The notes under the pieces: generated by a model
The model's input: only the letters and a program-made list of their open reading frames with translations
Database searches by the model: none
Told to the model about the DNA's origin: nothing
Shown here: positions 1-33,946 of the stretch, one piece after another
How positions within the stretch are numbered: the first letter of the stretch is position 1
Layout of the letters: every line of letters begins with the position of its first letter
Translations under genes and position numbers: made by a program
IMG/VR virus record: IMGVR_UViG_3300025848_000115
Location: 1-33,946 of that record
Reading direction: 5' to 3' (one strand)
DNA: 33,946 nucleotides
DNA from: a virus
Lineage: Duplodnaviria > Caudoviricetes

Positions 1-1
1 T

Positions 2-253
2 AAACTCATCGTTCGTGGTGCTTCAAAGAACGACGATTCCAATGATTACCTATTCAAAGGAATCAGCAACCGTTCATTCACCAGGACATTTGCTCTAAGC
101 GACGCAATCGAGATCAAGGGTGCAGAGATGCTTAACGGTATGCTGCAGATCATTCTCGAAAGAATCATTCCGGAGCATAAGAAACCGAAGAAGATTGAGA
201 TTAAAGAGCCTTCAGTTGTAGCCACTACAGATAAACAGCTACTAACGGAGTAA
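2..253 (+). CDS. hsp20: Small heat-shock protein Hsp20/IbpA-like, 3' part (truncated by window start)
   Basis: Manual translation of frame 2: KLIVRG...YLFKGISNRSFTRTFALSDAIEIKGAEMLNGMLQIILERIIPEHKKPKKIEI, the alpha-crystallin C-terminal signature; stop TAA 251-253. Confidence 0.92.
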   Translation, partial: KLIVRGASKNDDSNDYLFKGISNRSFTRTFALSDAIEIKGAEMLNGMLQIILERIIPEHKKPKKIEIKEPSVVATTDKQLLTE

Positions 254-259
254 TCTAAC

Positions 260-376
260 ATGACTAAACAACAACTCGGTCGTCTATTTTTATGTCTTAC
301 ATTATGTTTTGCACCAGTCGCATTTGCTATGTATGTGCATGAAGCAGTAAATATACTTCAACCAGCAATCATTTAA
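260..376 (+). CDS. Small hydrophobic protein (38 aa)
   Basis: MTKQQLGRLFLCLTLCFAPVAFAMYVHEAVNILQPAII fills the gap between hsp20 and the terminator; one hydrophobic stretch. Confidence 0.5.
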   Translation: MTKQQLGRLFLCLTLCFAPVAFAMYVHEAVNILQPAII

Positions 377-384
377 GATTGCAA

Positions 385-407
385 GGGGGAGGCAACTCCC
401 CCTTTTT
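385..407 (+). terminator. Rho-independent terminator
   Basis: GGGGGAG-GCAA-CTCCCCC followed by TTTTT. Confidence 0.9.
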
Positions 408-410
408 GAT

Positions 411-418
411 TATAAATA
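411..418 (+). promoter_or_regulatory. T4-type late promoter (TATAAATA) of the endolysin
   Basis: Exact gp55 consensus TATAAATA just upstream of ATG 423. Confidence 0.75.
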
Positions 419-422
419 ATGC

Positions 423-1031
423 ATGAATAAAGAACTACTCAAGATTGCTTTTCCTACCGCATCAGATGAAACTCTGACTAAGTATCTTTTACATCTTGAA
501 GATGCACTAGCTAATTACAACATTCAAACCCATCACGACATCTCTGCTTTCTTAGCACACATTGGTCATGAATCCGGCGATCTTAGAAGAGTAAAAGAAA
601 ATCTTAACTACTCAGTCGATGGGTTACTTAAGGTATTTCCAAAATACTTTAAAGATCGTCAAGAAGCTGAGAAGTATGCAAGACAACCTATAAGAATAGC
701 GAGCCGCGTGTATGCCAACCGCATGGGAAATAGCAACGAAGAGAGTGGTGATGGATGGAGATACTGTGGCCGCGGACTGATACAGTTAACTGGTAAAAGC
801 AACTACCAAAAGTTTGCCAAATATGTAAACAAGAGTTTGGATGATGTAATTAGTTTTCTAGAAGTACCAAAGGGAGCATGCACATCCGCTGCTTATTTTT
901 GGAAAACAAATCATTGTAATGGTAAGACAATAGAAGAATCTACTAAGATAATAAATGGTGGAACTCATGGCTTGGAAGATAGAAAAACAAGATATCAAAG
1001 AATAATTAATAAAATTTCAGATGTACTTTAA
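423..1031 (+). CDS. Glycoside hydrolase family 19 endolysin
   Basis: AFLAHIGHES, ENLNYS, YANRMGN, GDGWRYCGRGLIQLTGKSNY, SAAYFW and INGG..GLEDR motifs. Confidence 0.92.
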   Translation: MNKELLKIAFPTASDETLTKYLLHLEDALANYNIQTHHDISAFLAHIGHESGDLRRVKENLNYSVDGLLKVFPKYFKDRQEAEKYARQPIRIASRVYANRMGNSNEESGDGWRYCGRGLIQLTGKSNYQKFAKYVNKSLDDVISFLEVPKGACTSAAYFWKTNHCNGKTIEESTKIINGGTHGLEDRKTRYQRIINKISDVL

Positions 1032-1050
1032 TTATGAAACGTGTTAGTAT
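1021..1050 (+). promoter_or_regulatory. Early-type promoter for DNA polymerase
   Basis: ATGTAC-N18-TAGTAT, the same geometry as the repeated cassette promoter. Confidence 0.55.
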
Positions 1051-1076
1051 ATTCATGATCATAGATGAGATTATAA

Positions 1077-3638
1077 ATGAAATTTTACACAAATGTAATT
1101 CTACGTGGAAGCAATATCCTGTTTCGTGGCTACGACAACGGAAAAAGGATACAACAAAAGATAAAGTGTAAACCTTATCTTTTCATCGAATCACGCAATC
1201 CAGACAAAGCTTCTTACTCTACAATCTATGGAACCAAAGTCGATCGCATGGGCTTTGAGTCTGTCAACGACGCTAAAGAATTTGTAGAGTCCTACACAAA
1301 CGTTGAAAACTTCAGCATCCATGGGCAATCGCCCCACATGTTCCATTATACATGGATCAACGATACGTTCACCGGTGATGTTCAATACGACCCAACAAAG
1401 ATCAGAGTAGCTTACATCGATATCGAGGTTGCTTCTGATGACGGGTTCCCTGAGCCTGAAAAAGCAGATAAAGAAATCACAGCTATTTCGATGAGGTTCA
1501 GAGATGAAACATTTGTGTTTGGTTGCGGTGATTACAAATCATCTTCAGAACATGTTAAGTATGTAAAGTGTACTGATGAAGCTTCTCTGATATCATGGTT
1601 CATTAAATCTTTTGCTGCAGTTTCTCCTGATGTAATCAGTGGCTGGAACGTTGAAAACTTTGATATTCCCTACATCATCAACCGATCCAATCGTCTGCTT
1701 GGTGAAGAAGAAACAGCAAAGCTTTCTCCATGGAACATCATTAACACTCGTCGTGTTAGTCGTGGTAAAGTCAACGGTGAATCTGAGGTCTATGAAATCT
1801 TAGGTGTATCCACACTCGACTATCTTCCTTTGTATCGTAAGTTTACGTATACGAATCAAGAATCATATAAGCTTGATCATATTGCTTTATTGGAACTCGG
1901 TGAGAAGAAACTTGACTATTCTCAATACGGTAACCTAAATGAGTTGTACAAGCAAGACTATCAACTCTTCATCGATTACAATGTTAAAGACGTAGATTTA
2001 GTTATACGTCTCGAGGATAAGCTTAAGCTCATCGAGTTGGTTTACGCCATGGCTTACTCAGCTAAAACCAACTATACTGATACATTTGGTGTAGTTAGGC
2101 TCTGGGATATTATCGTACATAACTTCTTGATTAATCGTAACATCGTCATAACACCAAAAGATAACATCCCTGAGATCCCATATAAGATGGCTGCTTCGTC
2201 TGAGGATCCAATTACAGGTGAAGTGACTGACTATGGATCTTTTACTGGCGCTTATGTCAAAGCACCACAGGTAGGATTGCATAACTGGGTCGTATCGTTT
2301 GACTTAAACAGTCTCTACCCACACTTGATCATGCAGTACAACATCTCGCCTGAGACGTATTACTCACAGTGCAAAGGCAACATCGATGTTGATAGCTTCT
2401 TAAATGGTGAAGCAAACAACTGGGATACGGATCTAATCAAGACAGCAAACCGCTGCATCTTTGTTCGTGACAAACAAGGTTTTCTTCCTGAGTTAATGCA
2501 ACAGTACTATGACATGCGTACTGTGTATAAGAAGAAGATGATCGAGGCCCAAAAGCAATATCAAAAAGATAAGTCTTATGAGCTTGAAAAGGAAATATCG
2601 AAATACAATAATCTTCAGCTAGCGTTTAAGATCATGTTGAATTCAGCTTACGGTGCGCTTGGTAATCAATACTTTAGGTATTACCAATTGGCCTTAGCCG
2701 AATGCATCACCCTATCTGGCCAAGTAACGATTCGTTGGATCGAAGACAAGATGAATCAGTACTTGAATAACTTACTCAAGACTCAGAACCAAGACTATGT
2801 TCTCGCTTCAGACACCGACTCAATCTACCTATGTCTTGATAAATTAGTTAAGCATGTATTCAAAGACGAAGACGATAAGAAAAAGATCGTGGACTTCCTT
2901 GACAAAGTTTGTAATGAAAAGCTCGAACCATACATTGATAAGTGTTACCAAGAACTAGCTACCTACACGAACGCTTATTCTCAAAAGATGAAGATGAAGC
3001 GAGAATCAATTGCAGACAAGGGTATCTGGACAGCAAAGAAACGATACATCTTGAATGTGTATGATTCAGAAGGTGTTAGGTACGCTCAACCAAAGTTAAA
3101 GATCATGGGTATCGAGGCAGTCAAGTCTTCCACCCCTATGTCTTGCAGAGAATCGATTAAGAATGCTTTGAAGATCATTATGACTAAAGACAATGAGTCT
3201 TTGATCGAATACATCAAGCAATTCAAAACAGAGTTTCTGTCAATGCCGTTTGAAGACATTGCTTTTCCTCGAGGATGCAATGGATTGAATAAATATAGAG
3301 ACAAAGGTGGGATCTATAAAAAAGGAACGCCGATTCATGCAAAAGGTGCATTGATCTACAATCACTTTGTAGAAAAGCACAATCTGTCTAAAAAGTATCA
3401 ATCGATTAGTAACGGGGATAAAATCAAATATTGCTATCTTCGTTTTCCTAATCGTTACAACATTGAAGTTATTTCTTGCCCAGGAACACTTCCTCCAGAA
3501 TTTGATTTGTCTTGTTTGATTGATTATGATACTCAATTTGAAAAAGCATTTCTTGAACCATTGAATGGAATTCTGGAAAAGATTGACTGGGTTGCAGAAA
3601 AGAACCATATCGCAACTATCGAGGATTTCTTCCAATGA
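1077..3638 (+). CDS. 43: Family B DNA polymerase (T4 gp43-like)
   Basis: Exonuclease motifs DIEV, GWNVENFDIPY, YNVKDV; polymerase motifs SFDLNSLYPH, KIMLNSAYG, SDTDS, KKRY; C-terminal clamp-binding IEDFF. Confidence 0.98.
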   Translation: MKFYTNVILRGSNILFRGYDNGKRIQQKIKCKPYLFIESRNPDKASYSTIYGTKVDRMGFESVNDAKEFVESYTNVENFSIHGQSPHMFHYTWINDTFTGDVQYDPTKIRVAYIDIEVASDDGFPEPEKADKEITAISMRFRDETFVFGCGDYKSSSEHVKYVKCTDEASLISWFIKSFAAVSPDVISGWNVENFDIPYIINRSNRLLGEEETAKLSPWNIINTRRVSRGKVNGESEVYEILGVSTLDYLPLYRKFTYTNQESYKLDHIALLELGEKKLDYSQYGNLNELYKQDYQLFIDYNVKDVDLVIRLEDKLKLIELVYAMAYSAKTNYTDTFGVVRLWDIIVHNFLINRNIVITPKDNIPEIPYKMAASSEDPITGEVTDYGSFTGAYVKAPQVGLHNWVVSFDLNSLYPHLIMQYNISPETYYSQCKGNIDVDSFLNGEANNWDTDLIKTANRCIFVRDKQGFLPELMQQYYDMRTVYKKKMIEAQKQYQKDKSYELEKEISKYNNLQLAFKIMLNSAYGALGNQYFRYYQLALAECITLSGQVTIRWIEDKMNQYLNNLLKTQNQDYVLASDTDSIYLCLDKLVKHVFKDEDDKKKIVDFLDKVCNEKLEPYIDKCYQELATYTNAYSQKMKMKRESIADKGIWTAKKRYILNVYDSEGVRYAQPKLKIMGIEAVKSSTPMSCRESIKNALKIIMTKDNESLIEYIKQFKTEFLSMPFEDIAFPRGCNGLNKYRDKGGIYKKGTPIHAKGALIYNHFVEKHNLSKKYQSISNGDKIKYCYLRFPNRYNIEVISCPGTLPPEFDLSCLIDYDTQFEKAFLEPLNGILEKIDWVAEKNHIATIEDFFQ

Positions 3639-3961
3639 GACAAGTAGATAATTTTGATGATGATTTTGGTTTTTCACTATTAAGTGAAGATGAACTAAAG
3701 AAAAGAGAAGAAGATGCAGCAGCTCAAGCTGCACAGTACGCTGCAACCAAAGCAGCTGAAGCGTTCAAGCAAGAGTTTGAATTTGAAATCAATAAGACTT
3801 CTGAATACTATCAAGGAAGACTCAAGCAACTATACGACGCCATCATGCCTCTTCTTGTTAATTTGTCTAAAGACAACGACAAGGCTTACATCTATTGGCC
3901 TAATCGACAAGAAAAGATACAGAAATTTGTTAACAAGATAAAGGCACTAGCTGAGCAATGA
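3635..3961 (+). CDS. Conserved phage hypothetical protein
   Basis: ATGA overlap with gp43; DDDFGFS...PLLVNL...YIYWPNR pattern typical of T4-like environmental phages. Confidence 0.75.
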   Translation: MRQVDNFDDDFGFSLLSEDELKKREEDAAAQAAQYAATKAAEAFKQEFEFEINKTSEYYQGRLKQLYDAIMPLLVNLSKDNDKAYIYWPNRQEKIQKFVNKIKALAEQ

Positions 3962-4776
3962 TAAACGTAGTAGCTTTAGTTACAGCAATAGCTATCTCCA
4001 TCATAGCAGCTTATTATTCTATCATCGGTCTAACCACTATATTTGCTGCAGCATTTTGGCCAGTCGTTATCATGGGATCTTTTCTTGAATTAGGAAAGAT
4101 CGTTACTACTAATTGGCTTTATAGCAATTGGGAAATTGCTCCTAAATTTATCAAAGTTTATTTGATGACGGCTATCTTTATCTTGATGTTCATAACATCT
4201 ATGGGTATCTTTGGATACTTATCTAAGGCACACATAGAACAAACAGTGTCACAGGGTGATAACACCGATAACATCGAACTGATTGAACAGAAGATCGAGT
4301 TTGAACAAGATAAGATCAATGATTCCAAACTTGTGTTAAAGCAGCTCGATGCATCTGTACAAAGACTTGTAGACAACGATCGTATTCGTGGTTCAGATGG
4401 AGCCATAGCGATAAGAAACTTACAAAAACAAGAAAGAAAAGATTTAACTGAAACTATAGAAAATAGTATGAAAGTTATATCTGACTATAAGATGGAAGCA
4501 AATGTACTACAAAAATCTAAACGTCAGATGGAAGCTGAAATAGGTCCATTGAAGTACATAGCCGAATTGATATATGGTGATGAAGCAAAAGATCATTTTG
4601 AAAGCTCAGTAAGAGCTGTGATCATATTGCTAGTATGTGTATTTGACCCATTAGCTATAGTGTTGTTACTTGCTGTGAACGTATCAATGACTCAGAAAAA
4701 GAAGTTTACTTTAAAACAGCAAGATAGTATAATGGAGATAGTACGGAGTTCTATAAATAACATTCGATCGAAATGA
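3958..4776 (+). CDS. Membrane protein with central coiled coil
   Basis: Three N-terminal hydrophobic helices, a coiled coil, then [10 protein letters not shown] and [10 protein letters not shown]-terminal helix; ATGA coupling. Confidence 0.8.
4752..4759 (+). promoter_or_regulatory. T4-type late promoter upstream of uvsX
   Basis: TATAAATA, followed by GAGG and ATG 4784. Confidence 0.55.
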
Positions 4777-4783
4777 GGTATAC

Positions 4784-5851
4784 ATGACGACATTTCTAAA
4801 AAACTTATGTGAGCAACTCAAAGATGAAGACACAAACATCGTCGCTGATGGACAAGGTTCTGCGGAGTTTAGTGGATGCATTGATTCTGGTTCTTTTATT
4901 CTCAATGCTGTTCTTAGCGGGAGCATATACGGCGGCGTTCCTAACAATAAGATTACTGCTTTCGCCGGTGAATCGGCTACTGGAAAAACGTTCTTTGTTC
5001 TAGGAATAGTTAAGTCTTTCCTCGACGCTCATCCTGAAGCTGGTGTCATGTATTACGATACAGAAGCAGCTGTGACCAAACAGATGATGGAGGAGCGCGG
5101 TATCGATACCAAGCGCGTTATCGTTGCTGAGATGGATACCATTCAGCGGTTTAGAACCCACGCACTAAAGACTCTTGATTTTTATGAAAAGACTGGTAAG
5201 GATCGTCCTCCGTTCATGATGGTCCTTGATTCACTCGGCTTATTGTCAACAACTAAAGAAATGGAAGACACCGCTGAGGGTAAAGAAACACGTGACATGA
5301 CAAAGGCTCAGGTTATCAAGGCAGCTTTTCGTGTGCTGACTCTCAAGTTGGCCAAAGTCAAAGTACCATTGTTGGTTACCAATCACGTCTACGCTGCCGT
5401 AGGATCGTATGTTCCTACCAATGAAATCTCAGGTGGATCGGGTTTGAAATATGCAGCATCAACCATTGCAATGCTTTCAAAGAAGAAAGACAAGGATAGT
5501 AACAACGATGTGGTCGGTAACATCATCAAGGTCAAGATGCACAAGTCAAGGTTATCAAAAGAAAATGGACAGGTAGAAGTACGCCTGTCATATGATAAGG
5601 GACTCGACAGGTATTACGGTTTACTCGAATTAGCGGAAAAGTATAATATAATCAAGAAAGTATCAACTAGGTACGAGATGCCTAATGGTACTAAGTTGTT
5701 TGGTAAAGAAATTAACACCAATCCAGAAAAATACTTTACTGAAGATCTCCTAAAGATTCTCGATGAATGCGCTAAGAAAGAATATTCTTATGGCCAGGGT
5801 TATGAAGAAATTGGAGAAATGAATGACGATCGAGAAGACGATACTATCTAA
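4784..5851 (+). CDS. uvsX: RecA-like recombinase UvsX
   Basis: Walker [37 protein letters not shown]; located between gp43 and gp41. Confidence 0.95.
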
Positions 5852-7187
5852 TCTCCTCTTTAATGAGGAATATACTCGTAAAGTTCTACCATTCATTAAA
5901 GATGAATACTTTCGTGATCATAGCGACAAGCTTACATTCAAGCTAATTCAAGAGTATATCAACAAATATAATGCTCTTCCATCAAAGGAAGCATTGAATA
6001 TTGATTTACAAAACAAAACAAATGTAAGTGAAGAAACGTATAAACAAGCTATCAATATCATTGAGAGTTTGAAATGTGATAAAGATACAAACAGTAAGTG
6101 GTTGACTGAGCAAACTGAAAAGTTCTGTCAGGATCAAGCATTATTCAATGCTATCTCTAAGTCAATTCAGTTGATCAATGGAGACACTAAGCAAGATATA
6201 TCTAAAGGCGCTATTCCTGAATTGCTGTCGACGGCTTTATCTGTATCGTTTGATACCAACATTGGCCATGATCTGGTTGATGATTGGGAACATCGATATG
6301 ACATGTATCACACACGTGAAACTAAGATACCTTTCAACTTAGAATACTTTAATAAGATCACTAAAGGTGGACTGAGTAAGAAGACTTTGAACATTTGTCT
6401 TGCTGGCACAGGTGTAGGTAAGAGTATGTTCATGTGTCATTGCGCTGCAGGTAACCTCCTTGACGGTTTGAACGTTCTATACATAACTCTTGAGATGGCA
6501 GAAGAAAAGATTGCTGAAAGAATCGATGCAAACTTGATGAACGTAGCTATTGATGAGTTGTCTGAGCTTCCTAAAGATGTATACCAGAAAAAGATTGATA
6601 AAATAAAGAGTAAAACAGTTGGTAAGCTTATCATCAAGGAGTACCCAACGGCTTCAGCCGGTGCAAACAATTTTAGGTACCTATTGAATGAGCTTAGATT
6701 GAAGAAGAACTTCAAGCCAGATATCATCTATATCGACTACTTGAACATCTGCAATTCATCCAGGCTTAAGGTCGGATCCAATGTTAACTCGTATCTATAT
6801 GTTAAGGCAATCGCCGAAGAACTTAGAGGTCTTGCTGTTGAGATGAACTTGCCAATCGTTAGTGCTACACAAACAAATAGAACTGGGTACACAAACTCAG
6901 ATGTGGGGCTTGAGGACACATCTGAATCATTTGGCTTGCCAGCAACAGCTGACTTCATGTTTGCCATCATAACTAATGAACAGTTGGCTAATCTTAATCA
7001 ATTGCTTGTAAAGCAACTTAAGAATAGATACAGTGATCCAAACATTAATCGAAAGTTTATCGTAGGTGTTGACAGATCTAAGATGAAGTTGTATAACGCA
7101 GAAGCAAGTGCTCAACGTGATATCGTTGATGATACACCACAAGCAAAAACTAAATTTGATAAGTCGGTGTTTGAGGGGTTTACATAA
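5823..7187 (+). CDS. 41: DnaB-like replicative helicase (T4 gp41)
   Basis: [45 protein letters not shown]. Confidence 0.97.
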
Positions 7188-7235
7188 TTGTATGTACATG
7201 TTACAATACAAAAAAATAAATTATAAGCTAATCAC

Positions 7236-7811
7236 ATGAATATATTTTTTCTTGACGCTTCTCCAGAAATTTGTGCGCAACAGCACTGCGACAAACATGT
7301 GCTTAAGATGATTATCGAGTACGCACAGCTTCTATCGACTGCTCACCGCGTGATTGATGGAGAAGTTTATACTCACATCACCGACAAAAAACATAAGATT
7401 AAGCGATGGAAGCTTAATGATGATCGTGATCAGATCCTTCATCTTGCTGCTCATGTCAATCACCCATCTAATATCTGGACTAGGTCTTCAACAGCATCTT
7501 ACACATGGCTATATAGTATGTGGAGACACTTATTGAAAGAATATACATATCGGTATGAGAAGCAGCACAGCAACGAGCGATTGATCTTTGCATTAGCTAA
7601 TCCTCCTCAGGGACTGACATTTGATAAGTGGATCAATCCTCCTAAAGCTATGGATGACATCTATAAAAAAGATGATGTGATTGAAAGTTATCGTAACTTC
7701 TACATCAACAGTAAGAGTCGATTTGCTAAATGGACAAGGCGAGATATACCAGAGTGGTACATCCAGGGAATGTTTGTGTCTTCAGCAAAAGTTTATAGCC
7801 TAAATGATTGA
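7236..7811 (+). CDS. Pyrimidine-dimer DNA glycosylase-like (DenV-related) protein
   Basis: MNIFFLD...HCDKHVLKMIIEYAQLLSTAH, HVNHPS..W and YRNFY...KW..R..PEW pattern of this phage family; activity inferred. Confidence 0.65.
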   Translation: MNIFFLDASPEICAQQHCDKHVLKMIIEYAQLLSTAHRVIDGEVYTHITDKKHKIKRWKLNDDRDQILHLAAHVNHPSNIWTRSSTASYTWLYSMWRHLLKEYTYRYEKQHSNERLIFALANPPQGLTFDKWINPPKAMDDIYKKDDVIESYRNFYINSKSRFAKWTRRDIPEWYIQGMFVSSAKVYSLND

Positions 7812-8274
7812 TGTAGATATAATCAATTGTAGATCTAAAAAAAAGATAGAACTTTATGATACTGCAATTAGATTTTTCTACAATAAGTTATTGCCTAAAG
7901 TGAATAACATAGAAATAAATCTATGTCTAGAAAACAACATAGAATCAGATGCGTTCTGTACACAAATTGAACCAAAGTGTTTTATAATAGAGTTATACAA
8001 AAAGCTTCCAATCACAGAACAGTTGAAGTGTATTGCTCATGAGATGGTGCATGTAAAACAGTTTTTTCGTAGGGAATTAAGATGTGTAGGTCATATGATC
8101 ATCTGGAAGAATCAAACATTCTCAGCCGAGACATTATCTAGACATAATGTAACTCGTAATTCATATGATGAATATATAAATATGCCATGGGAAAGAGAAG
8201 CATTTCTCAAAGAAGAATTACTTTTTAATGAATTTATAATTGAAAATGAAAGGAAGGTTAGATCATGTTTATGA
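7804..8274 (+). CDS. Putative HEXXH zinc metallopeptidase
   Basis: IAHEMVHVKQ plus downstream PWEREA. Confidence 0.7.
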   Translation: MIDVDIINCRSKKKIELYDTAIRFFYNKLLPKVNNIEINLCLENNIESDAFCTQIEPKCFIIELYKKLPITEQLKCIAHEMVHVKQFFRRELRCVGHMIIWKNQTFSAETLSRHNVTRNSYDEYINMPWEREAFLKEELLFNEFIIENERKVRSCL

Positions 8275-8804
8275 CTGAAAATATTGTACCAAAAGTTACA
8301 TTTAAGACTCGTGTTCGTGATGAATCGATTGGCGGTCCTAATCCTTATCGTTGGCAAGATGTAGATAGCCACGATTTGTTTCGTGGTAAGAGAGTTGTAG
8401 TATTCTCTCTTCCTGGTGCATTCACTCCTACCTGTTCCACCATGCAAGTTCCCGGTTATGAATCTAACTATGATTTGATTCGTAGTCATGGTATTGATGA
8501 AGTATATTGCATTAGTGTAAACGATGCTTTTGTGATGAATGCATGGGCAAAGCAACAGAACATTCAAAATATCAAGATGATTCCAGATGGGTCTGGTATT
8601 TTTACTCGTAGAATGGGAATGCTAGTCGATAAAGATAATCTAGGATTTGGTATGCGTTCATGGAGATATTCTATGGTTGTTGACAATGGTGTTATTCAAA
8701 AAATGTTTGTCGAACCAGGTTGTGTTGATAATTGTGAATCAGATCCTTATACTGTAACTGATCCTCAAACAATTTTGACTTATCTAGGAAGTAATTCTAA
8801 GTAA
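8265..8804 (+). CDS. Peroxiredoxin (Prx5/redoxin type)
   Basis: SLPGAFTPTCS active site, SVNDAFVMNAW, GFGMRSWRY. The start may be 8271. Confidence 0.95.
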   Translation: MFMTENIVPKVTFKTRVRDESIGGPNPYRWQDVDSHDLFRGKRVVVFSLPGAFTPTCSTMQVPGYESNYDLIRSHGIDEVYCISVNDAFVMNAWAKQQNIQNIKMIPDGSGIFTRRMGMLVDKDNLGFGMRSWRYSMVVDNGVIQKMFVEPGCVDNCESDPYTVTDPQTILTYLGSNSK

Positions 8805-8809
8805 ACAAA

Positions 8810-8885
8810 TCCCCGGTAGTTCAGCTGGTAGAACGGTGGACTGTTAATCCATATGTCGTAGGTTCAAGTCCTACCCGGGGAGCCA
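8810..8885 (+). tRNA. tRNA-Asn (GTT)
   Basis: 76-nt cloverleaf: acceptor TCCCCGG/CCGGGGA, D-loop AGCTGGTA, anticodon loop CTGTTAA, T-loop TTCAAGT, encoded CCA. Confidence 0.97.
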
Positions 8886-8894
8886 TTTAATAAT

Positions 8895-9650
8895 ATGAAT
8901 TTTAGCGATATAGTAAAAGTTCCATATACTACAATCCCTCGTATGCAAAAATACGAGGGAGATCTTTTGGTCCAGCCAGCTTCTCAAATTCATCTTAATG
9001 AAAAAAGAAAAGAGTTGTTGTGGGAAAAATCATTAAAGAACATTGATCCTAATTTTGGTTTGTCTTTTGCTTCTGACTTAGCTAGAGCAAGAAAACTCAT
9101 CAAAAAAACATCAAACATTTTAGGTTTCGGTAATATCAATCACATCGTTGAACTGTGTTCTAATATACAAGAAGACTTGGTGATAATGGATCATGGCAGG
9201 ATCTCAGCAGCATGTGTTTGTTTTCCAAGTGGCTGGAATCCTTTCACAGCACAAGGTAAAACACTGGAGCAAATTCATGCTCCAGTTGCAGATGGCGATA
9301 CACTCCGTAAGATGAGTGATAAGCTTTCACATTTAATGTGTGGAGAGCACCGGTATCATCGTTACGTATGGACTGTGACCACTAATAAGTATCTTAGTGC
9401 TCATCCATTCTATAAAAGAAGTCCTGCATCATCCATCAATGACCTATGGTTCAGACAAGAACATCAGATAACTTTTCCAATTCAAAAGAATTACACGTCT
9501 GGGTTTTTAATCGATGTTAGTGTTTGTCCCTTGACTTTTTTATCCAATGAACAACAAGAACTAATTCGTAAATCCATAAATAGCATGTCTGACAATGTTT
9601 TAAAGTATAAACATTTAGAAGACATAAAGCTTTTAATAAACACAAATTAG
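8895..9650 (+). CDS. DUF3445 / heme-dependent oxidative N-demethylase alpha-subunit-like protein
   Basis: QEDLVIM, CVCFPSGW...GKTLEQIHAPV, R..W, FRQEHQ and terminal YK motifs characteristic of DUF3445. Confidence 0.8.
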   Translation: MNFSDIVKVPYTTIPRMQKYEGDLLVQPASQIHLNEKRKELLWEKSLKNIDPNFGLSFASDLARARKLIKKTSNILGFGNINHIVELCSNIQEDLVIMDHGRISAACVCFPSGWNPFTAQGKTLEQIHAPVADGDTLRKMSDKLSHLMCGEHRYHRYVWTVTTNKYLSAHPFYKRSPASSINDLWFRQEHQITFPIQKNYTSGFLIDVSVCPLTFLSNEQQELIRKSINSMSDNVLKYKHLEDIKLLINTN

Positions 9651-9659
9651 TAGTAGGAG

Positions 9660-9854
9660 ATGTCTATGCTAATGCAAAGAGAATATAATTTTTACGAGGT
9701 CGATAACATGAATACGTTGCAAGCTATGTACCAAATGGTATGCAATGGATATACTGAAATTGAAAAGAAACTTAAGAACATCATAGCAGAGAATGAGTAT
9801 CTAAAGCGAAAGCTTCAAGAACAAAACAAAAATTTGCATCCATTCATGGATTAA
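9660..9854 (+). CDS. Hypothetical coiled-coil protein
   Basis: ORF in operon context; the true start may be an internal Met after GAGG. Confidence 0.5.
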   Translation: MSMLMQREYNFYEVDNMNTLQAMYQMVCNGYTEIEKKLKNIIAENEYLKRKLQEQNKNLHPFMD

Positions 9855-9954
9855 CATTATTATTTTCGAGATGTTATGTTTGAGCAGTGTAAAGCAGTAA
9901 AGCGTCGATTTCATATCGGCGCGTTTCATAATAGATATTTTAATTGAGGAAACT

Positions 9955-10806
9955 ATGACAAAACCATTAAAGATAGGAATCATTCAACTGAGAGGAGCAG
10001 GAGATTGTTTAATCGCTGCTCCTATAGCAAAGTATCTATTCAATAAAGGAATGGAAGTTCATTGGGTTATAGATGAAAAGTTCTATAAGGCATTCAAATA
10101 TGCATTCCCATATGTTAAGTTTCATTCTCTTTCAGTAGAAGAAAAATCCATTCAATCAAATATCAGAAACCCATATTGGTTTGAAACTCCACACAAGATG
10201 TTGATTGAAGATGCTGGTTGTGATGAAGTAATTTGTTTTCCATACGAAGAAACACTTCACTTCGATAAGATCGGGTTGCCATCACGCTTAATAGATCCAG
10301 TTGCTATTCGTGCTAAAGACTTAAGATTGGCGTTTCATACAACATTTGATCAATTCAAGTATGCAGTAACGAATGTTCCGTTTGAAGAAAAATGGAACTT
10401 AGACATGAGAAGAAATTTGAAAAGAGAACAAGAGTTCTTTGATAAGATCATAGTCAACAAAGACAAACCATATGTTGTGACTCATTTGTCTGGCGCAATG
10501 GGAAGAATTGAATTCAGTCTAAACACAAAATCATTTATTGAAAGCATAGGATTGATGGACCATGAAATAATCAATATCACGCCAGTTACAGATAATGTGT
10601 TTGATTGGACAACCATCATTGAAAAATCAGCATGTTTTATAGGAATAGATTCGTTTTATGTAAACTTAGTCGAACAGATGAATATGAAGATTCCTAAGTT
10701 CTTTATAAGAAGATCACCACTCAATTTTACTCCAGTATTAAGAAATAATTGGGATTTTTTGCCAATAAAACTAGCATCAGATGAACCACACGAATTAAAA
10801 TTTTAA
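9955..10806 (+). CDS. Glycosyltransferase (GT9/heptosyltransferase-like)
   Basis: N-terminal RGAGDCLIAAP and C-terminal FIGIDSFYVNL motifs; GAGG RBS. Confidence 0.65.
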   Translation: MTKPLKIGIIQLRGAGDCLIAAPIAKYLFNKGMEVHWVIDEKFYKAFKYAFPYVKFHSLSVEEKSIQSNIRNPYWFETPHKMLIEDAGCDEVICFPYEETLHFDKIGLPSRLIDPVAIRAKDLRLAFHTTFDQFKYAVTNVPFEEKWNLDMRRNLKREQEFFDKIIVNKDKPYVVTHLSGAMGRIEFSLNTKSFIESIGLMDHEIINITPVTDNVFDWTTIIEKSACFIGIDSFYVNLVEQMNMKIPKFFIRRSPLNFTPVLRNNWDFLPIKLASDEPHELKF

Positions 10807-10818
10807 AGGATAAATAAT

Positions 10819-10995
10819 ATGAAATCAAACGAAAATTACAAAATGAGTAAGCCACTAAAAACACAGCTTAACATGATGCTAACGAACGAGCAGAAGCCGA
10901 TTCACCAAGAATTATTTGTTGAAGCTGAATTTCATCACTTAAATATGAAGAAGAGAATGGCAGTAAAGGTTATAGCTGAAACAGAAGAAGAATGA
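10819..10995 (+). CDS. Hypothetical protein (58 aa; not in ORF track)
   Basis: AAGGA RBS; MKSNENYKMSKPLKT...EEE; ATGA overlap with the next gene. Confidence 0.65.
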   Translation: MKSNENYKMSKPLKTQLNMMLTNEQKPIHQELFVEAEFHHLNMKKRMAVKVIAETEEE

Positions 10996-11306
10996 AGAAA
11001 AAGAAACCTGCACACAGATACAAAGAAAAACAATGTCCTGTGTGCGGCGTCTTGCATAAGAAGAGATGGCAGTGCTGCAGCTTAAAGTGTGGCATAGAGT
11101 TCAGGTCTTTAACACCACCTACCCAAGAAGCTGTCAGAGCTAGAGCAGAAGGTGTAAGGAGATGGAAATATACCGATAGAGGTGAGGCTACAAATACTAA
11201 TTTGAAACAATATATGAATGATGATGATTTTGCTTTACCGCCCGAACAGCATGATAATGATTATTTTCTAGAGGATGGAGATATCTGGAGTCCCGCTAAT
11301 ATATAA
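10992..11306 (+). CDS. Hypothetical protein with N-terminal Cys4 zinc finger
   Basis: CPVC...CCSLKC; basic N-terminus, acidic C-terminus. Confidence 0.65.
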   Translation: MKKKKPAHRYKEKQCPVCGVLHKKRWQCCSLKCGIEFRSLTPPTQEAVRARAEGVRRWKYTDRGEATNTNLKQYMNDDDFALPPEQHDNDYFLEDGDIWSPANI

Positions 11307-11309
11307 ATA
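11302..11309 (+). promoter_or_regulatory. T4-type late promoter
   Basis: TATAAATA upstream of GGA and ATG 11332. Confidence 0.7.
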
Positions 11310-11331
11310 AGAATAAACTAGTGGACATCAC

Positions 11332-12009
11332 ATGGCTAAGACTCTAAAGGCAATAAAAGAACACTTCATCGATCTAATCTCAGAAGTTACGATTGATGGT
11401 CGTACCGGAGAGATTGAAGACGATAATAGTTCACGAAATAAGAGTCTTCAGCAAACTCCAAAAAATATCAAGTCGCCTAAGCAGCAACCTAACTTAAATC
11501 AGCAGAAGCAATTGCCTCCTCCTGAAAAGAAACAGTTAGCTCCTGTTTCTAAAGCCATAGCCAATCCCAGCCGAATTCCAGTTGTAGTTCGTACCACCAG
11601 CTTACCTACTGCTGTGGAAAAGAAGCCTGAAGAAAAGTACATGGGTAAGATTCAGCCTGAGAAAAAGCCTGAGTTAGCTAAACCTGAAGTCAAGCCAACA
11701 CAAGAACCACAAAAGAAGCCTGAAGTCAAGCCAACACAAACACCCGAGAAAAAGCCTAGCGTTGACGCTCAAAAGACTTCTACCATCGCAAAACCAAAAG
11801 CCAAACCCACTCCCAGTGTCCCGCTAAAAACAACAAAACCAACAAAGAAGAACGATCATATTGTGAAGACGGGTGAAACACCTAAAGAAACTCAAAGAAC
11901 AAGCAAAGACGATTCATCTTTGCTCAAGGGGATTCTTCGTGGAGGCTCAGCGAGAGTTGGTGCTAGATACTCTGGCCCTGAGCACTTAATTAAACCGCCA
12001 ACAGCTTAA
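11332..12009 (+). CDS. Lys/Pro-rich low-complexity late protein (possible internal virion protein)
   Basis: Late promoter; KKPE and KPEVKPTQ repeats; N-terminus MAKTLKAIKE. Confidence 0.7.
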   Translation: MAKTLKAIKEHFIDLISEVTIDGRTGEIEDDNSSRNKSLQQTPKNIKSPKQQPNLNQQKQLPPPEKKQLAPVSKAIANPSRIPVVVRTTSLPTAVEKKPEEKYMGKIQPEKKPELAKPEVKPTQEPQKKPEVKPTQTPEKKPSVDAQKTSTIAKPKAKPTPSVPLKTTKPTKKNDHIVKTGETPKETQRTSKDDSSLLKGILRGGSARVGARYSGPEHLIKPPTA

Positions 12010-12016
12010 TCAAAAC

Positions 12017-12277
12017 TCAGTGCCCAACCAAAGGCATGGTCGGTTTTGTTTCTAGGTGCTGGTTGTATCTACTTTTCTTCTTAACTTCTTTTGTCTTCTT
12101 AGAATCTTGAGCACCAGAAGGTGTTGGGATAGTTGAGAGGTCAAGAGGTCCCATGACAGCAGGTGATACACCAGCAAACTCTAGAAAAGTCTTGAGCTTC
12201 TGGCCAGGAGTATCTTTCTTGTAGGTGTTCACGAGGGAGGTAGTGGCTTCTTCTCTTTTCTTTGGATCTTTTATCAT
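12017..12277 (-). CDS. Late hypothetical protein
   Basis: Fills the gap; AGGT RBS on the minus strand; TATAAATA on the minus strand at 12307-12314; YKKDTPGQ and LKTFLEF motifs. Confidence 0.7.
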   Translation of the reverse strand: MIKDPKKREEATTSLVNTYKKDTPGQKLKTFLEFAGVSPAVMGPLDLSTIPTPSGAQDSKKTKEVKKKSRYNQHLETKPTMPLVGH

Positions 12278-12286
12278 AACATACCT

Positions 12287-12316
12287 GTTTACTTATTTTT
12301 ATTTCTTATTTATAAT
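12287..12316 (+). promoter_or_regulatory. Early promoter overlapping a divergent late promoter
   Basis: GTTTAC-N18-TATAAT on +; TATAAATA on - at 12307-12314. Confidence 0.7.
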
Positions 12317-12345
12317 CTACTCATAATGATGGTGTGGAGGTAACT

Positions 12346-12519
12346 ATGGGCTACGATGATCGTGATGATGGTCAACAGCAACAAGAAGAGGAAGCCTTCT
12401 TCTTCCATACGTTGGCCGATGTAAACGAGTTGCTCGCGAGCTTTGGCCCGAGTAACTTCTTCTATCACCTGTTTGAGCAGTACCCTGAGCTCAAGAAGGT
12501 AGCTAGGGAGTACGTCTAA
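12346..12519 (+). CDS. Hypothetical protein
   Basis: GGAGG RBS before ATG 12346 (MGYDDRDD...). Confidence 0.65.
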   Translation: MGYDDRDDGQQQQEEEAFFFHTLADVNELLASFGPSNFFYHLFEQYPELKKVAREYV

Positions 12520-12731
12520 TGGAAGTTCTCAAGGAAACGACTGAGTGGTCAAACAACGTACAGAACAACACCTATGTTCTGTCTGGTGGAAGGTTGGTAG
12601 CCTACATGAGCAAACTGACTGGTGAGTTCAGGGTCTTTTCTAAACCTCTTCATTTTGATAAGAACTATCGTACTTTCGAGCAGGTCCGCGGGTCTGTGCT
12701 CGAAGACATAGTCTTGTCGATGACGATCTGA
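12519..12731 (+). CDS. Conserved small phage protein
   Basis: TAATG coupling; LKETTEW...NNTY...FSKPLHFDKNYRTF. Confidence 0.7.
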   Translation: MEVLKETTEWSNNVQNNTYVLSGGRLVAYMSKLTGEFRVFSKPLHFDKNYRTFEQVRGSVLEDIVLSMTI

Positions 12732-12798
12732 TGGTGTACTTATTTTCATATATTGATTAGTATCTACTTGTAATTGATAAACAACTGGAGATTATAAC

Positions 12799-13737
12799 AT
12801 GGCACATATGATTGAAACGATGGCTTACGCTGGCGAAACCCCTTGGCACGGTCTTGGCACGAAGGTTCCTGCTGACTTGTCACCCGACCAGATGCTTAAG
12901 AAAGCCGGCCTTGATTGGTCGGTACGTAAGGTCCCTGCCTTTGCAGAGGTTGCTGGCAAGAAGGTCGCGGTTGGTAAGTCCGCGCTTGTTCGTGACTCTG
13001 ACGACCGCATCCTTGATGTAGTGTCCGATGACTGGAACATCCTTCAGAATGAGAAGGCGTTCGAGTTCTTCCATGACTTCGTGGCTGCAGGCGACATGGA
13101 GATGCACACCGCTGGATCCCTTCGCGATGGTCAGCTGGTCTGGGCACTCGCCAAGGTGCACGATGGTTTCACCCTCTTTGAAGGTGATACGGTTGAGAGC
13201 TACCTGCTCTTCAGCAATCCCCATAAGTATGGCTGGTCCATCGATGTACGATTCACGCCTATCCGAGTAGTCTGCAACAACACTCTTACTCTTAGTCTTA
13301 ACACCGCGAGTAAGAACATGGTCAAGGTATCTCACCGCCGTGAGTTCGATGCCGACATGGTCAAGGAAACCCTTGGTGTTGCTAAGGAGAAGCTGGCCAA
13401 GTACAAGGAAATGGCCCAGTTCCTGGGTAGCAAGCGCTATACCGATAAGAGTCTGGTCGAGTACTTCAAGCGAGTCTTTCCTGTCGTCGGTGGTCCGGAC
13501 AAAAAGAAGGAGATGTCCATTTCTGCAAGCAAGGCACTTGATGTGATCAACACTCAGCCGGGTGCCAACTTTGCTGAGGGTAGTTACTGGAGCGCCTTCA
13601 ATACGGTGACGTTTATGATTGATCATAAGCTTGGCCGGAACCAAGACACTCGACTCTCCAATGCTTGGTTCGGTAATGGTAAGAAGATCAAGAACGACGC
13701 TCTTGAGACTGCTATCGAAATGGCACAGGCTGCATGA
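12799..13737 (+). CDS. DUF932 / TIGR03299-type phage-plasmid protein
   Basis: PWHGLG, AGLDW, LQN..AF, TAGSL, TPIRVVCNNTL and WSAFN motifs; own promoter at 12734-12763 and GGAG RBS. Confidence 0.9.
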   Translation: MAHMIETMAYAGETPWHGLGTKVPADLSPDQMLKKAGLDWSVRKVPAFAEVAGKKVAVGKSALVRDSDDRILDVVSDDWNILQNEKAFEFFHDFVAAGDMEMHTAGSLRDGQLVWALAKVHDGFTLFEGDTVESYLLFSNPHKYGWSIDVRFTPIRVVCNNTLTLSLNTASKNMVKVSHRREFDADMVKETLGVAKEKLAKYKEMAQFLGSKRYTDKSLVEYFKRVFPVVGGPDKKKEMSISASKALDVINTQPGANFAEGSYWSAFNTVTFMIDHKLGRNQDTRLSNAWFGNGKKIKNDALETAIEMAQAA

Positions 13738-13748
13738 ACCGGAGACGA

Positions 13749-13841
13749 ATGCTAGAGATAGCTGAGGGTATTGAGGCGGCGGGGATCATTGTCCTCGCCG
13801 TTCTCGCCGGGGCTGCACTAATTAAATACATACTGAGTTAA
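13749..13841 (+). CDS. Small single-TM peptide (30 aa)
   Basis: GGAG RBS; MLEIAEGIEAAGIIVLAVLAGAALIKYILS. Confidence 0.55.
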   Translation: MLEIAEGIEAAGIIVLAVLAGAALIKYILS

Positions 13842-13843
13842 CT

Positions 13844-14041
13844 ATGGATACAGATACACCGACTCTTATCAAAGCTCTTAGGATCTTAGTAGAAGACATT
13901 CAGTCAGACGACGGTGTAGCTAATGCATGCATTGCTGAAGCAGCCGATCGTCTGCAGTCTCTATACGATGAGAACATTGCATTGAGCCGTCTTGTAGATA
14001 AATATTTGTTTGAAAAAACTAGTCCTTCTGACGAGCCCTAG
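13844..14041 (+). CDS. Hypothetical protein; 3' end overlaps the hammerhead ribozyme
   Basis: ORF track; IQSDDGVANACIAEAADRL pattern seen in phage small proteins. Confidence 0.7.
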   Translation: MDTDTPTLIKALRILVEDIQSDDGVANACIAEAADRLQSLYDENIALSRLVDKYLFEKTSPSDEP

Positions 14042-14120
14042 TGGGCGAAACTATTGTTCCTTTGAGGTCTTGGTCGTTACCAGCGTAGCAAAAACGGCGT
14101 CAGGAACAATAGTCAAGGAC
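14022..14120 (+). ncRNA. Hammerhead ribozyme, type I
   Basis: Stem I GTCCTT(14022-27)/AAGGAC(14115-20); core CTGACGA(14028-34); stem II GCCC-TAGT-GGGC; GAAA(14047-50); stem III CTATTGTTCCT(14051-61)/AGGAACAATAG(14102-12); cleavage triplet GTC with cut after C14114. Confidence 0.92.
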
Positions 14121-14291
14121 ACGCACGAAGACCTTATGGTGTATTCGTGACGCGGGGAAATACCCAGGAATTACTTGTGATTGAAGTTGGAGTCCGGACT
14201 CTTCCCATAAAGCAAGTAATTGAACCATACCTATTTACTTTAATTCATATAATGAATAAAATGTATTCACATCATGAATGGAAAACAATCA

Positions 14292-16439
14292 ATGAGTGAC
14301 ACTACTATCTTGACAGAAGAAGAAATTGAGCGTATTGTCGAGAAGCATATTGAGGCTTTGGACCGCAGGCTCATGAATAATGACATGACACAACAAGAAT
14401 ATGAAGAAGCCGTTGTCATTGTTGACAAGTGGGCTTCGATTGCCATGAAGCAACGTAGGCATTTCACATGAACAAAATTGATCCACGAGATGAACTCACT
14501 CTATGGGTCGGTGCGACACGATATTACATGGGGCGCATGACCTACGCTGTGGCTAACTTCTGCAGTCTTTTGAATGATTCGTGGAATGAACTCGGCGAAA
14601 ACACCAAGGCAATCATCCAGCGCGACATTGAAGAGGAATTTGTGCGGGACGATGAGTCTCGCAGGCTGGGAGATTCTTTTCATCCACTCGGGCATGATTG
14701 TGACCGCAAGGCTTGGGAACATGTGAGGAAACTATGGAATACGATACCTTAATCCAGATTTTGGAACAAAGCGTTAAGCGTCACGGCGAGAAACCTCTGA
14801 CCAATAAATGGTTGCTGAATATCTTGCGAATGGCTGAAAATAAAGAAATTGAAGATGACCGCATTAGTTATTTTCATTCAGGAATTGATGACTGAATCTT
14901 GTAAAATTATTAGGAGGGCGACATGAGCGGCGGACACTTTAATTATAAACAATACGAAATCGGCATCATTGCTGACGAAATCGAACGGTACATTCTGAGG
15001 TGTGAAAACAAGGTTCCTAAGGATTGGGGCGAAGATGATGAGAACGGTAAATACGTTCCTTATGTTCACGAGGAACCAGAAGAAATCCTGAATAGAATGA
15101 AAGAAGGATTGATGTATCTGAGAAAGGCTTTCATTTTCGCTCACGAAATTGATTACTATCTTTCTTGCGATACTGGTCCTGAATCTTTTATTGAAAGATT
15201 AGAAGAAGAATTGTGTAAACTGGAGAATGGTGATGAACGAGCGAATGATTGAACTCATCGAACAAGCTGGTATGTATCGTGATAAATTTGGTATGTTCTT
15301 CAGCAAAGACAAACATAATGAAGATGGTGTAGACTTAGAAAAGTTTATTGAATTGCTCATGCGAGTGATATATGATGAAATAAAAGAAGAACTAATTCCA
15401 GATGAGTTAGTTGACATAGAACCCGATAGCTTTAATAGGCAATACCTTAAAGGTTGTAATGGCGGTATTACCGATGCATTATATATTGTCAAGAATTTTG
15501 GAGTAGACATTGATGAACTATGATGATCTTTTGTCGAAGTGCCAAGGTTTTCTATCTCCTGAAGATTATATGAGATTGTGTGGGCTTATCGTTCGTGAAA
15601 AAGAACGGAGTGAGCGGATTAAGGAATTGAATGAACTTGCACTTGAAGAGATGGTTGCGATAAATCAGAAACTTGGATTGTATGATGAGTATTGATTCAC
15701 CAGTTGATACGCTGCATCGGTGTATCGCTCACGCATGTTACAAGGGGTTTCCTGAAATTGAGTATGAAGATAGAGATTGGTCTATTACTGACAAGAAAGT
15801 TTTTGTTACAAAAACTCGACCGCACAGTGAACGAGATATCACGGTTCAAGCAATGTTTCCACAGACATGGAGCTCAACCGCACTCGGCTTTGGTGGTCTA
15901 GGTGGTCAGGCTATGACTTCCGCCTATACTGTGGTGATTGAATCGCAATATGCAGGATATCTAGTTTACTTTGGTGGCAGAATGGCTTATAATATCATAA
16001 GAGCGAATGACCAGTTTTTTAAGGACATTGCAGAGTGCAGAATGCACGAGGTCAAAGGAGCCAAGGAAAAATATGAACGATGAAGATTACGATGTAGTTA
16101 TCGATGTTCTTAAGAAACATATTAAGGTGTTGTCCGATATGGACCGAGGAGAATCATCATTCGGCATCATGACTCAGATTCGATTGGAACAGATTGGGCA
16201 AATGAACAAGGCTATTCGTATTTGGAAGAAGTATAAAGATGAAAACCTATAAACAGGAAATCATCGAGAATGCAATCTCAGGATTGAAGGATGGAGGATA
16301 TCCTTTTCCAGAATCTTTGATTCCTCTATTTACTTTAATCTATCAATCGGGGTATAATGAGTGTATCAGAAACATTAAAGAAAAGAATGTTTCCGGGTAT
16401 AGTGATATAATCAGTGATGGTGGAATGGACCCAAGATGA
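14292..16439 (+). CDS. Run of short coupled hypothetical early genes (14292-14471, 14468-14752, ~14734-14895, 14923-15252, ~15233-15523, 15510-15695, ~15682-16083, ~16073-16252, 16239-16439)
   Basis: Head-to-tail overlapping start/stop codons, with a promoter ATTTAC-N18-TAAAAT at 14233-14262; no recognisable domains. Confidence 0.65.
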
Positions 16440-16461
16440 GACCTGAAGAAATCGAGGAGAA

Positions 16462-16767
16462 ATGAAAATGGCTAATGTAATTATTGATGGTATTGAGTAC
16501 GCGCCGGTTGTTCGTGCTGCGGGCACGCGCGCGGTTGTGGTTGTGGATCGCGGTTGGATCTTTGCAGGCGATGTGACGCGCGAAGGTAATCGAATCTTCT
16601 TGGACAACGCGGTATGGGTTTTCAGGTGGGAGTCGATTGGATTCGACGGTGTGATCGCAAATCCAAAAGACGACAACGTAACTCTTCGGAAGATGAAGAA
16701 CAGGGTCGAGATTCCGGCTCAGTCTGAAATTTTCTCAGTGCCCGTGTCGGACGACTGGGGAGTGTGA
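16462..16767 (+). CDS. Small beta-barrel (Sm-like/DUF6948-like) protein
   Basis: VVVVDRGWIFAGD...LDNA..VFRW...G pattern; GAGGAG RBS; adjacent to Gly-rich repeat genes. Confidence 0.6.
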   Translation: MKMANVIIDGIEYAPVVRAAGTRAVVVVDRGWIFAGDVTREGNRIFLDNAVWVFRWESIGFDGVIANPKDDNVTLRKMKNRVEIPAQSEIFSVPVSDDWGV

Positions 16768-17026
16768 TGAACTTCCTACCGGTAGGAAACGGTTTCGGCT
16801 CCGGCTCCAACTCCAGCTACGGCTACGGCGATGGCTACGGCGATGGCTATGGCTATGGCTACAGCTACGGCTCCGGCTACGGCTCCGGCGATTGCTACAT
16901 CTCCGGCTCCGGCGATGGCTCCGGCTGGCCGGGTCCCAAGGCTCCGGATACGGCGATGGCTATGGCTACGGCTACGGCTTCGGCTTCGGATACAGAACGC
17001 CGGAGATTTTGAGGAGAAGAGAATGA
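16764..17026 (+). pseudogene. Gly/Tyr/Asp/Ser-rich repeat gene, copy 1 (apparently frameshifted)
   Basis: Starts MNFLPVGNGFG like copy 2. The homologous tail (GYRTPEILRRRE*) lies in another frame after a non-repeat insert near 16925-16940. Confidence 0.6.
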
Positions 17027-17280
17027 GACCTGAGGAAAGCGTGATGAACTTCCTACCGGTAGGAAACGGTTTCGGCTACAACTACAACTCCGGCTACGGC
17101 TCCGGCGATGGCTACGGCGATGGCTACGGCGATGGCTACGGCGATGGCTACGGCGATGGCTACGGCGATTGCTACCTCTCCGGCTCCGGATACGGCGATG
17201 GCTATGGCTACGGCTCCGACTCCGACTCCGGCTCCGGATACGGATACGGAACACCAGAGATTTTGAGGAGGAAAGAATGA
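17023..17280 (+). CDS. Gly/Tyr/Asp-rich repeat protein, copy 2
   Basis: GAGGAG RBS; (MRPEESV)MNFLPVGNGFG-(GYGD)n-GTPEILRRKE; 12-nt GGCGATGGCTAC tandem repeats. Confidence 0.7.
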   Translation: MRPEESVMNFLPVGNGFGYNYNSGYGSGDGYGDGYGDGYGDGYGDGYGDCYLSGSGYGDGYGYGSDSDSGSGYGYGTPEILRRKE

Positions 17281-18588
17281 GACCTCAAGAAATCAATCGT
17301 AATATCAATCTTGCCTTTAAGAGATTTTCTCGTCGCGGAAATCCGTTTCATTTTGTAAAATGCAAAAAGCATCTTGAGAAGAGATTGGAATGGTTTCGTG
17401 CTACTGACCCAGAAGAAGTTGATGCTATTCCACCTTTCATACCCGATGGTGATGTGACGCCACACCTCGAATATATTTCGGACCGATGGAACTGTGTCAG
17501 CAGAATTAAATTTTTATTGAAGGTGGCAGAAAAATATGAATGAACGAATTAGAGAACTCTGTAGATTAGCTGATGTCCATATTCTTCCAGATGATTCCGA
17601 ATATGGACACTGTATCATTGGTTTAGAAAAGTTCGCTGAACTGATTATCAGAGAAATTCTTTCATATGCTCAAGATGGTGATTTAGATTTTATGAAATTT
17701 ATGATCAAAAAGAATTTTGGAATTGAAGAATGATTGATGATTATGAAAAGTATCTCGATGAGGATGGGTATCCTACCGAAGAGGCTCTGAACCTAATTGA
17801 TAATTGGGACATGGATAACATCGATGGGCTTTTTATATTCCTTAAGAATCTTTGGTGGTCACCTGATTGGGGATGGAAAGAAGAGGAAGAAGAATCGAAT
17901 GATAGAAAAATTAAGATTTATTCTATTTCCACCGGTGGTTGGTCAGGTAATGAAGAGTTGATTCGGCATCTTAAAAAGAAAGAATTATTCTGGGAGATGT
18001 GTTTATTGTCCTATCGTCGTGGTGGGCATTATCAATTTGATGACCGTTATTGGAAATATGTAAGATGAGATATTATAGTTATAATGAATTCACCGATGAC
18101 CTTGAGGGAGAAGTGATTACTCTATCGGAAGAAGATATAAGAAAAGATTACTATCCTTATTGGTATTCCAAAATGTGTGAACGATTCGGTAAAGAACATG
18201 TGGATGCCAATTATTCTTTTGAGGATGCATTGGATGATTGGGTTGTAGTTAATTGGGCATGGGAAGTTAAGGAGTAAATAAAATGGTAGACAAAACTAGG
18301 TTCGATCTTGAACAGGAAATCATGAATTGCTGGCATATCGTTGATGATTTGCAAGTGCTCCTTGATAAGTGGGATAGTATTACTGAGGATGAAAAGCTAA
18401 ACATCATTATTGGTTTGAGTAGTCTTTATCAATTGAAGTTTGATACAATGTTCAGAACGTTTGAAACTTGTATTCGTATGAAAGAGTTTAAACCTTCCTC
18501 TTATGAAGAAGCATTGAACAAAGAATATGCCGACGATGTGGCTAGAACGTATGGTCTTAAAGGAAACGACTGCATACAAGATTGTTAG
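17277..18588 (+). CDS. Run of short hypothetical genes (17277-17543, 17536-17733, 17730-18068, ~18065-18277, 18283-18588)
   Basis: Coupled ORFs; 17730-18068 has the phage-typical ISTGGWSGNE motif. Confidence 0.7.
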
Positions 18589-19007
18589 GAGATAGAGTGA
18601 GACTGTTCTTTCTTTTATTCGTATGGATCGATTCATATGCATTCGATCAAGTCGTGCATATGAATGATAGAGGAACAGGAACCTATTACATAAAATCCAT
18701 CATAGACTCGCATGAGGTGTCTCTACTCTTAGACACCGGTGCTTCTTATACCGTCTTAGATAAGAGCATCGTGTCAAGAATGAACCTCAAGCCTGTTAGG
18801 AAGATGGATGCATTGATGGCTGATGGTCGAAGGATGCACGTAACTGTGTACGTCTTACCAAGCATGACGATAGAGGGATGTACCATTTACGATACTGAAG
18901 TCGTCACGATGTCCAACACGATAAATATACTCGGAATGACGTCTATCAAAAAGATGACGCCACTCACGTTGTTGGGCCATGACGACGTAAAGTTTAATTG
19001 TCACTAG
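18582..19007 (+). CDS. Retropepsin-like (clan AA) aspartic protease, probably exported
   Basis: LLDTGASYTVL catalytic motif, ADG flap, ILGM; hydrophobic N-terminus (the start may be GTG 18597). Confidence 0.85.
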   Translation: MLGDRVRLFFLLFVWIDSYAFDQVVHMNDRGTGTYYIKSIIDSHEVSLLLDTGASYTVLDKSIVSRMNLKPVRKMDALMADGRRMHVTVYVLPSMTIEGCTIYDTEVVTMSNTINILGMTSIKKMTPLTLLGHDDVKFNCH

Positions 19008-19016
19008 GAGGAAAGC

Positions 19017-19127
19017 ATGAAGCTTCTTATTCTTCTTATCGTATTAGGCGTGCTAAGCATGGCATGTAAACATGTCGACCATCCGTCTCGCCCAATCTAT
19101 AAGTCCCACAACCGCTTCCATAAGTAG
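19017..19127 (+). CDS. Small exported/lipoprotein-like peptide (36 aa)
   Basis: GGAGG RBS; MKLLILLIVLGVLSMAC... Confidence 0.5.
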   Translation: MKLLILLIVLGVLSMACKHVDHPSRPIYKSHNRFHK

Positions 19128-19187
19128 TGTACTTATTTTGATGCGTTATGTACAATGGTCTTACAATGAGCAAACAACGAGGTTAAT

Positions 19188-19496
19188 ATGCTAATTGAGA
19201 TGATTGAATTTGGACAGCTGCCCAACTTTACAATGTTGGAAAAGTTGAGTATGCTCAAGGAGTTGTTGCAGGAGAATACGTGTAAAGTTAAGTTCACTAA
19301 GGTCGATGGTACTGAACGAGAGTTCATCTGCACTCTTAATCACAACATCCTTAAGGAAACGTTCTTCAGCGACGGTCATAAACGTAAGACACCCGAGGAA
19401 ACTGGTGTGCTTCCGGTATACCTTCCACAAACAAACGAATGGCGATCGTTCAGAGTCGATAATGTAATTTCAATCGAGGTGTGTGATGAAGCGTAA
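19188..19496 (+). CDS. WYL-like / SH3 beta-barrel protein
   Basis: VKFTKVDGTEREFICTL...WRSFRVDNV signature; own promoter at 19127-19156. Confidence 0.8.
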   Translation: MLIEMIEFGQLPNFTMLEKLSMLKELLQENTCKVKFTKVDGTEREFICTLNHNILKETFFSDGHKRKTPEETGVLPVYLPQTNEWRSFRVDNVISIEVCDEA

Positions 19497-19767
19497 AGCA
19501 TTGATGATTGATCCTCCCAGTGGTTGGAAGTATGGGTTTCCTAAGGAATTGACCGTCGATGGCACTCAGACTGTTACTGAGTGGTTGGTCGACAACGGGT
19601 ATCCCCAAGCGTTGATTGACCACTTCGGTAACAACTTTCCATGTCGGCACTGGGAAGAAGAAGTAGATGTTGAAGAACCTCTTGCTAAGAGTGAAGAACA
19701 TAAGCCCATGCCCTATGACAAGCTTGGGCCGGGTGAGGCCTACTGTGAAGGGTACGACTTCACTTAA
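19483..19767 (+). CDS. Conserved phage hypothetical protein
   Basis: MIDPPSGWKYGFPK...WLVDNGYP motif. Confidence 0.75.
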   Translation: MMKRKALMIDPPSGWKYGFPKELTVDGTQTVTEWLVDNGYPQALIDHFGNNFPCRHWEEEVDVEEPLAKSEEHKPMPYDKLGPGEAYCEGYDFT

Positions 19768-19865
19768 TCTTCCATTGTATCATATTTTGAAAAATAAGTA
19801 CAGGGTGTACTTGATTTATCATAAATGGTAGTATTGCTCTATCAAATGGTTAACGGAGAATGATT

Positions 19866-20747
19866 ATGCCTCGTGGAGTACCTAAATCCGGTTTTCGTAA
19901 TATGAACAAGAAGAACGGTCCCGTCAATACCGTCTTCTCTGCAGCTCGCATGACTGCACCGGTGATTGAAATGACACGTGAGACCGACGATGAGATTGAT
20001 TCGAAGCTGCGCACTCGCTTCGACATCATTGATATCATGAGCAAGTCGGCATGTCTCGGTACTACTCGTGCGCTTATCATCTCCGGCCCAGCCGGGCTCG
20101 GCAAGTCCTTCACTGTCGAAAAGGCGGTTGAAGCTTACGACCCGGCTGGGAAACGCTCTTGCCTCGTCAAGGGTTTCATGCGCCCCACCGGTTTGTACAA
20201 AACTCTGTACAACTATCGCAAGCCCGGTGACGTGGTTGTGTTTGACGACTGCGACAGCATCTTCTTTGACACCGATGCTCTTAACTTGCTCAAGTCTGCG
20301 TGCGACACCACCGAGAAGCGTAAGATTTGCTGGGGTGCTGAGACCCGCATGACTGACGATGAGGGTTCTCCTCTTCCTTGGTCGTTTGAGTTCGAGGGTA
20401 GCATCATCTTCATCACCAACTTTGACTTCGACTATGCCATCGAGACTGGTGGCCGGTCCAAGGAACACTTCGAGGCTATGATTAGCCGTGCACACTACAT
20501 CGACACCGGTATGAAGTCGGTTCGTGACTACCTCATTCGTATCCGTCAGGTTGTCGACATGGGTATGCTCAAAGACCGTGGCTTCAATGCTGGTGAGCAG
20601 CGTGAGATTATGGACTACTTGTTTGCCAATGCCACCAAGCTTCGTGAGCTTACTCTGCGTATGGTTATCAAGCTTGCCTCGGTGTATCGCTCTAATCCTA
20701 ATCGTTGGCAGGAAATTGCCAAAGTTACTCTCTGGAAGAACAACTGA
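19866..20747 (+). CDS. AAA+ / P-loop ATPase
   Basis: Walker A ISGPAGLGKS, Walker B VVVFDDCD, IFITN, AMISR; own promoter at 19805-19834 and GGAG RBS. Confidence 0.88.
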   Translation: MPRGVPKSGFRNMNKKNGPVNTVFSAARMTAPVIEMTRETDDEIDSKLRTRFDIIDIMSKSACLGTTRALIISGPAGLGKSFTVEKAVEAYDPAGKRSCLVKGFMRPTGLYKTLYNYRKPGDVVVFDDCDSIFFDTDALNLLKSACDTTEKRKICWGAETRMTDDEGSPLPWSFEFEGSIIFITNFDFDYAIETGGRSKEHFEAMISRAHYIDTGMKSVRDYLIRIRQVVDMGMLKDRGFNAGEQREIMDYLFANATKLRELTLRMVIKLASVYRSNPNRWQEIAKVTLWKNN

Positions 20748-21010
20748 TGAACAATGGGGCCCACCAATTGATGACTGAGTTATTCAGGCGAGCAGTCGAT
20801 GATGGCAAACGATTATTTCCTAATACAAATGAGTCAGCTGCATACGCTCTTAGTATCATGTCGGCGTGCATGGGAGTGGCTATGCAAGTTATCATGAGGA
20901 AGTGCGATGACACTGAACTGAGGATTCTTAAGAACATGTTCGAGGAAGTAGTCAAAAATGGTGAAGAGATGGCCAAGGCGGATCGAGGAAACTATGAAGA
21001 ACAGCTATGA
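20747..21010 (+). CDS. Hypothetical protein
   Basis: TGATG coupling with the ATPase stop. Confidence 0.6.
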   Translation: MNNGAHQLMTELFRRAVDDGKRLFPNTNESAAYALSIMSACMGVAMQVIMRKCDDTELRILKNMFEEVVKNGEEMAKADRGNYEEQL

Positions 21011-21161
21011 CATCGTCGTGTTAGTCGCCGCACTCCTTTCCGCTCTTGGTCTTCTTACTCTTGTCTATGACTTAGCAGTGTTCGTCCATACGTTCTGACC
21101 CAGTGTACTTATTTTCATAAATTATGTACAATAGATCTACAATATGAAAAAAGGAACTGAC

Positions 21162-21359
21162 ATGTCGGCCATGATTAAGGTTACTATTGGAGACGAGAGG
21201 GGATATGCCGTCCTCTCCACCCACTACAGCACCATCGACCGCTGTCTAGATATGACCGATGCTAGGGTGGTGAAGGAACTCTGTGAATACCTGACGCCCA
21301 CCATGCGCGAGGCTCAGATGCGGGTGAACGGAATCGATTATTACGTGGAGAAAATGTAA
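21162..21359 (+). CDS. Hypothetical early protein
   Basis: Cassette promoter 21103-21132 and AAGGA RBS. Confidence 0.7.
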   Translation: MSAMIKVTIGDERGYAVLSTHYSTIDRCLDMTDARVVKELCEYLTPTMREAQMRVNGIDYYVEKM

Positions 21360-21682
21360 TGTACATGGACCATACTCACCCCGATGCCTTCCTCGACTTG
21401 CCGAAGCTCGAGCCTTATCTCAAGTGGAACCTGATTCACGAGTGCCCGACCTGTAAGGGTCATGGCTACTGGAACCTGAAGACCAATGCTTATCCTCGCT
21501 ATGAGAACCCGGCTGACCGGCACTTCAAGCAAGTATGCAGTACCTGCAACGGTTACGGCTACACCAACAAACCCAACCCCTGTGAGCATGACTGGTCTCA
21601 TCGTGAGACGATCGGTAAGTGCCTCCACGAGGTGACGTGCAGTAAGTGCGGTAGCAAGATGCAGGTTGACTCTTCGGACTAG
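21359..21682 (+). CDS. Zinc-finger protein (DnaJ-like CxxCxGxG repeats)
   Basis: CPTCKGHG, CSTCNGYG, CEH and CSKCG. Confidence 0.75.
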   Translation: MYMDHTHPDAFLDLPKLEPYLKWNLIHECPTCKGHGYWNLKTNAYPRYENPADRHFKQVCSTCNGYGYTNKPNPCEHDWSHRETIGKCLHEVTCSKCGSKMQVDSSD

Positions 21683-21739
21683 TGTACTTTATTTCATAAA
21701 TTATGTACAATGGTCTCATAATCAAATGAGGACACGAGC

Positions 21740-22057
21740 ATGATTGAGGACATCATTCAGAAGACCAACCAGGCCATGGTGCTTGAGCTGGACGAGAACT
21801 TCACAGCGGTTGAACCAGCCCATCTGGGTCTTGACGAAAGGTCAGCTCTGTGGATCTACCTCTCGAATGAAGGAATTGTGGTTCACAAGAATGATGACGG
21901 GATGCTGAACTACTATGGTGGCTTTGAGTACGTAGACAAGAAGAACCGTTACGAACTGGGGGACTGGGTCTTCTACTCAAAGAACGACGAGTACCTCGAC
22001 TCCATCTATGAGCGATGGGAATCTCTGAAAAAAGAACCAGTGTACTTATTTTCATAA
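21740..22057 (+). CDS. Hypothetical early protein
   Basis: Cassette promoter 21682-21711; LGLDER and LNYYGGFEYVD motifs. Confidence 0.75.
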   Translation: MIEDIIQKTNQAMVLELDENFTAVEPAHLGLDERSALWIYLSNEGIVVHKNDDGMLNYYGGFEYVDKKNRYELGDWVFYSKNDEYLDSIYERWESLKKEPVYLFS

Positions 22058-22097
22058 TTAAAGTACAATGGTCTCATAATCAAACGAGGACACAAAC

Positions 22098-22256
22098 ATG
22101 TACAGTAGAGAGTTCAGCGACATCCGCGTGGGCAGGCTCTTCCACGTGGACGGGAACGACTACATCAAGCAGTCTAGCAGGACCGCTAGGATGCTGGCCA
22201 ACGGGCGAGTGTTCTACTTCCGGCAGGACGACGTCGTCCATCCGATCGCGTGGTAG
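22098..22256 (+). CDS. Hypothetical early protein (52 aa; not in ORF track)
   Basis: Promoter 22040-22069, GAGG RBS, MYSREFSDIRVG...HPIAW; stop lies just before the next cassette. Confidence 0.7.
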   Translation: MYSREFSDIRVGRLFHVDGNDYIKQSSRTARMLANGRVFYFRQDDVVHPIAW

Positions 22257-22318
22257 ATCCTGTACTTATTTTCATAAATTATGTACAATGGTCTCATAAT
22301 ATGGAAAAGGGAATCAAC

Positions 22319-23813
22319 ATGACCAACCCCCGAATCAAAGAACTTGCCAAACAGGCTGGGCTTTATTTTTATGTGAACGGAAAACTTTATCCGCAAACCT
22401 TGTCTGCAGAAGAGAGTTGTGTAGCATATGAAAGATTTGCGGAGTTGATTGTCAAAGATTGCCAGCGAATTGGAGAATGAACATGACCAAACTCGAAACA
22501 CTTGAACAGGAACTGTCGATGGTCAAGGCAAAGATCGCTGCCCTAATTGATATGAAGATGATATGTGCGAGCGTGGTTGGTGGCTGGCAGTCTAATCTCA
22601 AGGGGACGGATGAATTCTGGGGTCCGACCTTTCATAACATTCAGGACCTGTGGAGATGGCAGGAAGAGACTTATAATTCCTGGATCCGAAAGGAATTCGA
22701 TGATGGTATCTGCAAGTCCACCTATAAGAGAATGGTGTCGGCAATGACTGAGCAATCGAACGAGGTGACAGCATGAATCCGCAACCGATGGACCATTTTG
22801 TTATTCGCTATGTGCCCGGTGGTATGGGATTGAGCCATAGCGCATGGTGGCTCTGTGAAAAGATCAATTGTGGCGATGGTACTTATTTTGACCGGCCTCA
22901 AAAATATCTCCGTAGGAGTGATTATAAATGAATGAACGACCAAAAACACTTCAACAGGAACTGTCCATGAAGACCATCGTCATCGGCGTGATGTCCCAGG
23001 AGCAAATCCGGGCAAGGGCGATCGCCATCGCCAAAGGCGAGTACAAGCCCAGGCCGGACGAGCCCAAGATCTGGTTCACGTCCATCAACATGAACCTGCA
23101 ACCGATGACTCCTAATCCCCCATCAAACAACACGTACATCGTGGTCATCACACAGGATAACGAACAGGCCCGACTGACCTGCAACTCGATGGAAGAAGCG
23201 GTCCAGGCCCGACAAGCATTCATCAACTACGGCAAGTGCCAAGACGTCACCATCGAGAAGGCATGATATGAATGAGCAATATGCAAAGGTCCCATACATC
23301 CGAGTAACGACGATCGAGGATGGTATCAAGTATTCTATGAACCTTCCCTATACATCCCTACATAAAACTAAGTTCACGGAAGAGGAGAAGCTCATCATCA
23401 TGACCCTGTACCATGAGGCCAACAACAAAACACTGTACAAGAACAGTGAACGAGTGGTCAACCATATCTCCTATGGGGTTGAGATACTATGAGGAGGAAC
23501 ACCCGTCCCGCTAAACACGTCCTGCTAGCGTGTCTTGCTAAACACCCGTCCTGCTAGCGTGTCCTGCTAGCACGCATGCAAGGGAGCCCACATGAACAAC
23601 ATAGTATACCTAAAAAACAAACCTAAGAAAACAATCGATATACACCACTCGATAGTCAAGTTGCTCATGGACAACTATCCAGTAGATAAGAATCAAGAAA
23701 CAGATTTATCAAACCTGTATCATAGACATGAACATGAGGTATATGTATCTCATCTAGTATATGAGCTACTCATGGACGTAGAGAACGACAGGTTAAGGAA
23801 CAGGATAACCTGA
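22319..23813 (+). CDS. Run of short hypothetical genes (22319-22480, ~22477-22776, 22773-22931, 22928-23266, 23268-23492, 23592-23813)
   Basis: ATGA-coupled ORFs downstream of cassette promoter 22260-22289. Confidence 0.65.
23505..23569 (+). repeat. Five GTCYYGCTA direct repeats
   Basis: Copies at 23505, 23519, 23532, 23548 and 23561. Confidence 0.85.
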
Positions 23814-24248
23814 TCTTGGTTTATCAGAGGGCAGATATAGTCAACGAGAGTGACTATAATGAGTGGCTGGATAAACTAGGCCAGATAGCCAGTATGGGCA
23901 TCTGTTGACGGCTGGATGCTGGTGGGTGCTGGTAAAAGTCCATCATGATCAACGGGTTACAAAAGTCCATATAAATCAATGGGTTACGTAGGCCCACAGA
24001 AACCCTTCAGAATCAATGGGTTACACCACGGTACCCCAGGACCCACCCTGGCCCACAGAAACCCTTCAAAATCAATGGGTTACGTAATTCCATATAGATC
24101 AATGGGTTACACGACGGTACCCTAGGACCACAGAAACCCTTATAGATCAATAACATAGACAAAACCTTTTAGAATCAACCACTTATGCCCGGGAGTGACC
24201 CAGGGCCGGGACTGGTCAAAAAGTGACCACCCATGACCATACTGCCCA

Positions 24249-24311
24249 ATATTACCCCATTTACAAAAATATGTAAAACCTGTTTACATATTTTATTATA
24301 TGATATAAGAT
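24249..24311. promoter_or_regulatory. Back-to-back divergent early promoters forming a 12-bp inverted repeat
   Basis: Minus TTTTAC-N18-TAATAT (24278-24249); plus GTTTAC-N18-TAAGAT (24282-24311); AAAATATGTAAA/TTTACATATTTT. Confidence 0.6.
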
Positions 24312-24445
24312 GGTATTGCCTGGGACTCGGGCCGCATCGATAGGCCCATAGGTTTCAATCGCGCAGGGCCCCCGTCCATCCCGGGATACTCCCCATCGAC
24401 TGAGTCACTTTCGCCATCCATTGGCAGCAGTCACACTATGAGTAT

Positions 24446-24475
24446 ATGGTACCAAATATGATAAAATAAGTACAC
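24446..24475 (-). promoter_or_regulatory. Leftward early-type promoter
   Basis: Reverse complement reads GTGTAC-TTATTTTATCATATTTGG(18)-TACCAT. Confidence 0.6.
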
Positions 24476-24598
24476 AACACCTAAGTGGTTGATCTATAAG
24501 GGATTGTACTAAGTGGTTGATTTGTAAAGAAAAAATGATGGTGTACTTATTTTCATATAATGATATAATGGATCCATCAAATGAAAAAGGGTAACAAA

Positions 24599-24787
24599 AT
24601 GTATACGAATGAATATGATTTTAATTTTGAGTTGGGCCTGGGTGAGTTCCTGGAGACCCTGGAAAAGTATAATGCCCGGGTGGTCAAGTTTGTGGCGATT
24701 GGCCCGGGTGGTGGTAACCCGGCAGTGACTTTGGGGTTTGAGACCCTCGAGGACCTTGAGTCCTTTAATGAATTCATGGACATATAA
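24599..24787 (+). CDS. Small GPGGGNP-motif protein, paralog 1
   Basis: Cassette promoter and AAGGG RBS; paralog of 25103-25291. Confidence 0.8.
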   Translation: MYTNEYDFNFELGLGEFLETLEKYNARVVKFVAIGPGGGNPAVTLGFETLEDLESFNEFMDI

Positions 24788-24847
24788 CCCTGTACTTATT
24801 TTCATATAATGATATAATGGATCCATCAAATGAAAAAGGGTAACGAA

Positions 24848-25042
24848 ATGAATCTTGTGAAAAAAACGATTGAATTGTCCGTGACGATTATGGTGGAAAT
24901 TGATGAAGACCTGGGCATGGACGATCCGTATGACTTGGGTGATAACATCTGTGAAGAGATATATTTCTCCCTTAAGAATAATGATATCATTGATGATGAA
25001 AAGATTATTGGGTACTCGGCACGAGTTGTAGGAATAAAATAA
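24848..25042 (+). CDS. Acidic hypothetical early protein
   Basis: Cassette promoter 24790-24818. Confidence 0.75.
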   Translation: MNLVKKTIELSVTIMVEIDEDLGMDDPYDLGDNICEEIYFSLKNNDIIDDEKIIGYSARVVGIK

Positions 25043-25102
25043 CCCTGTACTTATTTTCATATAATGATATAATGGATCCATCAAATGAAAAAGGGTAACA
25101 AA

Positions 25103-25291
25103 ATGCACGTAGAAGAATATGACTTTGATTGTGACCTGGGCCTTGGTGAGTTCCTTGAGACCCTGGAAAAGTATAAGGGCACCATTGTCAAGTTTGTGCC
25201 CATTGGCCCGGGTGGTGGTAACCCGGCAGTGACGTTGAGTTTTGAGACCCCTGAGGACTTTGATTCCTTCAACCAATTCATGGACATCTAA
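25103..25291 (+). CDS. Small GPGGGNP-motif protein, paralog 2
   Basis: LGLGEFLETLEKY and IGPGGGNPAVTL are identical to paralog 1. Confidence 0.8.
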   Translation: MHVEEYDFDCDLGLGEFLETLEKYKGTIVKFVPIGPGGGNPAVTLSFETPEDFDSFNQFMDI

Positions 25292-25292
25292 C

Positions 25293-27176
25293 ATGGACCA
25301 AGTCACACATAAACGTCAGGTGATGGGCTGGGATGAGTTCAACGAGTTCCTGGCCCGTACCCCTGAGAATGACATCCTGGAGTACGTCGTGTTCGACGAT
25401 GACTATGACCCATGGGCCCAACCTCAAGTCGAGGTCTCATATTTCGTCAGGGGCTAGTGTACTTATTTTCATAAATTATGTACAATGGTCTCACAATATG
25501 AATAAGGCAACAAAAGTGAACGAATATTCGTTCTATACCTATAGGACCTCAGATGGCGGCGATCAAATCATCACGATCAAAGCCCCCTCGCAAGCAGAAG
25601 CTATCTCTGAATTCAACTTTATCTACGGAGAACACGCGCCAGTGGACATGATCGTTGAGCGGGTACCGCCATTCGATACACAGAAGGTCGGTCCAATCAC
25701 CTCCACCTACCTGGACTAACCCTGTACTTATTTTCATAAATTATGTACAATGGTCTCACAATATGAATAAGGGAACAAAAGTGAACGAATATAACCCAGT
25801 CGTTAATGTGTGGTTCGAGGAAAAGGGCAGGGCTCCCTTCCGTATAGAGTGTCTGCTCGAGGAGGTCTTTATGGACAACCCCATGCTCGAGGCTTCTATG
25901 GAATTTATCGTCAGCAGTCTCCAAGAATCTGGCAAGGTACGCCTGAGCAATAGCCTGAGTCTTGAAACTCGTCACTGAGGCCCTGTACATAATTTCAGAA
26001 TATGATATAATGGTTCTACCAAATGAATAAAGGATACAACGTGAACGCTATCGTGCAGACCATTGAGACCAAGCTGGGTATCAAAGGAATGAACGTCTTT
26101 GACGCAGTCCGCCATACCCGCGAGACTCTCTCTGCTACTACCAATGGCCAACCCGACCCAGACTTGACGTACGCTCGCAGCGTAGACCTGATCAAGTCCT
26201 TCGGCGTCGAGGACCCTACCACCCTCGTAGATGGCGACAAGCAGGCCCGGCTCTTTGCCACTGCCCTTGTCTCCACTCTCGTCAATAATCGCGACAACTT
26301 TAGCCTGGATAAGGCGATCGAAGAAGCTCGCATCAAGGTGGCCAACGTCGAAGCAATGGTTGGCAAAAAAGTGGCTAAGGTTAAGCCCAAGGCCATGAAG
26401 GAAACTAAGCCCAAGGCGGCCACGCCGGCCCGGGCGTCTCGTTCCGCTGTCGACCTCACGGCAGCCCGAGACATCTTCAAGGCAGAGCCTGAGGCACGGG
26501 TCTATGACCTTGTGACCAAGGTGGCTGAGGCTTATGGCGTTGACCGAGCCAAGGCGTATGGGATTTTGCATCGCGTGAGGAAGGGTGCTTAAAATTTTAG
26601 GGGTGTACTTATTTTCATATAATGATATAATGGATCCATCAAATGAAAAAAGGAAACAACATGGCACGTAAATTCACCTATAAAGTCCTTGACCTAATGG
26701 ACGAGGGCGTGATTGACCCCAAGTGGTTGGCGGCCGCCCTGGCCAGTTGGTGCTCGGAGGATGATATGAAGGAGTTCTTTTATGCCAACCTTGCCGACCT
26801 GATGGAAGAAGAAGAGGAAGACTCTACCATAGAATAAGAAATAAGTACAGGGTGTACTTAATTTCATATAATGATACAATGGTACTACACAATGAGTAAA
26901 GGAACAAAAGTGAATCGCACCTCCAGCTACGTCGACACCCTCTCCACCAGCGACCCGAGCTTTCAGGCTACCATCGATCTGATTAGAGCTACTGTTCGTA
27001 AGGGTAACAAGCGACCTGGTCAAAAGTATCGCGTGCGGGTTCGTGGCCGACTGGGCCGGAACAACCCATATGCTCCCCTCTATGGTGCGGCTGGCCCGCT
27101 CCATCGGTACTGTGGCCAGGAGATTAAGATTAAGCACGCTAGCCGGGTCGACGTCTACATCGCTCCCATCCGGTAA
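25293..27176 (+). CDS. Cassette-borne hypothetical early genes (25293-25457, 25516-25719, 25781-25978, 26041-26592, 26661-26837, 26910-27176)
   Basis: All but the first start behind their own promoter/RBS (several GTG starts), and each stops shortly before the next cassette. Confidence 0.75.
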
Positions 27177-27237
27177 GCCCTGTACTTAATTTCATATAAT
27201 GATACAATAGAACCATAATATGAAACAAGGAACAAAC

Positions 27238-27708
27238 ATGAACACTTTCGACTTTGGCAACGGTCCAGTTCCAGCCCATCAGCACCCCAATGGGCGCGGT
27301 TGGGTGGCTGACACGGCTACAGTGGCTGATACAGCCTACGTTGGACCTGATGCTAAGGTGTTTGGTGACGCTCAGGTGTATGATAACGCTTGGGTGTCTG
27401 ATAACGCTTCGGTGTCTGATAACGCTTGGGTATATGGTAACGCTAGGGTGTTTGGTGACGCTATTGTGTTTGATAACGCTTCGGTGTCTGATAACGCTAT
27501 TGTGTTTGATAACGCTTCGGTGTTTGGTAACGCTTTAGTCTATGATAACGCTTTAGTCTATGATAACGCTTTAGTCTATGATAACGCTAGGGTGTATGGT
27601 AATGCTAGGGTGTCTGATAACGCTAGGGTGTCTGATAACGCTAGGGTGTATGGTAACGCTAGGGTGTCTGATAACGCTAAGGTATCTGGTGATGCCGTTC
27701 TGGCCTAA
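27238..27708 (+). CDS. Hexapeptide-repeat (left-handed beta-helix) protein
   Basis: About 19 tandem V[SYF][DG][ND]Ax units encoded by 18-nt repeats; N-terminal [20 protein letters not shown]. Confidence 0.88.
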
Positions 27709-27748
27709 CCCCTGTACTTAATTTCATATAATGAAACGAGGAACAAAC

Positions 27749-28584
27749 ATGGATACTATCAACCTGGGCAACGTCCGCGGCTGGAGCATGAACAAGGCGC
27801 TCGAAGCAGCCGCTATGAGCAAGACCATCCTGGACAAGGGCTTCATCGAGTACATGACGAACGAACGGCTGGAGCAGCTGATCAACGCCATCTACGTGGA
27901 GCTCAGGGAAAGGGACCTCAGAGTGGTCGATGTGGCCGGTCACCATGTCGAGGTGGCCTAATGTCTAATCCTACCCTCTCCATCACCGTCACCAATGAGA
28001 ATGGCCTGCAACTCAAGCTCAGGACCAGCCTCAACGAGCTGCTCTTCATGAACCCCTTCCTGAACAAGTCTGAGATCCTCGACCAGCTGGCAGACGAGGG
28101 CGAGGCCTGGATCCAGTCCGGTACTACCGCTAAGCTAGTCCCTGCAGCGCCATGGCTACGAGCTGAAGTCCAGTAATTAGCCCTGTACTTAATTTCATAC
28201 TCATAGTACTATAGACCCATAATCAAGTAAAGGTAAAGACTAATGGCTAACATGAGTTATTGTCAATTTGAGAACACCTACGGCGACCTCCTGGACTGCG
28301 TTCGCCGCCTCGAGGAGGATGGTTATAGCACCGTGTATAAGGAGAGTAACGAGTACGAGCAGCACGCAATGGAGCATATGCTCATGCTCTGTAAGCGGTA
28401 CATCAAGGCCATGGAGGACCACACGGAAGAAGAGTTTGAACTCAGCCCATGGGGAGAGGAGTAAGCCATGGTTAAGTTCAAAGAGTTCCTCAAGGAGTTG
28501 GTGGTGGCCATCATCGTTGGTGCGATCGCCTGTGCCGGTGTGTGGTACGGTGTGGCCAGTAGCCCACTTTACGGATGGTTGTAA
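27749..28584 (+). CDS. Last early-cluster genes (27749-27961, 27961-28176, 28243-28464, 28468-28584)
   Basis: RBS-led coupled ORFs; 28243 has the MANMSYCQFENT..DL motif; 28468 is a 38-aa single-TM peptide. Confidence 0.7.
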
Positions 28585-28684
28585 GGTGACTGCCCGGGAC
28601 TGACCATGGCCATGGCGGTTTCCGGGTCCCATATGCGGCGGCTGGGGACCCCATGGATGGGTTCCCTAGTCCTCCATCGCCAAT

Positions 28685-28723
28685 CACCAAGGACTCTCGT
28701 ATACCCACCAAGGACTCTCGTAT
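28685..28723 (+). repeat. 18-bp tandem direct repeat CACCAAGGACTCTCGTAT
   Basis: Copies at 28685-28702 and 28706-28723. Confidence 0.9.
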
Positions 28724-28816
28724 CTCCCCAGCCCAAGAACCAAGGTCAACGGTTGGGATTCGGTTGGTTTAAAAATTCCCGCGGGAAAAAAATTGCTGAA
28801 AAACGGTCATCGGAGG

Positions 28817-29146
28817 TTAGACTGCAGTACCTTTAAGACCCATAAGGGCTAAGAAGTCCCTCGGGATCATCCACTGAAGACCTGCACAGCCATTTCTCAT
28901 GGTAAAGAGGCGGACCATAGGATCCCCGCGGTCTTCGATATAGAACTTAGCATTGGAATTCAGCACTTCGAACGGAATTATTCGTAGGTAATGCAGAAAA
29001 ATAGCGTGTTCTCGCTCAATAGGCATCACAAGACCGTTGTTTTGGGCGGCTATGCCGATCACGTCAATCAATTTTGTGCACTCATCAGCCGTTGCGACGC
29101 TAAAATATGATAAAAAAACTGCAAGTATGAGTATTGAGCGGTTCAT
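28817..29146 (-). CDS. Exported hypothetical protein
   Basis: Signal peptide MNRSILILAVFLSYFSVATA; AAGGA RBS on the minus strand. Confidence 0.7.
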   Translation of the reverse strand: MNRSILILAVFLSYFSVATADECTKLIDVIGIAAQNNGLVMPIEREHAIFLHYLRIIPFEVLNSNAKFYIEDRGDPMVRLFTMRNGCAGLQWMIPRDFLALMGLKGTAV

Positions 29147-29208
29147 TTGACGATCCTTAGTAGTTTGTATAGATATATATTACTCAATTTCACTTTTTAA
29201 GGTAAGAT

Positions 29209-29780
29209 ATGAAGACTTTTGATGGACTTTTTAATAAGACAGAGTTTGATCCGAAGAATGCGACTCATTTGAAGCTGTTCCAGCGATTCTTGGAGACTGG
29301 AAAATGGAGCGGGTGTCCGTTCAAGCTGAATGAGGACTACCAGAGCATCCCGGGTATGATATATGACTCGATCAAGAACGAGTTGATGAGGAGAGTCTGT
29401 GTATGAGACCTTATGAGTGGCCAACGGGTAAGAAGCCGGCAAAGAGAGTCTACGAGCACAGGAGCAAGATCTACCGGCCTGAGGTTATCGAGGACCTAAA
29501 GAAGGACACGTACCGCGTCGATCACTGGGTCGAGGATCTAGAAGGCATGCAGATGTTCAAGGCAGACTATACACCGTATCATAAGATGAGTAAGCGTGAC
29601 TTTGAGATGTACGTCGACCTAGGTTGTCCAGTTCAAAGAGGAGACCACCCCTGGAGTCACTATAGGCTGTACGAGGCCTATAAGAAAAAGCCCGAAACGT
29701 TTGACGATAAGATAAATAAAGCTTTCAAGAAAGTAACGGAGAAAGTAAAGAGTGCCATTAGGAAGACACGTAATACTTGA
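29209..29780 (+). CDS. Two hypothetical genes (29209-29406, 29403-29780)
   Basis: AAGG RBS and ATGA coupling. Confidence 0.65.
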
Positions 29781-30117
29781 GTGTCACGGGTGTGACGAGG
29801 AGCAGCTGAAAGACGAAGCCCTCTTGCAAAGAGTGATGGAAGACGGAGCTGTTTTCGCTCGTGCTGAGGTTCTCCATAGTTACTTCCATAAGTTTGATCA
29901 GGGAGAGGGAGTTACCGGCGTGGTTGCTCTGGCTGAATCACACATATCCGTTCATACTTGGCCGGAACATCGTTACATGGCTGTGGATATCTTTATGTGC
30001 GGAGACTGTAACCCATACGACACTTTCGATTACATCATCACCAACATGGTTATCGGTGAATACAGCGTTGATTGTATTGATCGCGGGTCTGAATATACGA
30101 ACTTACATAACGTATAA
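29752..30117 (+). CDS. speD: S-adenosylmethionine decarboxylase proenzyme
   Basis: LGRHVILE, GVTGVVALAESHISVHTWPE (pyruvoyl self-cleavage E-S) and VDIFMCG. Confidence 0.95.
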   Translation: MPLGRHVILECHGCDEEQLKDEALLQRVMEDGAVFARAEVLHSYFHKFDQGEGVTGVVALAESHISVHTWPEHRYMAVDIFMCGDCNPYDTFDYIITNMVIGEYSVDCIDRGSEYTNLHNV

Positions 30118-30120
30118 ATA
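30113..30120 (+). promoter_or_regulatory. T4-type late promoter upstream of pqqA
   Basis: TATAAATA overlapping the speD stop. Confidence 0.6.
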
Positions 30121-30175
30121 TTACGAGCAGTGTATACACTATAAAAAAAATCATATTTTGATCAAGGAGAAGAAC

Positions 30176-30250
30176 ATGAACTGGACAACACCTACTTTTG
30201 AAGATTTTAGACTCGGTTTTGAAATTACACTCTACATCAACAACCGCTAA
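30176..30250 (+). CDS. pqqA: PQQ precursor peptide PqqA (24 aa)
   Basis: AAGGAG RBS; MNWTTPTFEDFRLGFEITLYINNR matches the PqqA pattern MxWxxP...RxGFE[IV]TxYxxNR with the E-x-x-x-Y core. Confidence 0.93.
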   Translation: MNWTTPTFEDFRLGFEITLYINNR

Positions 30251-30280
30251 ACAATTTAATTATTTAAAGGAGAAATTAAT

Positions 30281-30913
30281 ATGAAGAAGATTATCTTTGC
30301 TGTACTGTGCGCAGTTTTTGCACAAGTGTCTTTTGCTGACCAGCTAGCAACTGATAAGAAGATTTATCGAGACACAGTTATTTGGCCCATCATAAGTAAC
30401 ATTGTTCTTTGCCGGCCGAATGCATCTGGTTTAGGCCCAAACCCAACCAAAGCGCAGATGGATGCATGCTGGGCTAGTATGCAGGGTAAGGGATTTAGGT
30501 TCCCCACGTTAGAAGCAATCAACGCAGAAGTTGATCGATCCACTACTTTGCATGCTAACATCGCTCGTGGTAAATGGCAGATTAAGACTGCACAGACGCC
30601 CGAAGAGCTTCCTTATTGGAACAATCGATGTGGTGCACCAGACAAGATTACTCAGATCCCAATGGCTACAACGTTTGAAGAATGTGAAGCTAAGGTAAGT
30701 AAGTGGTCCAATCAAGAAACCAAGGCTGCGTTTCTCTCACGCGATTATATCGTAGACGAGAATGGTAACTGGGTCGATCATCGCAATGCATATACAATCC
30801 AACCCGGTTGGGCAAAGAGACTCGGTCATACTAATCCAAGATTTGCAACCAATATTTGGAACAGCAAGCTAGCTACGTTGAAAGCTAAGTTGGCTGCAGC
30901 TGCTCCTAAGTAA
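30281..30913 (+). CDS. Secreted hypothetical protein
   Basis: AAGGAG RBS; signal peptide MKKIIFAVLCAVFAQVSFA; four Cys in the mature part. Confidence 0.8.
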   Translation: MKKIIFAVLCAVFAQVSFADQLATDKKIYRDTVIWPIISNIVLCRPNASGLGPNPTKAQMDACWASMQGKGFRFPTLEAINAEVDRSTTLHANIARGKWQIKTAQTPEELPYWNNRCGAPDKITQIPMATTFEECEAKVSKWSNQETKAAFLSRDYIVDENGNWVDHRNAYTIQPGWAKRLGHTNPRFATNIWNSKLATLKAKLAAAAPK

Positions 30914-30926
30914 TAAGAGGTTATAC

Positions 30927-31046
30927 ATGTTAAGCACATTATTTTGGTTAGCTGTCGGTGCATTCATCGGTTGGAACTTACCTCAGCCTGAATTCGCCAA
31001 GCGTATTCAACAAATCATAGAAGAAAAAATAGATATCTTTAAATAA
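30927..31046 (+). CDS. Small membrane protein (39 aa; not in ORF track)
   Basis: GAGG RBS; MLSTLFWLAVGAFIGWNLPQP... Confidence 0.7.
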   Translation: MLSTLFWLAVGAFIGWNLPQPEFAKRIQQIIEEKIDIFK

Positions 31047-31060
31047 GAAAGTGATATATT

Positions 31061-31540
31061 ATGACTAAAGCAACTAGAGTAGTTTTGCGAGCAGGAAAAG
31101 AATGTAGTACCGAATGGGCCGAACCATGGCTTACGACAGATGATAATGGTAGCTGTTCCACAGATGATGATGGTTCTACTGAATGGGGTCTATGTCACGA
31201 GAAGATTGGTAAAAACAATAATACCAGATGGTACACAGGTGGTTCATCGGATATCTATGGTGATGTTGATGGGCAAGTGTTAGAACAAGGTAAATATTGT
31301 GTTTCATTCTCTTGTTTTAATCCTTGGCTAGGATATCCTCTTGTAGTATTCAATAGTGGTGGGATGGGCGCATATGCATTTCAGCAGAGTGATCATAGAG
31401 CCCGATTGTCAGAGGGTGAATCATATGAATATATTTCTGAGCTATTCGATAGCGGAATAAAGTATAAGCATATTATTAAAAGACTCGATGATACAGATTA
31501 TAAGGAATTTGAAGTCTGGATTGCAGTAGAAAAAGTTTAA
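31061..31540 (+). CDS. Hypothetical protein
   Basis: 159-aa ORF in operon orientation. Confidence 0.7.
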   Translation: MTKATRVVLRAGKECSTEWAEPWLTTDDNGSCSTDDDGSTEWGLCHEKIGKNNNTRWYTGGSSDIYGDVDGQVLEQGKYCVSFSCFNPWLGYPLVVFNSGGMGAYAFQQSDHRARLSEGESYEYISELFDSGIKYKHIIKRLDDTDYKEFEVWIAVEKV

Positions 31541-31547
31541 ATAAGCT

Positions 31548-31620
31548 AAGCCCGGCCAGTACGGTGGGACGTGCAGATCGACAAGACTAGGACAAGGTTC
31601 GAATCCAAGCTGGGCTTTTT
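31548..31620 (+). ncRNA. tRNA-like structured element / degenerate tRNA
   Basis: Closing stem AAGCCCGGC/GCTGGGCTT, D-loop-like AGTACGGTGG, T-loop GGTTCGAATCC, U-tract; T and anticodon stems are defective. Confidence 0.4.
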
Positions 31621-31635
31621 ATATATGGGTTAACT

Positions 31636-31986
31636 ATGATAAATTTATTAGTGGATGAAGCGTATGCGTTTGACTATCTAAGTGTTCTAGAAATTAAAAA
31701 AAATAATTCATTAAAAGATCGTCAGTACTATTCGATGATCTATGACCATGTCCGATTAGAAATTGGAAATGAATCATTTGATCGCATCATTGCATCTGAG
31801 ATATATCATGAAATGATATATGCAAATAAAAAAATCTATGATTTGATAGATGATATAAGAATTAGAAAAATAAGTATGGACGCTAAAATTGTAGATGACG
31901 CTAATAACCAAAGATTTTTCTTAAAAAGAAAGCTTCAACAAAAATATTTTACAAATGAATTGACTGAATTGAAGACTGGTATTTAA
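31636..31986 (+). CDS. Hypothetical protein (DUF6165-like)
   Basis: DYLSVLEIK...NNQRFFLK pattern, usually found in glycosylation clusters. Confidence 0.6.
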   Translation: MINLLVDEAYAFDYLSVLEIKKNNSLKDRQYYSMIYDHVRLEIGNESFDRIIASEIYHEMIYANKKIYDLIDDIRIRKISMDAKIVDDANNQRFFLKRKLQQKYFTNELTELKTGI

Positions 31987-31987
31987 T

Positions 31988-33022
31988 ATGAAAAAAGCTT
32001 TAATCACCGGTATTACTGGCCAAGATGGTTCTTATTTAGCTGAACTGCTGTGTGAACAAAACTATGAAGTTCATGGAACAATAAGAAGACAATCAGATCG
32101 TGATCATAAAAATATCAAGCATATTAAAAATAACTGCGTCTTTCACCAGTTAGATCTTACAGATTATAATTCTATAACTAGGTGTATAGAACTCATTAAG
32201 CCGCAAGAAATCTATAACCTTGCGGCGCAAAGCCATGTGAAGCTTAGTTTTGACCTTCCCATTAACACCGCAGATATTAATTCATTGGGTCCTCTTCGTA
32301 TCTTAGAAGCAATTAAGCAACTAAAGCTAGATATAAAGTTTTATCAAGCTAGCACCAGTGAATTGTTTGGAACGACTGATGAATTTCCTCAAAACGAGAA
32401 TACATATTTCATGCCCGCCAGTCCTTATGGAATATCTAAAATGTTTGCACATTGGTCTGTAATCAATTACAGATCGAGCTATAATATGTTTGCATGTAAT
32501 GGAATATTGTTTAATCATGAAAGTCCTAGGAGAGGAGAGTTATTTGTTACTAAAAAAATAACTAGTGGTTTTGCAAAAATATTTTTAGACATTAAAAACA
32601 ATCGTGTTCATTACCCCATTCATCTTGGAAATTTAGATTCTCTTCGAGACTGGGGACATGCAAAAGATTATGTAGAAGCTATGTGGTTGATGCTGCAACA
32701 AAACGAACCCAATGATTACGTGATAAGTTCTGAGAAGCAATACTCAATACGACAATTTTGCAATTTAACCGCTGACTTTTTTGGGTTCAAATTAGAATGG
32801 ATTGGTGAGGGTCTAAATGAACACGCTGTAGATAAAGAAACAGGAAAATTAATAGTAGTTGTAGATCCTGCTTTCTACCGCCCGGTAGATGTTGTCAATC
32901 TTATTGGAGATTCTACTAAAGCTCATACTGATTTAAATTGGACTCCTAAATATAATATAGTCGACTTAGTAAATGAAATGTGCTCGTATGATCTTAACGA
33001 AAAGGAAAAAGAATATGTCTAA
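31988..33022 (+). CDS. gmd: GDP-mannose 4,6-dehydratase
   Basis: ALITGITGQDGSYLAE, YNLAAQSHV, YQASTSELFG, SPYGISK, GILFNHESPRRG, RDWGHAKDYV. Confidence 0.97.
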   Translation: MKKALITGITGQDGSYLAELLCEQNYEVHGTIRRQSDRDHKNIKHIKNNCVFHQLDLTDYNSITRCIELIKPQEIYNLAAQSHVKLSFDLPINTADINSLGPLRILEAIKQLKLDIKFYQASTSELFGTTDEFPQNENTYFMPASPYGISKMFAHWSVINYRSSYNMFACNGILFNHESPRRGELFVTKKITSGFAKIFLDIKNNRVHYPIHLGNLDSLRDWGHAKDYVEAMWLMLQQNEPNDYVISSEKQYSIRQFCNLTADFFGFKLEWIGEGLNEHAVDKETGKLIVVVDPAFYRPVDVVNLIGDSTKAHTDLNWTPKYNIVDLVNEMCSYDLNEKEKEYV

Positions 33023-33946
33023 ATGGCCTTTGATAAAAAATGCAATAAAGTTTACTGATAGAGTAAAGCTATGTAGTTTTATACTAACATCTGACCGATA
33101 TACTAATGGGCAAAAAGTTCGTGAGTTTGAAAAGATGTGGTCGGAGTGGATAGGCTCTAAGCATTCGTTAATGGTGAGTTCTGGATCTACTGCTAATTTT
33201 CTTCTTTTAGCTGCAATAAAAGAAAAATATAATTTAAAAGAAGGTGACAAAGTATTAGTTCCTGCATGCACATGGGTTACTAATATAAGTCCAATAATTC
33301 AATTGGGATTGACACCAATTTTCTGCGATATAAATTTAACTAATTTTAGTTTTGATTTAGATCATATGAATCTTATTAAGAAGAAGCACGATATAAAAGC
33401 TATCTTCATAACACACCTACTAGGCTTCAGCGCAGAGAATGAAAAATATAAACAGATATTTCCTGATGCAATTATTTTAGAAGACGTATGTGAAAGTCAT
33501 GGCTGTAAGAGTGAAGATGGAGAACTTAGAGGAAAGGAAAAGGGAACATTTAGTTTTTATTTTGGTCACCATATGACTACTATAGAAGGTGGGATGGTTA
33601 CAACGAGTGATGACGATTTATATGAACTCATGCGCATGAAAAGAAGTCATGGGCTAGCTAGAGAATCTGGCAACTTAAAAAAATACACAGAAAAATATCC
33701 GGATATTCATCCTCAATTTTTATTCATGACTGATGGGTATAATTTTAGAAGCACTGAACTAAATGCAATCTTGGGCATTCAGCAATTACCTAGACTCGAT
33801 TCATTTATAGAGATTAGACGACAAAATTTTAAATTGTTTGTTGATTTGATCACTGAACGCGAAGACTTGTTTCATCAGATAGATAATCAATCGGGCAATA
33901 GCAATTATGCTTTTCCTTTTATCTGCAAAACTCTTGAAATTAAAAA
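33015..33946 (+). CDS. DegT/DnrJ/EryC1/StrS-fold PLP enzyme, ColD/E1 dehydratase-like (runs off window)
   Basis: Manual translation: MSKWPL...VSSGSTAN...EDVCESHG...GTFSFYFGHHMTTIEGG...GYNFR; His occupies the usual PLP-Lys position. Confidence 0.88.
   Translation, partial: MSKWPLIKNAIKFTDRVKLCSFILTSDRYTNGQKVREFEKMWSEWIGSKHSLMVSSGSTANFLLLAAIKEKYNLKEGDKVLVPACTWVTNISPIIQLGLTPIFCDINLTNFSFDLDHMNLIKKKHDIKAIFITHLLGFSAENEKYKQIFPDAIILEDVCESHGCKSEDGELRGKEKGTFSFYFGHHMTTIEGGMVTTSDDDLYELMRMKRSHGLARESGNLKKYTEKYPDIHPQFLFMTDGYNFRSTELNAILGIQQLPRLDSFIEIRRQNFKLFVDLITEREDLFHQIDNQSGNSNYAFPFICKTLEIK

Follow-up and report, generated by a model that had tools for sequence, protein, structure and literature searches.

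A type I hammerhead motif capped by a recurrent 44-nt RNA module precedes a conserved structured RNA in a phage genome

The window analysed here is the whole of a 33,946-base virus record (Caudoviricetes, IMGVR_UViG_3300025848_000115). A family B DNA polymerase, RecA and a DnaB-like helicase are encoded close together in it, and this cluster of replication genes points to a large T4-like phage. At least half of the window's words are contained in 12 of the 24 listed public runs, all of them freshwater, aquatic or drinking-water metagenomes. The sole ARAGORN find in the window is a single tRNA-Asn(GTT) gene at 8810-8885, with no tmRNA. Elsewhere, positions 16764-17280 hold two tandem small ORFs of Gly-Tyr-Gly-Asp/Ser repeats with the same ends. 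Between 24000 and 28630 the longest-ORF calls change strand and AT-rich promoter-like sites are found on both strands (24283 on the plus strand; 24277, 26900 and 28231 on the minus strand).

The locus of interest lies on the plus strand, 3' of a DUF932 gene (12799-13737; PF06067, PHROG 1221) and two small ORFs, and between two promoter-like sites, each of which is a consensus match only. The first of them (12288-12316, plus strand) probably drives a transcript containing both DUF932 and a hammerhead ribozyme motif; three such consensus matches were found against 4.1 expected by chance. The second (14234-14262, plus strand) begins 5 nt past the tail of the RNA described below and is replaced in a related locus (L124) and in one contig of run X10, which places the 3' border of a conserved cassette there. 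In L124, a homologue of the Gly-Tyr-Gly-Asp/Ser-repeat ORFs is encoded upstream of the cassette. Past 14228 the window shows no terminator-like site that would set the 3' end of the downstream RNA.

The hammerhead motif at 14022-14120 (plus strand) is real and complete, and belongs to type I. Its open stem I has 6 bp (14022-14027/14115-14120), its stem II has 4 bp (14035-14038/14043-14046) closed by the loop UAGU (14039-14042), and its closed stem III has 11 bp (14051-14061/14102-14112), or 12 when A14050-U14113 is counted. The core strands CUGACGA (14028-14034) and GAAA (14047-14050) follow the consensus C3-U4-G5-A6-N7-G8-A9 with G12-A13-A14-A15 given in the methods of PMC3088659, and their flanks are free of mispairs. 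The cleavage triplet GUC occupies 14112-14114, with U16-H17 and the A15.1-U16.1 pair (A14050-U14113) in place, so that the cut is predicted between C14114 and A14115. Loop III holds a 40-nt insert (14062-14101) with a helix of its own (14073-14078/14093-14098). The first-pass annotation had described the core, the three stems and this extra helix, and every element was found at its coordinates; its reading of the core as the end of a protein, ...SPSDEP, with the TAG stop (14039-14041) of the 65-aa ORF 13844-14041 (plus strand) in loop II, was likewise correct.

Several lines of evidence distinguish this motif from a chance match. The core motif by itself occurs at chance level in the window (seven matches against 3.9 expected), whereas a loose descriptor of the complete hammerhead arises in only one of 200 window shuffles. 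When 14016-14124 is folded, the hammerhead is both the MFE and the centroid structure (z = -3.82; none of 200 shuffles as good). In a context of 340-500 nt, stem pair probabilities are mostly 0.8-1.0, falling to 0.45-0.67 for the pairs adjoining the core and at the tip of stem III. Among relatives, the sequences of stems I, II and III vary yet remain paired, with compensatory changes in all three. Comparison with the Rfam Hammerhead_1 model (RF00163) gives a type I match, though at 27.5 bits (E 7e-5 on a 291-nt stretch) it stays under the gathering score of 34; relatives without the insert score 31.3-33.9 bits, and the whole family thus falls just below the cut-off. A weak Rfam type III match at 14017-14056 (E 0.41) was rejected since it is without stem I. 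RAGATH-1 hammerheads are recognised by a 5' hairpin with an A-rich linker, a very short stem II and a match to their Rfam model (RF03152); the window has no such match, and its stem II has 4 bp. Just upstream of stem I, ACUA (14018-14021, plus strand) could pair with the loop II UAGU as a stem I-loop II tertiary contact. The full 4-bp complementarity is found only in the window and L123 and is missing from L125; what all nine members of subgroup A, the window's own, retain is the A at 14021 and a U as the last nucleotide of loop II.

The insert-bearing form is not a misassembly, as contigs of three DNA runs (X1, X8 and X10) cover it: a contig of X1 spans 13700-14155 with zero differences from the window, and overlapping contigs of X8 and X10 cover the insert junctions. 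Run X1, which may come from the sample that yielded the window, contains the insert-less form as well. In the four runs filed as RNA, 14115-14228 is covered by no contig. Contigs of X17 and X20 that end at 14027-14029 were rejected as evidence of cleavage because they are read-length pieces whose ends fall short of the predicted cut by about 85 nt, and because an X6 contig, from DNA, ends nearby too, at 14038. The depth of 702 on the insert in X18 was also discounted, since many carriers contribute to it and the run is probably DNA.

The hammerhead belongs to a family with a conserved 3' neighbour. A scan for the stem II core returned 113 loci, mostly type I or type III hammerheads just before ribosome-binding sites. 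Three of these loci have the same stem I and the same ~120 nt downstream as the window, with a short stem III and unrelated upstream genes, so the cassette 14020-14232 is kept behind unrelated genes. A second scan, for the hammerhead 3' half plus a loop motif of the downstream RNA, returned 42 loci. CUGANGA is present in 24 of them, L371 included, although it was absent from the pattern; the other 18, tRNA genes or chance matches, were dropped. Pooling all searches gave 22 distinct hammerhead-plus-RNA units, a count that does not establish that the RNA always follows a hammerhead, as the hammerhead was partly built into the search pattern. One locus identical to the window over 2,800 nt (L280) was left out as an independent member. 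Apart from two compact outliers (L362 and L371), the units fall into two subgroups, one sharing the window's stem I and the other having a different one. Seven of the 22 have at least five tRNAs within 1.5 kb, that is, they sit in tRNA arrays. No partner protein is common to 24 family loci, where the biggest cluster of likely genes spans three.

Two other groups of hammerheads were met in these scans. Eight loci (L014, L024, L035, L042, L049, L071, L083 and L103) form a separate type I subfamily in which the 5' leader is identical and stem III carries structured inserts of two kinds, 35-50 nt long, with which the leader may pair; other natural stem III expansions therefore exist. In nine further loci (L011, L020, L030, L041, L076, L087 and L094-L096), two to three hammerheads occur per 2 kb, each just before a ribosome-binding site, which is a known arrangement.

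The sequence 3' of the predicted cut, 14115-14228 (plus strand), is a conserved structured RNA of ~114 nt according to its conservation, fold and covariation, and would be the 5'-OH cleavage product of the hammerhead. It consists of a hairpin (14122-14149) with an invariant loop (14131-14143), a small hairpin (14154-14165), AGG (14166-14168), a long arm (14169-14221) and an RAACCRY tail (14222-14228). Over 17 aligned rows the predicted 3' product measures 111-183 nt and keeps a general layout of a hairpin with a nearly invariant 13-nt loop, a variable part, AGG, a long arm and the RAACCRY tail. Loop nucleotides 14136-14140 pair with 14224-14228 of the tail in a long-range pseudoknot supported by covariation. 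Its three inner pairs are invariant, while its outer pair is G-C in eight rows, A-U in six, G-U in one and unpaired in two, one of which (L341) is misaligned and pairs with its true tail. In all, 94% of the cells are paired, against 31-48% in slid controls and none of 500 shuffles as good. In addition, double changes occur in 14 of 32 predicted pairs among five subgroup-A sequences. A scan for the stem of the long arm (111 loci) yielded only near-identical cassettes plus chance inverted repeats.

The tip of the long arm is a perfect 12-nt palindrome (14190-14201, central hexamer 14193-14198), a predicted kissing loop. By eye, a Watson-Crick palindromic hexamer is present in the terminal arm of 10 of the 17 rows, in eight different sequences; four other rows are palindromic with G-U, the palindrome shrinks to 4 nt in L238 and is missing from L350 and L373. 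Automated tests were weaker (9/17, or 7/17 against 11% in shuffles). The downstream RNA may dimerise by kissing of these loops; palindromic and kissing contacts are described as common motifs of multimerising RNAs in the review PMC12990946.

A compact core without the inserted arms follows two other kinds of hammerhead, in L371 (1262-1287), where the ribozyme is RAGATH-1, and in L362 (661-689); it lies about 17 nt after the cleavage site, and an H-type pseudoknot is one way to draw it. Some tRNA genes are similar at positions 3-14, the acceptor 5' strand and D stem, to the downstream RNA's invariant loop (L238 and L373; L351 and L364), a likeness that may hint at an origin from a tRNA 5' half. 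The tRNA array at L238:560-1720 also contains several 100-350-nt non-tRNA units with a repeated short AU-rich spacer between them, which are probably further uncatalogued stable RNAs.

The insert in stem III is also part of a recurrent RNA. Run sequences matching the window show 14060-14103 elsewhere, flanked by differing inverted repeats, and covariation together with copies in other contexts defines these positions (plus strand) as a conserved 44-nt module. Its parts are the 6-bp helix, a 2-bp mini-hairpin (14083-14084/14088-14089), an A-rich linker and a predicted 3-bp pseudoknot (14066-14068/14079-14081), with stem III as the closing stem. Two viral scans for the module gave 28 and 57 loci, of which six and eight were chance matches; the extraction pattern missed L247, leaving 76 loci with 45 distinct copies. 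The closing stem is usually ~11 bp and covaries strongly: 95.7% of its cells are paired, and the structure as a whole has 82 double-change cells (none of 500 shuffles as good; slid controls 27-53%). Each of the inner 11 pairs forms in 40-45 of the 45 copies, and the twelfth in 23. The 6-bp helix is paired in all 45 copies, with wobble changes and one double change. The pseudoknot is likewise compatible with all 45, with two wobble changes and no double change, and fits better than a nested alternative (broken or gapped in 5 of 135 cells). Since the inner core hardly varies, and the search patterns themselves fixed part of it, covariation lends little support to the inner pairs. Pairs were not counted on one MAFFT alignment (A6) in which stem III was misaligned.

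The contexts of the 45 copies are diverse. Permuted-tmRNA spacers account for 25 (23 called by ARAGORN, two by their ends), sites at or near tRNAs for 14 (11 adjoining a tRNA, three within 600 nt of one), stem III of a hammerhead for three and other settings for three. In 22 of the 25 spacers the distance from CCA to the core is 12 nt. In those 25 copies the module caps the spacer hairpin, within what is known for two-piece permuted tmRNA as the intervening sequence (RF04321; Nawrocki et al. 2025, PMC11915505). Passages of that paper on the spacer describe it as sequence that is removed and sometimes carries a tRNA or repeat, and mention no conserved motif. The tmRNA types suggest a freshwater proteobacterial host. 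Unlike those genomes, the window has no tmRNA, and the spacer module alone is held in common. Among 185,579 bacterial and archaeal genomes, searched for an exact 20-mer only, one match was obtained, inside a permuted tmRNA on a 3-kb MAG contig. Cultured phages and plasmids gave no match for 13750-14300, the insert returning only noise at E of at least 1. At gathering score, Rfam models for tRNA and tmRNA span or flank the module at 18 module loci, and no module family was matched. Comparison of the window (E<=1), the 291-nt stretch (E<=10) and 14 family loci (E<=0.5) with Rfam gave no match to either the module or the downstream RNA. Rfam lent no support either to likenesses with preQ1-I, SAM-II, guanidine-III, twister, pistol, hatchet, ToxI and put RNA, which were dropped. 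At L250:1340-1570, a divergent copy has a promoter-like site plus terminator-like hairpin on one side and a start codon on the other, a riboswitch-like position.

Fusion of module and hammerhead has been found three times. A first scan for fusions gave one real locus out of 14; the metagenome scan gave three loci, namely the window's twin, L279 and L281. L279 belongs to the same subgroup as the window (84 of 114 nt identical in the 3' product), while L281 is the same unit as L238, of the other subgroup and in a tRNA array. The three fusions have three different 12-bp stem III sequences, and the other 19 units are without the module, including the nearest relatives of the window (109-112 of 114 nt identical in the 3' product), from which we infer that the module was gained or lost more than once. 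The module is present once in the window and once in each of five records of 118-214 kb, which rejects a selfish repeat. It was found elsewhere in none of five carriers of insert-less hammerheads, and the loop motif of the downstream RNA in none of five module carriers; the two RNAs do not travel together.

Putting these features together, we favour with moderate confidence a constitutive hammerhead that heads a ~215-nt cassette and frees and likely stabilises the 5' end of the ~114-nt RNA, with the module as independently spreading cargo. The hammerhead would fold during transcription and cut after C14114. The module-capped stem III, bearing a cyclic phosphate, would then form the end of the upstream mRNA, and the structured RNA would be freed with a 5'-OH end. 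Given the biology of RNase E and RppH, such an end should protect the product from decay that depends on a 5' monophosphate. In tRNA arrays, the hammerhead would serve the downstream RNA as RNase P serves the neighbouring tRNAs. Stem III likely serves the module only as its closing helix, and the module behaves as a functional domain that requires a closing stem of roughly one helical turn and is tolerated beside processing sites, presumably a protein- or ligand-binding RNA in processed precursors of stable RNAs (tmRNA spacer, tRNA trailer or leader, ribozyme arm). Its sequence is most likely conserved because it binds a conserved host factor or metabolite; the module is less likely to control cleavage, given that stem III does not depend on it for stability. 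A bolder version, to which we give only slight credence, would have a portable 44-nt domain that plugs into any ~11-12-bp stem near an RNA-processing site in large aquatic phages and binds a host factor or metabolite. Its fusion to the hammerhead would then be a natural ribozyme-aptamer chimera controlling the release of a second new class of RNA, pseudoknotted and dimerising by kissing loops, with a compact core that may be catalytic.

Other explanations account for part of this evidence. The hammerhead could be an ordinary intercistronic mRNA-processing element, with the downstream structure acting as a 5' stabiliser or leader of the next genes and not as a free RNA. Such hammerheads are common between phage genes, as in most of the 113 loci above and in the relevant parts of PMC3088659, and the lack of a terminator after 14228, together with the closeness of the RNA's end to a start codon in L345, L354, L360 and L279, fits this explanation. 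It sits poorly, however, with the seven of 22 units that are items of tRNA arrays, where the unit often precedes a U-rich spacer and then a tRNA, and with the new promoter-like site at 14234 in the window. The covarying pseudoknot and palindromic loop, moreover, exceed the needs of a stabiliser hairpin. We regard it as unlikely.

A natural aptazyme, in which the module senses a ligand or protein and tunes the processing of its scaffold (hammerhead, tmRNA or tRNA), is also unlikely. The module does always lie beside a processing site at a fixed spacing (the 12 nt from CCA to core in 22 of 25 spacers), stem III is 12 bp in all three fusions against 4-9 bp in insert-less members, and many invariant unpaired nucleotides with a predicted compact pseudoknot would suit a sensor. 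In contrast, allosteric hammerheads have a weak communication stem, and here the inner pairs of an 11-12-bp stem III keep a probability near 1 whatever the insert does; furthermore, the closest relatives lack the module and both forms are present in run X1.

The first-pass annotation had proposed that self-cleavage processes the DUF932 operon transcript and may be gated by a ribosome terminating on the catalytic core. The processing half stands as a prediction, with the cut at C14114 falling at the end of a transcription unit that contains DUF932, but the gating half is unsupported as a conserved mechanism. In this genome, the cassette supplies the last residues and TAG of ORF 13844-14041, which belongs to a small family of phage proteins. 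In L341 and L343, DUF932 lies immediately 5' of the cassette and its stop codon directly abuts stem I, and ATG ORFs of at least 40 aa stop inside or just past the ribozyme in three of 21 members (the window, L350 and L362), so ribosomes can touch some copies. The overlap is nevertheless missing in the closest relatives: the four closest cassettes follow unrelated sequence, and the nearest upstream ORF of at least 40 aa stops before the core by 15 nt in L123, 54 nt in L125, 20 nt in L375 (a TTG ORF) and 206 nt in L124. A 39-aa GTG ORF in L124 does end at the same TAG, as any frame-2 read-through must. Nine homologues of the window's ORF were considered, of which one (L009) is cut at its start; the eight translated have other C-termini and no hammerhead core within 600 nt, and the window's ...EKTSPSDEP* is therefore a read-through into the cassette. 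Loop II is a stop codon in only some members, and array members have no upstream protein gene. Contact of ribosomes with the ribozyme is thus, to judge from these sequences, not a family trait. In this genome, termination of a ribosome in loop II might delay folding but could do no more, and gating is very unlikely.

The HDV consensus comprises a nested double pseudoknot, P3/L3 and a conserved catalytic C in J4/2. The locus has no Rfam match to HDV-like or theta ribozymes, a module too small for P3 and no conserved C before the tail. It is highly improbable that the pseudoknotted core downstream works in tandem with the hammerhead as another, new self-cleaving ribozyme or as an element protecting the end: the 13 nearly invariant loop nucleotides, the AGG and RAACC anchors, the compact form behind two other hammerhead kinds (L371 and L362) and the enrichment of ribozymes near other ribozymes, as stated in PMC10085705, speak for it, but no Rfam ribozyme matches, the strands follow an order unlike that of the HDV fold and the position before the tail lacks a conserved cytosine.

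The hammerhead and its predicted product can be compared with several known systems. Phage and bacterial type I hammerheads (RF00163; Perreault et al. 2011, PMC3088659) share the core, the three stems, the open stem I, GUC and the position at gene borders; passages of that work propose that they process polycistronic phage transcripts and report cleavage in vitro for hammerheads flanking prophage genes. Unlike the hammerheads covered in those passages, the one in the window has its stem III capped by the 44-nt module and a conserved structured RNA as its predicted 3' product. The family touches RAGATH-1 through L371, a RAGATH-1 hammerhead (80.8 bits) followed by the compact downstream core. 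Stem II of the window, however, has 4 bp, and the 77 positions of the Rfam model do not extend to the downstream core. Self-cleaving motifs also occur in phage stable-RNA transcripts as theta (HDV-like) ribozymes at the 3' ends of tRNAs (Kienbeck et al. 2024, PMC10879173), which are proposed to replace a protein RNase and to trim the tRNA 3' trailer; they are of a different class, and the hammerhead in the window would instead make the 5' end of a non-tRNA RNA. Structured RNAs that self-assemble by loop-loop or palindromic pairing, such as GOLLD, ROOL, OLE and phi29 pRNA (treated in sections of PMC12990946), resemble the downstream RNA in that respect, but it is much smaller (110-180 nt), has no Rfam match and its dimerisation is a prediction.

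An exact-sequence search of full-text literature gave no match, and topic searches retrieved no description of either RNA. Supplements 3, 5 and 6 (motifs) and 4 (sample numbers) of Fremin et al. 2023 (PMC10690425) contain no match, and either RNA may be among the 8,495 unnamed candidates of that study. What is new here is the fusion of two RNAs uncatalogued in Rfam to a hammerhead of known type. The purpose of phage hammerheads is mostly obscure beyond the general idea of mRNA processing, and here one would have an identifiable product, predicted to be a conserved RNA whose structure covaries and whose gene often sits, much as a tRNA gene would, within a tRNA array. In addition, the discarded spacer of a two-piece tmRNA can hold a conserved, single-copy, portable RNA domain, and the same domain has also entered a ribozyme, with three different stems.
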